From IMG/VR virus record IMGVR_UViG_3300012347_000217, positions 110,664 through 174,663 of that record: 64,000 bases of DNA. One strand, written 5' to 3'. Origin of the DNA: a virus (Duplodnaviria > Heunggongvirae > Uroviricota > Caudoviricetes). The position numbers were made by a program, and so were the translations under genes. The notes beneath the pieces were generated by a model that saw only the letters and a program-made list of their open reading frames with translations, was not told the DNA's origin and did no database searches. Each line of letters begins with the position of its first letter. Within the stretch, counting starts at the first letter, position 1. Below, one piece after another: positions 1 to 64,000 of this stretch.

Positions 1-1002
1 ATGGATCTAGACACATCATATAACACCTTCGACGAATCAGGTGGTTATTTGTTCAAGAATGGTATCAGAACATATGGTAACGGCGCAGCGATTGCAACAG
101 CCAAGTTCTTGAATGGTTTGATTATCGGTCAAGGTCAATACATCAACGACGATGGTTTCCCAAGTTCTTTCCAAGTTTTGGAAAGCGAAGACTACAACGA
201 CTTCACCTACGACCTGATTGTACAGAAATCATACTCAGCATACAAAGATGTTCTGTTCAAGATGCTTCATCCAGCAGGTACAAAAGTTGTGCCTATCAAT
301 TCTGTCAAGTCACAGAAGCATATCGAGATTAACAGAGAATCTTTCGGTGCAAACTCACACACTCTAGGTTACTACACAGGTGATGCTGGTTCTAATGCAA
401 CCATCCACACATCGTTCAGTAATACAAGTAACAACATCATCAAGTTTGATGCACTTGTTGGTTCTAACCTAGCAACATATTTGTTTACTGGCTCCAAGAT
501 TTCGATGAAGTCTAAAGAAGGACCAAACGTATACTCAGATGTAATCTCGGTAGACTACACATCAAACACAGCAGTCATCAAAGATAATGTCATTTCTTCG
601 TTTGCAAACGTTGCAACATCAAATGTGGAGTCAACTGGAAGTAAAATAAATATAACAACGTTGACAGGTCAGTATGACATTATCAACAACGGTGAGTACT
701 CAAACACAGCAAGTCCGCTGCGTGATATCGTATTCACTGGTGACAGAATTCGAATCTATGCTAACGCATCGTATATCTATACTGGTACAGTTACATATGT
801 TGAGTATTCTAATAGTGCCGTATTCATCTCACCTAGCATTTCGTTCACTGGTAATAACACATTGGTGTCTATCGGCAGAGATGCAAAAGCAATTGATGTA
901 AGTATCTACAATACTGTAGGTACAATTTATTACCCAGAACTGACCACTGAAAGTGGTAACTCAATAACAACCGAAACAGGATCAATACTGATTTTAGGAT
1001 AA
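1..1002 (+). CDS. gp7: Baseplate wedge subunit, C-terminal part (T4 gp7-like); 5' end lies outside the window
   Basis: Motif YNDFTYDLIVQKSYSAYKDVLFKMLHPAG resembles the conserved gp7 (FSYVI...LLHPAG) segment. It lies upstream of gp8. The ATG at position 1 is probably internal. Confidence 0.65.
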   Translation: MDLDTSYNTFDESGGYLFKNGIRTYGNGAAIATAKFLNGLIIGQGQYINDDGFPSSFQVLESEDYNDFTYDLIVQKSYSAYKDVLFKMLHPAGTKVVPINSVKSQKHIEINRESFGANSHTLGYYTGDAGSNATIHTSFSNTSNNIIKFDALVGSNLATYLFTGSKISMKSKEGPNVYSDVISVDYTSNTAVIKDNVISSFANVATSNVESTGSKINITTLTGQYDIINNGEYSNTASPLRDIVFTGDRIRIYANASYIYTGTVTYVEYSNSAVFISPSISFTGNNTLVSIGRDAKAIDVSIYNTVGTIYYPELTTESGNSITTETGSILILG

Positions 1003-1005
1003 AAA

Positions 1006-2616
1006 ATGTCAACAGTAAAAATTTCAGAATTACCAGTAATCGCACAGATTAACGCAAACACAGCCAACACAATCTTCGTTGGCTTGGATATTCCAACAAA
1101 CATCACTGGTAAGATGACCTTGACCACTTTGGCAAGAGGTCTATATTCAAACAACAACCTAATCGTAGGCAATACAGAATTTCTATTGCCGAACGCAGTA
1201 GCACAGTATACTGGTACATCCGACCTATACGTTCAGACAAGTCTACAAAACTTGGCAGCCAATGGTTCAGGTGATATCGTAGTCACAGCCGACAATGGTA
1301 CAGACACAGCAAACTTCATCGACTTGGGTATTACTGGTTCGACATACACATATCCAGGCTACACAGTGATGAAAAGTAATGACGGTTACTTGCTAGTCGT
1401 AGGTGATACTGAATCTGATCCAGGTGGTAATCTTGTCATCGGTACTGTTACAGAAGGTAAAGATATCACCTTCTTCCAAGGTGGTGCAGAAGCAGCTAAC
1501 GCTGTTGCTCAGTTCAAGTACAATACTGGCCTAAAGTTGTTGAAGAAGCCACTCACATTTGCTGATGGAACAACACAGAACACTGCTGTGTTATATTCTG
1601 GTGTAGATTCACGCATTGCTGCCAACGTGGTCACAATCAATAGTTATATTTCTGCTAATGCGGCCTCAGCCAATTCAGTTATCAACTCACGCATCACTTC
1701 GAATATTGCTACTGCCAACATATTCACACAAGCGGCATATAACAAAGCAAACAATGCACTAGCAAACACTTCTGGTATTTTTGGTGGCAACCTAGACATT
1801 GCAGGTAACTTAACTGTGATGGGAGTTGGTACAACTGGTTTATTCACAGTTAATGCTGCACCATATGCAGCAAATACCACAGCATTTAAAATCTCCGGTT
1901 CAGCAAATGGTTTCTCACAAACACCAAGTAATCAGGGTTACATGATGCAATTGACTGGTTATCCAGACACACCATCACGTTTGGTTGTGGATTCCTTTGG
2001 TGCAAACGTTTATAGTTTATTTGCTGGTCGTTCAGCAAGAGGCACAGCAATCACACCAACGGCAACAGCAAACGGTGATGTGTTGTTGCGAATCGCAGGT
2101 AATGGTTACGGTAACACATTCAGTCAACTTGGCGTTGGTCGCATCGACGTTGTTGCAACAGAGAACTACACAGACTCGGCAAAAGGTTCAGAGATTCAAT
2201 TCTGGAACACAGTTCCTGGTACAAACACTCTGAACAAGATTGTGACCATGAATGCAACTCATACAGAGGTTTCAGGTTACATCAAACCACAAAAAGGTTT
2301 CATCTGGTATCCAAGAACATATCCAGCAGCACAGACCGCAGTATCATTGAGTTTTGTGAATGATGCTGTGATTAAGGTTGATATTGACAACAACATGACG
2401 GTATCTTTTGGTGACCATCTTTCGGGTAAAGTTATTGATATGTGGATAACAAACACATCAGGTTCGGCCCGCACAGTAACGCATGGTTGTACTGCACTTT
2501 TCTCAACAACTAACGCAACGACAGTGACTGTTCCCTCAACATCAACTATCATGTTGAAGTATATCTGTTTCGATGAAACATCTGCCAACGTACACGTTGC
2601 AGCTATCTACGGTTAA
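1006..2616 (+). CDS. Virion structural / fibre-like protein
   Basis: 536-aa ORF with a MSTVKISELP N-terminus typical of tail-associated proteins. It is Thr/Asn/Gly rich, shares modules with the 15278..20848 fibre, and sits between gp7 and gp8. Confidence 0.6.
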   Translation: MSTVKISELPVIAQINANTANTIFVGLDIPTNITGKMTLTTLARGLYSNNNLIVGNTEFLLPNAVAQYTGTSDLYVQTSLQNLAANGSGDIVVTADNGTDTANFIDLGITGSTYTYPGYTVMKSNDGYLLVVGDTESDPGGNLVIGTVTEGKDITFFQGGAEAANAVAQFKYNTGLKLLKKPLTFADGTTQNTAVLYSGVDSRIAANVVTINSYISANAASANSVINSRITSNIATANIFTQAAYNKANNALANTSGIFGGNLDIAGNLTVMGVGTTGLFTVNAAPYAANTTAFKISGSANGFSQTPSNQGYMMQLTGYPDTPSRLVVDSFGANVYSLFAGRSARGTAITPTATANGDVLLRIAGNGYGNTFSQLGVGRIDVVATENYTDSAKGSEIQFWNTVPGTNTLNKIVTMNATHTEVSGYIKPQKGFIWYPRTYPAAQTAVSLSFVNDAVIKVDIDNNMTVSFGDHLSGKVIDMWITNTSGSARTVTHGCTALFSTTNATTVTVPSTSTIMLKYICFDETSANVHVAAIYG

Positions 2617-2627
2617 TAGGAATAATT

Positions 2628-4004
2628 ATGTCAGCAAATACAGGTATTTTAACATATCAAAACGGAACTTTCCAAGTTTCATCGGTGTATTATGCACCGA
2701 CTGTGACCATTCCAGTAACAGGGGAATATCTTGCTCCCCTATATTGCTTCTTGTCACGTGTTCTTCCTTGGGAAAATGAAGTTTCACCACCTACACCTAC
2801 AGAAGACCAGAAGTACCTGAAGCAGGTGTTTAAGAATATGTTTGTAGCCAAGGCTATCACCTCAAATGATATCTCCGGTGTTATCGAACGTATCAATTGG
2901 ACATCCGGTGAAACTTATTCATACTATCGTGATGATATTAACATGCACGCCTTGGAACCAAACGGAACGATTGCACAAAGATTCTATGTCAAGAACCGAT
3001 ATGACCAAGTGTTTAAATGCCTATGGAACAATAACGATGGTGCTTCGACAGTAGAACCATACTTTGAGCCAGGAACATTCAACGCCAACCAAATCTTCCA
3101 AGGTGCAGACGACTATAAATGGAAGTATATCTACACCATCACATCAGGTAGTAAACTGAAGTTTATGGATGATGCATGGATGCCAATTCCATTGGGTACA
3201 AACACGATTAACCCAGTGCAAAGCACAGCAGGAAGAGGCTCAATCGAAGTCATCAACGTGACTAATGGTGGTCTGAACTATAATCCAGCAAATGCTACTA
3301 TCTCTGTGGTCATTACTGGTGACGGAACTGGTGCAACAGCTAACGTATCTGTTTCCGGCAACTCAATCGGAGACATTGTTGTGACAGCCGCTGGGTCTAA
3401 TTACACCTATGCCAACGTTTCTATCGTATCAGCAGAAGGTTCTGGAGCAACTGCGATTGCACCAACATCACCTATCGGTGGTCACGGTTTCGATCCAATC
3501 TCAGAACTAGGTGCAAGACATGTTATGCTCACAGCACAGTTTAATAAAGATGAGGGTGGTTTAATCCCAACAGACATTGATTTCCGTCAAGTCGGTGTCT
3601 TGGTGAGTCCATATGCATACTTCGGTAACTCAGTCGGTCTTGCCAATGCATCAATCTACAGCACCACAACAGACTTTACAGTATCACAAGGCTTCGGTGC
3701 ATATTCACCCGACGAAACAGTGTATCAATCACCGGATGGATTGATTCAAAATGCTACATTTACAGCAACAATTTTAAGCTATGACTCCACATTTAACACG
3801 GTAAAGCTCATAAATACAGGAGGCACTGCGACGAATGGATTACTTTTGATTGGTGCAAGTACTGGTACAGCTAGAACCGTATTGCAACAATCGACACCAT
3901 CATTCATACCTTTCTCTGGTTACCTGTCATACTTGGAGAATAGAAGCGCAATTACACGAAACCCAGATGGGTCAGAACAAATAAGAATAGTTTTAGGCTA
4001 CTAA
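2628..4004 (+). CDS. gp8: Baseplate wedge subunit (T4 gp8-like)
   Basis: Contains RINWTSG..Y..Y, FYVKN...VFKCL.NN, D.YKWKYIYTI, GGHGFDPISELGA and DFRQVGVL motifs, and the C-terminal LSYLENR..ITR...SEQIRIVL of gp8. Confidence 0.85.
   Translation: MSANTGILTYQNGTFQVSSVYYAPTVTIPVTGEYLAPLYCFLSRVLPWENEVSPPTPTEDQKYLKQVFKNMFVAKAITSNDISGVIERINWTSGETYSYYRDDINMHALEPNGTIAQRFYVKNRYDQVFKCLWNNNDGASTVEPYFEPGTFNANQIFQGADDYKWKYIYTITSGSKLKFMDDAWMPIPLGTNTINPVQSTAGRGSIEVINVTNGGLNYNPANATISVVITGDGTGATANVSVSGNSIGDIVVTAAGSNYTYANVSIVSAEGSGATAIAPTSPIGGHGFDPISELGARHVMLTAQFNKDEGGLIPTDIDFRQVGVLVSPYAYFGNSVGLANASIYSTTTDFTVSQGFGAYSPDETVYQSPDGLIQNATFTATILSYDSTFNTVKLINTGGTATNGLLLIGASTGTARTVLQQSTPSFIPFSGYLSYLENRSAITRNPDGSEQIRIVLGY
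3809..3816 (+). promoter_or_regulatory. Putative gp55-dependent late promoter (CATAAATA) inside gp8
   Basis: One mismatch to T4 TATAAATA, about 200 nt upstream of the 2170-aa gene. Confidence 0.4.
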
Positions 4005-4014
4005 AAGGACAATA

Positions 4015-7000
4015 ATGCTAAATTTCAATGTGGATCCATACTACGACGACTTCGATCCCAACAACAATTACCATAGAATTCTTTTCAAGCCAGGACGTGC
4101 TGTTCAAGCTAGAGAATTGACACAATCTCAAACTATTCTGCAAGACCAGATTAGTAAGTTTGCTGACCACATCTTCAAGCAAAATACACCAGTCAAGGGT
4201 GGCCAAGTTACTGTTAACTTGAACGCTAAGTACCTGAAACTGAATGCATCTTATAATGATTCTGACGTAGTTGCTTCCGACTTCTTGAACCAAGTTATCA
4301 CTGATGATACTGGTACAATCTTGGCCAAAGTTATTGCAACAGAAGAAGCAACTACTATTGATCCACCAACATTGGTTCTTACATACTTCTCTGGTTCAGA
4401 ATTCCAAGCTGGCGCTAACGTAATCTCGACCACCACCACAGCAGTTGCACAAGCAGTCCCAACTGATGCAACAGGACTTTCTTCAGTTGCTTCTATCTCT
4501 GAAGGTGTATTCTACATTGTTAATGGTTACTCATACTCATCTGTACAGAACGATGATTCCACATTCTCACGTTACTCTATCGGTAACTTTGTTTCTCTGC
4601 AACCACAAACTATTATTCTAAGTAAGTATAACAACGTACCAACAAAACGTGTTGGTCTTTCTATCTCTGAATATGTTTCAGATTACGTTGCTGATCCTTC
4701 TCTATTAGATCCTGCTGTTGGTGCAACAAACTATCAAGCACCTGGAGCTGACCGTTACACGATTAAGTTGTTGTTGGACACTAAGTCTATTGAGTTCGGT
4801 TCTGATTCCAACTTCATTGAATTGGTACGTGTAACTGATGGTAAGATTCAACGTCTAGTTGACGGTACAGTGTACGGTGTCATTGATGATTATATGGCCA
4901 AGCGTACATATGACACCAATGGTGACTTCATCGTAAATGATTTCAAGTTGACACCATCGGCGAATGTTGCCAACAATGATATATTCAACCTACAAATCGG
5001 TACAGGTACAGCATATGTACAAGGTTACCGTGTAGAGTCAACACTTGACACCAATATTGTTATCGACCGTGCAAGAACAACAGAAACGGTAAACAATAAC
5101 CCAGTAAATATTGACTACGGAAGCTACTTCTATGTCAATAATGCAAACAACGTATTGGACATTTCACAGTTCGTTGCTGTGGACTTCCACGTTGTCAATA
5201 CAAATTCATCAATCGTAACAACAAACACAACAACATACAGTGCCACAAAAGCTGGTACAGGTTACATCCGTGGTTTGTCATACGATTCGAACACGACAGA
5301 TGCTAACACAAAAACATATGTGTATAAAGCATATGTGAATGATATCACAAACAGTGTATTATCATCTAACGTTGCATCAGCTTCTGCGGCAGCTAACATC
5401 GTGTTCTTCGACACAACAGGCAAATTCTCATCTGCTGCCAACGCATACTATGGTGTGTCTGTATCTATTGATTCTGGAACATCTTCGGGCGATACACGCA
5501 AGATTGTGTCTTACAACGGTACAACAAAGACTGCTACTGTTGATTCTGCGTTTACGCAAACTCTTGACACAACTTCAAGATTCTCTTTGCGTTTCGACAC
5601 AAAGAATTTTGACATGATTGTACACCCAACATCTTCAGGCTATGCGTTTGACGCATGGGCAGGTATGGATAACAAGGGTAAAGAAGGCAATCTGTCAATT
5701 GGTGCCACAAAATTGCAAGATGGTGCAACACCAGAGTTGCTATTCAACGTAGGTTACCCATACATCGGGAATATTTCTGATACATCATACTCTACATACA
5801 AAGTATTCCGTGGTGTATCATTCTCATCTGCCACTGGTGGTGTTGCTGGTCTGTTGTCCACACCAGCAGGTATCACATTCGTTGGTACAGGTGGTGCAGC
5901 ACAATCTGCTGATGTTGTTAAACAAAATTACACTGTCATCGTTACTGCAAAAGGTACGAGTTCTTTCCAAGTCGGTGATATCATTGACTTCACAGGAACA
6001 AACACAGTTACATTAGATTCCGGTAAAGGTAACGCAACATTGTTCGTCAATGGTGGTTCATCATTCACAGCAACAGTTATTACAAAAGTGTTCGTATCAA
6101 ATGCGAACTCAACCAGCTTGACATTGAAGGCTAAGAACCTGATTGCAGCAAACACAACTGGTGTAAACTATTCAGGCACATCTGTCGGTGGTTTGGCTGT
6201 CGATTTAACAAATGCCCAAGTGTATATTCCTTATGCATCAGTTACTTCTCCAGGTGTTAAGCAAAAGCTATACATCTCTGACGTTAAACGTATCGTCAAG
6301 ATTATTGATACTGGTTCGTCAGTTGATGTACCAACAAATGCTATGTTGACCAATTCATCATATGACGTAACACGCAACTATAATTTTGACAATGGCCAAC
6401 GTGATGGTTTCTATGACCACGCAGGCATCACATTGATTAATGGTGCACCGAAAGCCAAGGGTAACTTGCTAGTATTCGTTGATTACTACCAACACACTGG
6501 TGGTGACGGATACTTCTCTGTCAACTCATACCTAAACGCTGGTTCTGGTGGTATTTCATTGTTGCCAGAAGCATATGCAACTATTCCCACTTACACAAGT
6601 AAATCTGGTACAATCTATTCGTTGAGAGACTGTATTGATTTCCGTCCAGCAGTACTAAATGCACAATCAGATTTTACATTCAGATACGCAACAACACCAT
6701 CAGTTTCAAACTCTGCTGGTATCTACTTGCCTATCGACGCTTCACAATTCACCAACGACTACACACACTATTTGGGTAGAAAAGACGTTTTGGTATTGAG
6801 CAAAGATAAGAGTTTCAAACTTATCTCTGGTACACCATCAAACAAGCCATCATATCCACAGACACCAGACGGTGCTTTGGCTATCGCAAACTTGTCAATG
6901 GATCCATACACAGCATATCTACCAAGCGAAGCATCAAACATCTCGATGCCTAACCTGTCAATCGAGAAAGTCCAACACAAGCGTTGGGCTATGTCTGACA

Positions 7001-10000
7001 TTTCCAATCTGCAAACACGTATCAATAACATTGAATACTACACATCGTTGTCACAACTGGAAAAAGATGCAGAAGCATTGCAAGTTCCCGATACATTCGG
7101 TCTGAACCGTTTCAAGAATGGTATTCTGGTTGACAACTTCACCGGTTATACAACAGCCGATGGCGCAAGTGCAGACTATGCAGCTAAGATTAATCGTCGT
7201 CAACAACGTATGGGTGCATCCGATTATGTGATGAACTTCCCACTGTTGTCGAAAGATGTTATGAACTCATATGGTCGTTTGTCAGACTCTGCACAAACCG
7301 GTCTATCATATAAAGTACACTCAATTTCTGGACAAGCGACCAACATCTTCACATTGCCATATGCAACAGCTAACTTGGTAACACAGAAGATTGCGTCCAA
7401 TACGGTCAGCTTGAACCCGTTTGCGGTTTCTCAGACCGAAGGTATCTTGGAGATGAACCCACCTATGGACAATTGGGTTTCAACAACAAAAGAACCAGAT
7501 ATTCTTTTGGTCGATCCATCTTTGAGCATCTTCAAACAAGGTAAAACTGTTAACCAATTAGCTGCGTCCGACTGGCAAACAATTGCTGGTACGTCACACA
7601 AGAGCAGCAGCCAATCTGGTAGCATAGTAACTGTGTCCACATATACTAGCCAATCACAACAAGTGTTTAGCGGTGCATATGACAAAGTTAACTCTTTCTC
7701 TGGTGAGTACATCACCGATGTAAGTGTTCAACCGTACATTCGTGCCCAACAAGTTGTTATCAAAGCCAAGGGTATGAAGATTAATACTCCTGTGTCTGCT
7801 TTCTTTGATGGTGTCAATGTAAACAATTACTTGACATTACCAAACATCGTAGAATTGACTGGTGTTACAGGAACATTCCAAGAAGGTGACGTTGTTGGTT
7901 ACTATTCTTCTGGTACATTCACACCAACGGCAACAGTTGTGTCTACGACCAAAATGAGCAGCACACGTGTTCGTTTGTACTTGACAGGTGACGCATCAAC
8001 ATCATCATACACAACAAACGGTGTATTGCAAAACGCAGTATTCAATGCAAGTGGTGTATACAGTTCATCATCAGCAAGCGGTACATTGGCATCATCAGCA
8101 GCACAGACAATCTCCGTTTCAGGTAAGATTGCTGGTTACTCTGGTGGTTCTGTTGAATCCTTGAATGAAGGTGGTTCTTTTGTTTCAGGCTTAACATCAA
8201 TCACATTGGATGCCAAAGCTTCTGCTACAAACAGCTTCTATGTTGGCTCAACAATCGTATTGACTTCACTGTATCGTGAACAGAAAGTTGTACAGACTCC
8301 TAAGTATGGATGGTACAACACAAACGAAGGCTCAACAAGCACTGGTGCATTGTGGTCATATGGTCCATACACAGACGATGTGATTACATATGTCAACTCG
8401 ACTAGAACATACACTGCTACAATCACAGCATACGATGGTTCTACTAAGGTTGCTACATTAGGTACAGCGGTGGGTATTTCTACTGGCACCAATTCAACAG
8501 CAGGTGTAATCAATAGTACATACTCGATTCAAGGTACAACATATCTTCCAGGTAAAGCTATTGCTAGCCAAGGTATGCCAAAGATGGCTACCGATGAGAC
8601 TGGTAAGTTCACTGCTATCTTTAATATCCCATCATCTGTATTCAAGACAGGTGACAGAATATTGAGAATTGATAACCGTACAGCCGACACTGATCCAAAT
8701 TCAGCAACCACATCTGCACAAGGTGTATTCACTGCATCGAACTTGTCTATCAAGTCTCAGTCTTTGAATTTTGGTGCAACAGTTTCCGCTGCTGGTAAGT
8801 CTACTATATTCGAGACACAATCCAGAAAAGATAACATATTGATTAATCAGTATTCATACAATACGGATCCAATCGCACAGACATTTATCGTTGACAATCT
8901 AACATATCCAAACGGTGTGTTCTTGTCATCTATCAAGGTGTTCTTCAAGACAAAGCCAGCAGATACAACATCGGTACCTGTACAGCTATTCATCACCGAT
9001 ACAACCAATGGTTACCCTAACGGTCAAGCATTGGACCACAGTTTGGTGATGATGGACCAAAAGAATATCAATGTGTCTTCTACTCCACATTATTTGGATG
9101 CAAGCACATACACTGAGTTTAAATTCGAAGCTCCAGTGTATATTCGTCCAAACAACTTGTACGCCTTCATCTTGAAGACAACTTCACCAGATTACACAGT
9201 CTGGGTTGGTGCTCAAAATGCTACTGCTGTTACATCTACTGTTAAGGTTCTTCCAACTGATCCAACACCAACAACAATCACAAAGATTGGTGGTTCTCCA
9301 TATATTGGTGCATTGTTCGAATCGCAAAACGGTATCACATGGTCAGCAGACCAAACAAAGAACATGATGTTCACATTGGACCGTTGCGTGTTCAACACTT
9401 CTGCTGCACCGACATTACAGTTCGTTGTACCTAAGCGTCTACCAACAAGAAAGAACTTGACAAACGCATTTGAATACACAAGCAATGCCAATACTACACC
9501 AGACTTGTCGGGTATTTTCTACTCTAACGACCTACGTTGCGATGCGTTCAATATGACAACAACTGATTTTATTCCAACAGGAACAAATATCAATTACTCA
9601 TATACACCGACATTGCAATCAAGCTACGCTGCGGATGACACAAAGAATGTTTATCCAGGTAAGTTTGGTACAACACTAAGTGAACACATTCATTTGGATG
9701 ACGGTAAAGGCCCACGTGTATTAGATTCAAACTCAACATCATCATTCTCGATGTATGCTGCTTTGACCACAGATTCTGATGCAACATCACCACTTCTGTC
9801 TGATGATGGTATGAGTCTGTATGCAGTTAAGTATAACGTGAACAACATGGGTATCTCTAATACAGATATCATTGTTGCAAATACTGGTTCAGGTTACACT
9901 TCTCCAACTGTGACAATCTCTGCACCTACAGGCTTCGGTGGTACGCAAGCATATGCAACAGCCAACGTTGTCGGTGGTGTAATCGACAAAATCATTGTGA

Positions 10001-10527
10001 CAACTGAAGGTTCTGGTTACATCGAGACACCAACAGTAACTATCACTGGAACAAACACATCAACAGCAATCGCATCAGTGAACGGTGAAACATCTAAGAA
10101 TGGTGGTAATGGTGTTGTTCGCTACATAACCAAGAAAGTTGTTCTTGGCCAAGGTAACGACTCAGCCGATTTGCGTGTATTCATGACTGCTTACAAGCCA
10201 TTGGGTTCAAGCATCAACGTATACTATAAAGTGTTGAGCAAGAATGATACATCATTGTTCGAAGACCAAAACTGGGTGTTGATGACACAGCTTGGACAGT
10301 CAACAGCATATTCACCAAACAGAGAAACTGTAATTGAATATGAAATGGCTCCAGGTACAGGTGGTGTGGCAACAAATCAAATCACTTATACAAGCTCAAA
10401 CGGCACAACTTATAACAATTTCAACCAGTATGCAATCAAGATTGTTATTGCTACTGCTGATACTACGAAAGTACCATTCTTGGATGACTTGCGTGTACTA
10501 GCACTACCATCTGGAACAGGTTTGTAA
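4015..10527 (+). CDS. Large virion/baseplate structural protein (DUF4815 / VrlC-like)
   Basis: N-terminus NFNVDPYYDDFD...YHRILFKPGRAVQARELTQSQTILQDQI, plus APGADRY, RFKNGILVDNF and DPIAQTF motifs typical of the large structural protein that follows gp8 in non-enteric T4-like phages. Confidence 0.75.
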   Translation: MLNFNVDPYYDDFDPNNNYHRILFKPGRAVQARELTQSQTILQDQISKFADHIFKQNTPVKGGQVTVNLNAKYLKLNASYNDSDVVASDFLNQVITDDTGTILAKVIATEEATTIDPPTLVLTYFSGSEFQAGANVISTTTTAVAQAVPTDATGLSSVASISEGVFYIVNGYSYSSVQNDDSTFSRYSIGNFVSLQPQTIILSKYNNVPTKRVGLSISEYVSDYVADPSLLDPAVGATNYQAPGADRYTIKLLLDTKSIEFGSDSNFIELVRVTDGKIQRLVDGTVYGVIDDYMAKRTYDTNGDFIVNDFKLTPSANVANNDIFNLQIGTGTAYVQGYRVESTLDTNIVIDRARTTETVNNNPVNIDYGSYFYVNNANNVLDISQFVAVDFHVVNTNSSIVTTNTTTYSATKAGTGYIRGLSYDSNTTDANTKTYVYKAYVNDITNSVLSSNVASASAAANIVFFDTTGKFSSAANAYYGVSVSIDSGTSSGDTRKIVSYNGTTKTATVDSAFTQTLDTTSRFSLRFDTKNFDMIVHPTSSGYAFDAWAGMDNKGKEGNLSIGATKLQDGATPELLFNVGYPYIGNISDTSYSTYKVFRGVSFSSATGGVAGLLSTPAGITFVGTGGAAQSADVVKQNYTVIVTAKGTSSFQVGDIIDFTGTNTVTLDSGKGNATLFVNGGSSFTATVITKVFVSNANSTSLTLKAKNLIAANTTGVNYSGTSVGGLAVDLTNAQVYIPYASVTSPGVKQKLYISDVKRIVKIIDTGSSVDVPTNAMLTNSSYDVTRNYNFDNGQRDGFYDHAGITLINGAPKAKGNLLVFVDYYQHTGGDGYFSVNSYLNAGSGGISLLPEAYATIPTYTSKSGTIYSLRDCIDFRPAVLNAQSDFTFRYATTPSVSNSAGIYLPIDASQFTNDYTHYLGRKDVLVLSKDKSFKLISGTPSNKPSYPQTPDGALAIANLSMDPYTAYLPSEASNISMPNLSIEKVQHKRWAMSDISNLQTRINNIEYYTSLSQLEKDAEALQVPDTFGLNRFKNGILVDNFTGYTTADGASADYAAKINRRQQRMGASDYVMNFPLLSKDVMNSYGRLSDSAQTGLSYKVHSISGQATNIFTLPYATANLVTQKIASNTVSLNPFAVSQTEGILEMNPPMDNWVSTTKEPDILLVDPSLSIFKQGKTVNQLAASDWQTIAGTSHKSSSQSGSIVTVSTYTSQSQQVFSGAYDKVNSFSGEYITDVSVQPYIRAQQVVIKAKGMKINTPVSAFFDGVNVNNYLTLPNIVELTGVTGTFQEGDVVGYYSSGTFTPTATVVSTTKMSSTRVRLYLTGDASTSSYTTNGVLQNAVFNASGVYSSSSASGTLASSAAQTISVSGKIAGYSGGSVESLNEGGSFVSGLTSITLDAKASATNSFYVGSTIVLTSLYREQKVVQTPKYGWYNTNEGSTSTGALWSYGPYTDDVITYVNSTRTYTATITAYDGSTKVATLGTAVGISTGTNSTAGVINSTYSIQGTTYLPGKAIASQGMPKMATDETGKFTAIFNIPSSVFKTGDRILRIDNRTADTDPNSATTSAQGVFTASNLSIKSQSLNFGATVSAAGKSTIFETQSRKDNILINQYSYNTDPIAQTFIVDNLTYPNGVFLSSIKVFFKTKPADTTSVPVQLFITDTTNGYPNGQALDHSLVMMDQKNINVSSTPHYLDASTYTEFKFEAPVYIRPNNLYAFILKTTSPDYTVWVGAQNATAVTSTVKVLPTDPTPTTITKIGGSPYIGALFESQNGITWSADQTKNMMFTLDRCVFNTSAAPTLQFVVPKRLPTRKNLTNAFEYTSNANTTPDLSGIFYSNDLRCDAFNMTTTDFIPTGTNINYSYTPTLQSSYAADDTKNVYPGKFGTTLSEHIHLDDGKGPRVLDSNSTSSFSMYAALTTDSDATSPLLSDDGMSLYAVKYNVNNMGISNTDIIVANTGSGYTSPTVTISAPTGFGGTQAYATANVVGGVIDKIIVTTEGSGYIETPTVTITGTNTSTAIASVNGETSKNGGNGVVRYITKKVVLGQGNDSADLRVFMTAYKPLGSSINVYYKVLSKNDTSLFEDQNWVLMTQLGQSTAYSPNRETVIEYEMAPGTGGVATNQITYTSSNGTTYNNFNQYAIKIVIATADTTKVPFLDDLRVLALPSGTGL

Positions 10528-10528
10528 T

Positions 10529-10756
10529 ATGTTTGTGCAAGTAGAAGACACTAAGTATCTCCGTGATACTCATTCCATGGGTCTAATCAATAAAGATTAC
10601 ACAGCAAGGGAAGAGTATTACGCTAAACTCAGAATGGTAAAGTCCCAAAAGGATGAAATAAATACCATAAAGTCTGACATAGATTCACTCAGAGGTGACA
10701 TGAAAGATATAAAATCCCTATTAGAACAATTATTGGAAAAAAACATTCATGGCTAA
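10529..10756 (+). CDS. Small conserved coiled-coil protein
   Basis: 75 aa (LRDTHSMGLINKD...EINTIKSDIDSLRGDMKDIKSLL). It is tightly packed between neighbours in the position typical after the DUF4815-type gene. Confidence 0.6.
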   Translation: MFVQVEDTKYLRDTHSMGLINKDYTAREEYYAKLRMVKSQKDEINTIKSDIDSLRGDMKDIKSLLEQLLEKNIHG

Positions 10757-13700
10757 TACAGTTACCTTACTTAATTATGCTAACACCTTCGGTGATTGGG
10801 TAGTTACAACTAACGCACTAGCAGCGGAGAATAACGACTTTGCGGCTAATAACTTCACAAAACCGACAGGCACGTTCACAATTGATTCACCAGGAACCGG
10901 CCTGATTGTTGCTAACAACTCAGTTGTCCAAGGACAATTCACTGTTGCGGGTACAGGTTCTGGTGCCACAGTACAAAACGCACTGACTGTCCAAGGTCAA
11001 CTCTTTGCAACCAACTCCTCAGGTGTTGGTTTAGTCGTTTCGGGTGCAGCTAACATTGCCAACGTAAATATCATCGGTTCTGGTACAAGTTTGTATGTTG
11101 CAAACAACTCATTGCTATCAGGTAACCTTCGTGTAACTGGTGCTGTTGCACTATCAAATACACTGACAGTTTCTGGTACTGCCAACATGGCATCTGTTGT
11201 TGCTAACAGCTTTATCACCGCACCGACAGCATATGCAACAACTTCATATTCGAATTTGTTTATTGCAAACAACTCCATCAGTGCATCATATGGTGACGTT
11301 GTAAACTCATTCTACGCAGCAAACATTTTTGCTAACACTTCAGTACAGACACCGACAATGATTGTCACCGGTACTGCTAACGTGAATACACTTACAGCAA
11401 ACGTTGCTGTTAACACAACCTCTGTGTATGTGTCGTCAGTTGCTAACGTCAAGGCACTATTTGCCAACACAACAGTACAGACACCTTTGGTTCAAGCAGG
11501 AACTATCACTGCTAACACACAACTGAACGCATATAGCGCCAACGTTAGTGGTGTAATGTATGTGAATGCCGTTGCAGCAGAAACAATACATTCAAATTCG
11601 AACACATATATTGCTTCGGCAAATGCAAACAACCACATCACTGTGCCACGTTTGTATGTGTCTTCTGTTGCAAACGTACAAGCATTGTATGCAAACTCAT
11701 CTATCCAAGGTGATACAGGTACGTTCCGTGATATGACCATTAGTGGTAACTTTATCATTAACGGTGCAACAATCTATGACACAGACACCTTCACATTAAA
11801 AGGTGCTACACCATTAACTGGTACACAGAAGGCACAATACACTGTTAATCGTCAAGCTGGACTTTCAACATTTACACCTAACGCAGCCATCCAGTTCGAC
11901 AATTCTGATACGATGTGGAAGATCCGTGACCTTCCAGGTGCCGATGCAAACGTATATTACAATATCGTAACAGAGAAGTATACAGCGAACGTATCTCATG
12001 CAGGTATTGTTCAGTTGAGCAACTCAAATACTTCATTGGGTATCACTCAAGCTCTCTCTTTAGCTGGCGCAAACCAGTTGAGCCAATTCATTATCGCTAC
12101 TGCTCTCGGTGCAAACAACGTATTGTTGGCCAACGTTAACACAATCAATAGCTCGATTCAGGGTAACGTTAACACAATCAATACTACAACAACAAACATC
12201 GGTAACCAAGCAGATGCAGCATTCGCTCGTGCTAATGCTTCTGGTAACTTGTTTGTTGGTACAACAGGTTCAGCAGTACCAGTAAACGGAAACATCACAT
12301 ATTCAAGTAACAACGGTGTTGTAGTTTCAGGTCAAGGCAACACAGTCTACATTAATACACCACAAGATGTACGTACAACTGCTTCTCCAACATTCAATAG
12401 CTTGACATTGACCAATGCTTTGGCTGTTACTCAAGGTGGTACAGGTGCAACATCTACAGGTGCAGCGTTAACATCACTGTTACCAACAGGTACAACATCT
12501 GGATATGTTTTGACAACTGCTGGTCCAGGTTCATTCTATTGGGCTGCCGCAAGTTCAACAGGAGCAGCAGCTCCAGGAACAGTTATCTCCTCATCAAGAA
12601 CAACTGCAACTGCGACAGGCGGACAAACAGTGTTCCCGTGTTCAGTGTTCACGCCAGGTGCTTCACAAACCCGTTTGTATATCAACGGCGCTCGTCAGTT
12701 CGACTCAGAGTACACAGAAGGAACAACAACTCTTTCAACTGTGGCTATCACGGGAACTGCTGGTCAATTCTCATGTGCCTCAACAACACTATCAGTTGGA
12801 CAAGCTATTGTATTGACAGGAACATTAGGTACAGGTGCAATTTCCGGATACTATGGTGGTAGAGTATTCTATGTCATTGCAACCAACGGCACAACAACAT
12901 TCACACTTTCCACAAGTGCAGGTGGTACAGCAGTTGCTACAACAGTGGGTACAATTGGTTCATTGACACTGACCACTGGCCATAAAATCACTTTAGGTAC
13001 GGCTGCCACAGTTGGTGATATTGTTTTGGTTGAAGTTGATGGTTACTATTTGCAAACACAATATGCAAACACAACTCCATATCTACCTTCTGGTGATATT
13101 GCTGCATCATCAAACACAGTCCAATTGGCCATTGATTCATTAGAATCTAGAAAAGCCGCATTGGTCGGCGCAGCATTTACTGGTATCACAACAGGTTTCA
13201 CACATGCAGTTTCTGTTGCTAATACATCATTTGCTACAACAGCTTTTGTTGCCAACTTCGCCAACTCTGCTTACACAATTTCCGCAAATACAACAGGTAA
13301 TTCTGGCACAGTAACTAACGGTGTATATACCAACGGTTCATATTCTAATCCAGCATGGATCACATCTCTTGCCAACACAAAGATTTCTGGTGTAATGACT
13401 GCATCACAACTTGCTAGTACAGCAGTGACGGCAGGTGGATATGGTTCTGCATCTTCTGTTCCAACATACACTGTTGATGCACAAGGTCGATTGATAGCGG
13501 CAGCTAACGTGACTATCGCCATCGCATCAGGTGCTGTTTCTGGCCTCGCATCATCTGCGACAACAGACACGACAAGTGCCACCAACATCAGTTCAGGAAC
13601 ATTGGCGGCGGCAAGACTAGGCACAACAGGCGCTCCACAATTCGGTTCATTGGGTGTTGGCACTGCCGCATCCGGTACGACAGGTGAAATTCGTGCAACA

Positions 13701-14030
13701 AACAACATCACAGGTTACTATTCTTCTGATAAGAAATTTAAAGAAAATATTGCCGAGATTGAAAACGCACTAGATAAAGTAGACGCCATCGGTGGTAAAA
13801 CATTCGATTGGAAAGATGATTACATTGAAGAACATGGTGGTGAAGATGATTACTTCTTGAGAAAGAATGACTTCGGTGTTATCGCTCAAGATGTACAAGA
13901 ATCCTTCCCGTTGGCTGTACGTACTCGTCCAGATGGTTCACTTGCTGTTGATTATGAAAAGCTATGTGCATTGGCATTTGCTGCTATTAAAGAACTAAGA
14001 GCTGAAGTTACTGCACTAAAAGGAAAATAA
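10749..14030 (+). CDS. Tail fibre with C-terminal intramolecular chaperone (peptidase S74) domain
   Basis: 1093 aa. N-terminal NYANTFGDWVVTTN attachment-like motif; C-terminal YSSDKKFKENI...KTFDW...DFGVIAQDV...AVDYEKL S74 signature. Confidence 0.8.
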   Translation: MANTVTLLNYANTFGDWVVTTNALAAENNDFAANNFTKPTGTFTIDSPGTGLIVANNSVVQGQFTVAGTGSGATVQNALTVQGQLFATNSSGVGLVVSGAANIANVNIIGSGTSLYVANNSLLSGNLRVTGAVALSNTLTVSGTANMASVVANSFITAPTAYATTSYSNLFIANNSISASYGDVVNSFYAANIFANTSVQTPTMIVTGTANVNTLTANVAVNTTSVYVSSVANVKALFANTTVQTPLVQAGTITANTQLNAYSANVSGVMYVNAVAAETIHSNSNTYIASANANNHITVPRLYVSSVANVQALYANSSIQGDTGTFRDMTISGNFIINGATIYDTDTFTLKGATPLTGTQKAQYTVNRQAGLSTFTPNAAIQFDNSDTMWKIRDLPGADANVYYNIVTEKYTANVSHAGIVQLSNSNTSLGITQALSLAGANQLSQFIIATALGANNVLLANVNTINSSIQGNVNTINTTTTNIGNQADAAFARANASGNLFVGTTGSAVPVNGNITYSSNNGVVVSGQGNTVYINTPQDVRTTASPTFNSLTLTNALAVTQGGTGATSTGAALTSLLPTGTTSGYVLTTAGPGSFYWAAASSTGAAAPGTVISSSRTTATATGGQTVFPCSVFTPGASQTRLYINGARQFDSEYTEGTTTLSTVAITGTAGQFSCASTTLSVGQAIVLTGTLGTGAISGYYGGRVFYVIATNGTTTFTLSTSAGGTAVATTVGTIGSLTLTTGHKITLGTAATVGDIVLVEVDGYYLQTQYANTTPYLPSGDIAASSNTVQLAIDSLESRKAALVGAAFTGITTGFTHAVSVANTSFATTAFVANFANSAYTISANTTGNSGTVTNGVYTNGSYSNPAWITSLANTKISGVMTASQLASTAVTAGGYGSASSVPTYTVDAQGRLIAAANVTIAIASGAVSGLASSATTDTTSATNISSGTLAAARLGTTGAPQFGSLGVGTAASGTTGEIRATNNITGYYSSDKKFKENIAEIENALDKVDAIGGKTFDWKDDYIEEHGGEDDYFLRKNDFGVIAQDVQESFPLAVRTRPDGSLAVDYEKLCALAFAAIKELRAEVTALKGK

Positions 14031-14791
14031 TAAATGACAACGAAAATCACAGGTTCCGTATTAGCCAACACAGCAGTAACTGCGGGTGGATACGGATCTT
14101 CAACCACACATTCAACATTCACAGTCGATGCTCAAGGTAGAATTATTTCTGCGGCCAATGTAACACCTAGTATTGCCAACACACAGATTACTGGTGTAAT
14201 GACTGCATCACAACTTGCCAGTACAGCAGTCACTGCCAAAGGATACGGTACAGCAGCTTCGGTTCCAACATTCACAGTCGATGCTCAAGGTAGAATTACT
14301 GCGGCAGCTAACGTGTCTATCGCCATCGCATCAGGTGCCGTTTCTGGACTTGCTTCATCGGCAACAACAGATACGACAAGTGCCACCAACATTAGTTCGG
14401 GAACATTGGCAGCGGCAAGATTGGGTACAACAGGTGCTCCACAGCTTGGTTCTTTGGGTGTTGGCACTGCCGCATCTGGTACGACAGGTGAAATTCGTGC
14501 TACGAACGATATCACAGCGTTTTATACATCCGACAGAACATTCAAGGAAAATGTACACGATATCGAAGATGCTTTATCTAAAGTATTGTTTATTGGTGGT
14601 AAAACATTCGACTGGAAAGATGAGTACATTCAACAAAGGGGTGGTGCTGATGGTTATTTCGTAAGAAAGAATGACTTCGGTGTTATCGCTCAAGATGTAC
14701 AAGCAGTATTTCCACTGGCCGTGAGACAAAAAGAAGATGGAACCCTTGCGGTTGATTATGAAAAGCTATGTGCATTGGCATTTGGTGCTAT
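13369..14791 (+). repeat. 619-bp direct duplication (13369..13987 and 14173..14791, offset 804) of the fibre tip plus S74 domain
   Basis: Anchors at the start, middle and end all align at offset 804, implying no net indel. Exact shared tracts include 40 nt at 13860/14664 and 34 nt at 13947/14751. Confidence 0.85.
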
Positions 14792-14834
14792 CAGACAGCT
14801 AAATCAGAGGATCGAGAAGTTGGAATCCAAGTAA
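14034..14834 (+). CDS. Short tail-fibre protein with S74 chaperone domain (paralogue of the upstream fibre C-terminus)
   Basis: 266 aa with two GYG...TFTVDAQGRI repeats followed by FYTSDRTFKENV...FGVIAQDV...VDYEKL. Confidence 0.75.
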   Translation: MTTKITGSVLANTAVTAGGYGSSTTHSTFTVDAQGRIISAANVTPSIANTQITGVMTASQLASTAVTAKGYGTAASVPTFTVDAQGRITAAANVSIAIASGAVSGLASSATTDTTSATNISSGTLAAARLGTTGAPQLGSLGVGTAASGTTGEIRATNDITAFYTSDRTFKENVHDIEDALSKVLFIGGKTFDWKDEYIQQRGGADGYFVRKNDFGVIAQDVQAVFPLAVRQKEDGTLAVDYEKLCALAFGAIRQLNQRIEKLESK

Positions 14835-14852
14835 TTGTATTCTGAATTTCCC

Positions 14853-14877
14853 ACGACTTCTTCAAGAAGTCGTTTTT
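14853..14877 (+). terminator. Rho-independent terminator
   Basis: ACGACTTCT-TCA-AGAAGTCGT perfect stem followed by TTTT, directly after the 14034..14834 stop. Confidence 0.75.
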
Positions 14878-14890
14878 ACTTCCCAGTTGG

Positions 14891-14898
14891 CATAAATA
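14891..14898 (+). promoter_or_regulatory. Putative late promoter (CATAAATA)
   Basis: Intergenic, right after a terminator and about 27 nt before an ATG. Confidence 0.7.
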
Positions 14899-14924
14899 TA
14901 AGATAATCCATAAAAGAGAAAAAC

Positions 14925-15278
14925 ATGGCCGCAGGATATACAGAATTATTCTTAGAACAAGGTTCTACATTCAATACAATCATTACACTTGACGGTAATG
15001 ATGGTGAATCATTCAATCTTATTGGCTACACTGCGACCTCACAGATGAGAAAGTCGTTCTACTCATCCAATGCAGCGGCCACATTCAATGTGAGTACAGG
15101 AGACGGCGTAACTGGCTCAATCGTTATGAGCCTAGAGTCCGCAAACACAGCAAACATTGCTGCTGGAAGATACGTATATGATGTTTATGTTACTAGCGCC
15201 GCTGGATATAGATCCAGAGTGTTGGAAGGAATTGTGAATGTGTCACCTCAAGTAACTAAAACACCAGGTATGCTATAA
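14925..15278 (+). CDS. Small beta-sandwich virion protein (BppU-N-like)
   Basis: LEQGSTF...NLIGYTATSQMRK...GRYVYDV...RVLEGIVNVSP is a recurrent phage tail-associated domain. Confidence 0.6.
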   Translation: MAAGYTELFLEQGSTFNTIITLDGNDGESFNLIGYTATSQMRKSFYSSNAAATFNVSTGDGVTGSIVMSLESANTANIAAGRYVYDVYVTSAAGYRSRVLEGIVNVSPQVTKTPGML

Positions 15279-18200
15279 TGCCAAGTAATACAGAATTCGG
15301 ACAAATCTCAGTAAATGCGGTACGTGTATCGGTAAATGGTCAGAATCCTGCAAGGGTTCAGAGTGTTGGATATGTAGCACCTTACGATAGAGCGGACTCA
15401 GCCTATGTAAAAGCAAACAATTCCGGTGAGCAGGCGAATGCCGCTTATGCAACTGCTAATGCGGGTTATGCAACAGCGAACGCAGGCTATGCCCATGCCA
15501 ATGCTGCTTACGCCACAGCTAATACAAAATTCAATACTGCTGGTGGTACAATCACTGGCGATTTGGTCATTGGCGGTAACCTATCCGTCGAAGGTCTAAC
15601 ATTCTCAGCTAACATTCAGACATTGGTGATTGAAGATAACATCATTGTACTGAGTTCGAATGTATCTGGAACACCAACAGCCAATGCTGGTTTCGAAGTC
15701 AATCGTGGCAATCAACCAAACGTTAAGTTGATTTGGTCAGAAGTTGACACAGCATGGGAAATTACCAATGACGGTATCACCTATGAAAAATTAGGTAATG
15801 GCTCCTTTGCCAATGCTGCTTACGCCACGGCCAATGCTGCGTTCAATACTGCAAACACCAAGGTAAGCAAAGCTGGTGATACAATGTCAGGCCCACTGAC
15901 TATCACGATTCCAGAGGATGATGTTGACGGTCTTGCATTAATAGTATCCAATACTGGCGGCGAACAGGCACGTATCACTGCCAATGGTTATGCGCAGTTC
16001 AATGGTGAAGCTAACGTTTCTGGAAAATTAACTGTCGGTGGAACACAAACGGTTGAATTGGCAAACTTGATTGCACAGTTCACTGGTAATTCATCACAAT
16101 ACTCACAGGTCAACCAGCAAAACATTAATCCATTGGGTTCAGCCGACATGGTTGTTACTGCGGATAATGGTACAGACACATCAAACTATGTTGACATGGG
16201 TATTGCTGGTAGTCAATATGACAGCCAAGGTGTGAACGCTTGGCCATTCTTGTATCCTAATGACGGCTACTTCATGTTGCAGAGTACTGATGCGCAACAG
16301 TACGGTGCGAACGTGTTCTACGGCACATCAACATCATCCGAAACTGGTGACATTGTATTCATTCAAGGAAGTGATTACACCGAGATTGCCCGTTTCATCA
16401 GGGATCAAGGCTTCATTTTAAAGTCACAGATTCCAGCAACAAGCAATTCTAGTGGTGCTCTTATTGTTGAAGGTGGTATCGGTGCAAACGGTGCTATCTT
16501 TGCTGATTCTATCCATGATGGTGGTATCAGAATCATCAACGTAGCAGACTATGCGGCAGCCAAAGCAAATGCTGCGTTTGATGCTGCTAACACCAAGGTA
16601 AATAAAGCTGGTGATACGATGACAGGAACACTGGTTGTTCCAACAATCGAGGCTAACAATATCACAATGTCGGGTAACATTACACCGACAGCAGCAAATA
16701 CTTATTACTTAGGTTCACCAGAATTACCATGGCATACACTGTATGTTGGTCCTGGTTCTATCAACATTGATGGTATCGTACTGAGCAATACAAATGGTCA
16801 ACTTGAAATAACAACACCAAGTGGTACTTTCGACCTAACAGGTCTTAGCTATTCTGCATATGCAACTGCTAACGCAGGTTATGCTACAGCTAATGCTGGT
16901 TATGCAACGGCAAATGCTGCATACACATTGGCAAACTCAACAGTTACGAATGTAAACTCTATCGTTTCGGCTAACGTTGCCACATTACGTAGTGAGATTA
17001 CTTCTAATTCTGGCCATGCGAACTCGGTTATTAACACACGTGTATCAGCTAACGTAGCTACCTTGCGTGATGAAATCACGGGTAACGTAAATACTCTAAA
17101 TTCCAGCATAACCTCGAACGTATCAACACTGAATACTAGCATTATCAACAATGCAGAAGCAGCCAATTCAGTTATTAACACACGCATTTCTGCCAACGTG
17201 GCAACACTACGTGGCGAGATTACGGCTAACGCAGATTCAGCCAACTCGGTAATCAATACAAACATTTCAGCCAACGTAGCTACCTTGCGTAGCGAGATTA
17301 CTGCCAATGCGGCATCAGCTAATGCTGTAATTGATATCAATATCTCGGCTAACGTGGCGACCCTACGTGGTGAAATCTCCGCTAATGCTGTAAGTGCAAA
17401 CTCTGTTATTAATACACGCATTTCTGCCAACGTAGCCAACATCAACAGTTCTATTACTGCCAATGCAGTATCTGCCAACTCGGTAATTAATACCAATATC
17501 TCGGCCAATGTGGCAACCCTACGTGGTGAGATTACGGCTAACGCAGTATCTGCCAACTCGGTAATTAATACCAATATCTCGGCTAACGTTGCGACCCTAC
17601 GTGGTGAGATTACGGCTAACGCAGATTCAGCTAACTCAGTTATTAACACACGTGTTTCCGCTAACGTGGCTACCTTGCGTGGTGAAATCACAGCTAATGC
17701 CACATCTGCTAACTCTGTAATCAACACTAGAATTTCTTCTAACGTTGCTAACCTACGTGCAGAAGTAACCAGCAATATCACATCAGTCTTTGCACACGCT
17801 AATGCTGCTTACAATACGGCAAATACAAAATTCAATTCTGCTGGTGGTAGCATTTCTGGTGACGTTGTAATCAATGCTAACTTGACTGTTGTTGGTACAA
17901 CATTCTACAGCAATACCGAGAGCGTACTGGTCAAAGATAACATCATCACAGTTAATTCTAATGTGACTGGTGCACCAACTGCCAACGGTGGTCTGGAAGT
18001 TAATCGTGGTTCAGAACCAAATGCTGCTATCATCTGGTCAGAAGGTGATAAAGCTTGGGAAATCACAAGTGACGGTATCACCTATGAAAAATTGGGTAAT
18101 GGTTCATATGCAAATGCTGCGTATGCACATGCTAATGCTGCGTATGCACAAGGCAATACCACAATAACAAACACAAATGAGTATATCACAAACAACGTAT

Positions 18201-20848
18201 TGTCGATTTACACATCTGTAAATGCACTGTTATCGGCTAACGTTGAACTCATCAACGGTTACATCACTGCTAATGCGGCAACAGCTAACTTAGTAATCAA
18301 CTCTGTTGTTTCTGCCAACGTAGCAAACATCAATGGTTACATCACAGCCAACGCAGCCTCTGCCAACTCTGTAATCAACAGCAGAATCTCCGCTAACGTG
18401 GCTACTCTCCGTGGCGAGATTACAGCTAACGCAGATTCGGCTAACTCCGTTATCAATACTAGAGTTTCAGCCAACGTGGCTACTCTCCGTGGTGAGATTA
18501 CTGCCAATGCTGCATCGGCAAATGCTGTAATTAACTCTGTTGTTTCCGCTAACGTAGCAACCCTACGTGGTGAGATTACAGCCAATGCAGTCTCTGCCAA
18601 TTCAGTAATCAATTCGGTTGTTTCTGCTAACGTTGCCACAATCAATGCATCAATTACTGCTAATGCTGCAAGTGCTAACTCGGTTATCAATACCAACATC
18701 TCGGCTAACGTAGCAACACTACGTGGTGAGATTACTGCCAATGCTGCATCGGCAAATGCTGTAATTAACAGCAGAGTAACAGCAAACGTGGTGATGTTAC
18801 GTGACGAGATTGCTTCGAATGTTTCAACTCTCCGTGGTGAAATTACAGCCAACGCTACCTCTGCAAATGCATATACTGATTCCGTTGTTACATCTAATGT
18901 AATAACAATCAATGCAAACATTGCTGCCAACTCGCAGACAGATAGACAATATACTGACACACAAGTTACAGCCAATGCGGCTTCTGCTAACTCGGTAATC
19001 AATACTAGAATCTCTGCTAACGTTGCTACAATCAACGGTTCAATCACTACTAACGTAGCAACCCTACGTGGTGAGATTACTGCAAACACCAATACACTGA
19101 ATTCGTCTATTGCAGCAAACGTAGCGTCGATGAACACATACGTTAACAGTACCGTTACTGCTAACGTTAATATGCTTCGTTCAGAAATCTTATATAACGT
19201 AGCTACCTTAAGTAGTGAAATGACAACCAATGCAGCATCTACAAATGCATACACCAATTATGTAGTTTCTGCTAACGTTGCCACAATCAACGGCTACATC
19301 ACGGCCAATGCTGCATCGGCAAATGCAACAATTAATTCGGTTGTTTCATCTAACGTTGCTACTCTGCGTGGTGAAATCACGGCTAACGCAGCATCTGCTA
19401 ACTCGGTAATTGACACAAATGTTGCCACCTTACGTGGCGAGATTACTGCTAATGCGGCATCTGCCAATTCTGTTATCAATAGTCGCATCTCTGCTAACGT
19501 TGCTACAATCAACGGATCAATAACATCTAATGTAATAGCACTCAGTGGCTACATTTCATCCAACGTTTCAGCAATCAATGGTTCGATTACTACGAACACT
19601 GAAACTATCCGCCTGAATACGAACTCATATATCAAAGCAAACGTTGACACAATCAACTCATCAATAGCAGCAAACGTTGCGTCTATTAATGGTAGAATCA
19701 CCTCAAATGCTGTAAGTACAAATGCTTTTACTAGCCTAGCATTTACACAAGCCAATACTGCCAACGCAACGGCACAAGCATCTTTCGATGCAGCCAATAC
19801 GAAATTGAGTGCATCTGGTGGCACAGTATCAGGTGCTCTGAATATAACAGGCAACACATACACGAATGCGTTGTATGCAAACAACGACCTGAGAGTCGGT
19901 GCATCAAGTCTCTTCCACTATGACACATCGAACAACTTCTTGGGTGTTAACAAAGAAGCACCAGTCTATACACTAGACGTTAATGGTTCAGGCTTCTTTA
20001 CTGGAAACGTTGTTATTACTGGTAACTTGCAAGTTCAAGGTGGTTTCAGTACTATTGCCACTGCGAACCTAGACGTTGCCACTAACGTAATTACAATGAG
20101 TGCCGGTCTAACAACCGAAACTACACCAACATCGAACAACTCACTGGTTATCAACCGTGGTAACCAAACAAATACTTACATTCGTTGGTTGGAAAACGGT
20201 ATATCTGGTGGTGAGTGGTTGATTTCAGCCAATGGTAATACAGATGGTATTATCGTTAACACTGAAAACACATTTAAAGACTGGTCTTCTTATTCAGCAG
20301 CAAATGCCTATAAGAAATATGGACTTGCTATCGGTGGCACATTAGGTTGGAGCATTTCCAACCAAGCAAACTCTGCGTATGCTACAGGCAATGCTTCATA
20401 CTCAACCGCTAATGCTGGTTATGCTACGGCTAATGCAGGATACTTACACGCAAACGCTGCCTTTGCTATTGCGAACACTGCAACTACAAACATCGTAGTA
20501 TTAGATGATATTGGTAACCATTTTGACGGTATCGAAAGAACATTCGACCTACATTTGGACACCAATCCAGTAAATATTATTGCACCAGAACAATTACTTG
20601 TTCAAGTGAACGGTTTGGTGGTTTCACCATATATAAATACTACAGATGTGGTTTTCGCTTCTGGCTTCCAAGCATTTACTAAAGGATATACAGTTGCCAA
20701 TACAGGTGCAATATCACAAGTTACATTTGCATCGGCACCACAAACGAACATGGATTGTTTTGTTCGTGTATTGACACCAAACCAAACATCGGCAGCACAG
20801 ACAAAGAAATACCCCTTCAGTCCAATTTCTATAGTGACTGGTTATTAA
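15278..20848 (+). CDS. Long tail-fibre-like protein with heptad (ANAGYAT) and 26-residue coiled-coil repeats
   Basis: 1856 aa with repeated SANVATLRGEITANAxSANSVINT units and two to three copies of an ANTKF...GGTITG...EVNRG...IW module. Confidence 0.75.
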   Translation: MPSNTEFGQISVNAVRVSVNGQNPARVQSVGYVAPYDRADSAYVKANNSGEQANAAYATANAGYATANAGYAHANAAYATANTKFNTAGGTITGDLVIGGNLSVEGLTFSANIQTLVIEDNIIVLSSNVSGTPTANAGFEVNRGNQPNVKLIWSEVDTAWEITNDGITYEKLGNGSFANAAYATANAAFNTANTKVSKAGDTMSGPLTITIPEDDVDGLALIVSNTGGEQARITANGYAQFNGEANVSGKLTVGGTQTVELANLIAQFTGNSSQYSQVNQQNINPLGSADMVVTADNGTDTSNYVDMGIAGSQYDSQGVNAWPFLYPNDGYFMLQSTDAQQYGANVFYGTSTSSETGDIVFIQGSDYTEIARFIRDQGFILKSQIPATSNSSGALIVEGGIGANGAIFADSIHDGGIRIINVADYAAAKANAAFDAANTKVNKAGDTMTGTLVVPTIEANNITMSGNITPTAANTYYLGSPELPWHTLYVGPGSINIDGIVLSNTNGQLEITTPSGTFDLTGLSYSAYATANAGYATANAGYATANAAYTLANSTVTNVNSIVSANVATLRSEITSNSGHANSVINTRVSANVATLRDEITGNVNTLNSSITSNVSTLNTSIINNAEAANSVINTRISANVATLRGEITANADSANSVINTNISANVATLRSEITANAASANAVIDINISANVATLRGEISANAVSANSVINTRISANVANINSSITANAVSANSVINTNISANVATLRGEITANAVSANSVINTNISANVATLRGEITANADSANSVINTRVSANVATLRGEITANATSANSVINTRISSNVANLRAEVTSNITSVFAHANAAYNTANTKFNSAGGSISGDVVINANLTVVGTTFYSNTESVLVKDNIITVNSNVTGAPTANGGLEVNRGSEPNAAIIWSEGDKAWEITSDGITYEKLGNGSYANAAYAHANAAYAQGNTTITNTNEYITNNVLSIYTSVNALLSANVELINGYITANAATANLVINSVVSANVANINGYITANAASANSVINSRISANVATLRGEITANADSANSVINTRVSANVATLRGEITANAASANAVINSVVSANVATLRGEITANAVSANSVINSVVSANVATINASITANAASANSVINTNISANVATLRGEITANAASANAVINSRVTANVVMLRDEIASNVSTLRGEITANATSANAYTDSVVTSNVITINANIAANSQTDRQYTDTQVTANAASANSVINTRISANVATINGSITTNVATLRGEITANTNTLNSSIAANVASMNTYVNSTVTANVNMLRSEILYNVATLSSEMTTNAASTNAYTNYVVSANVATINGYITANAASANATINSVVSSNVATLRGEITANAASANSVIDTNVATLRGEITANAASANSVINSRISANVATINGSITSNVIALSGYISSNVSAINGSITTNTETIRLNTNSYIKANVDTINSSIAANVASINGRITSNAVSTNAFTSLAFTQANTANATAQASFDAANTKLSASGGTVSGALNITGNTYTNALYANNDLRVGASSLFHYDTSNNFLGVNKEAPVYTLDVNGSGFFTGNVVITGNLQVQGGFSTIATANLDVATNVITMSAGLTTETTPTSNNSLVINRGNQTNTYIRWLENGISGGEWLISANGNTDGIIVNTENTFKDWSSYSAANAYKKYGLAIGGTLGWSISNQANSAYATGNASYSTANAGYATANAGYLHANAAFAIANTATTNIVVLDDIGNHFDGIERTFDLHLDTNPVNIIAPEQLLVQVNGLVVSPYINTTDVVFASGFQAFTKGYTVANTGAISQVTFASAPQTNMDCFVRVLTPNQTSAAQTKKYPFSPISIVTGY
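16960..19690 (+). repeat. Degenerate 78-nt (26-codon) coding tandem repeats in two blocks (~16960-17770 and ~18230-19690)
   Basis: For example, tctgccaactcggtaattaataccaatatctcgg starts at both 17471 and 17549 (78-nt period). Confidence 0.85.
20632..20639 (+). promoter_or_regulatory. Putative late promoter (TATAAATA) inside the fibre gene 3' end
   Basis: Perfect T4 late consensus about 225 nt upstream of the next gene. Confidence 0.5.
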
Positions 20849-20863
20849 ATCGGAGATTAAAAC

Positions 20864-23800
20864 ATGGCAAGACGAGTTATATTAGAGAATAGTACCAACC
20901 CAAACTATTCTTTCAACCCAGAAACAAAGACACTTATCCTTCCGCACTACTATCCTGCGGAAAGATTAGTGTTGATTACCAATATTACAGCAGGCAATAA
21001 GGTAATCTACAATTTCTCGGACACTGTACTCACAGCAACGATTAGTCCAGGTGTACCTACATCAACACAAACAACTGTCGTATTCGCATACAACACAGGT
21101 TCTATGTCTTCGACAGACAAGTTGTCTATTCTTGTTGATGAAGTCAATGAGTACATCACACCAGCAGAGACACAACTCGATCCAGTTGGTAAGATGCGTA
21201 TGTCAACACCACAATCATTGATTGATACCGACTTCGAATACGGATTGCAACCAACAAAGTGGGAAACAGTTAACTTCCAATCTAACCGTCCAACATACTA
21301 CTCAAACTTGCAGCAACCTCTTGTAATCACAGACATGACTACAACATCAGGTTCTAAGGATGCAACGATTACCTTCACTCAAGGTACGCTAACTGGTACT
21401 ATGTCGAACTCAGGTTCAACAATAACAGGTTCCGGTACAAACTTTACTGGTCAACTTATTCCAGGTTATGCACTTTACAGCTCAGGAAACGTATTCGTTG
21501 GTATCGTGTCTACGATTGCAAACACAACATCTTTGCAGTTGCAAGCTACTTCGAACGTATTACTATCAGGCGCAACCGTAAACTTTGCACCAACACAAAT
21601 TCCAGAAGCAGGAACACCAATTCAGGTGCAAGATTCTTACAATGATAACTTCAATGGTTTATTCATTGCAAACTCTAGAGCAGGTGCTAACGTAGTATTC
21701 TCTGGTGAATCTGCTGCTACTACAACAGAATCAATCTTCAACAACATTATTACACAAGCTTTCTCTGGTGGTTTCTATACTGGTGCTGCATATTCAATCA
21801 GTTCAATCACAAACTCAGGAACATTGTTAACATTCACAACAAACGAACCACACGGTCTGAATATTGGTTCAGATGTTTACTGTTACGGTCTAACTGCATC
21901 GACTAACGCACCAAACGGAAACTGGATGGTCGTTACTGTTCCAACTGCAACAACATTTAAAGTTCGTGTCACTAACGCACCAACAGGTTCTATTGCTGTT
22001 GGTACAGGTGGTGGTGTATATGCAAGACCTTATGGTATTCCAGCACACCGTTCATATGATGGTGGTACATCAATCACATCAGGTACAGGTTCTCAAGGCA
22101 ACGCAATCGTTCGACAGACTCGTCGTTACTTCCGTTACCAATCTGGTAAGGGTATTCAATGGTCTACAGGTACAATTCTGCGTCCAAACATCATCGTTGA
22201 CCAAATCACATCATCAGGAACAACAGTAACTGTGTACACGAAAGTGGCACACAACTTGTTCCCTGGAGTTGCTGTGTCTATCTCTGGTGCAAACGAAACC
22301 GCATATAACGGTAACTTCACAGTTGTAGATACACCAACAAACTACACATTCACATACACAGCATTGGGTGTTCCTTCTGCATCACCAGCATCCGGTGATA
22401 CAAACTTGTCAGTGACTAACTGGTATGGTGCAACAGCACGTATCGGTATGTTTACACAGACAAACGGTATGTTCTTCGAATATGATGGTCAAACTCTATG
22501 GGCAGTACGTAGAAATTCTACACGCCAGCTATCAGGTTTCGTCAACGTAACAAACGGTTCATCTACTGTATCAGGTGCAACAGTGAACGGTGTTTCTACA
22601 TTGTTCGCAAAACAATTGACACCAGGACAATTCATCGCTATTCGTGGTAGCTGCTACCGTGTTATGTCTATTGCAAGTGACACATCATTGCAAATTTCTC
22701 CACCATATCGTGGTGTGACATTGGCTGGTAAGAACACTGCGATTATCTCTGAAATCAATGATGTAAGAGTTGCACAGACAGCGTGGAACTTAGACAGAAT
22801 GGACGGAACAGGTCCTTCAGGCTACAACATCGACTTGGCTAAGATTCAGATGTTCTATATGGACTACTCATGGTACGGTGCTGGTGCTATTCGTTTTGGT
22901 TTCAAAGACCAACACGGACAAATCTTGTACGCACATAGATTCATCCATAACAACATCCAAACAGAAGCATACTTGCGTTCTGGTAACTTACCAGCACGTT
23001 ACGAAGTTAACACATATGTTCCAGAAACATTGTTGACTGCTACCGACTCTGGTACAGATACAATTTCTGTTGCAAACACTGCAAACTTCCCAGCAGCAGG
23101 CTCATTGTTGATTCGTGACCCAGCTGGTTATGAGTATGTAAACTATACTAGCAAGACAGCTTCTACCTTCACAGGCTTGACACGTGGTCTTGCAGGTAAT
23201 ACAGCGTTGACTTCTTGTGTAACAACAAGCGGTTCGACAACTGTGACAACAACATCATCTATTGTTGGTCTACAAGTTGGACAACGTGTTACTGGTGCAG
23301 GCGTACCAACAGGTGCATTCATTGTACAGTTGACAGCAGGTTCACCAAACAACATCCGTCTAAGCCGTGCTGCTACTGCTTCGGCAACTGTGACATTGGC
23401 GTTTGATCCTATGGGAACAACAACAGCTTCACACACCTATTCTGCGACAGCACCTATTGCAGTTGCTCTAGCTGCTCCACAGTTTGTACCAGCTATTGCT
23501 CACTGGGGTTCTTCTGTTATTATGGATGGTCGTTACGATGATGACAAATCATTCGTGTTCTCGACACCATCAACAGCTTCTATTTCAGTTGCCGCAGGTG
23601 TAACCAACGCTGTTATCTCGTTACGTTTGGCTCCATCTGTTGACTCTGGTATTCCAGGTGTCTTGGGCCAACGTGAAGTTATCAACACTATGCAGTTGAC
23701 ACTCCGCCAGTTGGACATTTTGACTAACGGTATCTTCTTGGTCAAACTGGTACTGAATGGTACAGTCGATGCAGGTGATACATGGCAATCAGCAGGTGCA

Positions 23801-24097
23801 CCTTCTCTTGCACAAGTTTGCTATCACACAGCAGGTAAGAGCGTCAGAGGTGGAGACTTGATTTACGCCTTCTTCGTTAACAACGATGGTGGTGGTACAA
23901 TCTACTCTGCTACACAGCAAGATTTGAACTTGGTTCGTGACTTGGGTAACTCTGTAAACGGTGGCGGTACAACACTAGCTGCTGGCCAACAAGTATTCCC
24001 AGACGGTCCAGACGTTGTTACAATTGTAGTTACAAGTTTGAACACAAACGCACGTAACTTGCAATCTCGTATCTCTTGGACAGAAGCTCAAGCGTAA
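20864..24097 (+). CDS. Virion structural / tail-associated protein
   Basis: 1077 aa. MARRVIL...YSFNP...LVLITNIT...VIYNFSD, KMRMSTPQSLIDTDFEYGLQPTKWE and RQTRRYFRYQSGKG motifs are seen in virion proteins of T4-like aquatic phages. Confidence 0.7.
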   Translation: MARRVILENSTNPNYSFNPETKTLILPHYYPAERLVLITNITAGNKVIYNFSDTVLTATISPGVPTSTQTTVVFAYNTGSMSSTDKLSILVDEVNEYITPAETQLDPVGKMRMSTPQSLIDTDFEYGLQPTKWETVNFQSNRPTYYSNLQQPLVITDMTTTSGSKDATITFTQGTLTGTMSNSGSTITGSGTNFTGQLIPGYALYSSGNVFVGIVSTIANTTSLQLQATSNVLLSGATVNFAPTQIPEAGTPIQVQDSYNDNFNGLFIANSRAGANVVFSGESAATTTESIFNNIITQAFSGGFYTGAAYSISSITNSGTLLTFTTNEPHGLNIGSDVYCYGLTASTNAPNGNWMVVTVPTATTFKVRVTNAPTGSIAVGTGGGVYARPYGIPAHRSYDGGTSITSGTGSQGNAIVRQTRRYFRYQSGKGIQWSTGTILRPNIIVDQITSSGTTVTVYTKVAHNLFPGVAVSISGANETAYNGNFTVVDTPTNYTFTYTALGVPSASPASGDTNLSVTNWYGATARIGMFTQTNGMFFEYDGQTLWAVRRNSTRQLSGFVNVTNGSSTVSGATVNGVSTLFAKQLTPGQFIAIRGSCYRVMSIASDTSLQISPPYRGVTLAGKNTAIISEINDVRVAQTAWNLDRMDGTGPSGYNIDLAKIQMFYMDYSWYGAGAIRFGFKDQHGQILYAHRFIHNNIQTEAYLRSGNLPARYEVNTYVPETLLTATDSGTDTISVANTANFPAAGSLLIRDPAGYEYVNYTSKTASTFTGLTRGLAGNTALTSCVTTSGSTTVTTTSSIVGLQVGQRVTGAGVPTGAFIVQLTAGSPNNIRLSRAATASATVTLAFDPMGTTTASHTYSATAPIAVALAAPQFVPAIAHWGSSVIMDGRYDDDKSFVFSTPSTASISVAAGVTNAVISLRLAPSVDSGIPGVLGQREVINTMQLTLRQLDILTNGIFLVKLVLNGTVDAGDTWQSAGAPSLAQVCYHTAGKSVRGGDLIYAFFVNNDGGGTIYSATQQDLNLVRDLGNSVNGGGTTLAAGQQVFPDGPDVVTIVVTSLNTNARNLQSRISWTEAQA

Positions 24098-24564
24098 TGA
24101 TTAATGCACCTGTATTAGATTCACTAACGATTGGATCACCCACAACAAATGTGGGTGGTTTTAATCTGTTCGGTGATGGAACGGTATCTCACAATTTGAT
24201 AATTGGGGATGAATTGGTCATGGACCATGCATTCTCAATTACTTCAAAAACAGCAATTTCTGAATCAGCTAATACAATATCTATTGACATGTTTGCTACA
24301 ACGCAATACCGTTATGCACAGTACAATGTGCAAGTTACTGGTGATAATAGATATCATGCGACAACTGTATACGTTCTACAGGACGAAAATGATGTATATG
24401 TGACCGAACAAGGTACATTGTATAATAGAAACCTTGGCTCATTCTCTGCAAATTTAGACACAAGTAAAATGTATGCGGAGACTAACGTTGTTAATTTGTT
24501 GTTCACTCCTAATACAAGTGAGAAGCTAAATATAAGAGTATCCAGAACAGCATTCTTCAAATAA
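24097..24564 (+). CDS. Small tail-fibre-associated domain protein
   Basis: The ATG at 24097 overlaps the upstream TAA (TAATG). DMFATTQYRYAQYNVQV...YHATTVYVLQD...YVTEQG resembles a recurrent fibre domain. Confidence 0.55.
   Translation: MINAPVLDSLTIGSPTTNVGGFNLFGDGTVSHNLIIGDELVMDHAFSITSKTAISESANTISIDMFATTQYRYAQYNVQVTGDNRYHATTVYVLQDENDVYVTEQGTLYNRNLGSFSANLDTSKMYAETNVVNLLFTPNTSEKLNIRVSRTAFFK
24525..24532 (+). promoter_or_regulatory. Possible late promoter (GCTAAATA)
   Basis: CTAAATA variant about 60 nt upstream of the collagen-fibre start. Confidence 0.35.
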
Positions 24565-24590
24565 CAATAATAACTAAGGGGAAGTGAACC

Positions 24591-27500
24591 TTGGCTTCAG
24601 CAAATACATTCGTAGTAAAGAACGGCCTTACCGTAGGCACAACCAACGTCATCGCAGCTAATGGCGTCTGGATCGGATCAACACTCGGCTTAACTGGTAC
24701 ACAAGGTCCTACTGGACCTACAGGTCCTGCCGGCGCAACAGGCCCACAAGGTCCCACAGGTCCAGCCGGTGCTACAGGTCCTGCCGGCGCAACAGGTCCC
24801 GCTGGCGCAACTGGTCCAACTGGTCCCGCCGGTGCTACAGGTCCTGCCGGTGCTACAGGTCCTACAGGTCCAGCTGGAGCTACTGGTGCTACAGGTCCCA
24901 CAGGTCCTGCCGGTGCTACTGGTCCTGCCGGCGCAACAGGTCCCGCTGGCGCAACTGGTCCAACAGGTCCAGGAGCAATCGTCACATCGACAACATCAGC
25001 TACTCCTGCATCCTCAGGAACAATTACACTCACAGTCAACACGACTAACCATTCATTTGCAACTGGTAACCGTGTAAGAGCAGTTAATACTACATCGAAC
25101 TATTTCGAAGGTATCGTCACAATCACTGGTACATCATTTGCTATTGAAGCAGATTTTAGTGCAGGCTCATCAACAGCAACATCTTGGACAGTTACGGTAG
25201 CTGGTGCAAGGGGTGCAACAGGACCTTCAGGTCCTACAGGCCCAACTGGTGCTACAGGCCCAACTGGTCCACAAGGTGTATCTGGACCAACCGGCCCAAC
25301 TGGTGCTACAGGTTCTACAGGACCTACAGGCCCAACTGGAGCCACAGGTTCTACAGGCCCAACAGGCCCTACTGGTGCAACAGGCTCAACCGGCCCTACA
25401 GGTCCTGCCGGTGCAACAGGCTCAACAGGCCCTACTGGCCCAACTGGAGCTACGGGTGCCACAGGACCTACTGGTCCTACTGGTGCAACAGGCTCAACCG
25501 GCCCTACTGGCCCAACTGGAGCTACGGGTGCCACAGGACCTACTGGTCCTACTGGTGCAACAGGCTCAACCGGCCCTACTGGCCCAACTGGAGCTACGGG
25601 TGCCACAGGACCTACTGGTCCTACTGGTGCAACAGGAGCCACAGGCCCAACTGGCCCACAAGGACCAACTGGTCCTACTGGTGCAACAGGACCAACAGGT
25701 GCAACTGGACCTACTGGCCCATCATTCATTGCTACTTCGACAACACTCGTAACACCAGCATCAACTGGAACAATTACACTCACAGCAACATCTTCTAACC
25801 ATGCTTTTGCAACTGGTGACCGTGTACGTGCAATCAACACGACTTCAAATTACTTCGAAGGTATTGTAACTATTACTGGTGGCACATCATTTGCCATCGC
25901 AGCAGACTTCAACGTTGGTTCATCAGCGGCATCTTCTTGGACAATCTCATTAGCTGGCGAAAGAGGTTCTACAGGCCCTTCAGGCCCTTCAGGTCCTCTT
26001 GGACCACCAGCACCACAAGGAGCTACGGGTGCCACAGGCCCTACTGGCCCATCAGGACCAACCGGTGCCACAGGTCCTACAGGTCCTGCCGGTCCAGTTG
26101 CAGGTGACGCCAATCAAGTAATCTATAGAAACTCGTCAAACGTTGCAACAGGTAGTGCAAGTTTAACCTTTGATGGAACAATAATTTCTGCGCCACAGTT
26201 GACACTATCCAATTCGCAAGGTGATGAAGGTGGTGAATTATTGTTGGCTAAGCCACAAACAAACTCAAACATTGCAGGCACTGGTGTAACCATCGACGTT
26301 TACCAGAATAAGTTGAGAATTTTTGAACAAGGTGGTGGTGCTCGTGGTGCATATATTGATTTGACTGCCACAACTGCTGGTGTAGGATCAAACTTATTAT
26401 CTGGTGGTGCAACAGGTGCCACAGGCCCAACAGGTCCTGCAGGTGCCACAGGCCCAACAGGTCCAACCGGCGCAACAGGTCCTGCAGGTGCTACAGGCCC
26501 AACAGGTGCTACAGGACCAACCGGCCCAACAGGTGCTACTGGTCCTGCAGGTGCAACTGGCCCAACCGGTCCATCAGGACCAACTGGTCCACTGAAATAT
26601 GCTACCTCTACCACAACAAACACACCAAATAATGGACCATTCAGCTTCACAGTAGCTTCGGCTGACCACGGTTTCGTTGTGGGTGACCGTGTAAGAGTAT
26701 ACAACGTTTCAAACAATTACCTTGAAGGTACTATTTCAGGCTTCGCCGGTAGCGGAACAATATTCTCAATCAATTCCGACTTTTTCGTTGGTTCAACATC
26801 TGCATCATCTTGGATAATCACTTCAGTTGGTTCATTGGGTTCAACAGGTCCAACAGGTCCATCAGGTCCAAGAGGTCCAACAGGTCCAACAGGTCCTAGT
26901 GGTCCAACAGGCCCAACGGGTCCTAGTGGTCCAACAGGTCCTAGTGGTCCAAGAGGTTCTACTGGCCCAACAGGGCCACAAGCTTATGCAACATCATCAA
27001 CAAATCAACAAGCCACTGTTGGTTCTGGATTAACATTAATAACAGACCAAACTTTCCACAGTTTTAGTATAGGAAGTAGAGTACGTGCAATCAACACGAC
27101 TTCGAATTACTTCGAAGGTAATATAACAAGTATATATGGTACTCCTAGCTATTTTGACATATTACCAGATGTGGTAGTCGGTGGATCATTCGCATCATCT
27201 TGGACAATAACTTTAGCTGGTATAGCAGGTGCATCAGGTCCAACAGGTCCAGCTGGTACAGGTGCTACAGGCCCAACGGGACCACAAGGTGTATCTGGAC
27301 CAACAGGCCCACAAGGTGTATCTGGACCAACAGGCCCATCAGGTGGTATTCTCATCAACATGAACGATAATGAACTGGTAACTCCAGTCATTAAAGATTA
27401 TGCAATGAAGGTTAATGCCAGGGGTTCAATTACTGGTGCACAAACACTCGACATGACTTTGGGTAACTATATAACTGCAACAGCAACAGGTGCAATTACA

Positions 27501-27722
27501 TGGACATTCTCAAACCCACCCGCTACAGGTAATGCTGGAGGCTTTGTTCTTGTTCTGACTAACGGTGGTATTGGTACACAAACATGGCCAGCCGGTGTAG
27601 TTAAGTGGCCAGCAGCTACTGCGCCAACACTACAAGCCTCAGGTGTTGACGTATTGACATTCATAACAAATGATGCAGGAACTACATGGCGTGGTGTGTT
27701 ATCAATGGGTGCAAGCTCGTAA
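24591..27722 (+). CDS. Collagen-like tail fibre (Gly-X-Thr repeats) with four interspersed ~75-aa beta-rich domains
   Basis: TTG start after AAGGGG. N-terminus [14 protein letters not shown]; long GPT/GAT/GST runs; C-terminal TLDMTLGNY...TWTFSNPP...TWP..VKWP...VDVLTFIT tip domain. Confidence 0.85.
25428..25636 (+). repeat. Perfect 72-nt tandem repeat (~2.9 copies) within the collagen region
   Basis: caactggagctacgggtgccacaggacc starts at 25441, 25513 and 25585, with identical synonymous sites. Confidence 0.9.
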
Positions 27723-27731
27723 GGATTAAAA

Positions 27732-28223
27732 ATGGAAATTAAAAAATATGCATTAGTGGAAAACAATGCGGTGACAGAAACTCACGAAGTGTTACCACAT
27801 TGCTGGAGAAATATTTCAGGTCTTGACCTTTCCAAAGATAATATTGAATTTCTAAATAGTGTTGGATGGTACGAGATTGAAGCAAATACGCAATCACAAT
27901 TAGTCACAGGTGATAGCTATATCTCGGAATATACATACACCTTTTCCGACAATAAAGTTATTTCAACTCCGGTTATACAAACTATTACCAGAATCAGTGT
28001 AACCAAAGAAGATTTCATGGAAAGCCTGAGAAAAATGCGAGATTCTGAATTGAGTAGCACAGATTGGACACAAGCTGCGGATGTAATAGCAATTAAATCG
28101 GATGAATTCACACAAGCCTGGAAAAATTATAGACAACAATTAAGAGATATCACGCAACAATATGAAAATGTCGAATCATATGATGATTTGATTATTACAT
28201 TTCCTGATAAACCACAAGTTTAA
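27732..28223 (+). CDS. Tail fibre assembly chaperone
   Basis: C-terminal LRKMRDSELSSTDWTQAAD...WKNYRQQLRDIT...FPDKP motif typical of fibre assembly chaperones; directly follows the fibre gene. Confidence 0.75.
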   Translation: MEIKKYALVENNAVTETHEVLPHCWRNISGLDLSKDNIEFLNSVGWYEIEANTQSQLVTGDSYISEYTYTFSDNKVISTPVIQTITRISVTKEDFMESLRKMRDSELSSTDWTQAADVIAIKSDEFTQAWKNYRQQLRDITQQYENVESYDDLIITFPDKPQV

Positions 28224-28228
28224 TAAAA

Positions 28229-31200
28229 ATGATAGTAGAACAATTATTGGCTAAGGCGCAAGGTGGTAGCGCACCCTATGTACCCAATACGAATCTTCAT
28301 ATGTGGGGTGACGTTGTTAGTACAGGTATCAGTTACGACCAAGGCGCTTTTTTCAACCATGCAAGGCGAGTTGGCACATCTTCTTGGACAATGGTTTCTG
28401 TAGGTGCAACGTTTGGTGCAGCAATTCGTAACGATGGTAAACTGTTCACATGGGGCACAGGTTCTTCCGGTCAATTGGGTGACGGCACAGCATTCGCAAA
28501 TAAATCATCACCAGTTCAAATTGGCGCCTCATCATGGACAATGGTTAAATTAGGAGGAACACATGCAAGCGCAATTCGCTCCGATGGTAAACTATTTATG
28601 TGGGGTAACAACGATTATGGTCAATTAGGTGATAATGCTGCCGGCACGTTTTCAAGATCATCACCAGTACAGCTCGGCTCCTCATCATGGACAGCAATTT
28701 GCAACGGAGATGGAACATCTTATGCAATTCGCTCCGATGGTATGTTATTTGCATGGGGTAGGAACTATCATGGCCAATTAGGCAAAGGTGATAACTTGTT
28801 AGTCTCATCACCAGTGCAAATTGGCTCCTCATCATGGACAGCGATACATGCCGGAAGCACGCATGTAATAGCACTGAGATCCGATGGAAAATTATTCGCA
28901 TGGGGTAACAACGGTAATGGAGAATTAGGTGACCCAACTCTAGGCGCAAGGGCACATTCAACACCAACTGCACACCGTTATGCCGGATCACAATCATGGA
29001 TAGCAATTGCTGGTGGCGCAAGCTCGATGGTAGGAATTCGCTCCGATGGTAAGCTGTTCACATGGGGATACAATAATAACGCATCTTTGGGTATTGGTGA
29101 ATTTTCACAAAGATTGGAATATTCACCTATACAATTAGGCACTTCTAACTGGATTACATGTGCGGCTGGACCAGCATTTGCATTAGCAATTAGATCCGAT
29201 AATATTCTTTTTGGTTGGGGTTGGAATCTGGGTGGTGAATTAGGTTATGGAGATACAACATCAAAGTCATCGCCAGTGCAAATTGGCTCCTCATCATGGA
29301 CAGCAGTTGCCTGCGGTCTATCACATACAATGGCAATTCGTGCAGATGGAACATTGTTCGCATGGGGCGCAGGCACTTCCGGACAATTAGGTGATAGTAC
29401 GGTCACAAACAAATCATCACCAGTGCAAATTGGTTCTTCATCATGGGTAGCGATTGCCTGTGGAAATTTTTTCAGTTTAGCAATTCGTGCTACGGATCGT
29501 AAACTGTTCGCATGGGGCGCAGGCACCAACGGACAATTAGGTGATGGTACGATTGTAGGCAAATCATCACCAGTGCAAATTGGCTCCTCATCATGGACAG
29601 CGGTTGCCGGTGGAGGATCACATACAGTGGCAATTCGTCTTGGTGGAACATTGTTCGCATGGGGCGCAGGTACTTCTGGTGTTTTGGGTGATAACACAGC
29701 CGTACAGAAATCATCACCAGTGCAAATTGGCTCCTCATCATGGACAATGGTGCGGGCAACAAGTACACAGAATTCATATGCATTGCGCTCCGATGGTGCA
29801 CTGTTCGCATGGGGCGTTAATAGCTACTTTACGGTAGGTGATGCAACACTTACCACAAGATCCTCTCCAGTGCAAATAGCTGCGGGTACAGTATTTAACA
29901 ACATAGCAAACCTACAGTTTTCAACATATGCTCAAGGTGCATTCGTGAGTTCGAAGTATTATTCTTGGGGAAATGATAGGGCAGCCGGGGCTCTTCCACT
30001 AACTTTCCAAGGATATGATCCGGGATCAATGTCGCCAGTGCAAATTGGTTCTTCATCATGGGTAGCAGTTGGCGGAGGCTCTAACTTTAGTGCTGCAATT
30101 CGTGCTGGTGGAACATTGTTCACATGGGGATATAACGGTGTATCAGCACTGGGTGATGGTACGATTTTATCCAAATCGTCTCCAGTACAAATTGGTTCCT
30201 CTTCTTGGTCGGCTATTGGCAGTGGCGCACTTGGTGTAAATTTGTTGGCAAAAAGATCCGATAACGCATTATTCATAGCCGGTGTACAAGCATATAAACC
30301 AAAGGGTGGTCCACTCCTTGGACCAACACCATTCACACAAGTCAATACATTAGATCAAATTACTGCGCAATATGTTCCAGCGAATCTGGTATCTATGTCA
30401 CCTGGACCAACCAATGTCATGGCAGTAGGAGCAAATGGTGAATTGGCCGGTTGGGGAAACAACATACCACAAAATCCTTTACTTGGTGTTCCTTCCGAAT
30501 TGCTCACACCAACAAATGTGGATACCACAAACGTATGGAAACAAGTGGTTGTAAATATGACTGGCATAAACAATCAAAGCACAACTTCTGAAAAACCAAG
30601 ATTTATTCTTGGAATAAAATCTAATGGTACACTGTGGGGCTGGGGTGATAATGGTTCAGGTAATTTAGGCACTAATGACATCTCGCAAAAATTATCACCA
30701 GTGCAAATTGGCTCATCTTCTTGGACAATGGTTAGTGCGGGTCAAGCACATGCAGCAGCAATTCGTGCTGGTGGAACATTGTTCGCTTGGGGTTTAGGCA
30801 ATAACGGACAATTGGGTGACGGTACTTCCGCAAGCAAGTCATCACCAGTACAAATTGGTTCCTCATCATGGACAGCAGTTGCCTGCGGAGAAAATGGCAC
30901 ATATGCAATTCGTTCCGATGGTAAGCTATTTGCTTGGGGCTTAGGAACCGCTGGACGACTAGGTGATGGTACGGTCATAGCCAAGATATCACCGGTGCAA
31001 ATTGGTAACTCATCATGGACAGCAATTTCTGCTGCTCAACATGTACTGGCAATTCGTGCAGGTGGAACATTGTTCGCATGGGGCTTAGGAACCGGTGGAC
31101 AATTAGGTGATGGTACGATTGCATCCAAATCGTCTCCAGTACAAATTGGTTCCTCATCATGGACAGCAATTTCTACTTCAGTAAGTACCAGTGCAGCAAT

Positions 31201-31522
31201 TCGTTCCGATGGTAAGCTATTCACATGGGGTATGGGCACGCAAGGTGGTTTGGGTGATGGCACAGTCACGACCAAATCGTCTCCAGTACAAATTGGTTCA
31301 TCATCATGGACAATGGTTTCAATAGGCTATCTTGGTGGCTTGGCTAAGAGAGTAGACAACAAATTATTTGCCTGGGGCCTAAACGCCAACGGACAATTGG
31401 GTGACGGAACAAAAACAAACAAGTCGTCTCCAGTAGCAGTAACAATGGCCGCCGGACAAACAGCAAACACCATCGTTTTCCGTGGCATAGATATGCCGGT
31501 TGTCATGATTCCGCTGACATAA
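28229..31522 (+). CDS. RCC1/BLIP-II repeat protein (~21 blades, probably three 7-bladed beta-propellers); putative fibre-tip adhesin
   Basis: About 20 units of W-TA[VI]..G..H..AIRSDG.LFAWG....GQLGDGT...KSSPVQIGSSS, plus split N- and C-terminal half-blades. Confidence 0.85.
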   Translation: MIVEQLLAKAQGGSAPYVPNTNLHMWGDVVSTGISYDQGAFFNHARRVGTSSWTMVSVGATFGAAIRNDGKLFTWGTGSSGQLGDGTAFANKSSPVQIGASSWTMVKLGGTHASAIRSDGKLFMWGNNDYGQLGDNAAGTFSRSSPVQLGSSSWTAICNGDGTSYAIRSDGMLFAWGRNYHGQLGKGDNLLVSSPVQIGSSSWTAIHAGSTHVIALRSDGKLFAWGNNGNGELGDPTLGARAHSTPTAHRYAGSQSWIAIAGGASSMVGIRSDGKLFTWGYNNNASLGIGEFSQRLEYSPIQLGTSNWITCAAGPAFALAIRSDNILFGWGWNLGGELGYGDTTSKSSPVQIGSSSWTAVACGLSHTMAIRADGTLFAWGAGTSGQLGDSTVTNKSSPVQIGSSSWVAIACGNFFSLAIRATDRKLFAWGAGTNGQLGDGTIVGKSSPVQIGSSSWTAVAGGGSHTVAIRLGGTLFAWGAGTSGVLGDNTAVQKSSPVQIGSSSWTMVRATSTQNSYALRSDGALFAWGVNSYFTVGDATLTTRSSPVQIAAGTVFNNIANLQFSTYAQGAFVSSKYYSWGNDRAAGALPLTFQGYDPGSMSPVQIGSSSWVAVGGGSNFSAAIRAGGTLFTWGYNGVSALGDGTILSKSSPVQIGSSSWSAIGSGALGVNLLAKRSDNALFIAGVQAYKPKGGPLLGPTPFTQVNTLDQITAQYVPANLVSMSPGPTNVMAVGANGELAGWGNNIPQNPLLGVPSELLTPTNVDTTNVWKQVVVNMTGINNQSTTSEKPRFILGIKSNGTLWGWGDNGSGNLGTNDISQKLSPVQIGSSSWTMVSAGQAHAAAIRAGGTLFAWGLGNNGQLGDGTSASKSSPVQIGSSSWTAVACGENGTYAIRSDGKLFAWGLGTAGRLGDGTVIAKISPVQIGNSSWTAISAAQHVLAIRAGGTLFAWGLGTGGQLGDGTIASKSSPVQIGSSSWTAISTSVSTSAAIRSDGKLFTWGMGTQGGLGDGTVTTKSSPVQIGSSSWTMVSIGYLGGLAKRVDNKLFAWGLNANGQLGDGTKTNKSSPVAVTMAAGQTANTIVFRGIDMPVVMIPLT

Positions 31523-31525
31523 ATA
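31518..31525 (+). promoter_or_regulatory. Putative late promoter (CATAAATA) upstream of the modification-enzyme cassette
   Basis: Same octamer as at 14891, 34780 and 39580. It overlaps the RCC1 gene stop codon, so chance occurrence is possible. Confidence 0.5.
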
Positions 31526-31551
31526 AAATATATTATTATTATTGAGGTATT

Positions 31552-32610
31552 ATGCATAAAATTGACCAACAATTAAACCTTATGCTAAGAGGCAAATTTG
31601 AAGAAGGTTGGAAACTCAGTGAACAAATGCACGAGGAACATCCAGAGAACACCAGACACCTATTCAATAGAGGGTGGTTCTTACTACATCAAGGCGACTT
31701 GCAAGGTGGCTTTCAAGCACTAGAAAATGGAAGAGAACTTAAAGTCTATGGTGGTGGCCATATAGGAACAAAAAAACCTATTTGGAACCAGCAAGATGAC
31801 CTGAACGGTAAAATAGTAATAATCGCACTAGAGTGTGGTTTCGGTGACCAAATGATTTATGTGCGTTTTGCATCTGAAGTACAGAAACGTGGTGGTAAAT
31901 GCATCATTTGTGGAACAAAATTATTACACAGCCTATTCGCACGAGTTCCTGGTGTAGAAAAATGTATCACACTAGATGAGGTACAAACAACACGGCATGA
32001 TTATTGGATTCCAGGATTTAGTTGCTCTTGGATTTTTGGTCACACATTTGAGACATTACCAAATCAGCCATACATGTCAGCATTACCTGAAAGTGTCGAA
32101 GTGTGGAAATCAATGCTTGATGGCATGAAGCAACGTTCTGGACCAAAGATAGGTATCAGATGGAGTGGCAGTCCACTATTCGAGCATCAACAATTCAGAG
32201 TTTTCCCGCCTGAGTTTTTAATCAACCTATATAAACGAACTGATGCACAATTCTTTAGTTTTCAAAGAGATACTGATATTATAGAATTGCCGGATGAAAT
32301 AGTTGACCTACAGCATATGTTGCTTTCATGGGAAGATACAGCAGCGGCATTGAAGAATTTAGATTTACTCATAACATCTTGCACAAGCGTGGCACACTTA
32401 GCCTCAGCAATGGGTGTTCCAACATGGGTAATCGTTCCGATATTACCGTACCATTGCTGGACATATGGTGATGAGCACAGTCCATGGTACCAAAATACAA
32501 CAAAAGTCTATAGACAAAAAGATTTTGGTCGATGGGAAAAAACATTTGAAAAGCTAGGTAATGACCTAGAAGTATTTGTAAACAATCTTAATGAGAAAGA
32601 AAGTGAATAA
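31552..32610 (+). CDS. TPR-associated GT-B glycosyltransferase (GT9/FlbA-FlmG-like)
   Basis: Short TPR-like helix pair (FNRGWFLLHQGDLQGGF), ECGFGDQ (EQG.GD-type motif), KIGIRWSG, and WEDTAAALKNLDLLITSCTSVAHLASAMGVPTW. Confidence 0.75.
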   Translation: MHKIDQQLNLMLRGKFEEGWKLSEQMHEEHPENTRHLFNRGWFLLHQGDLQGGFQALENGRELKVYGGGHIGTKKPIWNQQDDLNGKIVIIALECGFGDQMIYVRFASEVQKRGGKCIICGTKLLHSLFARVPGVEKCITLDEVQTTRHDYWIPGFSCSWIFGHTFETLPNQPYMSALPESVEVWKSMLDGMKQRSGPKIGIRWSGSPLFEHQQFRVFPPEFLINLYKRTDAQFFSFQRDTDIIELPDEIVDLQHMLLSWEDTAAALKNLDLLITSCTSVAHLASAMGVPTWVIVPILPYHCWTYGDEHSPWYQNTTKVYRQKDFGRWEKTFEKLGNDLEVFVNNLNEKESE

Positions 32611-32612
32611 TT

Positions 32613-33410
32613 ATGGCTAAACAATTTTATTTTATTGCAGGTCTACCACGTTCAGGTAGCACAATGATGATAAACATATTGAAACAAAATCCAGAAATTT
32701 TCGGACACAGTGTTAGTTCTTTGTATGAAATTTTCACAAATACATATAACAAATGGGACATGGTTGAAGAAAATTTAGTATTCCAAAATGACACGGCAAA
32801 ATTGAATGTGTTGAAGTCTATAATGGAAGGCTACTATGAAGACAACGATAAAGTCATCATATTCGATAAGAACCCTATGTGGGTCTCCAAGATTGCAATC
32901 TTAGAAGAAGTTTTAGGACAGAAGATTAAGATTCTTTGTATGGTAAGAAACCCAGCACAAATCTTAACGTCATTCGAAAGATTAAAAAGAAACAATCCAA
33001 AAGATGTTACCTTGACTGACCTGAAATTGGGTGAGAATACATCAATTGCGGGCAGAGCATATCATTATTCTTCACCAGAAGGTAAGATGGGACTACCATT
33101 CCAGCAACTTCGTGATGCAATCACTATGGGTTACATGGACCGATTCCTGTTCGTAGATTATAACAAGTTCTGCAATACGCCGAAGGCACAGATGAAGCGC
33201 ATCTACGATTTCTTTGAGTTACCGGAATTCAAACATGACTTCACGAACATCGAACAGAACGAAGTCTTCAATGATAATTTCTCCAAATTACCAGGTCAAT
33301 ATAAAATTAAAAATAAACTGGAAAGAACTACTGTTAATCCAGTGGAGTTTATCGGTTTAGATTTGTATGAGCAATACAACCGTGAAATCTTTTGGGACGC
33401 ATTGATTTAA
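32613..33410 (+). CDS. PAPS-dependent sulfotransferase
   Basis: 5'-PSB loop FIAGLPRSGST, DKNP, and 3'-PB motif CMVRNPAQILTSF. Confidence 0.85.
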   Translation: MAKQFYFIAGLPRSGSTMMINILKQNPEIFGHSVSSLYEIFTNTYNKWDMVEENLVFQNDTAKLNVLKSIMEGYYEDNDKVIIFDKNPMWVSKIAILEEVLGQKIKILCMVRNPAQILTSFERLKRNNPKDVTLTDLKLGENTSIAGRAYHYSSPEGKMGLPFQQLRDAITMGYMDRFLFVDYNKFCNTPKAQMKRIYDFFELPEFKHDFTNIEQNEVFNDNFSKLPGQYKIKNKLERTTVNPVEFIGLDLYEQYNREIFWDALI

Positions 33411-33419
33411 GGAATTATT

Positions 33420-34031
33420 ATGAGCGAACAACCTGAATTGAAAAAATTAAATCTTGGCTGTGGGTTTAAAAAGAGAGATGATTATTGGAACGTAGACGTT
33501 GAACCAAAATGTCGTCCAGACCAAGTAGTTAACCTCGAACAGACACCTTGGCCATGGGAAGATAACTTCTTCACACACATCGACATGGATAATATCTTAG
33601 AACATCTAGGTCAAACACCAGCAAAGTTCACAGATATTATGAAAGAACTATATCGTGTTAGTGCTGATAAGGCAGAGTGGGTCATCTGTGTACCACACCA
33701 TCGTTGCGATTTATTTTGGGACGATTACACACACGTGCGAGTACTAACAGCAAAAACATTCAGGATGTTTGACCAAGAAGTTAACGTAGAGTCAATCAAA
33801 CGTAAGTTATCCGATTCTACTTTCGGTCTATACCACGATATCGACATTGAGGTGACCGATGTTACTTACAATATTGTGAGTTATTGGAGAGACCAGCTCG
33901 AAAAAGGATTCATTTCTCAGTTCCAGTTTGATATGAAAATGAATACGATTTCGAACGTAGCAGAATCTATCAATATCTTCATTACAGTACATAAGCCTGG
34001 ACGCCAAGCCAATTATCTGAAAGTAAATTGA
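33420..34031 (+). CDS. SAM-dependent methyltransferase (type 11-like)
   Basis: KLNLGCG motif I, NVD, PWPWEDN, ILEHL and KELYRV. Confidence 0.8.
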   Translation: MSEQPELKKLNLGCGFKKRDDYWNVDVEPKCRPDQVVNLEQTPWPWEDNFFTHIDMDNILEHLGQTPAKFTDIMKELYRVSADKAEWVICVPHHRCDLFWDDYTHVRVLTAKTFRMFDQEVNVESIKRKLSDSTFGLYHDIDIEVTDVTYNIVSYWRDQLEKGFISQFQFDMKMNTISNVAESINIFITVHKPGRQANYLKVN

Positions 34032-34771
34032 TGTTTAATATAGGTGACAAAGTACACAGAAATGTGCTTCTACCCTGTGACCATGGACTGATGATTGTCA
34101 ATCGTTTCGACTGTAACGAGAATCAGGTCGGTCATGGTCAATGGTTACTAGACCACGGCAACACAACAACTGTCGAGGCATCTATTTGTGTAGATGCTTT
34201 GAGAGGTAAAGTTGCTCCTACAATCTTTGATATTGGAGCAAATATAGGAACATTCACGACATGGATGGCAAAAGTGTATCCACAAGGTAAGATATATGCA
34301 TTTGAACCACAGAGAATCGTGTTTCAGATGTTATGTGGTAACATGTCTATCAATAACCATGATAATGTTTATGCTATGAATATGGGTCTTGGTGATGAAA
34401 ATGGTACTATCGAGTTCTTTGAACCAGACTATACACAAAAAGTGGACTATGGAACATTCAGCTTGGTTGAAAAAGTTATCGACAAGACAACCAACAATCT
34501 AAGTGTCGTTGATATCTCAACATTAGATAGTTTCATGTCTAAGCATAAGATTGAGAAGGTTGACCTATTGAAGATTGATGTTGAAGGTATGGACATTCAA
34601 GTATTGCGTGGAGCAAAAGAGACAATACAGAGATGTAAACCAGCAATCTTCATCGAGCATTCGGATAACCGTAAGTCTGTTATGCAGGAGATTGAAAAAG
34701 AGTTGGACCAATACAAATATTGTTATGAGGTGCATGGAAACAACGTCTTGGCCACACCAATATTCAGGTAA
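34031..34771 (+). CDS. FkbM-family methyltransferase
   Basis: FDIGANIGTF, YAFEPQ and LLKIDVEG..IQVLRGA motifs. The ATG overlaps the upstream TGA (TGATG). Confidence 0.85.
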   Translation: MFNIGDKVHRNVLLPCDHGLMIVNRFDCNENQVGHGQWLLDHGNTTTVEASICVDALRGKVAPTIFDIGANIGTFTTWMAKVYPQGKIYAFEPQRIVFQMLCGNMSINNHDNVYAMNMGLGDENGTIEFFEPDYTQKVDYGTFSLVEKVIDKTTNNLSVVDISTLDSFMSKHKIEKVDLLKIDVEGMDIQVLRGAKETIQRCKPAIFIEHSDNRKSVMQEIEKELDQYKYCYEVHGNNVLATPIFR

Positions 34772-34779
34772 AATAATAA

Positions 34780-34787
34780 CATAAATA
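34780..34787 (+). promoter_or_regulatory. Putative late promoter (CATAAATA)
   Basis: Intergenic, 20 nt before gp13. Confidence 0.7.
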
Positions 34788-34807
34788 CTCCCTATAAGGG
34801 GAAAATA

Positions 34808-35584
34808 ATGGCCACCGTATCCAACAGACAAGAATTCAAACAATACTGCTTACGTAAACTGGGATTTCCAACCATCGAAATCAACATTGACGACGACCAG
34901 GTAGAAGACCGCATTGATGATGCACTGCAATACTGGCAAGACTACCATTTTGATGGTCTACAAAAGATTTATTACGTTAGACGCTTGGATGCGACAGATG
35001 TAGCAAACAAATATGTGGATTTAAGACCAGAAGTCACAGTAGATTCATCCAATACGAGCGTCAACATCGTTGGTGTTACACGTATTTTCCCAATCACATC
35101 TTCTCTGAATTCTACAAACATGTTCGACCTACGCTACCAATTGCGTTTGAATGAACTGTATGACTTCACATCTGCATCCTATGTGAACTACACACTCACT
35201 ATGCAGCACCTTCGCTCACTCGAATTGATGTTCTCTGGTGAGACTCCAATCCGTTTCCAGCGCCATCAGCACAGACTATACTGTGACTTGGCATGGGGTC
35301 GTGAGGCTAAAGAAGGTACAGTTATCGTAGCAGAATGTTATGCTACTATTGACGAGAATGCCTATGCATCCGTCTGGTCAGACCGCTGGTTAAAGAACTA
35401 TGCAACAGCACTTATCAAACAAAACTGGGGTGCTAACCTGAAGAAGTTTGCTGGTGTACAACTTCCAGGTGGTGTCACCCTGAACGGTCAAGTTATCTTT
35501 GACGAAGCAACAGCAGAAATTGAAGCCTTACAGAAAGATATGATTGATAGCTACTCAGGTCCACTAGAGTGGTTTATGAACTAA
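34808..35584 (+). CDS. gp13: Neck protein (head completion)
   Basis: YCLRKLGFPTIEINIDDDQVEDRIDDALQ...WLKNYATALIKQNWGANLKKFAGVQLPGGVTLNG. Confidence 0.92.
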   Translation: MATVSNRQEFKQYCLRKLGFPTIEINIDDDQVEDRIDDALQYWQDYHFDGLQKIYYVRRLDATDVANKYVDLRPEVTVDSSNTSVNIVGVTRIFPITSSLNSTNMFDLRYQLRLNELYDFTSASYVNYTLTMQHLRSLELMFSGETPIRFQRHQHRLYCDLAWGREAKEGTVIVAECYATIDENAYASVWSDRWLKNYATALIKQNWGANLKKFAGVQLPGGVTLNGQVIFDEATAEIEALQKDMIDSYSGPLEWFMN

Positions 35585-35585
35585 T

Positions 35586-36455
35586 ATGGCAACAAATCTA
35601 TACTTTAATAACTTCGGCAGTAGTCCTGAACAAAGACTCGTCGAAGATTTAATGATTGAAACCATTAAGATTAATGGTGTGGATTGCTATTACATTCCAA
35701 ACATTAACGAAACTGCACGTGACTTGTTGTACGGTGAAGACCCACTCAAGAAGTTTTCAGCAGCATACCCACTAGAATTATACATCACAAACGTGGATGG
35801 TTACGAAGGTGAACGTGAGTTCTTCTCCAAGTTCGGTCTTGAGATTCGTAACAACATGTCGGTTATTGTATCGAAGCGTTCGTTTGCTCGATGGGTGCCA
35901 CAGAATAGATACGCAAGACCACGTGAAGGTGACTTGATTTACATTCCATTCCTATCACAAACAGGTGAAATGTATGAAATCAAGTTCGTTAATTACACAG
36001 ATGCCTTCTATGTAATGGGTAATAAGTATCCGTTTTTCTACAAACTGGAACTTGAGAAATTTAAATACTCACAAGAAACTATTGATGTTGGTATCGACAG
36101 CATTGATGATATCGTTGCACAAGAAGCATACACGATTTCTTTAGATATGAACACTGTTACTGGTACAGGAACATATCTTGTTGGTGAGAAGGTGACTTCT
36201 GGTGCCAATTCTGGTACTGTCACATACTGGAACAAAGCAGAAGGTACACTCAAGGTCACAGACCTCTTGGGTACGTTCTCAAACAACACAACAATCATTG
36301 GTGTCAACTCTGCGGCTTCATATGTAACAACAGCTTCTCCAGACACACTGTTTGATCCACAAGAGCGTGAAATGTACGACAACAGAATCATTCAGACAGA
36401 AGCTAACAACTATTTGGACTTCTCTGAATCCAACCCATTTGGTGATATCACATGA
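35586..36455 (+). CDS. gp14: Neck protein
   Basis: EQRLVEDLMIETIKINGVDCYYIP...FFSKFGLEIRN...RPREGDLIYIP...DFSESNPFG. Confidence 0.92.
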   Translation: MATNLYFNNFGSSPEQRLVEDLMIETIKINGVDCYYIPNINETARDLLYGEDPLKKFSAAYPLELYITNVDGYEGEREFFSKFGLEIRNNMSVIVSKRSFARWVPQNRYARPREGDLIYIPFLSQTGEMYEIKFVNYTDAFYVMGNKYPFFYKLELEKFKYSQETIDVGIDSIDDIVAQEAYTISLDMNTVTGTGTYLVGEKVTSGANSGTVTYWNKAEGTLKVTDLLGTFSNNTTIIGVNSAASYVTTASPDTLFDPQEREMYDNRIIQTEANNYLDFSESNPFGDIT

Positions 36456-37444
36456 GCCAGAGCTACCATAGAATCATAAGAAAAGTTGTCATTGCTTTTG
36501 GCAACATTTTCAACAACATCTCTCTATCACGATACGATGAGGCTGGTACCGAAAAGGAACACTTCTTGGTACCCATCGTTTATGGTGGCAAAGAGAAGTA
36601 TGTCAATCGCCTAGAGGGTGATCCAAATTTGGACAAGAAGGTTCAAGTCACATTACCTATCATGTCTTTCGAAATGGTGGACATGAAGTATGATGCTACA
36701 CGTAAGCTGATGACTAACATGAAAAACGCATTGCCTGCTGCTGGTGGTACTACCGCAATCGCAGTGTATAATCCTGTTCCATTCGATTTTGAGTTCTCTC
36801 TGTATGCTTATGTACGTAACATCGAAGACGGTGCGCAACTCATGGAGAAGATTCTACCATACTTCACACCAGACCACACAGTATCAGTCAACTTGATTCC
36901 AGAAATCGGTGTAATCAAACAACTTCCTATTGTATTAAAAGACGTTTCTCATACCGTCGATTATGAAGGTGACTATAATACTAAAGTTCGCTCTATCATC
37001 TGGACTCTGAACTTCACAGTCAAAGGTTACTTGTACGGTCCAACAACTCAACCAAAGATTATTCGTTCATCATTCACCAATATCTATGATGACAAGACTC
37101 TGAAAGAGAAGACTATCGTATTGAATATGAACAATGGCTTTGGTGCATACAAGACAGGTGAAACTGTCTATCAAGGTTATTCGATGGACACCTCTTCCGC
37201 AACTGCGAAGGTTGTGTCTTGGAGCAGTACATCAAACACAATGGTAATCAGTGATTCAGTTGGACACTTTGTTGTCGGTGAAACAATCATCGGACAATCA
37301 ACAAATGCAAAATGGAATATGGAGAGTTACGATTTCGTCAATACCAATTTGGTCGAAGTTGTTGTTAGACCTAATCCAACCAACGTTGTATTACCAAATA
37401 ATTATACATATACCGTAACAACAACGGAATATCCTGATATTTAA
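36452..37444 (+). CDS. gp15: Tail sheath stabiliser / tail terminator
   Basis: IRKVVIAFGNIFNNI...VPIVYGGKEK...LPIMSFEM...ILPYFTP...WTLNFTVKGYLYGP. Confidence 0.92.
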   Translation: MSQSYHRIIRKVVIAFGNIFNNISLSRYDEAGTEKEHFLVPIVYGGKEKYVNRLEGDPNLDKKVQVTLPIMSFEMVDMKYDATRKLMTNMKNALPAAGGTTAIAVYNPVPFDFEFSLYAYVRNIEDGAQLMEKILPYFTPDHTVSVNLIPEIGVIKQLPIVLKDVSHTVDYEGDYNTKVRSIIWTLNFTVKGYLYGPTTQPKIIRSSFTNIYDDKTLKEKTIVLNMNNGFGAYKTGETVYQGYSMDTSSATAKVVSWSSTSNTMVISDSVGHFVVGETIIGQSTNAKWNMESYDFVNTNLVEVVVRPNPTNVVLPNNYTYTVTTTEYPDI

Positions 37445-37455
37445 GAAACAAAATT

Positions 37456-37908
37456 ATGAGTAAATTTGAAAAAAGTATGTCAGAAATTTTTGATGTTGTG
37501 CCAAAGGTGTCAGAGAAAACAGAACAGTTACCTGTTGTTGTCGAAGCACCCACAGAGTTTGGCTCACCAGCAAGGCTTGAGGTCGACCTGGATGCAGACT
37601 ATGAAGAATCACGCAAGACACTGAAAGACTTGGTCAAAAAAGGTTCTGATGCTATTGACCACCTAATGTCTATTGCAACCGAGACGGAACACCCACGTGC
37701 TTTCGAAGTGGTCGCAACACTTATTAAAAACACCACAGACGCCAACGAGAAATTGTTGATGATGCAGAAGTCTATGCGTGAGATGAAGGGTATGTCTGCC
37801 AAGAAGGACTCAGGTAATGTAACCGTAGACAAGGCTATCTTTGTCGGTTCAACATCCGAACTCTCTAAATTATTAAAAGATTCCAAGAAGAATGGCAACA
37901 CAGAATAA
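37456..37908 (+). CDS. gp16: Terminase small subunit
   Basis: DYEESRKTL...GSDAID...ETEHPRAFEVVATLIK...KAIFVGSTSEL. Confidence 0.9.
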   Translation: MSKFEKSMSEIFDVVPKVSEKTEQLPVVVEAPTEFGSPARLEVDLDADYEESRKTLKDLVKKGSDAIDHLMSIATETEHPRAFEVVATLIKNTTDANEKLLMMQKSMREMKGMSAKKDSGNVTVDKAIFVGSTSELSKLLKDSKKNGNTE

Positions 37909-39562
37909 TAAAACGGCTTACCGTGATAACCCGTTACTGAAAAAGGTCGGTGTTGAACATTCTTTTACACAGGAAGAAGTAGAAGAATACATCAAATGTG
38001 CTAATGATCCAGTATACTTTGGTGAAAACTATATTAAGATTGTTAACGTTGACCGTGGTCTGATGCCATTCGAGATGTGGGATTTCCAAAAGGAAATGAT
38101 TCGCACATACCATGAAAATAGATTCTCAATCACCAAGTGTCCCCGTCAGGTTGGTAAGACAACTACATCAGTTGCATACCTGCTATGGGTTACTCTATTC
38201 CAAGACCAACAAAACATCGCCGTTCTAGCTAACAAGGGTTCACTTGCACGTGACATTTTGGCTAAGTACCAGCTTGCTTACGAAAACTTACCTATTTGGC
38301 TTCAACAAGGTGTTGTGACATGGAACAAGGGTAACGTAGAACTGGAAAACGGCTCAAAGATTATCGCAGCATCCACATCAAGCTCTGCTGTTCGTGGTGG
38401 TGCTTTCAACGTAGTATTCTTGGACGAATTTGCGTTCGTTCCAAACAACATTGCTAATGAGTTCTTTAACTCAGTGTACCCTGTTATCTCATCTGGTAAG
38501 TCTACCAAGATTATTATTGTATCTACACCTAACGGTATGAACTTGTTCTACAAGCTCTGGATGGATGCGATGGGTAAGAAGAACGGATATAAGACCTTTG
38601 AGATTCACTGGTCTATGGTACCTGGACGTGACGAGAAGTGGCGAGAAGAAACCATTAAGAACACCTCGGAAGAACAGTTCAGACAAGAATTTGAATGTGA
38701 ATTCTTGGGTTCTACAAACACACTTATCTCTGGTTCCAAACTGGCACAGTTGGTGTACAAAGAACCTATTGCCAAGCATGAGCTACTGGATGTCTTTGAG
38801 TACCCAATCGTGGGTGATGAAGAATCATCGTCAAGTCACATCTATGCTATGACAGTTGACCCAGCAGAAGGTAAGAACATGGATGCGTCCTCGTTCTCTG
38901 TCTTTGACGTATCTGCTGTACCATACAGACAGGTCGCAAGGTACAACTCCTCATCAGTTTCACCAATCTTATTCCCAACGGTCATCTATAATACAGCAAA
39001 GCTGTTCAATAATGCCTACGTATTGGTTGAGATAAATAACACACCGCAGATTGCAGACACCCTACATCAAGATTTGGAGTATGAGAATGTCGTGAAAATC
39101 GAGACCGGTAACAAGAAAGCACAAGCAATGGGTACTGGCTTCGGTCGTGGTATACAGCTTGGTATTAAAATGTCAGCTCAGGTCAAGCGTATTGGGTGTT
39201 CAAACCTCAAGACTTTGATTGAGAATGACAAACTAATTATTAACGACTTTGACACAATTTCCCAACTCACTACGTTTGTGGCAGCACATAACAGTTTTAA
39301 GGCGGAAGAAGGTGCTAACGACGACATTGTGATGACTTTGGTCATGTTCGCATGGATGACAACACAACAATACTTTAAAGAGATTGTCAACCATGATTTA
39401 AGAAAACAGATGCAGCTAGAAATGCTCAATCAGTCGGATGATGAGGTACCATCTTTTGGTATTTTTGACAACGGAAGTGAGCATAACTATATTGTGGAAG
39501 ACGGTGACGTTTGGTTACGCAGAGAAGATTCGGAGCATATGTCTTCGTTCTTTAGAGGCTAA
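37892..39562 (+). CDS. gp17: Terminase large subunit
   Basis: PRQVGKT Walker A, FLDEFAFV Walker B, IIVSTPNG, and nuclease-domain DPAEG and DDIVM motifs. Confidence 0.97.
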   Translation: MATQNNKTAYRDNPLLKKVGVEHSFTQEEVEEYIKCANDPVYFGENYIKIVNVDRGLMPFEMWDFQKEMIRTYHENRFSITKCPRQVGKTTTSVAYLLWVTLFQDQQNIAVLANKGSLARDILAKYQLAYENLPIWLQQGVVTWNKGNVELENGSKIIAASTSSSAVRGGAFNVVFLDEFAFVPNNIANEFFNSVYPVISSGKSTKIIIVSTPNGMNLFYKLWMDAMGKKNGYKTFEIHWSMVPGRDEKWREETIKNTSEEQFRQEFECEFLGSTNTLISGSKLAQLVYKEPIAKHELLDVFEYPIVGDEESSSSHIYAMTVDPAEGKNMDASSFSVFDVSAVPYRQVARYNSSSVSPILFPTVIYNTAKLFNNAYVLVEINNTPQIADTLHQDLEYENVVKIETGNKKAQAMGTGFGRGIQLGIKMSAQVKRIGCSNLKTLIENDKLIINDFDTISQLTTFVAAHNSFKAEEGANDDIVMTLVMFAWMTTQQYFKEIVNHDLRKQMQLEMLNQSDDEVPSFGIFDNGSEHNYIVEDGDVWLRREDSEHMSSFFRG

Positions 39563-39579
39563 CTGTAAAATCACCATTT

Positions 39580-39587
39580 CATAAATA
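39580..39587 (+). promoter_or_regulatory. Putative late promoter (CATAAATA)
   Basis: Intergenic, upstream of gp18. Confidence 0.7.
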
Positions 39588-39634
39588 CAATATAGGTTAT
39601 TACTGCCAAATAGCAATAAAACAAGGAGATAAAA

Positions 39635-41329
39635 ATGGCATTTCAGATTTCTCCAGGCGTAAATTCATCGGAACTAGACTTAACCACAGTCGTGCCTTCG
39701 GTGTCTACTACGGCCGGTGCATACGCTGGACAATTCCAATGGGGTCCAGTCAATAAGAGAACACTCGTAACACACGAAACCGATTTAGTGAATCGCTTTG
39801 GTGAACCAGATAGCAACACAGCAACTTCATTCTTTTCGGCTGCCAACTTCTTGGCTTATGGAAACAATCTCCAAGTTGTACGTGCAGCTAATACAGGCTC
39901 ATTCAATGCTTCCGCTAACACTACAGTTTTGATTAACAACGAAGACGACTATGATGAAGATTATATTGCGGTTTCGAATACGCAATCATTCGTAGCACGT
40001 TACCCAGGAGCATTAGGTAATTCATTGAAAGTTTCTGTATGTTCAGCAAACACAGCTAACGTAAGTGCAGCTTTCTCTGCTTGGGCTTACAAAGGCTACT
40101 TCAACGCAGCACCAAATACAAGTACATTTGCAGCTTCCGCAGGCGGCGCATATGACCAGATGCACGTAATCGTTATCGACGAAGACGGTCTGTTCAGCAA
40201 AGGTGCTAAGAATACAGTGTTGGAAGTATTCCCTTACTTGTCTAAAGCAACTGATGCTAAGACAGATGATGGTTCACCTGCTTACTACCGTACAGTTATC
40301 CGTAATACTTCGAAGTACATCTACGCTTTGGGTCCAGTTGATGCAGCTAATACAGAAGCTACATGGGACCAAGACGCATTGAACGTAAGCTTCGTTGGTC
40401 TACCAGAGAACACAACAGTATCTTTGGCTAGCGGTGCAACAAAAGCGGTTACAACTGCTGACGCAACAGGCGCATGGGACCAGTTCTCTAATGCTGACGT
40501 TGTAGATGTATCATTGTTGATTTCTGGCGATGCTGGAACAACAGTACAACAATCAGTTATTGACTTAGCTTCGACACGTAAAGATTGCGTAGCATTCGTT
40601 TCACCACAATACTCTGATGTTGTAGGTAATGCGGATCCAGCAACTGCGATTCAAACATGGGCTTCTACAACTCTAGGTCGTGCGACTTCATATGCTTTCG
40701 CAGATTCAGGTTGGAAGTACCAATTCGATAAGTACAACAACGTATATCGTTGGATTCCATTGAACGGCGATACTGCTGGTCTATGTGTACGTACAGACCA
40801 AACTCGTGACCCATGGTTCTCACCAGCTGGTTACGCACGTGGCGCCGTAAAGAACGTAGTTAAGCTTGCATGGAACCCTAACCAAGCACAACGTGATAAC
40901 ATCTACTCTGTTGGTGTTAACCCAGTTGTATCCTTCCCAGGTCAAGGTACTATCTTGTACGGTGACAAGACATTGTTGACACAACCATCAGCATTTGACC
41001 GTATCAACGTTCGTCGTCTGTTCATTGTACTAGAAAAAGCAATTGCAAATGCATCTAAGTTCTCACTATTCGAATTGAATGATGAGTTCACAAGGGCACA
41101 ATTTATCTCCCTAGTGGAACCGTTCTTGCGTGATGTTAAAGGTCGTCGTGGTATCTATGACTACCGTGTTGTATGTGATACAACAAATAACACAGCACAA
41201 GTTATTGACACAAACCGCTTCGTCGGTGATATCTACATCAAACCAGCACGTTCAATCAACTTTATCCAGTTGAACTTCGTTGCTGTAAGAAGTGGTGTCT
41301 CCTTCAACGAAATCGTTGGTTCAGTCTAA
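39635..41329 (+). CDS. gp18: Tail sheath protein
   Basis: FQISPGVNSSELDLT, DPWFSPAGYARG, AFDRINVRRLF, FVGDIYIKPARSINFIQLNFVA. Confidence 0.97.
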   Translation: MAFQISPGVNSSELDLTTVVPSVSTTAGAYAGQFQWGPVNKRTLVTHETDLVNRFGEPDSNTATSFFSAANFLAYGNNLQVVRAANTGSFNASANTTVLINNEDDYDEDYIAVSNTQSFVARYPGALGNSLKVSVCSANTANVSAAFSAWAYKGYFNAAPNTSTFAASAGGAYDQMHVIVIDEDGLFSKGAKNTVLEVFPYLSKATDAKTDDGSPAYYRTVIRNTSKYIYALGPVDAANTEATWDQDALNVSFVGLPENTTVSLASGATKAVTTADATGAWDQFSNADVVDVSLLISGDAGTTVQQSVIDLASTRKDCVAFVSPQYSDVVGNADPATAIQTWASTTLGRATSYAFADSGWKYQFDKYNNVYRWIPLNGDTAGLCVRTDQTRDPWFSPAGYARGAVKNVVKLAWNPNQAQRDNIYSVGVNPVVSFPGQGTILYGDKTLLTQPSAFDRINVRRLFIVLEKAIANASKFSLFELNDEFTRAQFISLVEPFLRDVKGRRGIYDYRVVCDTTNNTAQVIDTNRFVGDIYIKPARSINFIQLNFVAVRSGVSFNEIVGSV

Positions 41330-41356
41330 TAAATAATAGAAATAGGAGAAAACACA

Positions 41357-41899
41357 ATGGCTTTTAATGTAGCAGAGTTCAGAGCAAATCTCGTTGGAGA
41401 TGGTGCTCGTCCAAACCTGTTCCAAGTCACAATGACTTTCCCGACATTTGCCACAGATGGTGTAAGTGCTTCCCAAGCATTGACCTTCTTGGCAAAGACT
41501 GCACAACTACCAGGTTCTACATTGGGCACAGTCCCTTTGTATTACTTTGGTCGTGAGATGAAGCATGTCGGAAACAGGAGCTTCGCAGACTGGTCAATTA
41601 CAATCATCAACGATGAAAACTTCAAAGTTCGTAGAGCTTTTGAATCTTGGATGAACGGTATCAACTCTCATACTACCAATTTGAGAAATGGTGCTGCTGG
41701 TACTCCAACAAGTTATTCAGTTGATGCTAAAGTTGAACAGTTCGACAAGGCTGGTAATGTTATCAAAACATATAAATTTGTTGGTGCATTCCCAGTTGAT
41801 TTGAACCCAATCGACCTCGACTGGAGTTCTAACGATACTATTGAAGAATTCGGCGTCACCTTGGCTTACCAATGGTGGGAGTCAGATTCGACGACCTAA
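41357..41899 (+). CDS. gp19: Tail tube protein
   Basis: GDGARPNLFQV...AQLPGS...GREMK..GNRSF.DWSITIINDENF...IEEFGVTLAYQWW. Confidence 0.95.
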   Translation: MAFNVAEFRANLVGDGARPNLFQVTMTFPTFATDGVSASQALTFLAKTAQLPGSTLGTVPLYYFGREMKHVGNRSFADWSITIINDENFKVRRAFESWMNGINSHTTNLRNGAAGTPTSYSVDAKVEQFDKAGNVIKTYKFVGAFPVDLNPIDLDWSSNDTIEEFGVTLAYQWWESDSTT

Positions 41900-41902
41900 A
41901 TA
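41895..41902 (+). promoter_or_regulatory. Putative late promoter (CCTAAATA) for the portal gene
   Basis: CTAAATA variant overlapping the gp19 stop codon. Confidence 0.5.
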
Positions 41903-41904
41903 TA

Positions 41905-41922
41905 GAGGGACTTCGGTCCCTC
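41905..41922 (+). terminator. C(UUCG)G hairpin after gp19 (terminator or processing/stability element)
   Basis: GAGGGAC-TTCG-GTCCCTC is a perfect 7-bp stem. The T-tract is displaced (ATTATGATTTTTT). Confidence 0.55.
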
Positions 41923-41953
41923 ATTATGATTTTTTGAATACTAGGAACAATCA

Positions 41954-43591
41954 ATGGCTTTATCGCTTTTCGGCTTTCAAATAACTCGTGACAAGGTCGC
42001 AGCACCGTCCGAGAAAACTTTCACCGCTCCATCGAATGAAGATGGGGCTTTAACCATTTCCTCGGCAGCTTACTACGGTACGTATGTCGATTTGGATGGA
42101 ACAGCAAAGAATGAGGTTGAGTTGATTTCACGTTATCGTGAGATGGCTATGCAACCTGAAATTGAATCTGCTATTGACGATATCGTTAATGAAGCAATCG
42201 TTCAGAATGATGATGGTAAATCTATCAGAATCATTATGGATGATTTGAAGCAGCCAGATAAAATCAAAAAAGCAATCGAAGAAGAATTCACTGTTGTTTT
42301 GCGATTACTGAATTATAACAATATGGGCACGGATACATTCCGTAGATTCTATATTGACGGTAGACTTTTCTACCATATCATCATCGACGAGAAGAACCCC
42401 AATGCTGGTATTCAGTCTTTGAGATACATTGACCCACGTAAGATTCGTAAGATTCGTGAAGTCAGTAAAGATAAAGATGCGGCGACAGCAGTTGATGTTG
42501 TCACGACAGTTAATGAATACTACATCTACAACGATAAAGTAGTATCAGGAACATCATCAAATTATGGACCAGTTGGCACACGTATTGCCAAAGACGCAAT
42601 CATCAACGTCAACTCAGGTCTAATGGATTCTCGCCGTGCAGTTGTATTGTCATACTTGCACAAGGCTATCAAACCTCTAAACCAACTACGCATGATTGAA
42701 GATGCAACGGTAATCTACCGTATCTCTCGTGCGCCTGAGCGTAGAATTTTCTACATCGACGTTGGTAATTTACCTAAGCAAAAAGCTGAACAATATCTCC
42801 GTGATATTATGGCTAAGTACAAGAACAAACTTGTATACGATGCAGCAACAGGTGAAGTACGTGATGACCGTAAGTTCTTGTCTATGATGGAAGACTTTTG
42901 GTTACCTCGCCGTGAAGGTGGTAAAGGTACAGAAATCACTACACTTCCAGGTGGACAGAACCTTGGTGAACTTGAAGACGTTAAGTACTTCGAGAAGAAG
43001 CTATACAACGCACTCAACGTACCTATCTCCAGATTGAATCCAGAAAGCTCTGGCTTCTCACTAGGTCGTGTTGGTGAAATTTCACGTGAAGAAGTTAAGT
43101 TCGGCAAGTTCGTAGACCGTCAACGTCAGAAGTTCTCTGAGATTTTTGACCAAGCTCTACGTGTACAGTGTGTACTCAAAGGTATCTGTACTGCTGACGA
43201 ATTCGATGAGTTCAAAGAAACAATCTATTATGATTTCTTGAAAGATAACAATTTTGCAGAACTAAAAGAAGCAGAATTGGTACGTGAGCGTTTGACTCTC
43301 CTTGCATCAGTTGACCCATATGTTGGTCGTTACTATTCGATGCAGTGGATTCAACAGAACGTATTGCGTCTAACAGACGACGAAATCAAAGATATGCAAA
43401 AGCAAATCGACAAAGAACGTGCCGATGGCCTCATTCTTGACCCGATGGAAATTGCACAACAAGCACAACTCGATATGGCAACTGGCGGAGCAGGTGGTGT
43501 TGCAAACGCACCTCCTCCTAACAAGCCAAAGACGGAAAGTGTGAACGAGAGTTATTCCCCTAGTCTGAAAATGATTACTAGGGTGTTATAA
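41954..43591 (+). CDS. gp20: Portal protein
   Basis: ELISRYREMA..PEIESAIDDIVNEA, LRMIEDATVIYRISRAPERRIFYIDVGNLPK, MMEDFWLPRREGGKGTEITTLPGGQNLG. Confidence 0.97.
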   Translation: MALSLFGFQITRDKVAAPSEKTFTAPSNEDGALTISSAAYYGTYVDLDGTAKNEVELISRYREMAMQPEIESAIDDIVNEAIVQNDDGKSIRIIMDDLKQPDKIKKAIEEEFTVVLRLLNYNNMGTDTFRRFYIDGRLFYHIIIDEKNPNAGIQSLRYIDPRKIRKIREVSKDKDAATAVDVVTTVNEYYIYNDKVVSGTSSNYGPVGTRIAKDAIINVNSGLMDSRRAVVLSYLHKAIKPLNQLRMIEDATVIYRISRAPERRIFYIDVGNLPKQKAEQYLRDIMAKYKNKLVYDAATGEVRDDRKFLSMMEDFWLPRREGGKGTEITTLPGGQNLGELEDVKYFEKKLYNALNVPISRLNPESSGFSLGRVGEISREEVKFGKFVDRQRQKFSEIFDQALRVQCVLKGICTADEFDEFKETIYYDFLKDNNFAELKEAELVRERLTLLASVDPYVGRYYSMQWIQQNVLRLTDDEIKDMQKQIDKERADGLILDPMEIAQQAQLDMATGGAGGVANAPPPNKPKTESVNESYSPSLKMITRVL

Positions 43592-43594
43592 ATA
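43587..43594 (+). promoter_or_regulatory. Late promoter (TATAAATA)
   Basis: Perfect T4 late consensus at the portal stop codon. Confidence 0.7.
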
Positions 43595-43605
43595 TTTTAT
43601 GTTAT

Positions 43606-43818
43606 TTGGAGAATACTATGTCTAGAGAAGATATTAACGCAGTTGTAGATAACGCATTGACTGATAATGCAGTCGATATGAAAGATGCTTTCTACAATGC
43701 AATCAACGATAAGATTTTTGCGGCTATTGAGCAACGTAAAATTCAAGTTGCACAGAACATGATTGGTGCCCACGGTCAACAAGCGGCAGATAATGCCGAA
43801 GTAGCAGCCGCAGCATAA
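43606..43818 (+). CDS. Small prohead core protein (gp67-like position)
   Basis: 70-aa acidic helical ORF immediately after the portal gene. Confidence 0.5.
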   Translation: MENTMSREDINAVVDNALTDNAVDMKDAFYNAINDKIFAAIEQRKIQVAQNMIGAHGQQAADNAEVAAAA

Positions 43819-44306
43819 TGAAAAGCCTTAAAGATTTTCTGTCGGAGAAACAGCAATTAGCTGTTGAACAACCTGCGCCGGAAGAACTTTCATTGGTAGC
43901 ATCTACCAAGCCTCTTTTAGAAGGTGTAGCTAGTCATACGATTGAGAGTGACCCACCAACGGTGCTAGTTATGCACAGGAAAGCAATTCGTGAGCTTTCA
44001 GAGGGTCAAAGAGTCGGTGTATATTATGTGGATAAAATCAATAAATACATTACGGTGCCTTTAGATGCACCATCGACTATAGCCGAAGAAACAGCAATTG
44101 ACCGTTTGTTCTTAGCCGTCGAAAAGAAAAAGAATATTATGCTTGAGCATATTGACGGAACTTCATCAGAAGTAACTCCTCAAATGGCAAGAGATATGAT
44201 AGAACTATACAAAAAGATTAACGAGGCAAACAAAGCAAAGATGTTAGATATGCTTGAGTCCTCTGCTAAACATTTTCAAACTATTGCTAAGTTTTCTAAG
44301 GAATAA
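43818..44306 (+). CDS. Prohead core / conserved head-module protein (gp68-like position)
   Basis: DPPTVLVMHRKAIR...GQRVGVYY motif and several L/I-X-E potential gp21 cleavage sites. Confidence 0.5.
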   Translation: MKSLKDFLSEKQQLAVEQPAPEELSLVASTKPLLEGVASHTIESDPPTVLVMHRKAIRELSEGQRVGVYYVDKINKYITVPLDAPSTIAEETAIDRLFLAVEKKKNIMLEHIDGTSSEVTPQMARDMIELYKKINEANKAKMLDMLESSAKHFQTIAKFSKE

Positions 44307-44308
44307 AA

Positions 44309-44830
44309 ATGAGCAACATTTACACATATCAGGTATTGAAGGATACCACAGAACAAACTGTTATTAAGTTAACAGGTAAGTTCGATGGCACCGGTCAAGA
44401 AGCGAACGCAGTAAGAATTCAAGCAAACACACTGGCTGGCGCATTGGATAGTTCTAAGGCTAACCTGTTGTCTTCCACTGCTAACACTGGCGCACTTTCA
44501 TACTACGGTCTTTCATTGATGCGTCTATGGTACGATTGCGCATCAGAAGGTGAAGTCGAGCTATCATGGACAGCAGACACATCGAAGACATTGATGTTGC
44601 TAAACGGCAATGGTGAATACGATGCTACAGGTCAATCTGTAACTATTCCTAATAATGCAGCAGGTACTGCCAACTGTCGTGGTGACGTTGGTGTAACAAC
44701 TCGTGGCATGATTGCAAATAGCAGCTACACTATGGTTATTGAATTGCGTAAAGATAATGCTATGTACCAACGTGGTCAGTTTAATGATCCAGCAGCATTC
44801 AACTACGGCCAATACGGCATGAGACCATAA
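44309..44830 (+). CDS. Conserved head-module hypothetical (likely virion) protein
   Basis: YQVLKDTTEQTVIKLTGKFDG...YTMVIELRKDN..YQRGQFNDPAAFNYG; directly upstream of gp21. Confidence 0.55.
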   Translation: MSNIYTYQVLKDTTEQTVIKLTGKFDGTGQEANAVRIQANTLAGALDSSKANLLSSTANTGALSYYGLSLMRLWYDCASEGEVELSWTADTSKTLMLLNGNGEYDATGQSVTIPNNAAGTANCRGDVGVTTRGMIANSSYTMVIELRKDNAMYQRGQFNDPAAFNYGQYGMRP

Positions 44831-44839
44831 GGATAGCAA

Positions 44840-45484
44840 ATGAAGCTAATTAAAGAAATCACAGAATCGGTGAATTATATCACCGAAGAAAATGATGGTA
44901 AAAAGACTCTCTATATTGAGGGTCCTTTTCTTGTTGCCGAAACAAAGAACAAAAACGGACGTGTATACAAGTACGACACTATGAAAGAAGAAGTGTCCCG
45001 TTACACAACAAATTATATCGAAAAGAGCCGAGCTTTTGGCGAACTAGGTCACCCAGATACTCCATCAATCAACTTGGATCGTGTGTCTCACATGATTGTT
45101 GGTCTAAGAGAAGAAGGTAATCAATGGATCGGTAAAGCAAAGATTCTCGATACACCAATGGGCAACATTGCAAGAAGTCTTATCGAAGGCGGAGCACAAT
45201 TAGGTGTTTCATCACGAGGTATGGGTTCTCTAAAAATGGTCAACGGAGTCAACGTTGTTCAACCCGATTTTTGTCTAGCCACAGCGGCAGACATTGTAGC
45301 AGACCCTTCCGCACCTGGTGCTTTTGTACAAGGTATTATGGAAGGAAAGGAATGGATGTTAGTAGATGGCAGATGGACAGAGATGCACCTAGAACAAGCT
45401 AAGAGTCAAATCATTAAAGCTTCTCGTAAGGATATCGAAGTTGTAAGTTTGCAAATTTTCGAAAACTTCCTGAAAAAACTTTAA
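44840..45484 (+). CDS. gp21: Prohead protease
   Basis: GELGHP, RVSHMI, GVSSRGMGSL and DIVADPSAPGAFV. Confidence 0.96.
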   Translation: MKLIKEITESVNYITEENDGKKTLYIEGPFLVAETKNKNGRVYKYDTMKEEVSRYTTNYIEKSRAFGELGHPDTPSINLDRVSHMIVGLREEGNQWIGKAKILDTPMGNIARSLIEGGAQLGVSSRGMGSLKMVNGVNVVQPDFCLATAADIVADPSAPGAFVQGIMEGKEWMLVDGRWTEMHLEQAKSQIIKASRKDIEVVSLQIFENFLKKL

Positions 45485-45486
45485 AT

Positions 45487-45494
45487 TATAAATA
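45487..45494 (+). promoter_or_regulatory. Late promoter (TATAAATA)
   Basis: Perfect consensus in the gp21-gp22 intergenic region. Confidence 0.8.
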
Positions 45495-45523
45495 CCAACA
45501 TACAAAACCAAGGAGATTTTCAA

Positions 45524-46729
45524 ATGGTTAAGAAGTTCAATTTGTCTGAAGCTGCCGCTGATATTCTAAACAGAAGCGTCACATCAGCACGTAGTGGTCA
45601 AGATAAGCCACAACGCTTAGGTACAGAAGTAGCATACGGCAACAAAGAAGTAGGCGATATCGGTACAGAAGTTACTAAAACAACAGACGCAGGTCCAGAC
45701 GCTACTAAAGGCGTACCAACTGCAACAGCTCCAGGTGCAACACCTCCAGTTGGTTCAGAGCCAGCTAAGAAGTTGACTGGTCAACCAGGACAAACTGCTG
45801 GCGCATCGCAAGGTGATCCAGAAGGTAAGCCAGGAACACAAAAGTTCGCTAAGAACAAAGGTGCTACATTCCAATCATACGGTCAAAAGAACGAAGAACT
45901 CGACTCTGATGACGAAGTAGTTTCGGAAGAAAAAGAAGAAGGCCACGAAGACGCAGCGGCTGACAAGAAAATGATTAAGAAGATGATGAAGAAAGAGTCT
46001 ATCCAAGAAGATATCGACGCTTTGTTGTCTGGCGAAGAATTGTCAGAAGCATTTGTTTCTAAAGCTACAACAATCTTTGAAGCAGCCGTGATGACACGTG
46101 TTGAGTCAATCGTTGAAGAAGTGCAAGAAGAATTGCAAGAACAATTCGAATCAGCACTAGAAGAAGTTAAAGAAGATTTTGCAACAAAAATCGACGACTA
46201 TATGAACTATATGGTTGAACAGTGGATGGAAGAAAACCAATTGGCAATCGACACAGGCCTACGTGCTGAGATTGTTGAAGACTTCATCTCTGGTATGCGT
46301 GATTTGTTCGCAGAACACTACATTGATATCCCAGAAGAAAAAGTGGATATCGTTGAAGAACTAGCAGCTAAAGTTGAAGAACTTGAAGGCAAGCTAAATG
46401 AAGAAATCGGACGTTCAGTTGAGATTTCGAAAGAACTCAAAGAACATAAGAAAAATGAGACTATCGCAGCAGTTTGCGAAGGTCTTACACAGACCCAGGT
46501 AGAAAAACTAAAGACACTCGCAGAGAATGTCCAGTTCACAACCGAGGAAGAATTCAGCGAGAAGCTAGGTCAATTGGTGGAAGCGTATGCTCCAACAACA
46601 GCCAAGGCAGCTGAAAAGTCTGTTCTCGAAGAAGGCGTTGAAGTCGAAGAAATCAAGAGCGGTAAAATCTCTCACGATCCTTTGATTGATGCAGCCGCAA
46701 AGTCAATCTCTAAATCCTTGGTTAAATAA
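45524..46729 (+). CDS. gp22: Prohead core scaffold protein
   Basis: Acidic coiled coil with KATTIFEAAV, IDDYMNYMVEQWMEEN..AI and LFAEHYIDIPEEKVD. Confidence 0.93.
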   Translation: MVKKFNLSEAAADILNRSVTSARSGQDKPQRLGTEVAYGNKEVGDIGTEVTKTTDAGPDATKGVPTATAPGATPPVGSEPAKKLTGQPGQTAGASQGDPEGKPGTQKFAKNKGATFQSYGQKNEELDSDDEVVSEEKEEGHEDAAADKKMIKKMMKKESIQEDIDALLSGEELSEAFVSKATTIFEAAVMTRVESIVEEVQEELQEQFESALEEVKEDFATKIDDYMNYMVEQWMEENQLAIDTGLRAEIVEDFISGMRDLFAEHYIDIPEEKVDIVEELAAKVEELEGKLNEEIGRSVEISKELKEHKKNETIAAVCEGLTQTQVEKLKTLAENVQFTTEEEFSEKLGQLVEAYAPTTAKAAEKSVLEEGVEVEEIKSGKISHDPLIDAAAKSISKSLVK

Positions 46730-46766
46730 ATAACCATACACTTAAAACAAACACAGGAGTAATTAG

Positions 46767-48113
46767 ATGTTTTTATCTGAAGAACTAAAACAAAAGTGGG
46801 CGCCAATCTTGGAGCACCCAGAATTGGAATCTATTGCAGATCCATATAAGAAGGCTGTTACAGCAATGGTATTGGAAAACCAATCCCAAGCTATGGCATC
46901 TGACCGTGCTCAAATGGGCATGTTGAACGAAGCAACTGGTCCATCAATGACCACTGGTGCTGGTGTTCAAAACTTCGACCCAATCTTGATTAGCTTGGTT
47001 CGTCGTGCATTGCCTAACTTGATTGCATATGACGTTGCTGGCGTTCAGCCAATGACAGGCCCAACAGGCTTGATCTTCGCAATGCGTGCCAAGTATGGTC
47101 AAGACAACACAGCGGCTGGTCAAGAAGCTTTCTTCAACGAAGCTAACACCAAGTTCTCTGGTATCGGTTCCGACACTAACCGTTTCGGTTTCGCTAACAA
47201 CACAACTGGTGATACACTGACTAACCCAGTCGGTAGCGGTTTCACAACAGCTAACACATATACAACTGGTATCGGCATGCCTACGGCTACTGCTGAAAAC
47301 CTAGGTTCTGACAACAACGTTGCTTTCGGTCAAATGGCTTTCTCTATCGAGAAGGTTACTGTTACTGCTCAAAGCCGTGCGTTGAAGGCTGAGTACTCAC
47401 TTGAATTGGCTCAAGACTTGAAGGCTATCCATGGTTTGGATGCTGAAACAGAATTGTCAAACATTCTGTCTACAGAAATCTTGGCTGAAATCAACCGTGA
47501 AGTTATCCGTACAATCTACACTGTTGCTAAGAACGGTGCTCAATACGGTACAACAACTGCTGGTACATTCGACTTGGACACAGACTCTAACGGTCGTTGG
47601 TCAGTTGAACGTTTCAAAGGCTTGATTTTCCAAATCGAACGTGATGCAAACGTTATTGCAAAAGAAACTCGTCGTGGCAAGGGTAACGTTCTGATCGTTT
47701 CGTCAGACGTTGCATCAGCTATGGCTATGGCTGGCGTGTTGCAATACACTCCTGCTTTGTCTGCTAACCTACAAGTTGATGACACTGGTAACACCTTCGC
47801 TGGTTTGTTGCACGGTCGTATCAAAGTGTATATCGACCCATACTTCGGTGGCTACACAAGCAACCAAGAATTGGTGACAATCGGTTACAAAGGTACATCA
47901 CCTTATGACGCTGGTTTGTTCTACTGCCCATACGTTCCATTGCAAATGGTTCGTGCTGTTGACCAGTACACATTCCAACCTAAGATTGGCTTTAAGACTC
48001 GTTACGGCATGGTTGCAAACCCATTTGCTGGCGGTACTAACGCTGATGCAGGTCAGTTGTACTCTAAGCGCAACACATACTACCGTATCTTCAAGGTAGC
48101 TAACTTGATGTAA
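46767..48113 (+). CDS. gp23: Major capsid protein
   Basis: FDPILISLVRRA.PNLIAYDVAGVQPMTGPTGLIFAMR, SRALKAEYSLELAQDLKAIHGLDAE, FYCPYVPL and QPKIGFKTRYG. Confidence 0.98.
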   Translation: MFLSEELKQKWAPILEHPELESIADPYKKAVTAMVLENQSQAMASDRAQMGMLNEATGPSMTTGAGVQNFDPILISLVRRALPNLIAYDVAGVQPMTGPTGLIFAMRAKYGQDNTAAGQEAFFNEANTKFSGIGSDTNRFGFANNTTGDTLTNPVGSGFTTANTYTTGIGMPTATAENLGSDNNVAFGQMAFSIEKVTVTAQSRALKAEYSLELAQDLKAIHGLDAETELSNILSTEILAEINREVIRTIYTVAKNGAQYGTTTAGTFDLDTDSNGRWSVERFKGLIFQIERDANVIAKETRRGKGNVLIVSSDVASAMAMAGVLQYTPALSANLQVDDTGNTFAGLLHGRIKVYIDPYFGGYTSNQELVTIGYKGTSPYDAGLFYCPYVPLQMVRAVDQYTFQPKIGFKTRYGMVANPFAGGTNADAGQLYSKRNTYYRIFKVANLM

Positions 48114-48151
48114 TGTCAAGTAAATAGCCACCGTTAAGAGTGGTAATTTAG

Positions 48152-48180
48152 AAGAGGAGCAGAAATGCTCCTCTTTTTTT
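48152..48180 (+). terminator. Rho-independent terminator after gp23
   Basis: AAGAGGAGCA-GAAA-TGCTCCTCTT perfect 10-bp stem with a GNRA loop, then TTTTT. Confidence 0.9.
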
Positions 48181-48183
48181 ATC

Positions 48184-48191
48184 CCTAAATA
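48184..48191 (+). promoter_or_regulatory. Putative late promoter (CCTAAATA)
   Basis: Directly after the terminator and 17 nt before the gp3-like ATG. Confidence 0.65.
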
Positions 48192-48208
48192 GATGGTAGG
48201 AGTCAAGA

Positions 48209-48688
48209 ATGAAACCAGAAAATAGCAATTTTTTACAACCCACGAAATTTGTACTGACGTTCGCAGAATTGCCGGACACAGTATACTTTTGCCAACAAGC
48301 AAATATTCCTGGAGTTAAGCTGGGTGAAGCACTGCAAAGCACACCTAATCTAGACTTGTTCCACTCAGGAACAAAGTTACAATACTCAACGTTTGATATT
48401 ACATTCTTAGTAAATGAAGACTTGGCCGCATGGACCACAATTTACAATTGGATGAAAGAACTATCATCTGTTGAAGCGTCTTATATAGAAAGACGAGCAA
48501 CAAGAAAACAAGCAACTCTGACGGTTATGTCCAATCTAAATAACCCAAAGATGCGTGTCAAATATGTGAATGTTTGGCCAACATCTATTACAGATTTGCA
48601 GTTTGATACTACACTGTCGGCAGATTCGCATATGACAGCATCTGCTACATTCCGTTATGACTATTTTGAAATAGAAAATATAGATTGA
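48209..48688 (+). CDS. gp3: Tail tube terminator / tail completion protein
   Basis: NFLQPTKF...YFCQQANIPG...FLVNEDL..W..IYNWM...WPTSITDLQF...ATFRYDYF. Confidence 0.85.
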   Translation: MKPENSNFLQPTKFVLTFAELPDTVYFCQQANIPGVKLGEALQSTPNLDLFHSGTKLQYSTFDITFLVNEDLAAWTTIYNWMKELSSVEASYIERRATRKQATLTVMSNLNNPKMRVKYVNVWPTSITDLQFDTTLSADSHMTASATFRYDYFEIENID

Positions 48689-48704
48689 TTATAGGACTTA
48701 TATT

Positions 48705-49145
48705 ATGAATACACTTGAAGAAATTATGAAGTTGTGGGATACCGATTCTGTTATTGATTCTACGGAACCAGGCAGAGAGATTCTAAAGATACCAACACTA
48801 CACAACAAATATTTGAAGATTCTTGTGAAGCACCGTTTGGCTGTTAAGCGTATGAACTTTGATTATGCACGTATGCGTAAGATTAAAGAAGAATATTACA
48901 ACGGTTCGCTATCACAGGAAGAACTAGAGGAATACGGCTGGGAACCTTTCTTACTTAATATCAAGACTAGACAAGGCGTGGAGAAGTATATCGAATCCGA
49001 TAAAGACTTAATTAAGTTATTGGAAAAGAAAATATACCACGAAGAAGCCGTTTCCGTTTGTGAATCAATAATGCAAGAGTTAAAGAGTAGAACATACCAA
49101 CTCAAGGATTATATCTCATGGGAACGTTTCATAGGTGGCAACTGA
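48705..49145 (+). CDS. uvsY: Recombination mediator
   Basis: DSVIDSTEPGREILKIPTLHNKY...YIESDKDL...RTYQLKDYISWERF. Confidence 0.9.
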   Translation: MNTLEEIMKLWDTDSVIDSTEPGREILKIPTLHNKYLKILVKHRLAVKRMNFDYARMRKIKEEYYNGSLSQEELEEYGWEPFLLNIKTRQGVEKYIESDKDLIKLLEKKIYHEEAVSVCESIMQELKSRTYQLKDYISWERFIGGN

Positions 49146-50661
49146 TTATAAAATTATTAAGAAAAACGAATCTTATGTGAAGATTATATGTGACAGAAGC
49201 ATGGCTCAGGAGCTATCCGACTTCTTCACATTCTATGTACCAGGATTTCAATTCACACCAGCATTTAGAAATAAAATCTGGGATGGTAAGATACGTCTAT
49301 TCGATTTAAGAACATTCGAATTATATCACGGTCTATTACCATATGTGGAAACATTCTGTAAAGAGCGTTCATATACGATAGAGTACGGAGACCCACGGCC
49401 AGACTTGACCGATGACTATCCAGTATATCACGCAGATAAGTTCATTGAAGAATTAGATATTCATTCACGTGGTAAACCAATTGGTGTACGTGAATATCAA
49501 AAGGCTGCGTTCGTATATTCAATGAGAAACAAGAGAGCGTTGTTGCTTTCGCCTACTGCATCAGGAAAGTCACTTATAATTTACTTGATTATCAGACAAC
49601 TGCTCAAGTATAAATGTGAAAAGGGGCTAATCGTGGTTCCAACAACCTCTCTTGTGGAACAATTATACTCTGATTTTGAAGATTATTCAAGTGCTAATGG
49701 CTGGTCTGCCGAAGAAAATATCCATAAGATATATCAAGGCAAAGAAAAGACTTCTGATATGCCACTGACAATTACTACATGGCAATCAGTGTATCAGCAA
49801 GATGCAAAATACTTTGAAGAATTCGATTTCATTATCGGTGACGAGGCACATCTATTCAAAGCCAACTCACTCACAACCATTCTGAAAAGTGCAATCAATG
49901 CACAGTATAGAATCGGTACAACCGGAACATTAGACGGTACGAAGACACACAAGTTGGTGTTAGAAGGTTTATTTGGTCCTGTAATGCAAGTTACTACGAC
50001 CAAAGAGTTGATGGACAACAAAGAAGTTGCTGATTTCAAAATCAAATGCTTAGTACTAAAGCACGACGATGAAATCTGTAAGCTGATGAAGGGTAAGACT
50101 TATCAGGAAGAAATTGAATACTTGATTTTGAATGAAAATAGAAACAAATTCATTAAGAATCTAACGGTATCAATGAAAGGTAATACACTTTTGTTGTATC
50201 AATATGTTGACAAACACGGCAAAATACTGTATAATATGATATCTAATACCAAGAATCTTGGTGATAGAAAAGTATTCTTTGTATACGGTAAAACGGACAC
50301 TGATACTCGTGAAGAAATTAGGCGGATTACAGAGACTGAATCGGACGCAATTATCGTTGCTTCTTTCGGAACATTCTCTACTGGTATTAATATCAGAAAC
50401 TTACATAATGTTATCTTCGCATCTCCATCCAAATCGAGAGTAAGAAACTTACAATCAATTGGACGTAGTTTGCGTTTAGGTGAAAACAAAACTGAAGCCA
50501 CCCTTTACGATATTGCAGACGATTTACGCTACAAAGACCGTATGAATTTCACTCTACAACATTTTGTGGAGAGGACGAAGATATATAATGAGCAACAGTT
50601 CATTTATAAACTTTATAAGATTGGGTTAAAAAATGGAGCAAATCAAAATACTCAGACTTAA
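49135..50661 (+). CDS. uvsW: RNA-DNA/DNA-DNA helicase
   Basis: SPTASGKS Walker A, DEAH box, GTTGTL and RNLQSIGRSLR. Confidence 0.96.
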   Translation: MATDYKIIKKNESYVKIICDRSMAQELSDFFTFYVPGFQFTPAFRNKIWDGKIRLFDLRTFELYHGLLPYVETFCKERSYTIEYGDPRPDLTDDYPVYHADKFIEELDIHSRGKPIGVREYQKAAFVYSMRNKRALLLSPTASGKSLIIYLIIRQLLKYKCEKGLIVVPTTSLVEQLYSDFEDYSSANGWSAEENIHKIYQGKEKTSDMPLTITTWQSVYQQDAKYFEEFDFIIGDEAHLFKANSLTTILKSAINAQYRIGTTGTLDGTKTHKLVLEGLFGPVMQVTTTKELMDNKEVADFKIKCLVLKHDDEICKLMKGKTYQEEIEYLILNENRNKFIKNLTVSMKGNTLLLYQYVDKHGKILYNMISNTKNLGDRKVFFVYGKTDTDTREEIRRITETESDAIIVASFGTFSTGINIRNLHNVIFASPSKSRVRNLQSIGRSLRLGENKTEATLYDIADDLRYKDRMNFTLQHFVERTKIYNEQQFIYKLYKIGLKNGANQNTQT

Positions 50662-51019
50662 GGACGGGGAAGACCTCATTTCTTATGTCGAAGACTATGG
50701 TACCGGAGAAATTCTTCTCCGTTCTCCAATGATGGTCATTGTAAAGCATGACAACAAATCTGGCAAGCAAACAGTTCTAATGGACCATTGGTTGCCGACT
50801 TACATCATCCTCAAGAATGAAGTTATCCTGAAAACTACAGAAATACTGTGTACCATGGATTCTTCTCCTGCGTTGAACGAATACTACGAGAATGCAATCT
50901 CTGCAATAGAGACATTCAATTCTGATGCTGACGCATCATCTGACGAAGAACTCACGCAAGAGGAAATGACCATGATACTGGAATCTAGTAACTTGGTTGG
51001 TTCCAAATTAATTCATTAA
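50633..51019 (+). CDS. Conserved hypothetical protein (Sm-like fold suspected)
   Basis: IKILRLKDGEDLIS N-terminus; located between uvsW and gp55 as in related T4-like phages. Confidence 0.6.
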   Translation: MEQIKILRLKDGEDLISYVEDYGTGEILLRSPMMVIVKHDNKSGKQTVLMDHWLPTYIILKNEVILKTTEILCTMDSSPALNEYYENAISAIETFNSDADASSDEELTQEEMTMILESSNLVGSKLIH

Positions 51020-51045
51020 ACTTATTTGAAAAGGCTACATACCGG

Positions 51046-51074
51046 ACTATACGCCTTTGTCAAGTAAAAGTCAA
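51046..51074 (-). promoter_or_regulatory. Antisense sigma70-type promoter (TTGACT-17-TATAGT on the minus strand)
   Basis: Plus-strand ACTATA at 51046-51051 and AGTCAA at 51069-51074 are separated by exactly 17 nt. Confidence 0.55.
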
Positions 51075-51083
51075 GACATTATT

Positions 51084-51680
51084 ATGGTAAACATGACACA
51101 AACTACTACAAACACTAAAAAGCATTACATCAACAACGCTGATTTCTGCAAAGCCCTTACAAACTACAAAGAGGGCGTAGCAGCAGCGAAAGCTGCGGGT
51201 AAGGATACACCACCTATTCCAGAGTACATTGGTGAGTGCTTCATCAAGATTGCAGAAGGTCTATCACACAAACCCAACTTCATCAACTACCCGTTTCGTG
51301 AGGAAATGGTAGCAGACGGCATCGAGAACTGTCTGATGTACTTTGCAAACTTTGATACGACCAAGTCTTCTAACGCATTTGCTTACTTCACACAAATCAT
51401 CTACTATGCGTTCTTACGAAGAATCCAAAAAGAGAAGAAGCAACTGTATGTAAAGTACAAAGCTACTGAACAGTTCGGCATCTTGGATGAAAATGAAATG
51501 CTGGGTTACGAAGAAGCTACAGGTAAACAGTACGAAGTGTATGACAACATTTCCGAGTTCATCGAAAACTTCGAAGAAACCAAACGCAAGAAGAAAGACA
51601 TTAAGAAGGCTAAAGGCATCGAAAACTTCCTAGAACTGGATGTTATACCGGAAGAAATCGTTGACACCGAAGAAGAATGA
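51084..51680 (+). CDS. gp55: Late-transcription sigma factor
   Basis: HYINNADF, YIGECFIKIAEGLSHKPNFINY.FREEMVADGIENCL and NAFAYFTQIIYYAFLRRIQKEKKQ. The start is more likely ATG 51084 or 51093 than TTG 51057. Confidence 0.95.
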   Translation: MVNMTQTTTNTKKHYINNADFCKALTNYKEGVAAAKAAGKDTPPIPEYIGECFIKIAEGLSHKPNFINYPFREEMVADGIENCLMYFANFDTTKSSNAFAYFTQIIYYAFLRRIQKEKKQLYVKYKATEQFGILDENEMLGYEEATGKQYEVYDNISEFIENFEETKRKKKDIKKAKGIENFLELDVIPEEIVDTEEE

Positions 51681-51689
51681 TGCTATAAT
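51661..51689 (+). promoter_or_regulatory. Consensus sigma70 promoter (TTGACA-17-TATAAT with extended -10 TG)
   Basis: TTGACA at 51661-51666, TG at 51681-82 and TATAAT at 51684-51689, upstream of gp47. Confidence 0.9.
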
Positions 51690-51716
51690 AGTTTGAGTTA
51701 AACTACATCTATATAC

Positions 51717-52778
51717 ATGAAAACTGCTATTATAACGGACCAACATTTTGGTGCCCGTAATGATTCACTTCATTTCCTCGACTTCTATGAGAAGTTCTAT
51801 TCAGAGACTTTCTTTCCACGCCTAGAGAAAGAGAAGATAGACACCGTGTTGATACTCGGTGACACCTTTGACCGTCGAAAGTATGTGAACTTCTATACAC
51901 TACAACGTGCCAAGAAGATGTTCTTTGATGTTCTTGCGGAAAAAGATATCAAAGTGTACATGCTAGTGGGTAATCACGACACATACTACAAGAACACCAA
52001 CGAAGTGAATTCACCTGAGCTATTGCTCATGGACGAATACGACAACATCACAATCATTTCTGAACCACAACATATCATTGTTGGTGGTATTGATATTGCT
52101 ATGATGCCTTGGATTTGTCCTGAGAACTATGAAGCATCCATGAAACTGCTCAAAGACTCTACCGCTACTGTGTGTATGGGCCATTTCGAGATTACTGGTT
52201 TTCAGATGTATCGTGGTGCACCATCACATGATGGTCTGATGGCAGATACGTTCTCTAAGTTTGATGCTGTGTTCTCTGGTCACTACCACCATAAGTCTTC
52301 ACGTGGTAATATCCACTACTTGGGTAACCCATACGAACTGACATGGCAGGACTATGATGATGCACGTGGCTTTCATATCTTTGACACAAAGACCTTGAAG
52401 CGTACATTCGTCAAGAACCCTAATACTATCTTCAAGCGTATCGTATACGACGACAAGAAAGATACCATCGACGTTATCAACAAACTGGATGTTACTGGTT
52501 ACAAAAACACATACGTCAAAGTAATCGTTGCGAATAAGACCAATCCGTATCTGTTTGACACCTTTATCAACCGTCTATACGAAGTCGGTCTAATCGACCT
52601 GACTATTGTGGAAGATGCGGCTGACCTCGAAAGTGAAGATGATGACGATGTTGACCAAACGGAAGATACCACTACAATCTTAAATAAGTACGTGGATAAC
52701 TTGACAACTGACTTGAAAAAAGATAAAATCAAAGTATTGCTTCGTGAACTGTATGTCGAAGCCTTGAACGGGGATTAA
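51717..52778 (+). CDS. gp47: Recombination endonuclease subunit (Mre11/SbcD-like)
   Basis: ITDQHFGAR, LGDTFDRRK, VGNHD, GHFE, SGHYH and YLGNPYE. Confidence 0.95.
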   Translation: MKTAIITDQHFGARNDSLHFLDFYEKFYSETFFPRLEKEKIDTVLILGDTFDRRKYVNFYTLQRAKKMFFDVLAEKDIKVYMLVGNHDTYYKNTNEVNSPELLLMDEYDNITIISEPQHIIVGGIDIAMMPWICPENYEASMKLLKDSTATVCMGHFEITGFQMYRGAPSHDGLMADTFSKFDAVFSGHYHHKSSRGNIHYLGNPYELTWQDYDDARGFHIFDTKTLKRTFVKNPNTIFKRIVYDDKKDTIDVINKLDVTGYKNTYVKVIVANKTNPYLFDTFINRLYEVGLIDLTIVEDAADLESEDDDDVDQTEDTTTILNKYVDNLTTDLKKDKIKVLLRELYVEALNGD

Positions 52779-52780
52779 TA

Positions 52781-54496
52781 ATGATTTTGTTCACAACTAT
52801 CAGGTGGAAGAATATGCTTTCCACTGGTAACGCTTTCACTGAAATTAAACTAGACAAATCGACCAACACACTAATCGTTGGTCAGAATGGTGCTGGCAAA
52901 TCTACTATCTTAGATGCACTGACCTTTGCTCTGTTCAATAAACCATTTCGTAAGATTAATAAGCCACAGCTAGTCAATACAATTAATGACCGTGATTGTT
53001 TGGTTGAGGTTGAGTTCTCTATCGGTAAGAAGAAGTACAAGATTGTTCGTGGTATCAAACCTAACATCTTTGAGATTCACTGTGATGGTAAGCTGATTGA
53101 CCAAGATGCCAAGATTGGTGACTACCAAGAGTACTTAGAAAATGTAGTACTAAAGTTAAACTACAAGTCTTTCACACAAGTGGTTGTTCTAGGTTCTGCT
53201 GCGTTTGTTCCATTTATGCAACTCTCTGCTGCTGACCGCCGCACTATCATCGAAGACCTGCTAGACATTTCAATCTTCTCCTCGATGAACAAGCTGGTCA
53301 AAGACCGTGTTTCTTCTACCAAGGATAATCAGAAGACAGTTGATTATGAAATCAAGCTGACCGAAGAAAAGATTGCGATGCAAATCCAAAGCATCAACGA
53401 ACAGAAGAAGAACTCTGACACAGAGATTGAGAAGAAGTTGGCTGAGGTTGAAATGAATAATCAATTCATCGCAGCTACAAACGACACGATTGTAGAAATC
53501 GAATCTCAGATTGAAACTCTAGAATTGATTAATGCTGAGTGTGGTGACCTATCACGCAAGAGCAGCAAGCTTCTACAAATCGAAGGTAAGTTTGAAGACA
53601 ATATCTCCAAATTAAAATCTGACATTCAGTTTTATAACGACAATGATAATTGCCCTTCCTGCCAACAAACTATTACAGAAGAACACAAGTGCAAATCTGT
53701 AGACGAGAAGAATAAAAAGATAGAAGAAATCTCAGAGGCAGCAGTCAAACTTAGTGCAGAAATTACCAAGGTTTCTAGTCAATTGGCTGATGTTGCTTCG
53801 AGACAGAAAGAGATTCGTGAACATCAATCCGATATCGTCAAACTGAATACACAGGTTACAAGTACTAATTCTTATAACACAAAAGTATTACTTGAGATTG
53901 AGCAACTAAAGAAACGTTCCATTTCACTCGAAAAGGACAACGAAAAGCTCAAAGAACTCAACAAGATGTTGGTGGAAGCAAAGAAGTCCGCTGAGAAGTT
54001 ATCTGCCGATAAGCAGTACCTTGAGTTTGCTGCTACACTGCTGAAAGATACTGGTATCAAAACCAAGATTATCAAGCAGTACCTTCCAGTAATGAACAAG
54101 CTGATTAACAAGTTCTTGACCTCTATGGAGTTCTTTGTGAACTTCAATCTGAATGAATCGTTTGAAGAAACCATCAAGTCTCGTCACCGTGATGTGTTCT
54201 CATATGCTTCGTTCTCTGAAGGTGAGAAGATGCGTATCGACTTGGCTCTGTTGTTTACATGGCGACAGATTGCTAAGATGAAGAACTCAGTAAGCACAAA
54301 CTTACTAATCTTGGATGAAGTCTTTGATTCATCCTTGGACGGTGTAGGCACGGAAGAGTTTATGAAACTTTTGAACAGCCTAGATAAAGACACAAATGTG
54401 TTTGTAATCTCACACAAAGGTGACCAACTTTTTGACAAGTTCCGGTCTGTTATTAAATTTGAAAAGAAGAACAACTTCTCACAGGTGGTAAAATAA
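52781..54496 (+). CDS. gp46: Recombination ATPase subunit (Rad50/SbcC-like)
   Basis: GQNGAGKST Walker A, CPSCQQ Zn hook, FSEGEKMRIDLALL signature and LILDEVFDSSLD. Confidence 0.96.
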   Translation: MILFTTIRWKNMLSTGNAFTEIKLDKSTNTLIVGQNGAGKSTILDALTFALFNKPFRKINKPQLVNTINDRDCLVEVEFSIGKKKYKIVRGIKPNIFEIHCDGKLIDQDAKIGDYQEYLENVVLKLNYKSFTQVVVLGSAAFVPFMQLSAADRRTIIEDLLDISIFSSMNKLVKDRVSSTKDNQKTVDYEIKLTEEKIAMQIQSINEQKKNSDTEIEKKLAEVEMNNQFIAATNDTIVEIESQIETLELINAECGDLSRKSSKLLQIEGKFEDNISKLKSDIQFYNDNDNCPSCQQTITEEHKCKSVDEKNKKIEEISEAAVKLSAEITKVSSQLADVASRQKEIREHQSDIVKLNTQVTSTNSYNTKVLLEIEQLKKRSISLEKDNEKLKELNKMLVEAKKSAEKLSADKQYLEFAATLLKDTGIKTKIIKQYLPVMNKLINKFLTSMEFFVNFNLNESFEETIKSRHRDVFSYASFSEGEKMRIDLALLFTWRQIAKMKNSVSTNLLILDEVFDSSLDGVGTEEFMKLLNSLDKDTNVFVISHKGDQLFDKFRSVIKFEKKNNFSQVVK

Positions 54497-55140
54497 TGAA
54501 TGATACTAAAGCATTAGACGAAATTAGAATTGATACGTCATCATGGATGAACGAAACCCTACCAATCGTGCAGGTCAAAATTGACTTGTTAGATATTGTT
54601 CCTGATACTCATACAGCACTACATTCACCTCTACCTGAGTTCGACTTTGCAAATCCACCAGTAGATCCAAATGAGTTTGCATCACAGTTGGTTGAGACTT
54701 GTAAGAAGCACGGTGCATTAGGTCTATCTGCTAACCAATGCGGTTTCACGCATCGTGTATTTGTCATGGGTACTGGAGACAACTTCGTTGCTTTCTTTAA
54801 TCCAAAAATCACATCTACCTCAGACGATATGACTGACATGGAAGAAGGTTGTCTCACATATATGGATTTGTTCTTGAAAGTTAAACGACCAAGCGAAGTG
54901 TTTGTTGAATACCAGGACTATCAAGGTGAAGCTAAGACTGCACATTATACCGGATTAACTGCACGAGTTTTTCAACATGAGCTTGACCATTTGAACGGAA
55001 TAGTGTATCATAGTCATGTGAAGCCACTGGCATTACAAATGGCAAACAAGAAACGTACAAAGGTTTCTAGCTTGCGTGAGAAGTATAAGAAAGCTATGAT
55101 TAAAAAAGTGAAGGCAGAATTTAATGCAAACAAACTCTGA
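54496..55140 (+). CDS. def: Peptide deformylase
   Basis: All three PDF motifs are present: GLSANQCG, EEGCL and QHELDHLNG. Confidence 0.93.
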   Translation: MNDTKALDEIRIDTSSWMNETLPIVQVKIDLLDIVPDTHTALHSPLPEFDFANPPVDPNEFASQLVETCKKHGALGLSANQCGFTHRVFVMGTGDNFVAFFNPKITSTSDDMTDMEEGCLTYMDLFLKVKRPSEVFVEYQDYQGEAKTAHYTGLTARVFQHELDHLNGIVYHSHVKPLALQMANKKRTKVSSLREKYKKAMIKKVKAEFNANKL

Positions 55141-56467
55141 AACGGTTGAAAAGTGGCCAGACCACGTTAAAGCTCAATGGGAAAAGTGGAAGTCTGAGAA
55201 CACCACTGTCGAGCATGTAGACGAGAAAGAACTGGTCAAGATTCTAACCGAAGACTTGACCAAAGCATCACAGATGGATGTTAAAGAGTACACACTATAT
55301 CAGAAGTGGTGTGAAGTCCAAGAAAAGTATCCTACTGAGATTCAACGTACCTTTGGTGGCGATGAAGTTAAGTTAGTTGACGCTGACCAAGAACGTATTA
55401 TCCGTGAAGTGAAATCGAACATTTGGATGCCTGAGAATCCTGATGACTTTGCTTTGCTGAAACCAAAGATGATTTTCACAGATGATTCTACCACAGAAGA
55501 AATCAAAGACCTGTTTGGTGAAGTCATCGAGACACGCACCAAGCGTTCAGACTTACCTGAGCGTTGGAACACTGTGCGTACATTCATTTCTACAATGAAG
55601 AACAACTCAAACATTGGTCGTAACTTGAACTTTATCGTTGCTGATGAAGTGACTGGTAAGTATCTAGGTGTCGTTTGTATCTCCTCAGACTTTTTAGACT
55701 TGACACCACGTGATAAAGTTATCGGTTGGGAACGTGAGAAGAAGACTCAAGGCGCAATGATTAACTACACTGCTATCGGTTCTTCTATTGTTCCTTTGCA
55801 ACCACTTGGTTTTAATTATATGGGTGGCAAACTCTTGGCACTCTTGTGTTTATCTGACGAAGTTCAGAATCTTTGGAAAGAAAAATATGGTGATGTTCTT
55901 GCTGGTGTTACTACTACTTCTCTATACGGAAATACTAAATCCAATGGTCTCTCCCAGTATGACGGTCTTGAGCATTGGAATAAGATGGGTTTCTCATCAG
56001 GTTCAGTTGCATTTGAACCTCGCAAATCAACACTAGCAATGGTGTGGGCATGGCTTCGTGAGAAGCATCCAGAGAAATACTTTGAATGGTGGGAAGCTAA
56101 GAAAGATAATGGTCTTCCTTTCAAGCGTGACCACAAGAATCGCTCACTACACTTTGCATATCCAAAGTTAGGTATCCCCAAAGAGTTGACACGTACAGAC
56201 CATCAACGTGGTATCTACTTCTCTCCGTTATATGATAACTCTTATGAATTTTTACGTGGTGAAATTCAAGAGAAAGACTTGGTCAAATCATTTGATACAA
56301 GCACAGAAGCTTTGACGAACATCTGGAAGACCAAGTATGCAAAAGGTCGTATCTCGATGTTGAAGAAAAAGAACAATGTCTCAACAGAAACCTTGTTCTA
56401 TGATGATTTAATCTACATGACCTGGGAAGAAACCAAAGCAAAATATTTGGTACAAGTCGGAAGATAA
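55124..56467 (+). CDS. DUF4338 / Druantia DruA-like protein
   Basis: GRNLNFIV.D..TGKYLGV...RDKVIGW...IVPLQPLGFNYMGGKLLA...VTTTSLYG...SQYDGL resembles the DruA (DUF4338) core as I recall it. Confidence 0.6.
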   Translation: MQTNSETVEKWPDHVKAQWEKWKSENTTVEHVDEKELVKILTEDLTKASQMDVKEYTLYQKWCEVQEKYPTEIQRTFGGDEVKLVDADQERIIREVKSNIWMPENPDDFALLKPKMIFTDDSTTEEIKDLFGEVIETRTKRSDLPERWNTVRTFISTMKNNSNIGRNLNFIVADEVTGKYLGVVCISSDFLDLTPRDKVIGWEREKKTQGAMINYTAIGSSIVPLQPLGFNYMGGKLLALLCLSDEVQNLWKEKYGDVLAGVTTTSLYGNTKSNGLSQYDGLEHWNKMGFSSGSVAFEPRKSTLAMVWAWLREKHPEKYFEWWEAKKDNGLPFKRDHKNRSLHFAYPKLGIPKELTRTDHQRGIYFSPLYDNSYEFLRGEIQEKDLVKSFDTSTEALTNIWKTKYAKGRISMLKKKNNVSTETLFYDDLIYMTWEETKAKYLVQVGR

Positions 56468-56489
56468 TTGAGAAATGTTGCTATATGGC

Positions 56490-56518
56490 TTGACTTTCGA
56501 GCTATATAGTAGTATGAT
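56490..56518 (+). promoter_or_regulatory. Sigma70 promoter (TTGACT-17-TATGAT)
   Basis: Intergenic, exact 17-nt spacer, upstream of the HTH gene. Confidence 0.8.
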
Positions 56519-56561
56519 GTGAAACTTGTAACACAAGTTATTTTTTTAATAGGAGTATATT

Positions 56562-56753
56562 ATGTCGTCTAAGACTGCAATCTTGAAGTACCTTTCCAAA
56601 GGTAAAACACTCAGCACAAAACAAGCACGTTCGATGTTCAAAATCGTGAACGTAGCTGGTCGTATCCATGACCTTCGCAATGACGGTCAACCGATTGTAA
56701 CACATATGCAGACGGCCAAGAATGGTCGCAAAGCTGTTTACCAATTGGCGTAA
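56562..56753 (+). CDS. Small winged helix-turn-helix DNA-binding protein
   Basis: ILKYLSKGKTLSTKQARSMF...VAGRIHDLRNDG.PI pattern; SD AGGAG upstream. Confidence 0.7.
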   Translation: MSSKTAILKYLSKGKTLSTKQARSMFKIVNVAGRIHDLRNDGQPIVTHMQTAKNGRKAVYQLA

Positions 56754-56764
56754 TCGGAGTATAA

Positions 56765-57583
56765 ATGGAAATTAAAATCAAAACAGAAGAACTGAAGACC
56801 AAAAGTATCTTCGTAGCAACACCAATGTATGGCGGTGTTAACCACGGTCTATACATGAAGGCTTGCTTGGATTTGCAAGGTCTATGTATGCAATACGGCA
56901 TCAACATCAAGTTCTCGTTCTTGTTTAACGAATCTCTGATTACACGTGCCCGTAACTACTTGGTTGATGAATTCTTGGATCGTTCGGACTGCACTCATAT
57001 GTTGTTCATTGATTCTGATGTTAACTTCAACCCACAAGATGTTATCGCTATGTTGGCCCTCGACAAAGATATCATCGGCGGTCCATACCCTAAGAAAGCT
57101 ATCAAGTGGCGTGCAGTCAAGAAGGCTGTACAGTTGCATCCTGAGATTGAACCACAAGCACTTGAAAAGGTTGCTGGTGACTTCGTGTTTAACCCAGTCA
57201 AGGGTACAGCACAATTCTCTGTGTCTGATCCACTGGAAGTTCTCGAAATCGGTACAGGCTTTATGATGATTAAGCGTGAAGTCTTCCCAAAGATGGCTGC
57301 TGCTTACCCTCAGTTGCGTTACAAGCCAGACCACGTTGGTCAAGCACACTTCGATGGCACACGCTACATCCATGCGTACTTCGATACAATCATTGATACC
57401 GCAGATTCTGCAACAGGTGGTGGCTCAGACCGTTACTTGTCAGAAGACTACATGTTCTGCCAACTCTGGCGTAAACTTGGTGGTTCAATCTTCTTGTGTC
57501 CTTGGATGCGCACACAACACATCGGTACATATCACTTCCACGGTGACATGCCAGCAGTTGCTAATTTCGTAGGAGAAATGTAA
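56765..57583 (+). CDS. GT-A-fold glycosyltransferase-like protein
   Basis: IFVATPMYGG, ESLITRARN, LFIDSD (DXD), GTGFMMIKREVF, LSEDYMFC and HIG. Confidence 0.7.
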   Translation: MEIKIKTEELKTKSIFVATPMYGGVNHGLYMKACLDLQGLCMQYGINIKFSFLFNESLITRARNYLVDEFLDRSDCTHMLFIDSDVNFNPQDVIAMLALDKDIIGGPYPKKAIKWRAVKKAVQLHPEIEPQALEKVAGDFVFNPVKGTAQFSVSDPLEVLEIGTGFMMIKREVFPKMAAAYPQLRYKPDHVGQAHFDGTRYIHAYFDTIIDTADSATGGGSDRYLSEDYMFCQLWRKLGGSIFLCPWMRTQHIGTYHFHGDMPAVANFVGEM

Positions 57584-57798
57584 TGGGTGAAGAAAACGAA
57601 GTTACCTACACAGTAGATGAAAGTGTTACCTATGATAACCTGTTTGTTAATTCTCGGCTTGATGGTGAGGTATTCGAGACTTACACCAAAAGACGCAAAG
57701 CCGCACGAGTCCAACTAAAGCAGAACGCCAAAGGTCGTATGCTTTGGAACTCACGTGAAAAAGGCCAATACATTAAAGCCAAGCACGGAGAACTGTGA
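57583..57798 (+). CDS. Hypothetical protein
   Basis: 71-aa ORF coupled to both neighbours by overlapping start/stop codons. Confidence 0.55.
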   Translation: MGEENEVTYTVDESVTYDNLFVNSRLDGEVFETYTKRRKAARVQLKQNAKGRMLWNSREKGQYIKAKHGEL

Positions 57799-58460
57799 TG
57801 ATTGTTGGCTTACTTGGCTTTATTGGTTCAGGTAAGGGCACAGCAGGTGACATTCTTAAAGACATGGGCTTCACGCCTGTGTCTTTTGCCAAAGGCGTTA
57901 AAGATGTTGCCGCTGAAATGTTCGGCTGGCCTCGACACCTTTTAGAAGGTGATACACAACACTCACGTGAATGGCGTGAAAAACCAGATACCTTCTGGTC
58001 TAAAGAGTTTGGTAAAGACTTTACTCCTCGATATGCTTTACAGTTGATGGGAACAGAAGTTGGTCGTGATGTATTTCACAAAGACTTTTGGGTTATCAAA
58101 CTAAAAAAGTATATTGCAGATAATCCCAACCAAAACTTTGTTATCACAGACGTTCGTTTTGCGAATGAAATTGATTTCGTACATAACCAAAACGGAACAC
58201 TGATTGAGATTGAACGTGGTACTAGACCTCATTGGTACAGTATTGCTGCTTCGGCCAATCGTGGTGATAATAAAGCTGAGAATCATATGTTGTTCCATTC
58301 GGGAGTACATGAATCAGAATGGCGATGGATTGGTGGTCAAATCGACCATACTATCCAAAACTCAGGCACAGTGGAAGACTTGAAAATGAATCTCGAAAAG
58401 TGCTTGATTAAATCTTATGGAACTGATACAATCAGTGTGTTGAAACAAGGAGTTATATAA
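57798..58460 (+). CDS. gp1: Deoxynucleoside monophosphate kinase
   Basis: GFIGSGKGT P-loop, SFAKGVKD, TPRYALQLMGTEVGR, ITDVRFANE and HESEW. The ATG at 57798 overlaps the upstream TGA. Confidence 0.88.
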   Translation: MIVGLLGFIGSGKGTAGDILKDMGFTPVSFAKGVKDVAAEMFGWPRHLLEGDTQHSREWREKPDTFWSKEFGKDFTPRYALQLMGTEVGRDVFHKDFWVIKLKKYIADNPNQNFVITDVRFANEIDFVHNQNGTLIEIERGTRPHWYSIAASANRGDNKAENHMLFHSGVHESEWRWIGGQIDHTIQNSGTVEDLKMNLEKCLIKSYGTDTISVLKQGVI

Positions 58461-59137
58461 TGAAATTATCTGCTGGTACACTAGCTGTACTTAAAAACTT
58501 CACTTCGGTGAATGAAAGCATTTTTGTGAAAAAAGGAAATGTACTTGAGACTATTTCCAAATTGAAGAACGTATTGGTTCGTGCAGAAGTTGAAGACACA
58601 TTTACTGATGAATTCGGTATCTATGACTTGAACAACTTCTTGGGTGTTCTATCGTTGAATGGTGACAATACACTTGAGTTCGTTGGTAATGATATCGTTA
58701 TCAAAGGCTTTGGTGGTAAGAGTGAGTTGAAGTATCGTAAGACAGCACAGAGTCTTATCATCGTTCCACCAGACAAGAAAATTAACATGGGTGCTTCTGA
58801 AATCGAATTTGATTTGACACAAGAAGAAATCGCATGGACTGCATCTGTTGCAAACCGTTTGGGTTCACCAAACATGGCCTTCACCTCTGACGGCTCTACA
58901 ATCGAACTCCGCTGCTTCGATTTGAAGAATGATGCTGCACATAACAGCACAACAACCTTGACAGCTCCTGGTAACGGCAAGAAGTACAACATGATTTTCT
59001 CAACAGAAAACTTGCGCTTCCTTGAAGGTTCATACAAAGTTACTATCGCTTCTAAAGGTATTGGTCACTTTGAAAACCAATCGAAATCCATTGAATATTG
59101 GATTATGACTGAAACTGGTTCTAAGTACGAGGGTTAA
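58460..59137 (+). CDS. gp45: Sliding clamp
   Basis: MKLSAGTLAVLKNFTSVNESI...FGIYDLNNFL...ENLRFLEGSYKVTI...YWI..E. Confidence 0.92.
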   Translation: MKLSAGTLAVLKNFTSVNESIFVKKGNVLETISKLKNVLVRAEVEDTFTDEFGIYDLNNFLGVLSLNGDNTLEFVGNDIVIKGFGGKSELKYRKTAQSLIIVPPDKKINMGASEIEFDLTQEEIAWTASVANRLGSPNMAFTSDGSTIELRCFDLKNDAAHNSTTTLTAPGNGKKYNMIFSTENLRFLEGSYKVTIASKGIGHFENQSKSIEYWIMTETGSKYEG

Positions 59138-59139
59138 TT

Positions 59140-59415
59140 ATGGCAGATGTAGATACACTATACGGAACATTCTCTGAGAATGACTTGAAAGGCATCAAAG
59201 ATGCTTTGGGTGAAATGTCAAATGAAATGTCAATCATTGAAGGACATAAAGAGGCTATCAAAGACATTGTTGATGCAATCTATGACAAGTACAAACTGCC
59301 AAAGAAAATCATCAACCGTCTGGCAAAAGCCTATCACAAGCAAAGCTTCCAAGAAGAAATTCAGCTAGACAATGAGTTTGAGGCAATCTATGTCGGCGTC
59401 ACAGAAGCCAAGTGA
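59140..59415 (+). CDS. dsbA: Double-stranded DNA-binding protein (DsbA-like)
   Basis: KDIVDAIYDKYKLPKKIINRLAKAYHKQSFQEE. Confidence 0.75.
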   Translation: MADVDTLYGTFSENDLKGIKDALGEMSNEMSIIEGHKEAIKDIVDAIYDKYKLPKKIINRLAKAYHKQSFQEEIQLDNEFEAIYVGVTEAK

Positions 59416-59650
59416 TTCTAAAGTAAGTGACTGGTCACATATCCCTGATTATAAGGATATAGACTATTCCAAACTTACCATACAAGAAGGTAAAACATAT
59501 ACATTTTTTAAGAATCCTGTGTATGTTGGAGGCTACCAACTCGGTGGTAAGTTTGGACTTAAAATTGCGTTCACTGAAAAGCCATGCTGGTTTCATCGCA
59601 AAATGATGAAATTCTGCCTTGGTTGGGAATGGGTTGACGATAAACCCTGA
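59372..59650 (+). CDS. Small hypothetical protein (start uncertain)
   Basis: Fills the dsbA-gp44 gap and ends in KPCWFHRKMMKFCLGWEW. The only ATG start overlaps dsbA by 44 nt. Confidence 0.4.
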   Translation: MSLRQSMSASQKPSDSKVSDWSHIPDYKDIDYSKLTIQEGKTYTFFKNPVYVGGYQLGGKFGLKIAFTEKPCWFHRKMMKFCLGWEWVDDKP

Positions 59651-59677
59651 CCTATTATTATATTATGAGGTATTTGA

Positions 59678-60619
59678 ATGAATGAACAAATGTTGTGGGT
59701 CGAGAAGTATCGCCCACATAAAGTGCAAGACTGTATCCTTCCCGAAACTTTTAAAGAGACCTTCCAAGAATATGTCAACAAAAAAGAAATCCCAAATTTG
59801 TTACTTGCTGGATCCGCAGGGGTCGGTAAAACAACAGTTGCAAAAGCTCTCTGTGATGAAGTCGGCTGTGACTACCTCATCATCAACGGTTCGGGAGACA
59901 ATGGCGTTGATGTGGTCCGAAACATCATCAAAAACTATGCAAGCTCGTTAAGCCTCACTGGTGGTCGTAAAGTCATCATCATTGATGAGGCTGACTATCT
60001 TTCACATAACGCACAAGCTGCGTTCCGTAACATTATTGAAGAATTTGCATCGAACTGTTCCTTTATCTTCACTTGTAACTTCAAGAACAAGATTATGGAC
60101 GCAATTCATTCTCGTTGTTCCGTTATCGACTTCAGAATTCCTGCTTCACAGAAAGCAAAGATGGCCATGCAGTTTCTCAAGCGTGTGGATTACATCTTGG
60201 GTGAAGAAGGTGTAGCATACGATAAACAAGTCGTTGCAGCAGTTATCACAAAGCACTTTCCCGACAATCGCCGTATTCTGAATGAATTGCAGCGTTATGC
60301 TTCTAACGAGAGCAAGACGATTGATACTGGTATCCTATCACAAGTATCCGATGTTACACTCACTCCTCTAATCAAGGCTCTCAAAGAGAAAGACTTCACT
60401 ACTGCACGTAAGTGGGTTGCGTCTAATCTCGATAATGATCCTGCTGCTATTCTTCGTAAGATTTATGACAATCTGTATGAAGTCTTGAAGCCTGAAAGCA
60501 TTCCAGCAGCAGTGTTGGTACTTGCTAAATATCAGCACCAAGCGGCATTCGTTGCTGACCAAGAGATTAATCTGGTTGCATGTCTCGTCGAGTTTATGAT
60601 TGAGTGTGAGTTCAAATAA
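59678..60619 (+). CDS. gp44: Clamp loader ATPase subunit
   Basis: WVEKYRP, GSAGVGKTT, IIIDEADYL, AIHSRC and AFVADQEINL. Confidence 0.96.
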   Translation: MNEQMLWVEKYRPHKVQDCILPETFKETFQEYVNKKEIPNLLLAGSAGVGKTTVAKALCDEVGCDYLIINGSGDNGVDVVRNIIKNYASSLSLTGGRKVIIIDEADYLSHNAQAAFRNIIEEFASNCSFIFTCNFKNKIMDAIHSRCSVIDFRIPASQKAKMAMQFLKRVDYILGEEGVAYDKQVVAAVITKHFPDNRRILNELQRYASNESKTIDTGILSQVSDVTLTPLIKALKEKDFTTARKWVASNLDNDPAAILRKIYDNLYEVLKPESIPAAVLVLAKYQHQAAFVADQEINLVACLVEFMIECEFK

Positions 60620-60627
60620 GGATTATT

Positions 60628-61092
60628 ATGGCTGAAATGCGTGATTATGATAAACATCAAGAGCTTGGACTCTTGGGTGAAAAGATTGTTACTAATATGT
60701 TGAGTGGTTTGGGTCTACGTGTAGAACAATCTATCAACAAGTATGACTCTGAGAAAGACCTTTTGGTCGATGGTAAGAAAGTTGAAGTTAAGACTGAGAC
60801 TCCTTTCGTCAAAAAAGAATGCTTTTCTTTCCGTCCAAACCAACTAAAGAAGTGTACAACAGTGGATGTTCTATACATCGTTTCTGTTCCTCACCCCAAG
60901 TATGAACACTACTCTGGTGGCTGGGTCTTCCGTGTTGACCCAAAGAACTTCGAACACTTCACCTACAAAACCCGCTATGGTGTAGAAATGATTGGTATCA
61001 AGATTAACCAACCAGCAGTTGTTCCGGTACAGAAACTATCTGATGCGGAAATCAAAGAACTTGTTAAATACAGCGTAACATCATATACATGA
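60628..61092 (+). CDS. PD-(D/E)XK nuclease-like protein inserted between gp44 and gp62
   Basis: G.LGEKIV helix, then KDLLVDGKKVEVKT (D...EVK). It has its own SD (AAGGA). Confidence 0.55.
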   Translation: MAEMRDYDKHQELGLLGEKIVTNMLSGLGLRVEQSINKYDSEKDLLVDGKKVEVKTETPFVKKECFSFRPNQLKKCTTVDVLYIVSVPHPKYEHYSGGWVFRVDPKNFEHFTYKTRYGVEMIGIKINQPAVVPVQKLSDAEIKELVKYSVTSYT

Positions 61093-61093
61093 T

Positions 61094-61474
61094 ATGGCTG
61101 ATTTCAAAGAAATTCTAGACAGTATCCAGAAATCTAAAAAATACGTTCTCGATACTGAATCTGACTACTCACCTTTTGGTGTAAACCGTGTTCTATCATA
61201 TTACAAAGACTCGATTCTTTATGCTAATATGATGAACATGAACCACGACCTCGACCGAAGTTTGCAATACCAGTATCTTCTAAATACCATTAGACCGATG
61301 AAACGACAATTTCAGAATATGAAAAAAGTCGATAAGGTACTAAAGGATATAGAATGTGTGAAACTTTATTTTGGTTATTCTGATGAAAAGGCCAAAGAAG
61401 CTCTACGCATTTTAACAGATGAACAAATCGCTTTAATAAAAGAAAAAACAGAAAAAGGCGGAGTGGTAAAATAA
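61094..61474 (+). CDS. gp62: Clamp loader small subunit
   Basis: YSPFGVNRVLSYYKDSILYANMMN...QYQYLLNTIR...VKLYFGYSDEKAKEALRILT.EQI. Confidence 0.92.
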   Translation: MADFKEILDSIQKSKKYVLDTESDYSPFGVNRVLSYYKDSILYANMMNMNHDLDRSLQYQYLLNTIRPMKRQFQNMKKVDKVLKDIECVKLYFGYSDEKAKEALRILTDEQIALIKEKTEKGGVVK

Positions 61475-61884
61475 TGGTTAAAATCGAAGATATGGTAGAG
61501 GTGACGCTGAAGGAGAAAGACGACTTTTTAAAGGTTCGTGAGACTCTAACACGTATTGGCGTTGCATCTAAAAAAGAAAAAATACTTTACCAATCTTGTC
61601 ATATTCTCCATAAGCAAGGCAAATACTATATCGTACACTTCAAGGAATTGTTTTCGTTGGATGGGAAACCAACAGACTTCTCCGAGAACGACATTGCACG
61701 AAGAAACACAGTAACCAACTTGCTTTCAGATTGGGAACTATTACAGATTGTAGATTCAGAGAAAACAAAAGACCCAACGGTTTCGTTATCTCAGGTAAAG
61801 ATTATCCCTCACAAAGAAAAGAGTGAGTGGCAATTAATTCCGAAGTACAATATTGGTAAAAAGCCTCAAACTTTGGATAAATAA
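61474..61884 (+). CDS. regA: Translational repressor RegA
   Basis: DDFLKVRETLTRIGVAS...LYQSCHILHKQGKYYIVHFKELF.LDG. Confidence 0.97.
   Translation: MVKIEDMVEVTLKEKDDFLKVRETLTRIGVASKKEKILYQSCHILHKQGKYYIVHFKELFSLDGKPTDFSENDIARRNTVTNLLSDWELLQIVDSEKTKDPTVSLSQVKIIPHKEKSEWQLIPKYNIGKKPQTLDK
61876..61883 (+). promoter_or_regulatory. Putative late promoter (GATAAATA) upstream of the structured RNA
   Basis: One mismatch to TATAAATA. The predicted +1 (~61888-61889) coincides with the start of the first hairpin. Confidence 0.45.
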
Positions 61885-61887
61885 TTA

Positions 61888-62081
61888 TTCCCCGGGATGG
61901 GAAGACAGGTTTGCGATCTGTACCTGCACAAGAAACACCGCCTAAACCTACCTTAGGGTCCGTTGTCGTTAACGGTTAAGAGCTTTTGCTCTAGGCGTCC
62001 GAGCTATTGCACTGACACTCGTAGTTGTCCCAGTATAAAGTAAGCTGGAACCGCTGTGCCTTCGGGGCAGCATTTTTCTTT
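61888..62081 (+). ncRNA. Candidate structured non-coding RNA / hsp20 leader
   Basis: The 222-nt intergenic gap is GC-richer than other intergenic DNA here and packed with short complementary segments: a four-way junction plus several hairpins, ending in a C(UUCG)G hairpin and T-tract. Confidence 0.6.
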
Positions 62082-62106
62082 AACTCGCTTTAATTAGGAG
62101 AATAAA

Positions 62107-62526
62107 ATGAACTATGGCAAATCTTTGCTTCCTGCAACTGTTGGTTTTGACCGTCTACTGAGCACCGTCGATGAATTCGAAAGGATGTTCGCTACGACCA
62201 AGTTGGCCACGTATCCCCCATATAACATTATCAAAGAAGACGATACACACTACACTATTGAGGTAGCTGTATCTGGTTTCAAACGTCAAGAAATTGAGAT
62301 TGAAACTGCTGGTAATAAGTTGTATGTGAATGGTGCTGTGCAAACAACCAACACAGAAACGCAATACATTCACCGAGGTATCGGCACAAGGGACTTCTCA
62401 CACAAGTTCACTATTGCTGATAATGTCGTAGTGAAAGATGCCGACCTTGCAGATGGTCTTTTGAAAATTCGTTTGGTAAGCATCTTACCGGAAGAACAAA
62501 AGCCTCGCAAGATTAAAATCGGATAA
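62107..62526 (+). CDS. Small heat-shock protein (Hsp20/IbpA-like)
   Basis: VGFDRL, YPPYNII, YTIEVAVSGF, YIHRGIGTRDF and LADGLLKIRL...PEEQKPRKIKI. Confidence 0.95.
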   Translation: MNYGKSLLPATVGFDRLLSTVDEFERMFATTKLATYPPYNIIKEDDTHYTIEVAVSGFKRQEIEIETAGNKLYVNGAVQTTNTETQYIHRGIGTRDFSHKFTIADNVVVKDADLADGLLKIRLVSILPEEQKPRKIKIG

Positions 62527-62531
62527 AGTAC

Positions 62532-62560
62532 TTGCCTTTTGTCTGAAAAGAGCGTAGAAT
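62532..62560 (+). promoter_or_regulatory. Sigma70 promoter (TTGCCT-17-TAGAAT)
   Basis: Intergenic after hsp20, exact 17-nt spacer. Confidence 0.65.
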
Positions 62561-62591
62561 TGGCTCACTGATTCTACGTTATGGATATATT

Positions 62592-62792
62592 ATGAAACCC
62601 GGTGATTTGAAAAACCCAATTAAATTGCGTAACCGTTTTAATGTAACGGACGTATACTACTCTTTCCCGCATTGGGCACCGAAAGAGATTGATGGTGTTG
62701 AGTTCACACCCGTGGTTGCACGACCACCCTCACAAGATATGACACAGACCATCCACTACCTTCGTAAAGATTCTTTGGAGAAGATTAAATGA
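62592..62792 (+). CDS. Hypothetical protein
   Basis: 66-aa ORF after the promoter, coupled (ATGA) to the next gene. Confidence 0.6.
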   Translation: MKPGDLKNPIKLRNRFNVTDVYYSFPHWAPKEIDGVEFTPVVARPPSQDMTQTIHYLRKDSLEKIK

Positions 62793-63640
62793 AATTCGCA
62801 TTATGCTCGGACATCCATTTGGAGTTTGGTCCGATTGAATTGAAAAATGAACTCGGTGCTGATGTGCTGATTCTGTCTGGTGATATCTGTGTCGCAAAAG
62901 ACTTGCGTTCGCCTGATCCATACGAGATTATGGACACAAAAAAATCGGCTATGTACCAGAAATTCTTCCGTGAATGCTGTGAAGAATTCGAGGATGTCAT
63001 CTATGTTATGGGCAACCATGAGCATTACCATGGTGATATCAAGTACACCTACAATCTTCTAAAGAAGAACTTAGGTCACAATGAGAACCTGCATATCATG
63101 GAGAAAGAAGCTATCACTATTGATGATGTGACTTTCGTATGTGGTACTCTGTGGACTGACATGAACAAGCAAGACCCAAACACATTGCTTGGTATCAAGA
63201 GCTACATGAATGATTACAGAATCATTGATGACTCTCGCTTTGATGTTCATTTCCGTGACCAAGACGGCAACTCACAGATTCGTTCGGCTAAATTTTGTCC
63301 CGAACAATCTGTCGTGGAACACAAAGAAATGTTAGACTTCATCGACAAGAGGACAAAGGCGTGGCCATGGGCCAAGTATGTCGTTGTCGGTCATCATGCT
63401 CCAAGCAAGTTGTCGACCAAACCCCAGTATGAAAAAGATGTGATGGTGAATGGTGCTTACAGTTCTGACTTGTCGGAGTTCATCTTGGACCGTCCACAAA
63501 TCAAAGTCTGGACACACGGTCACACGCACCACAACTTTGACTACATGGTTGGCTCTACTCGTATTGTTGCTAACCCTAGAGGTTACGATGGTTTTGAACC
63601 ACAAGCAGACAATTTCCAACTTCAATATATCGAAGTTTAA
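62789..63640 (+). CDS. Calcineurin-like metallophosphoesterase
   Basis: DIH, GDI, GNHE, HH and HGHTH metal-binding motifs; NPRGY. Confidence 0.92.
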   Translation: MKFALCSDIHLEFGPIELKNELGADVLILSGDICVAKDLRSPDPYEIMDTKKSAMYQKFFRECCEEFEDVIYVMGNHEHYHGDIKYTYNLLKKNLGHNENLHIMEKEAITIDDVTFVCGTLWTDMNKQDPNTLLGIKSYMNDYRIIDDSRFDVHFRDQDGNSQIRSAKFCPEQSVVEHKEMLDFIDKRTKAWPWAKYVVVGHHAPSKLSTKPQYEKDVMVNGAYSSDLSEFILDRPQIKVWTHGHTHHNFDYMVGSTRIVANPRGYDGFEPQADNFQLQYIEV

Positions 63641-63647
63641 CTAAATA
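63640..63647 (+). promoter_or_regulatory. Putative late promoter (ACTAAATA) immediately upstream of the tRNA
   Basis: CTAAATA variant ending 5 nt before the tRNA 5' end. Confidence 0.5.
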
Positions 63648-63652
63648 GATAT

Positions 63653-63727
63653 CCGGCGTTAGTATAATGGATAATACAGCGGTCTTCTACACCGTGAATG
63701 TGGGTTCGATTCCTGCACGCCGGACCA
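63653..63727 (+). tRNA. trnR: tRNA-Arg (anticodon TCT)
   Basis: Acceptor stem CCGGCGT/ACGCCGG; D-arm GTAT-AATGGATA-ATAC; anticodon stem GCGGT/ACCGT with loop CT-TCT-AC; T-loop TTCGATT; discriminator A and encoded CCA. Confidence 0.93.
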
Positions 63728-63733
63728 AATAAT

Positions 63734-64000
63734 ATGAAACCAAAATTCATCGAAGCATATATGAAGACCGCAGAGACTTTTGCGGAACTATCATCAGCCG
63801 TAAGGCTTCATGTTGGTGCGATTGTCGTGAAAGATGACCGCATTATTTCCATTGGTTACAATGGCATGCCATCTGGTTGGGATAATAACTGCGAAGAACT
63901 TGTTTATCGTATTGCCGAAGAACCGTTATTAAAATCTAAACCTGAGGTACTACATGCGGAAACTAACGCTATCGCTAAACTGGCAAAATCTACTGAGTCA
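63734..64000 (+). CDS. cd: dCMP deaminase, N-terminal part (truncated by the window end)
   Basis: RLHVGAIVVKDDRIISIGYNGMPSG and the HAETNAI zinc-binding motif. Not in the ORF track because no stop codon lies in the window. Confidence 0.9.
   Translation, partial: MKPKFIEAYMKTAETFAELSSAVRLHVGAIVVKDDRIISIGYNGMPSGWDNNCEELVYRIAEEPLLKSKPEVLHAETNAIAKLAKSTES

Follow-up and report, generated by a model that had tools for sequence, protein, structure and literature searches.

A four-gene transferase cassette of an aquatic T4-like phage that may tailor a glycan on the adjacent RCC1 beta-propeller

What do four enzyme genes do between the fibre genes and the neck gene gp13 of a T4-like aquatic phage, and on which molecule do they act? 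In the window, by which we mean the whole 64,000-nt stretch of DNA that was analysed (whole genome 177 kb), four co-directional ORFs occupy 31552-34771 on the + strand, with gp13 and then gp14 on their 3' side. The ORFs and their neighbours agree with the initial annotation, which had placed four tightly spaced enzyme genes between the fibre genes and gp13, inside the tail module. The features of the locus are:

24591-27722, + strand: collagen-like (Gly-X-Thr) fibre (PF01391, 3e-63)
27732-28223, + strand: tail-fibre assembly chaperone (PF16778, 3e-12; phrog_4912, 8e-14)
28229-31522, + strand: RCC1-repeat triple beta-propeller, 1097 aa, about 21 blades; predicted fibre-tip protein and predicted substrate
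31518-31525, + strand: late-promoter-like octamer CATAAATA, T4-type, 26 nt before the transferase ATG
31552-32610, + strand: gene 1 (P0001), TPR-GT-B glycosyltransferase, 352 aa; predicted protein heptosyltransferase, FlmG-like and GT9-like
32613-33410, + strand: gene 2 (P0002), PAPS-type sulfotransferase, 265 aa
33420-34031, + strand: gene 3 (P0003), class I SAM-dependent methyltransferase, 203 aa
34031-34771, + strand: gene 4 (P0004), FkbM-family methyltransferase, 246 aa counted from ATG
34780-34787, + strand: next octamer CATAAATA, which precedes gp13 and bounds the cassette downstream
34808-35584: gp13 (phrog_211, 2e-41)

Successive gaps of 2 nt and 9 nt, followed by a 1-nt TGATG overlap of the gene 3 stop with the gene 4 start, indicate that the four genes form one translationally coupled operon; an alternative TTG for the FkbM gene lies at 34028. 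The octamer CATAAATA resembles the TATAAATA-like -10 element of a T4-type late promoter and is found at -26 to -34 of the transferase. Among the 15 ATAAATA sites on the + strand of the window, 8 lie at -60 to -9 of a gene start, a zone that makes up 4% of the window (binomial 3e-8). These eight sit 11-47 nt 5' of their gene starts, which include those of gp13, gp18, gp19 and gp23, and heptamers of equal composition score at most 4 in the same positional test. The motif NATAAATA recurs 26-58 nt 5' of the homologous transferase gene in 14 of 40 relatives, three further relatives of the 40 carry a CTAAATA variant at -38, and the gene for the late sigma factor gp55 is present at 51057-51680 (phrog_234, 4e-59). 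The promoter statistics, the conservation of the motif in relatives and gp55 uphold the earlier reading that a late-promoter octamer precedes the cassette, and support its expression late in infection. The companion remark that a sigma70 promoter could not be found is not strictly correct, as two 10/12 sigma70-like matches overlap 31500-31542. Matches of this kind show no enrichment in the region (27 observed vs. 29 expected), and the one closest to the transferase has a predicted transcript start beyond the GAGGT ribosome site (by inspection).

The four enzyme classes that had been proposed, i.e., a glycosyltransferase, a sulfotransferase and two methyltransferases, are all borne out by profiles or models. 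P0002 matches PF13469 (1e-16, 62 bits, cut-off 27), PF00685 (1e-15, 58 bits, cut-off 22) and phrog_27463 (2e-50); with both the 5'-PSB loop GLPRSGST and the 3'-PB motif VRNP present, it is, judging from its sequence, an intact PAPS-type sulfotransferase. P0004 matches PF05050 (2e-25, 90 bits, cut-off 22.7) and TIGR01444 (2e-39, 135 bits, cut-off 37.7). Genes 1 and 3 lack a Pfam match of their own; we identify them only from profiles and models. For P0003, which has no significant Pfam model, these comprise a match to phrog_6636 (7e-8), motif I (LNLGCG) and an AF2 model (pLDDT 94.5), whose listed fold matches are annotated as methyltransferases in all 50 PDB cases and in most Swiss-Prot cases (TM ~0.5); on this model it is a class I SAM methyltransferase of the Methyltransf_11-like type.

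The transferase P0001 combines two TPR repeats with a GT-B domain (AF2 model, pLDDT 95.3). Its best structural match (Foldseek, AFDB Swiss-Prot) is residues 234-595 of Caulobacter FlbA/FlmG (P21296; TM 0.82 by query, E 2e-19), aligned with P0001 residues 7-344 at 21% identity; we take FlbA to be FlmG, given their equal length of 596 aa and the renaming of the protein. The resemblance to FlmG/FlbA asserted at the outset is thus the top structural match, and the HMM and structure searches suggested in the initial annotation place GT9 heptosyltransferases next. Protein heptosyltransferases (TibC, Aah and BAHT) are among the matches that follow, and the top PDB matches are 3tov, 1psw (WaaF), 4rap (TibC) and 2h1h (WaaC), with TM 0.41-0.51 and E 8e-7 to 4e-4. 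P0001 does not match PF01075 and reaches just E 0.16 with TIGR02193; 17 of 46 transferase family members match PF01075 weakly (best E 1e-5), and hhalign probabilities against P0001 are marginal (WaaC 23%, WaaF 5%). All 34 of the 34 conserved family positions are kept in P0001. Its C-terminal T-x-x-x-H-L-A aligns to the WaaC D-T-G-x-x-H-L motif, the Asp being replaced by Cys, and a G-x-G-D loop after beta1 is common to the WaaC/WaaF type (by inspection). We predict that P0001 is a protein heptosyltransferase. Some homologues are labelled ADP-heptose:LPS heptosyltransferase by JGI.

The closest known enzymes share part of this architecture. FlmG is a soluble cytoplasmic TPR and GT-B enzyme that O-glycosylates flagellins before export, its flagellin-binding TPR domain spanning residues 1-313 (PMC7591256). 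In both FlmG and P0001 the TPR repeats precede the GT-B domain, but the TPR part measures ~300 residues in FlmG vs. ~65 in P0001, where TPR profiles match residues 1-65 only and the model has four or five short helices ahead of GT-B. With about two repeats rather than FlmG's long array, the argument that the TPR part binds the substrate is weak for P0001. Moreover, FlmG transfers pseudaminic acid, whereas genes linked to the P0001 type in relatives make ADP-heptose, and the partner protein is flagellin for FlmG but an RCC1 propeller for the cassette; the annotated neighbouring genes include neither a flagellin nor a NeuB-like gene. TibC and Aah (BAHT), GT-B enzymes of a GT9-like type, use ADP-heptose to modify Ser residues of a repeat-rich adhesin while it is still in the cytoplasm; the likeness to P0001 that was obtained is one of fold (TM 0.41-0.48). 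These enzymes lack TPR repeats, and the BAHT substrate is a beta-helix autotransporter as opposed to a beta-propeller. TibC itself is an iron-binding dodecamer. To our knowledge, neither sulfation nor methylation has been described for the BAHT family. WaaC and WaaF (CAZy GT9), members of a family that is classically LPS-directed, have the GT-B fold in common with P0001, which differs in its TPR extension, its protein-linked context and its Cys for the motif Asp.

A conserved companion of the transferase is the neighbouring RCC1 gene, the sole one of the genome (PF25390, 3e-163; PF00415, 1e-142). Of the 37 phage loci that hold the transferase, 32 also have an RCC1 gene, at transferase identities as low as 27%, and in each of the five RCC1-anchored loci the transferase is joined by both the sulfotransferase and the gene-3 methyltransferase. 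The latter is a near-obligatory partner as well (35 of 37 loci). Among gp13-anchored relatives (n = 41), both genes occur in 6, RCC1 alone in 1 (truncated), the transferase alone in 0 and neither in 34 (Fisher p = 1.6e-6; 1e-4 without near-duplicates). The tail-fibre assembly chaperone co-occurs in 16 of the 37 loci and the collagen-like fibre in 20, so that the synteny survey proposed for Gly-X-Thr fibres did reveal co-occurrence, although below that of RCC1. The earlier view that the target is the fibres or sheath is thereby refined: the conserved partner is the gene of the propeller, a predicted fibre tip, and not the Gly-X-Thr fibre or sheath. That the propeller forms a distal part of the tail fibre is predicted from its position after the fibre and chaperone genes, from domain fusions and from virion proteomics. 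The C-terminal domain of the collagen-like fibre (~residues 922-1038, nt 27354-27704) is fused N-terminal to RCC1 propellers in three other loci (36-52% identity), and phrog_4219 proteins, the same PHROG as that of the RCC1 protein, were detected by MS in virions of phage W70 (PMC11370258). At least 12 RCC1 blades carry a Ser-rich motif, KSSPVQIGSSSW, which is absent from the S-SRM01 RCC1 proteins, a point against the propeller as substrate.

The linkage extends beyond phages. In the complete genome of Bdellovibrio bacteriovorus Bd16, the transferase, the gene-3 methyltransferase and a 1091-aa RCC1 gene lie together between housekeeping flanks, at a chromosomal site without phage genes, and the RCC1-transferase pair is also found in many Bdellovibrionales MAGs. 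The minimal Bdellovibrio unit thus comprises transferase, methyltransferase and RCC1; BLAST found no homologue of the window's collagen-like fibre in these operons. The Bdellovibrionales RCC1 proteins bear twin-arginine signal peptides, which implies folding in the cytoplasm, within reach of such enzymes. Gene fusions tie the cassette enzymes into one pathway, as judged from sequence: the transferase C-terminus is fused to the gene-3 methyltransferase in 13 viral loci, and further orders are transferase-sulfotransferase, sulfotransferase-transferase, FkbM-transferase and transferase-FkbM. Transferase-sulfotransferase fusions occur on contigs binned to bacterial MAGs (CPR, Methylobacter, Betaproteobacteria, Acidithiobacillus), and FkbM-transferase fusions on some bacterial-MAG-binned contigs (two loci). 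Some relatives' cassettes include GT25 and GT2 genes, types usually named for LPS or polysaccharide synthesis. One relative carries a 2OG oxygenase plus a second sulfotransferase.

Relatives also hint at the donors. Twelve loci have cassette genes matching rfaE domain I (5e-40), rfaE domain II (5e-29) and ADP-heptose 6-epimerase (3e-64), and a protein with APS-kinase-like and nucleotidyltransferase parts is encoded by 11 of the 23 sulfotransferase-bearing loci vs. 0 of the 14 that lack the sulfotransferase (p = 0.002), the HldE/HldD-like and APS-kinase-like matches both scoring below NCBIfam curated cut-offs. The HldE/HldD-like genes in the relatives' cassettes point indirectly to heptose from ADP-heptose as the likely sugar. 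As had been stated for the window, genes for nucleotide-sugar or PAPS synthesis are missing from the phage's own complement: searches of the whole 177-kb genome, window included, yielded no APS kinase, NAD-dependent epimerase, sugar nucleotidyltransferase or counterpart of the relatives' HldE/HldD. The identity of the donors is therefore an extrapolation from relatives with transferases of 44-67% identity.

Since the cassette core is linked to one beta-propeller gene in phages and predatory bacteria alike, it probably decorates that protein. We favour, at a probability of roughly 0.55, the reading that the phage uses these enzymes to build and tailor a glycan on the product of the neighbouring gene, the RCC1 beta-propeller. 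From gene identities, folds, the operon, the promoter motif, linkage and fusions, we infer acceptor, donor, order of steps and timing as follows. Late in infection, gp55-RNA polymerase would transcribe the four genes as a single operon. In the cytoplasm, the TPR-GT-B enzyme would place a sugar, most likely L-glycero-D-manno-heptose drawn from host ADP-heptose, on the folded RCC1 protein, the acceptors probably being Ser/Thr. The class I and FkbM methyltransferases would then O-methylate the sugar, the sulfotransferase would add sulfate from host PAPS, and the decorated propeller would be assembled onto the fibre.

Linkage and fusions by themselves prove shared function and not an enzyme-substrate relation, and the propeller could bind the glycan or serve as a scaffold. 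Beta-propellers are common carbohydrate binders, and RCC1 might act as a lectin, scaffold or specificity factor for whatever glycan or small molecule the enzymes produce, e.g., by binding a sulfated sugar. We consider this improbable, given that the enzymes come without accompanying carrier, polymerase or export genes and that the minimal Bdellovibrio unit most simply fits an enzyme plus its substrate. Slightly more credible, yet still unlikely, is decoration of other virion proteins, such as the sheath or the Gly-X-Thr collagen-like fibre, which is 19% Thr and present in 20 of 37 loci. In Bacillus, the Gly-X-Thr repeats of BclA bear O-glycans including a methylated sugar. Iyer et al. 2010 predict collagen-like and tail-collar proteins as substrates of co-encoded sulfotransferases (PMC2938197). 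However, the fibre co-occurs less often than RCC1 (20 vs. 32 of 37), RCC1 is present in the Bdellovibrio operons whereas BLAST found no fibre homologue there, and many collagen-like fibres among gp13-anchored relatives come without the transferase.

Remodelling of host envelope glycans (LPS core, O-antigen, exopolysaccharide) late in infection, which would keep progeny off debris or exclude other phages, is the usual reading for cyanophage glycosyltransferases. It agrees with the GT9 fold, whose classic members are LPS heptosyltransferases, with the JGI labels and with the GT25 and GT2 genes added in relatives, and the literature treats such genes as host-surface modifiers (PMC12801897). Nonetheless, it leaves the near-obligatory RCC1 linkage unexplained, including that in non-phage Bdellovibrio operons; the closest structure is a protein glycosyltransferase, no cassette examined contains flippase, ligase or lipid-carrier genes, and a late structural module under a late-type promoter would presumably leave little time for envelope rebuilding. 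We hold this reading to be about as doubtful as decoration of another virion protein. Some phages are known to encode glycosyltransferases by which DNA is decorated with a variety of glycans (10.1101/2023.12.21.572611). That these enzymes hypermodify phage DNA by glycosylating modified bases is nevertheless highly improbable: the cassette lies in the late structural module apart from replication genes, its transferase has a TPR and FlmG-like architecture and is linked to RCC1, and it occurs in bacteria without phage genes. We also know of no sulfated DNA glycan.

For T4-like phages we found no published description of a cassette of the kind proposed here, i.e., one that would decorate the RCC1 propeller, but related systems exist. 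In A064R of chlorovirus PBCV-1, a cytoplasmic enzyme acting on a virion protein, glycosyltransferase domains and a sugar methyltransferase are fused; PBCV-1, however, is a eukaryotic virus with N-linked glycans on its major capsid protein, folds unrelated to the cassette and no sulfation. In mycobacteriophages, structural proteins of the virion are glycosylated by enzymes that the phage itself encodes (Freeman et al. 2023, cited in PMC12619734 and PMC12801897), with glycans at the C-termini of capsid and tail-tube subunits according to PMC12619734; as described, that system has actinobacterial hosts and no RCC1, sulfotransferase or TPR-GT9 enzyme. Comparative genomics by Iyer et al. 2010 predicts sulfation and methylation of co-encoded fibre-like proteins, some modules including PAPS synthetase genes (PMC2938197). 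Their modules centre on 2OG-Fe(II) hydroxylases that make the hydroxyl for sulfation, whereas the core here is a glycosyltransferase and the partner RCC1.

Virion decoration is something that we continue to infer, now on much stronger comparative evidence. A broader possibility, to which we give somewhat less than even odds, is a self-contained 'glyco-RCC1' module in which a dedicated TPR-GT9 enzyme set would add heptose, methyl groups and sulfate to a beta-propeller adhesin in the cytoplasm. Aquatic T4-like phages and predatory Bdellovibrio would share and exchange this module, which would extend to contigs binned to candidate-phyla (CPR) bacteria. Were this so, no sulfated glycoprotein would have been known before from the virion of a phage, protein glycosylation in bacteria would gain a new class of substrate, and the module would be a likely determinant of host range or prey range.

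The source record (177,309 bp, rated complete in IMG/VR; the window spans its bases 110664–174663) belongs to a T4-like myovirus whose major capsid protein is ~64% identical to its counterparts in OM43 phage Melnitz, Pelagibacter phage Mosig and Synechococcus phage S-SKS1; psbA, searched for as a sign of a cyanophage host, is absent from the genome. Four plus-strand open reading frames occupy positions 31552–34771:

31552–32610, plus strand: transferase (gene 1)
32613–33410, plus strand: sulfotransferase (gene 2)
33420–34031, plus strand: methyltransferase (gene 3)
34031–34771, plus strand: FkbM methyltransferase (gene 4)

The intergenic gaps of 2 and 9 nt, followed by a TGATG stop/start overlap, indicate that the four genes form one operon. 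On the 5' side the cassette is flanked by a collagen-like fibre, a tail-fibre assembly chaperone and, directly after these two genes, a 1097-aa beta-propeller protein of the RCC1 type; gp13, gp14, gp15 and gp18 lie on the 3' side. Cassette DNA had zero blastn matches among 50,697 phage records, and cultured phages hold relatives at the protein level only. A sequence-word lookup (region and first two genes) returned no RNA run and two DNA runs with small shares only. Outside the window and far from the cassette, the source genome has a further GT2 match (2e-13; G000:C1:19543–19899) and a 2OG-Fe(II) oxygenase (3e-10; G000:C1:8971–9216).

Gene 2 encodes a PAPS-type sulfotransferase that exceeds the Pfam cut-offs and carries both PAPS-binding motifs, and gene 4 encodes an FkbM methyltransferase. 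Single-protein searches of Pfam, NCBIfam and PDB sequences gave nothing usable for genes 1 and 3, the latter having no Pfam match, and both were placed through family profiles and structure models instead. The model of gene 3 (pLDDT 94.5) has a class I SAM methyltransferase fold with motif I present, so that the sulfotransferase and two methyltransferases named in the initial annotation are all borne out. The gene 1 family has a great many members: among the 90%-identity cluster representatives that were scored, 1,175 reach E ≤ 0.001, and 31,519 clusters at 50% identity match it, many of them giant proteins with three to seven tandem copies of the unit. Residues 1–65 form a TPR pair, as seen from a 46-sequence alignment and from profile matches to TPR proteins and the OGT TPR domain, and the GT9 model PF01075 touches 17 of the 46 family members. 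Among solved structures, the AlphaFold model (pLDDT 95.3) matched the GT9 enzymes 3tov, WaaF, TibC and WaaC (TM 0.41–0.51), of which TibC is a protein heptosyltransferase. The likeness to FlmG/FlbA claimed from the sequence was upheld by the search of Swiss-Prot models, in which residues 234–595 of Caulobacter FlbA were the clear best match (TM 0.82, E 2e-19), followed by heptosyltransferases at TM ~0.5. FlbA is 596 aa long, the length given for FlmG, and we take these to be two names for one protein. FlmG combines TPRs with a GT-B domain and works in the cytoplasm, where it attaches pseudaminic acid to flagellins by O-glycosylation (PMC7591256). None of the 34 family positions that are invariant or almost so has changed in the gene 1 product; they include an E-x-G-x-G-D loop after beta1 and a T-S-x-x-H-L-A motif that aligns with D-T-G-x-x-H-L of WaaC. 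When the family profile was compared with E. coli WaaC and WaaF by hhalign, the C-terminal motif alone was aligned, at low probability, so topology is the sole basis on which the catalytic Asp after beta1 is assigned.

Transcription of the cassette was considered from the following elements:

26 nt 5' of the first ATG of the cassette, plus strand: late-promoter octamer CATAAATA (sequence match)
51057–51680: gene for the late sigma factor gp55
31500–31542: sigma70-like matches TTGTCA-18-TAAAAT and CTGACA-17-TATTAT, each 10/12, overlapping, in the same spacer as the late octamer

Eight of the 15 plus-strand ATAAATA sites in the window fall within −60 to −9 of a gene start, a zone that makes up 4% of its length (binomial 3e-8), against a maximum of 4 for heptamers with the same base composition. 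Of 40 relatives, 14 have the motif NATAAATA 26–58 nt 5' of the homologous transferase gene, and CTAAATA stands at −38 in three more. Octamer, positional enrichment and recurrence together support the late promoter proposed for the cassette. The companion claim, that no sigma70 promoter is present, stands in part: two matches do overlap the spacer, although such matches do not exceed chance expectation. They probably just reflect AT-richness and, by inspection, a transcript started from the proximal one would begin downstream of the GAGGT ribosome site.

For a comparison across phages, 37 loci were annotated by BLAST against the window proteins and by Pfam/NCBIfam: 30 viral loci found via the transferase, five found independently via RCC1, and those of the cultured cyanophages S-SRM01 and BUCT-ZZ01. 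Gene 3 is present in 35 loci (fused to the C-terminus of the transferase in 13), and RCC1 in 32; 23 loci have a sulfotransferase and 16 an FkbM gene. In BUCT-ZZ01, RCC1 adjoins a transferase–methyltransferase fusion. Of the five loci lacking RCC1, three are cut off on the side where it would be expected, and the other two (L031 and L032) have an unannotated 680-aa gene 5' of the transferase. A second survey, anchored on gp13, covered 41 relatives for which 5 kb or more was available upstream; six hold both RCC1 and the transferase, one RCC1 only (a truncated locus), none the transferase only, and 34 neither (Fisher p = 1.6e-6; 1e-4 without near-duplicates). This joint presence and absence implies that propeller and enzymes are gained and lost together and, judged by gene content, they behave as a single accessory module of the variable stretch that separates the fibre genes from the neck gene. 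Three other loci (L043, 398–9973; L048; L050) have a sulfotransferase and an APS-kinase-like gene beside gp13 without RCC1 and the TPR-GT9 transferase, a set that seems to be another sort of sulfation module occupying the same place. The sulfation genes of L043 come with arrays of ~340-aa paralogues (weak DUF4907 matches) and a 2OG-Fe(II) oxygenase.

The pairing of transferase and RCC1 was also found in Bdellovibrio when bacterial genomes were scanned with a narrow transferase-family alignment. B. bacteriovorus Bd16, whose genome is complete, encodes in succession an unknown 1038-aa protein, transferase, gene 3 methyltransferase and a 1091-aa RCC1 protein, with a pseudouridine synthase and an EamA transporter upstream; the flanking ORFs that were scanned included no recognisable phage gene. 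The Bdellovibrio RCC1 triple propellers start with the twin-arginine motifs SRRAFL and TRRGFL (Tat signal peptides), so they would fold in the cytoplasm, within reach of soluble enzymes, and may be glycosylated surface adhesins of this predatory bacterium:

L129:8610–11885: Bdellovibrio RCC1 gene with Tat signal, adjoining transferase and methyltransferase homologues
L135:3567–6914: Bdellovibrio RCC1 gene with Tat signal, likewise adjoining both homologues

MAG contigs contain transferase–sulfotransferase fusions in both orders and transferase–FkbM fusions. Some MAG contigs with transferase homologues are probably mis-binned phage DNA. The closest "bacterial" homologues lie on contigs L119–L125 (labelled Bacteroidetes, Saccharibacteria and Nomurabacteria), several of which look mis-binned; L120 holds a collagen-like fibre, chaperone, RCC1, transferase–methyltransferase fusion and gp13. 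Remoter homologues in Caballeronia and Acetobacteraceae (30–33% identity) have long TPR arrays and occur without RCC1.

That the RCC1 protein is a fibre or virion part is suggested by more than gene order. The last ~115 residues of the collagen-like fibre (~922–1038, nt 27354–27704) are 36–52% identical to the N-terminal domain of RCC1-propeller proteins, and CPR-binned contigs encode fusions of the two:

L122:1377–2834: fibre domain fused to RCC1
L123:2845–5376: fibre domain fused to RCC1
L125:60–2657: fibre domain fused to RCC1

This natural fusion of the fibre C-terminal domain to RCC1 suggests that the propeller docks on or extends the collagen-like fibre. Three RCC1 proteins of phrog_4219, the PHROG of the window protein, were found by MS in purified virions of E. 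coli phage W70 (PMC11370258). In the window protein (28229–31522; 12.6% Ser) at least 12 of ~21 blades are near-identical, with KSSPVQIGSSSW, and the central blades (~525–800) are divergent. The Ser-rich blade motif is absent from the S-SRM01 RCC1 proteins; as a speculation, the Ser-rich blades could be acceptor sites.

Clues to the donors come from relatives. In close relatives, whose transferase is 67% identical, the cassette also has genes that match rfaE domain I (5e-40), rfaE domain II (5e-29) and ADP-glycero-manno-heptose 6-epimerase (3e-64), together with a WbuC-type cupin, extra methyltransferases and GT2/GT25 enzymes. HldE/HldD-like genes, whose matches score below curated cut-offs, occur in 12 loci across the fused and unfused transferase clades, and on this basis ADP-heptose is our best guess for the sugar donor. 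A protein that joins an N-terminal APS-kinase-like P-loop domain to a C-terminal adenylyltransferase-like domain is found in 11 of the 23 sulfotransferase loci versus none of the 14 others (p = 0.002); it is a candidate PAPS-supply enzyme and may be a minimal phage PAPS synthase:

L011:11871–12728: APS-kinase-like two-domain protein (~260–285 aa), absent from the source genome
L010:12685–13476: the same type of protein

Donor-synthesis genes had been reported missing from the window, and this extends to the rest of the source genome, where no APS kinase, NAD-dependent epimerase or HldE/HldD homologue was found and the single CTP_transf_like match lies at 79.2 kb, outside the window. The phage would therefore draw on ADP-heptose and PAPS of its host.

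The simplest account, to which we give a probability of roughly 55%, is a cytoplasmic system in which the transferase would glycosylate the RCC1 fibre-tip protein, and methylation and sulfation of the RCC1-borne sugar would follow. It is drawn from the protein-type transferase fold, the fusions among the four enzyme classes, the RCC1 partner, the late promoter and the donor genes of relatives. Decoration of other virion proteins instead of RCC1 appears unlikely. In its favour, bacterial collagen-like and tail-collar proteins have been predicted to be sulfated by co-encoded enzymes (Iyer et al. 2010, PMC2938197); against it, the near-obligatory RCC1 partner of the transferase holds in phage and non-phage settings alike. 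Remodelling of the host envelope by the cassette is equally doubtful, although the common interpretation of glycosyltransferases in cyanophages and other aquatic phages is that they alter the host surface or DNA (PMC12801897). The chances are slimmer that RCC1 is a lectin or scaffold and not the substrate. A complex prediction of the transferase with RCC1 residues 1–380 scored 0.00, which tells neither for binding nor against it. Modification of DNA by the cassette enzymes is highly improbable in view of the cassette position, the enzyme architecture and the RCC1 linkage.

To our knowledge, virion glycosylation is established for mycobacteriophages only. Its documentation there is credited to Freeman et al. 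2023 (as cited in PMC12619734 and PMC12801897), and a full-text literature search returned no account in which a TPR-GT9 enzyme, a methyltransferase and a sulfotransferase form a module linked to RCC1. Taken together, the comparisons favour a dedicated system that would place a sulfated, methylated sugar on a tail-fibre tip protein, by means of a transferase gene set common to phages and predatory bacteria, which likewise must attach to prey. If true, RCC1 propellers would be a new class of bacterial glycoproteins, the cassette would represent a compact enzyme set for protein heptosylation, sulfation and methylation, and glycan tailoring after translation would help to determine how abundant myoviruses of fresh water and the sea adsorb and which hosts they infect.

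What the first reader, a model, noticed from the sequence alone, without database searches (positions are those of the whole stretch)
61876..62106. Uncharacterised ~200-nt multi-stem RNA between regA and hsp20
Seen in sequence: a putative late promoter (GATAAATA) is followed by hairpin TTCCC/GGGAA (61888-61903). ACAGGT (61905-10) has two mutually exclusive partners, ATCTGT (61916-21) and ACCTG (61922-26). A four-way junction closed by CGCCTA/TAGGCG (61939-44/61992-97) encloses CCTA-CCT-TAGG, CCGTT-GTCGTT-AACGG and GAGC-TTTT-GCTC. Next come CGAG/CTCG (with alternative AGCTA/TAGTT), CCAG/CTGG, and a C(UUCG)G hairpin with a T-tract (62053-62081), just before the hsp20 SD. This is the largest and most structured intergenic region in the window. 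Established knowledge: small heat-shock genes are often controlled by structured leaders (ROSE thermometers), but this does not resemble ROSE. Inference: either an independent late sRNA or a switchable attenuator coupling hsp20 to temperature or RegA. I cannot assign it to a known Rfam family.
Basis: partly seen in the sequence, partly recalled or inferred. Interest (0 to 1): 0.75.

Follow-up and report, generated by a model that had tools for sequence, protein, structure and literature searches.

The report
Uncatalogued triple-pseudoknot RNA of lake phages
The gap between regA and hsp20 holds a real, tightly knotted RNA of about 105 bases, found in hundreds of uncultured phages and absent from Rfam; it also turns up between tRNA genes and at operon ends, so it is probably a free-standing RNA of unknown job rather than a switch for the heat-shock gene, which has its own ordinary ROSE-type leader just downstream.

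Summary
The 222-nt spacer is a chain of separate modules, not one multi-stem RNA. (1) A late promoter and a 5' hairpin with an NGGGAU loop. (2) An optional H-type pseudoknot. (3) A conserved core, 61946-62048: five helices plus three pseudoknots. (4) A ROSE_3-like two-hairpin hsp20 leader. The core has 238 distinct versions in phage contigs. Its 3' half covaries strongly (93% of cells paired against 76% in shuffles); its 5' half is nearly invariant. It matches no Rfam family, no cultured phage tested and none of 69 bacterial pattern hits. About 76% of copies precede hsp20 or a small co-regulated gene. The rest lie between tRNAs, before a new promoter or before a terminator, usually once per genome. 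Best reading: an autonomous RNA carried on abundant transcripts (0.45). Rivals: mRNA stabiliser or standby site (0.25), new self-cleaving ribozyme (0.2), riboswitch (0.07). No expression or function is shown. This scan noted similar leaders before on other DNA; the non-hsp20 contexts are what I add.

The parts
61474..61884 (+). regA, T4-type translational repressor (upstream gene; context only)
   Evidence: PHROG 242 E 9e-61; PF01818
61876..61883 (+). Putative T4-type late promoter GATAAATA (7/8 match to TATAAATA), overlapping the regA stop codon
   Evidence: Sequence; many homologues have TAAATA 5-13 nt before the first RNA module. Activity not shown
61888..61903 (+). Optional 5' hairpin UUCCC/GGGAA with loop CGGGAU; the A-containing version resembles a CsrA site (recalled, untested)
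   Evidence: Present ahead of 84 of 251 cores; loop CGGGAU 60, AGGGAU 35
61906..61941 (+). Optional accessory H-type pseudoknot: stem CAGGU/ACCUG (61906-10/61922-26), short second stem GCG/CGC (61913-15/61939-41), A-rich linker
   Evidence: Relatives L261, L296, L647, L083, L116, L145 keep stem 1 with compensatory changes (read by eye); the second stem is only 3 bp here (inferred). Other phages carry zero to two unrelated pseudoknots in this slot
61946..61959 (+). Core P1: ACCU/GGGU closing loop ACCUUA (CUU invariant)
   Evidence: 99.5% paired; fully changed stems in L382, L336, L583; loop kept when not part of the search pattern
61960..61999 (+). Core 5' pseudoknot: P2 CCGU/ACGG (61960-63/61972-75); PK1 GUCGUU/GGCGUC (61965-70/61994-99); optional hairpin P2a (61979-61992)
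   Evidence: Mostly C/U wobble changes against invariant G; few double changes (L588, L629, L372, L364, L605). Moderately supported. P2a is variable and self-complementary in L208, L213, L232, L589
62000..62029 (+). Core central pseudoknot: P3 CGA/UCG (62000-02/62019-21), 2-bp mini-hairpin (62003-62010), P4 GACAC with G62024 and UGUC (62026-29), U62025 bulged
   Evidence: Independent double changes by parsimony: P4 71, P3 14, mini-hairpin 13; top APC-corrected G-test pairs
62011..62048 (+). Core 3' pseudoknot: PK2 ACU (62011-13) pairs with AGU (62039-41) in the loop of P5 CCAGU/GCUGG (62030-34/62044-48); loop ends in conserved GUAA
   Evidence: P5 28 double changes. PK2: U-A/C-G in type A (one event); four further pair types in type B
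62053..62071 (+). ROSE_3-like hairpin I (bulged G, UUCG loop) followed by a U-rich linker; part of the hsp20 leader, not of the core
   Evidence: Lower stem 5 of 5 paired in 170 of 224; also present in leaders without the core; terminator-like by pattern only
62084..62100 (+). ROSE-type hairpin II: CUCGCU pairs with the SD AGGAG around a bulged G
   Evidence: CUCGCU 195, CUUGCU 26 in homologues; ROSE_3 alignment; definition in PMC3669281
62107..62526 (+). hsp20 small heat-shock protein
   Evidence: PHROG 432 E 8e-39; PF00011

Best explanation
The core (61946-62048) is an autonomous, compactly folded phage RNA. Three chained pseudoknots (P2/PK1, P3/P4, PK2/P5) probably stack into one rod that displays two conserved loops (CUU in P1, GUAA in P5). 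The phage inserts it, usually once per genome, into an abundant transcript: most often the late hsp20 leader, otherwise a tRNA array or an operon end. Host processing (tRNA maturation, decay of the flanking mRNA) would leave it as a nuclease-resistant species of 85-190 nt that acts in trans, most plausibly by binding a host or phage protein as decoy or scaffold, in the manner proposed for other cargo RNAs of phage tRNA islands. Shown: sequence, secondary structure, conservation, contexts, copy number. Inferred: transcription, release, stacking, protein partner. Separately, 62053-62100 is a ROSE-type leader that probably gates hsp20 translation by temperature (inferred from likeness).
For: Covariation. 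In context-blind scans 62 of 261 complete copies are not directly joined to a ROSE leader. They lie 1-3 nt after a tRNA CCA and a few nt before the next tRNA (L364, L629, L643, L802, L584), directly before a new late or sigma-70-like promoter (39 cases), or before an intrinsic terminator (L269). In L825 a late promoter separates the core from the ROSE leader. The same loops are kept in every context, and many hsp20 leaders lack the core. One copy in 10 of 11 genomes of 100-364 kb. One island also carries a permuted betaproteobacterial tmRNA.
Against: About 76% of copies, in both divergent types, sit 6-13 nt before a ROSE leader while the upstream gene changes, which fits a role for that mRNA. 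No dedicated terminator follows the core in that context. No partner identified. IMG/VR sampling is uneven and scans stopped at 120 rows.
Confidence: 0.45

Rival explanations
1. Cis-acting helper of the transcript it sits in: a nuclease barrier that stabilises the mRNA from either end, or a bS1/30S standby site that helps load ribosomes on the ROSE-sequestered hsp20 SD, as the 5' pseudoknot of E. coli tisB does.
For: Majority context and short, fairly fixed spacing to the ROSE leader. Interchangeable unrelated pseudoknots are stacked in front of it, as expected if fold matters more than identity. Copies start 0-12 nt after stop codons, and versions with only the 3' domain sit at gene ends (L520, L537, L492). 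Precedent: PMC7708055, PMC6690012 (titles and abstracts).
Against: Copies between two tRNAs have no mRNA to help. Invariant loop and junction bases exceed what a generic barrier needs (inference). This genome has a second ROSE-like leader without the core.
Confidence: 0.25
2. A self-cleaving ribozyme of a new structural class that cuts polycistronic phage RNA, freeing the hsp20 mRNA or trimming tRNA trailers, as theta ribozymes do in gut phages.
For: Size, several pseudoknots, invariant G/A residues, tolerance of peripheral insertions at one site, a sharp 5' boundary 1-3 nt after tRNA CCA (theta ribozymes lie within 5 nt, PMC10879173). These match the criteria used to pick ribozyme candidates (PMC10085705).
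Against: No HDV-like topology (descriptor hit 1 of 353 loosely collected stretches) and no hammerhead core (16 of 353, either strand). No Rfam ribozyme match. One copy per genome, many at a promoter's +1 where a 5' cut would do little. The 5' domains of types A and B pair differently.
Confidence: 0.2
3. Riboswitch aptamer or attenuator controlling hsp20 through the UUCG hairpin and U-tract.
For: Aptamer-like conservation; 5' of a stress gene; terminator-like pattern at 62057-62069.
Against: No conserved alternative helix; SD accessibility is unchanged by the core in nested folding; the hairpin is ROSE hairpin I and occurs without the core; a quarter of copies have nothing downstream to regulate.
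Confidence: 0.07

Closest known systems
Short two-hairpin ROSE-like thermometers of Pseudomonas ibpA (Rfam ROSE_3 RF02523; PMC3669281)
   Same: Applies to 62053-62100 only: two hairpins, U(U/C)GCU paired to the SD, upstream of a small heat-shock gene.
   Different: Below the Rfam gathering score; phage-borne; temperature response untested; says nothing about the core upstream.
Structured cargo RNAs of phage tRNA islands: GOLLD, ROOL (PMC12286853) and T4 rnaC/rnaD
   Same: Phage-encoded, pseudoknot-rich (ROOL), unknown function, found among tRNA genes.
   Different: Far smaller than GOLLD or ROOL; no Rfam match; no similarity to T4 rnaC/rnaD; most copies lie in an mRNA leader.
Theta (minimal HDV-like) ribozymes (PMC10879173)
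   Same: Some copies start within 5 nt of a phage tRNA 3' end; several pseudoknots.
   Different: Helix order is not the HDV nested double pseudoknot; no J4/2 cytosine equivalent; most copies are not next to tRNA.
tisB 5' pseudoknot standby element (PMC7708055); T4 gene 32 operator pseudoknot (from memory)
   Same: Pseudoknot upstream of a sequestered ribosome-binding site.
   Different: Unrelated sequence, three knots instead of one, and contexts with no downstream gene.

Membership tests
ROSE_3-like thermometer (62053-62100) | [quoted passage not shown] | tested here: met
   UCGCU against AGGAG; conserved in 222 homologues
ROSE_3-like thermometer (62053-62100) | Stable 5' hairpin and a small heat-shock gene downstream | tested here: met
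ROSE_3-like thermometer (62053-62100) | Rfam RF02523 gathering score (43 bits) | tested here: not met
   17.8 bits here, best homologue 31
ROSE_3-like thermometer (62053-62100) | Temperature-dependent translation | not testable with these tools
   Predicted SD opening rises only from 0.04 at 25 C to 0.11 at 45 C; not a functional test
HDV-like / theta ribozyme (core) | Nested double pseudoknot P1, P1.1, P2, P3, P4 with J4/2 cytosine | tested here: not met
Hammerhead, twister, twister-sister, pistol, hatchet, hairpin, glmS ribozymes | Family core sequences / Rfam model match | tested here: not met
   No match at E up to 10, 1 or 0.5; CUGANGA not conserved
Self-cleaving ribozymes in general | Site-specific self-cleavage | not testable with these tools
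   Needs an in vitro assay
GOLLD / ROOL | Rfam model match and length of several hundred nt | tested here: not met
   cores are mostly 80-130 nt, a few up to about 190 (measured lengths run slightly short for type B)
T4 rnaC / rnaD | Sequence or structure homology, tRNA-like 3' end | tested here: not met
   Model R1 finds nothing in T4; the core has no CCA end
Riboswitch | Expression platform overlapping the aptamer, regulated gene always downstream | tested here: not met
Candidate structured RNAs of Fremin et al. 2023 (PMC10690425) | Identity with one of 8,495 automatic IMG/VR models | not testable with these tools
   Supplement not held; overlap is quite possible

The most novel reading that the evidence does not exclude
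The core is a new class of natural self-cleaving ribozyme built from three chained pseudoknots, used by freshwater phages of several size classes to process tRNA arrays and stress-gene transcripts.
Probability: 0.2. Interest if true: 0.9.

Novelty: new variant of a known kind. Interest (0 to 1): 0.6.

Why it matters
A compact, widespread RNA family with a well-supported three-pseudoknot structure is a ready candidate for cleavage assays, ligand screens and structure work. New ribozyme classes are rare, and the role of structured cargo RNAs in phage tRNA islands is an open question; a 95-nt member is far easier to test than GOLLD or ROOL. The result also separates the ordinary part (a ROSE-type hsp20 leader) from the unexplained part, and shows that the latter is not tied to hsp20.

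Tried and rejected
Energy z-score as evidence (not significant). Minus-strand RNA (common U-G pairs favour the plus strand). An ACGGU/ACUGU contact proposed in earlier scan notes: all five pairs possible in only 22 of 127, and PK2 explains the ACY variation better. A kiss between L1 (UUA/UUG) and L5 (UAA): compatible with most sequences, but no compensatory change and five GUCA variants, so open. L1 CC pairing with the GG before PK1 (HDV P1.1-like): variants L588, L604, L629 compensate in PK1 instead. BLAST of the window and of type A and B cores against cultured phages: only the SD hairpin matched. Bacterial genomes: 69 pattern hits, none scored by the model; one pattern only. Host from Hsp20 relatives: uninformative, at most 45% identity.

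Full report
Setting. The window lies in a 177-kb phage record with T4-like replication genes. regA (61474-61884) and hsp20 (62107-62526) are confirmed. The nearest cultured RegA relatives are cyanophages at about 70% identity; close relatives are uncultured IMG/VR contigs. The 222-nt spacer is the largest real intergenic gap of the window, but it folds no better than shuffles (z -0.58). Rfam gives only a weak ROSE_3 match at 62050-62112.

Comparative anatomy. Spacers from 80 regA loci showed four separable modules. Many phages have only a promoter followed by two hairpins and hsp20. The closest relatives add a conserved block of about 95 nt, sometimes preceded by a hairpin with an NGGGAU loop and by zero to two H-type pseudoknots from several unrelated sequence families. 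Conservation is not an artefact of the search patterns: searching with P5 alone brought the 5' half along, and searching with the middle alone brought both terminal loops along.

Structure of the core. On a MAFFT alignment of 61 window-like (type A) sequences, 93.1% of cells in my 27 pairs form standard pairs, against 76.5 +/- 0.6 in shuffles and 30-40% when partners are slid; 14 pairs change on both sides. The structure was derived from these same sequences, which favours it in the slid control. On 119 anchored sequences the ten best APC-corrected G-test pairs are all in P3, P4, P5 and the mini-hairpin. Parsimony on a tree gives 71, 28, 14 and 13 independent double changes for P4, P5, P3 and the mini-hairpin, but only 3, 1, 1 and 0 for P1, PK1, PK2 and P2. 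So the 3' domain is firmly supported. PK2 rests on one event in type A and on four more pair types in the shorter type B. The 5' domain varies almost only by C/U wobble against invariant G, with a few compensated variants (L382, L588, L629, L372, L364); it is likely but less proven. Type B shares the ACCUUAGG start and the 3' domain and is picked up by the type A model at E 0.001-0.05, but its 5' part seems to pair differently (a covarying pair extends UUC/GAA). Longer versions (L269, L279, L314; 170-190 nt) keep both end hairpins, and related versions with only the 3' domain exist (L520, L537, L554, L578, L492).

The helices it listed are in the sequence, and the four-way junction appears in the minimum-energy fold. 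But the closing helix can form fully in only 4 of 126 homologues; its 5' strand belongs to the accessory pseudoknot and its 3' strand to PK1. The 'mutually exclusive' partners of ACAGGT reduce to stem 1 of that accessory knot. The last two hairpins are a ROSE_3-like leader: the U(U/C)GCU motif that defines ROSE elements (PMC3669281) pairs with the SD in 222 homologues, and hairpin I keeps a full lower stem in 170 of 224. The same hairpins directly follow the promoter in phages without the core, so the U-tract is unlikely to be a strong terminator.

Context. In scans blind to context, 199 of 261 complete copies run straight into a ROSE-like leader, of Hsp20 in most cases and of an unidentified 61-98-aa protein in about 35. 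The other 62 do not. Thirty-nine are followed by a new promoter-like site, at least nine adjoin tRNAs, and L269 is followed by an intrinsic terminator. A targeted scan found many more copies 1-3 nt after a tRNA CCA, several of them just before the next tRNA. One such island also holds a permuted betaproteobacterial tmRNA, a hint at the host group of that phage. Ten of 11 genomes, 100 to 364 kb long, have a single copy at the model's sensitivity. None was found in T4, HTVC008M or C48C1 or among 69 bacterial pattern hits.

Mechanism. The one role that fits all contexts is that of a self-contained RNA. I rank a stable trans-acting RNA first (0.45), because tRNA maturation would release the array copies as discrete molecules (established tRNA processing, inferred for these phages) and one copy per genome suffices. 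A cis stabiliser or standby site (0.25) explains the majority context but not the tRNA arrays. A new ribozyme (0.2) fits size, knots and the sharp 5' edge, but no known catalytic core is present. A riboswitch (0.07) lacks a platform (nested folding only, so pseudoknots are not modelled).

Novelty. The ROSE-like leader is a new member of a known kind. The core matches none of 4,227 Rfam families, and I found no paper on it. It may be among the 8,495 automatic candidates of Fremin et al. 2023, which I could not check. Earlier notes of this scan describe similar pseudoknotted hsp20 leaders in other genomes and treat them as part of the gene's control region; they are not independent evidence. My data add that the core is mobile between unrelated contexts. 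I class it as a new family within the loose known kind of structured phage cargo RNAs, interest 0.6.

Noticed in passing
window 61906-61941; L004, L005, L006, L088, L111, L234, L586 upstream of the core: At least five unrelated families of small H-type pseudoknots are swapped in and out between the 5' hairpin and the core, up to two in tandem; some resemble the preQ1-I/ToxI fold by eye but lack an evident ligand-pairing C.
   Followed up: partly
window 61888-61903: The 5' hairpin loop is CGGGAU or AGGGAU in 95 of 97 cases; the A form matches the CsrA/RsmA loop consensus as I recall it.
   Followed up: partly
L594, L626, L803, L804, L805, L806, L811, L814, directly after the core: A second uncatalogued RNA of about 100 nt closed by a long AU-rich stem follows the core in tRNA arrays; no Rfam match in L803.
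   Followed up: no
L803:716-1101 (-): Phage tRNA island with a permuted betaproteobacterial tmRNA; L529:1925-2030 has a weak YrlA-like match.
   Followed up: no
genome G000 near position 82,694, outside the window: A second ROSE-like leader, without the core, precedes a small gene like the 61-98-aa proteins that follow the core in other phages (phasin-like by eye, not tested).
   Followed up: no
L520, L537, L492, L554, L578: Versions with only the 3' domain lie at or near the ends of a metallophosphoesterase-like gene; two are followed by terminators. L537 shares a contig with a full type A copy.
   Followed up: partly
window 48114-48208 and 56468-56561: Two short spacers fold much better than shuffles (z -4.6, -4.7); the first holds a hairpin, a terminator-like hairpin and a TAAATA site.
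   Followed up: no
window 62532-62560 and 62592-62792: Sigma-70-like promoter after hsp20, then a 66-aa ORF without Pfam or PHROG match whose relatives sit next to regA in many phages.
   Followed up: no
window 63653-63724: A single tRNA gene, the only Rfam hit above gathering score in the window.
   Followed up: no
L314:602-906 (-): Group I intron in a related phage contig.
   Followed up: no
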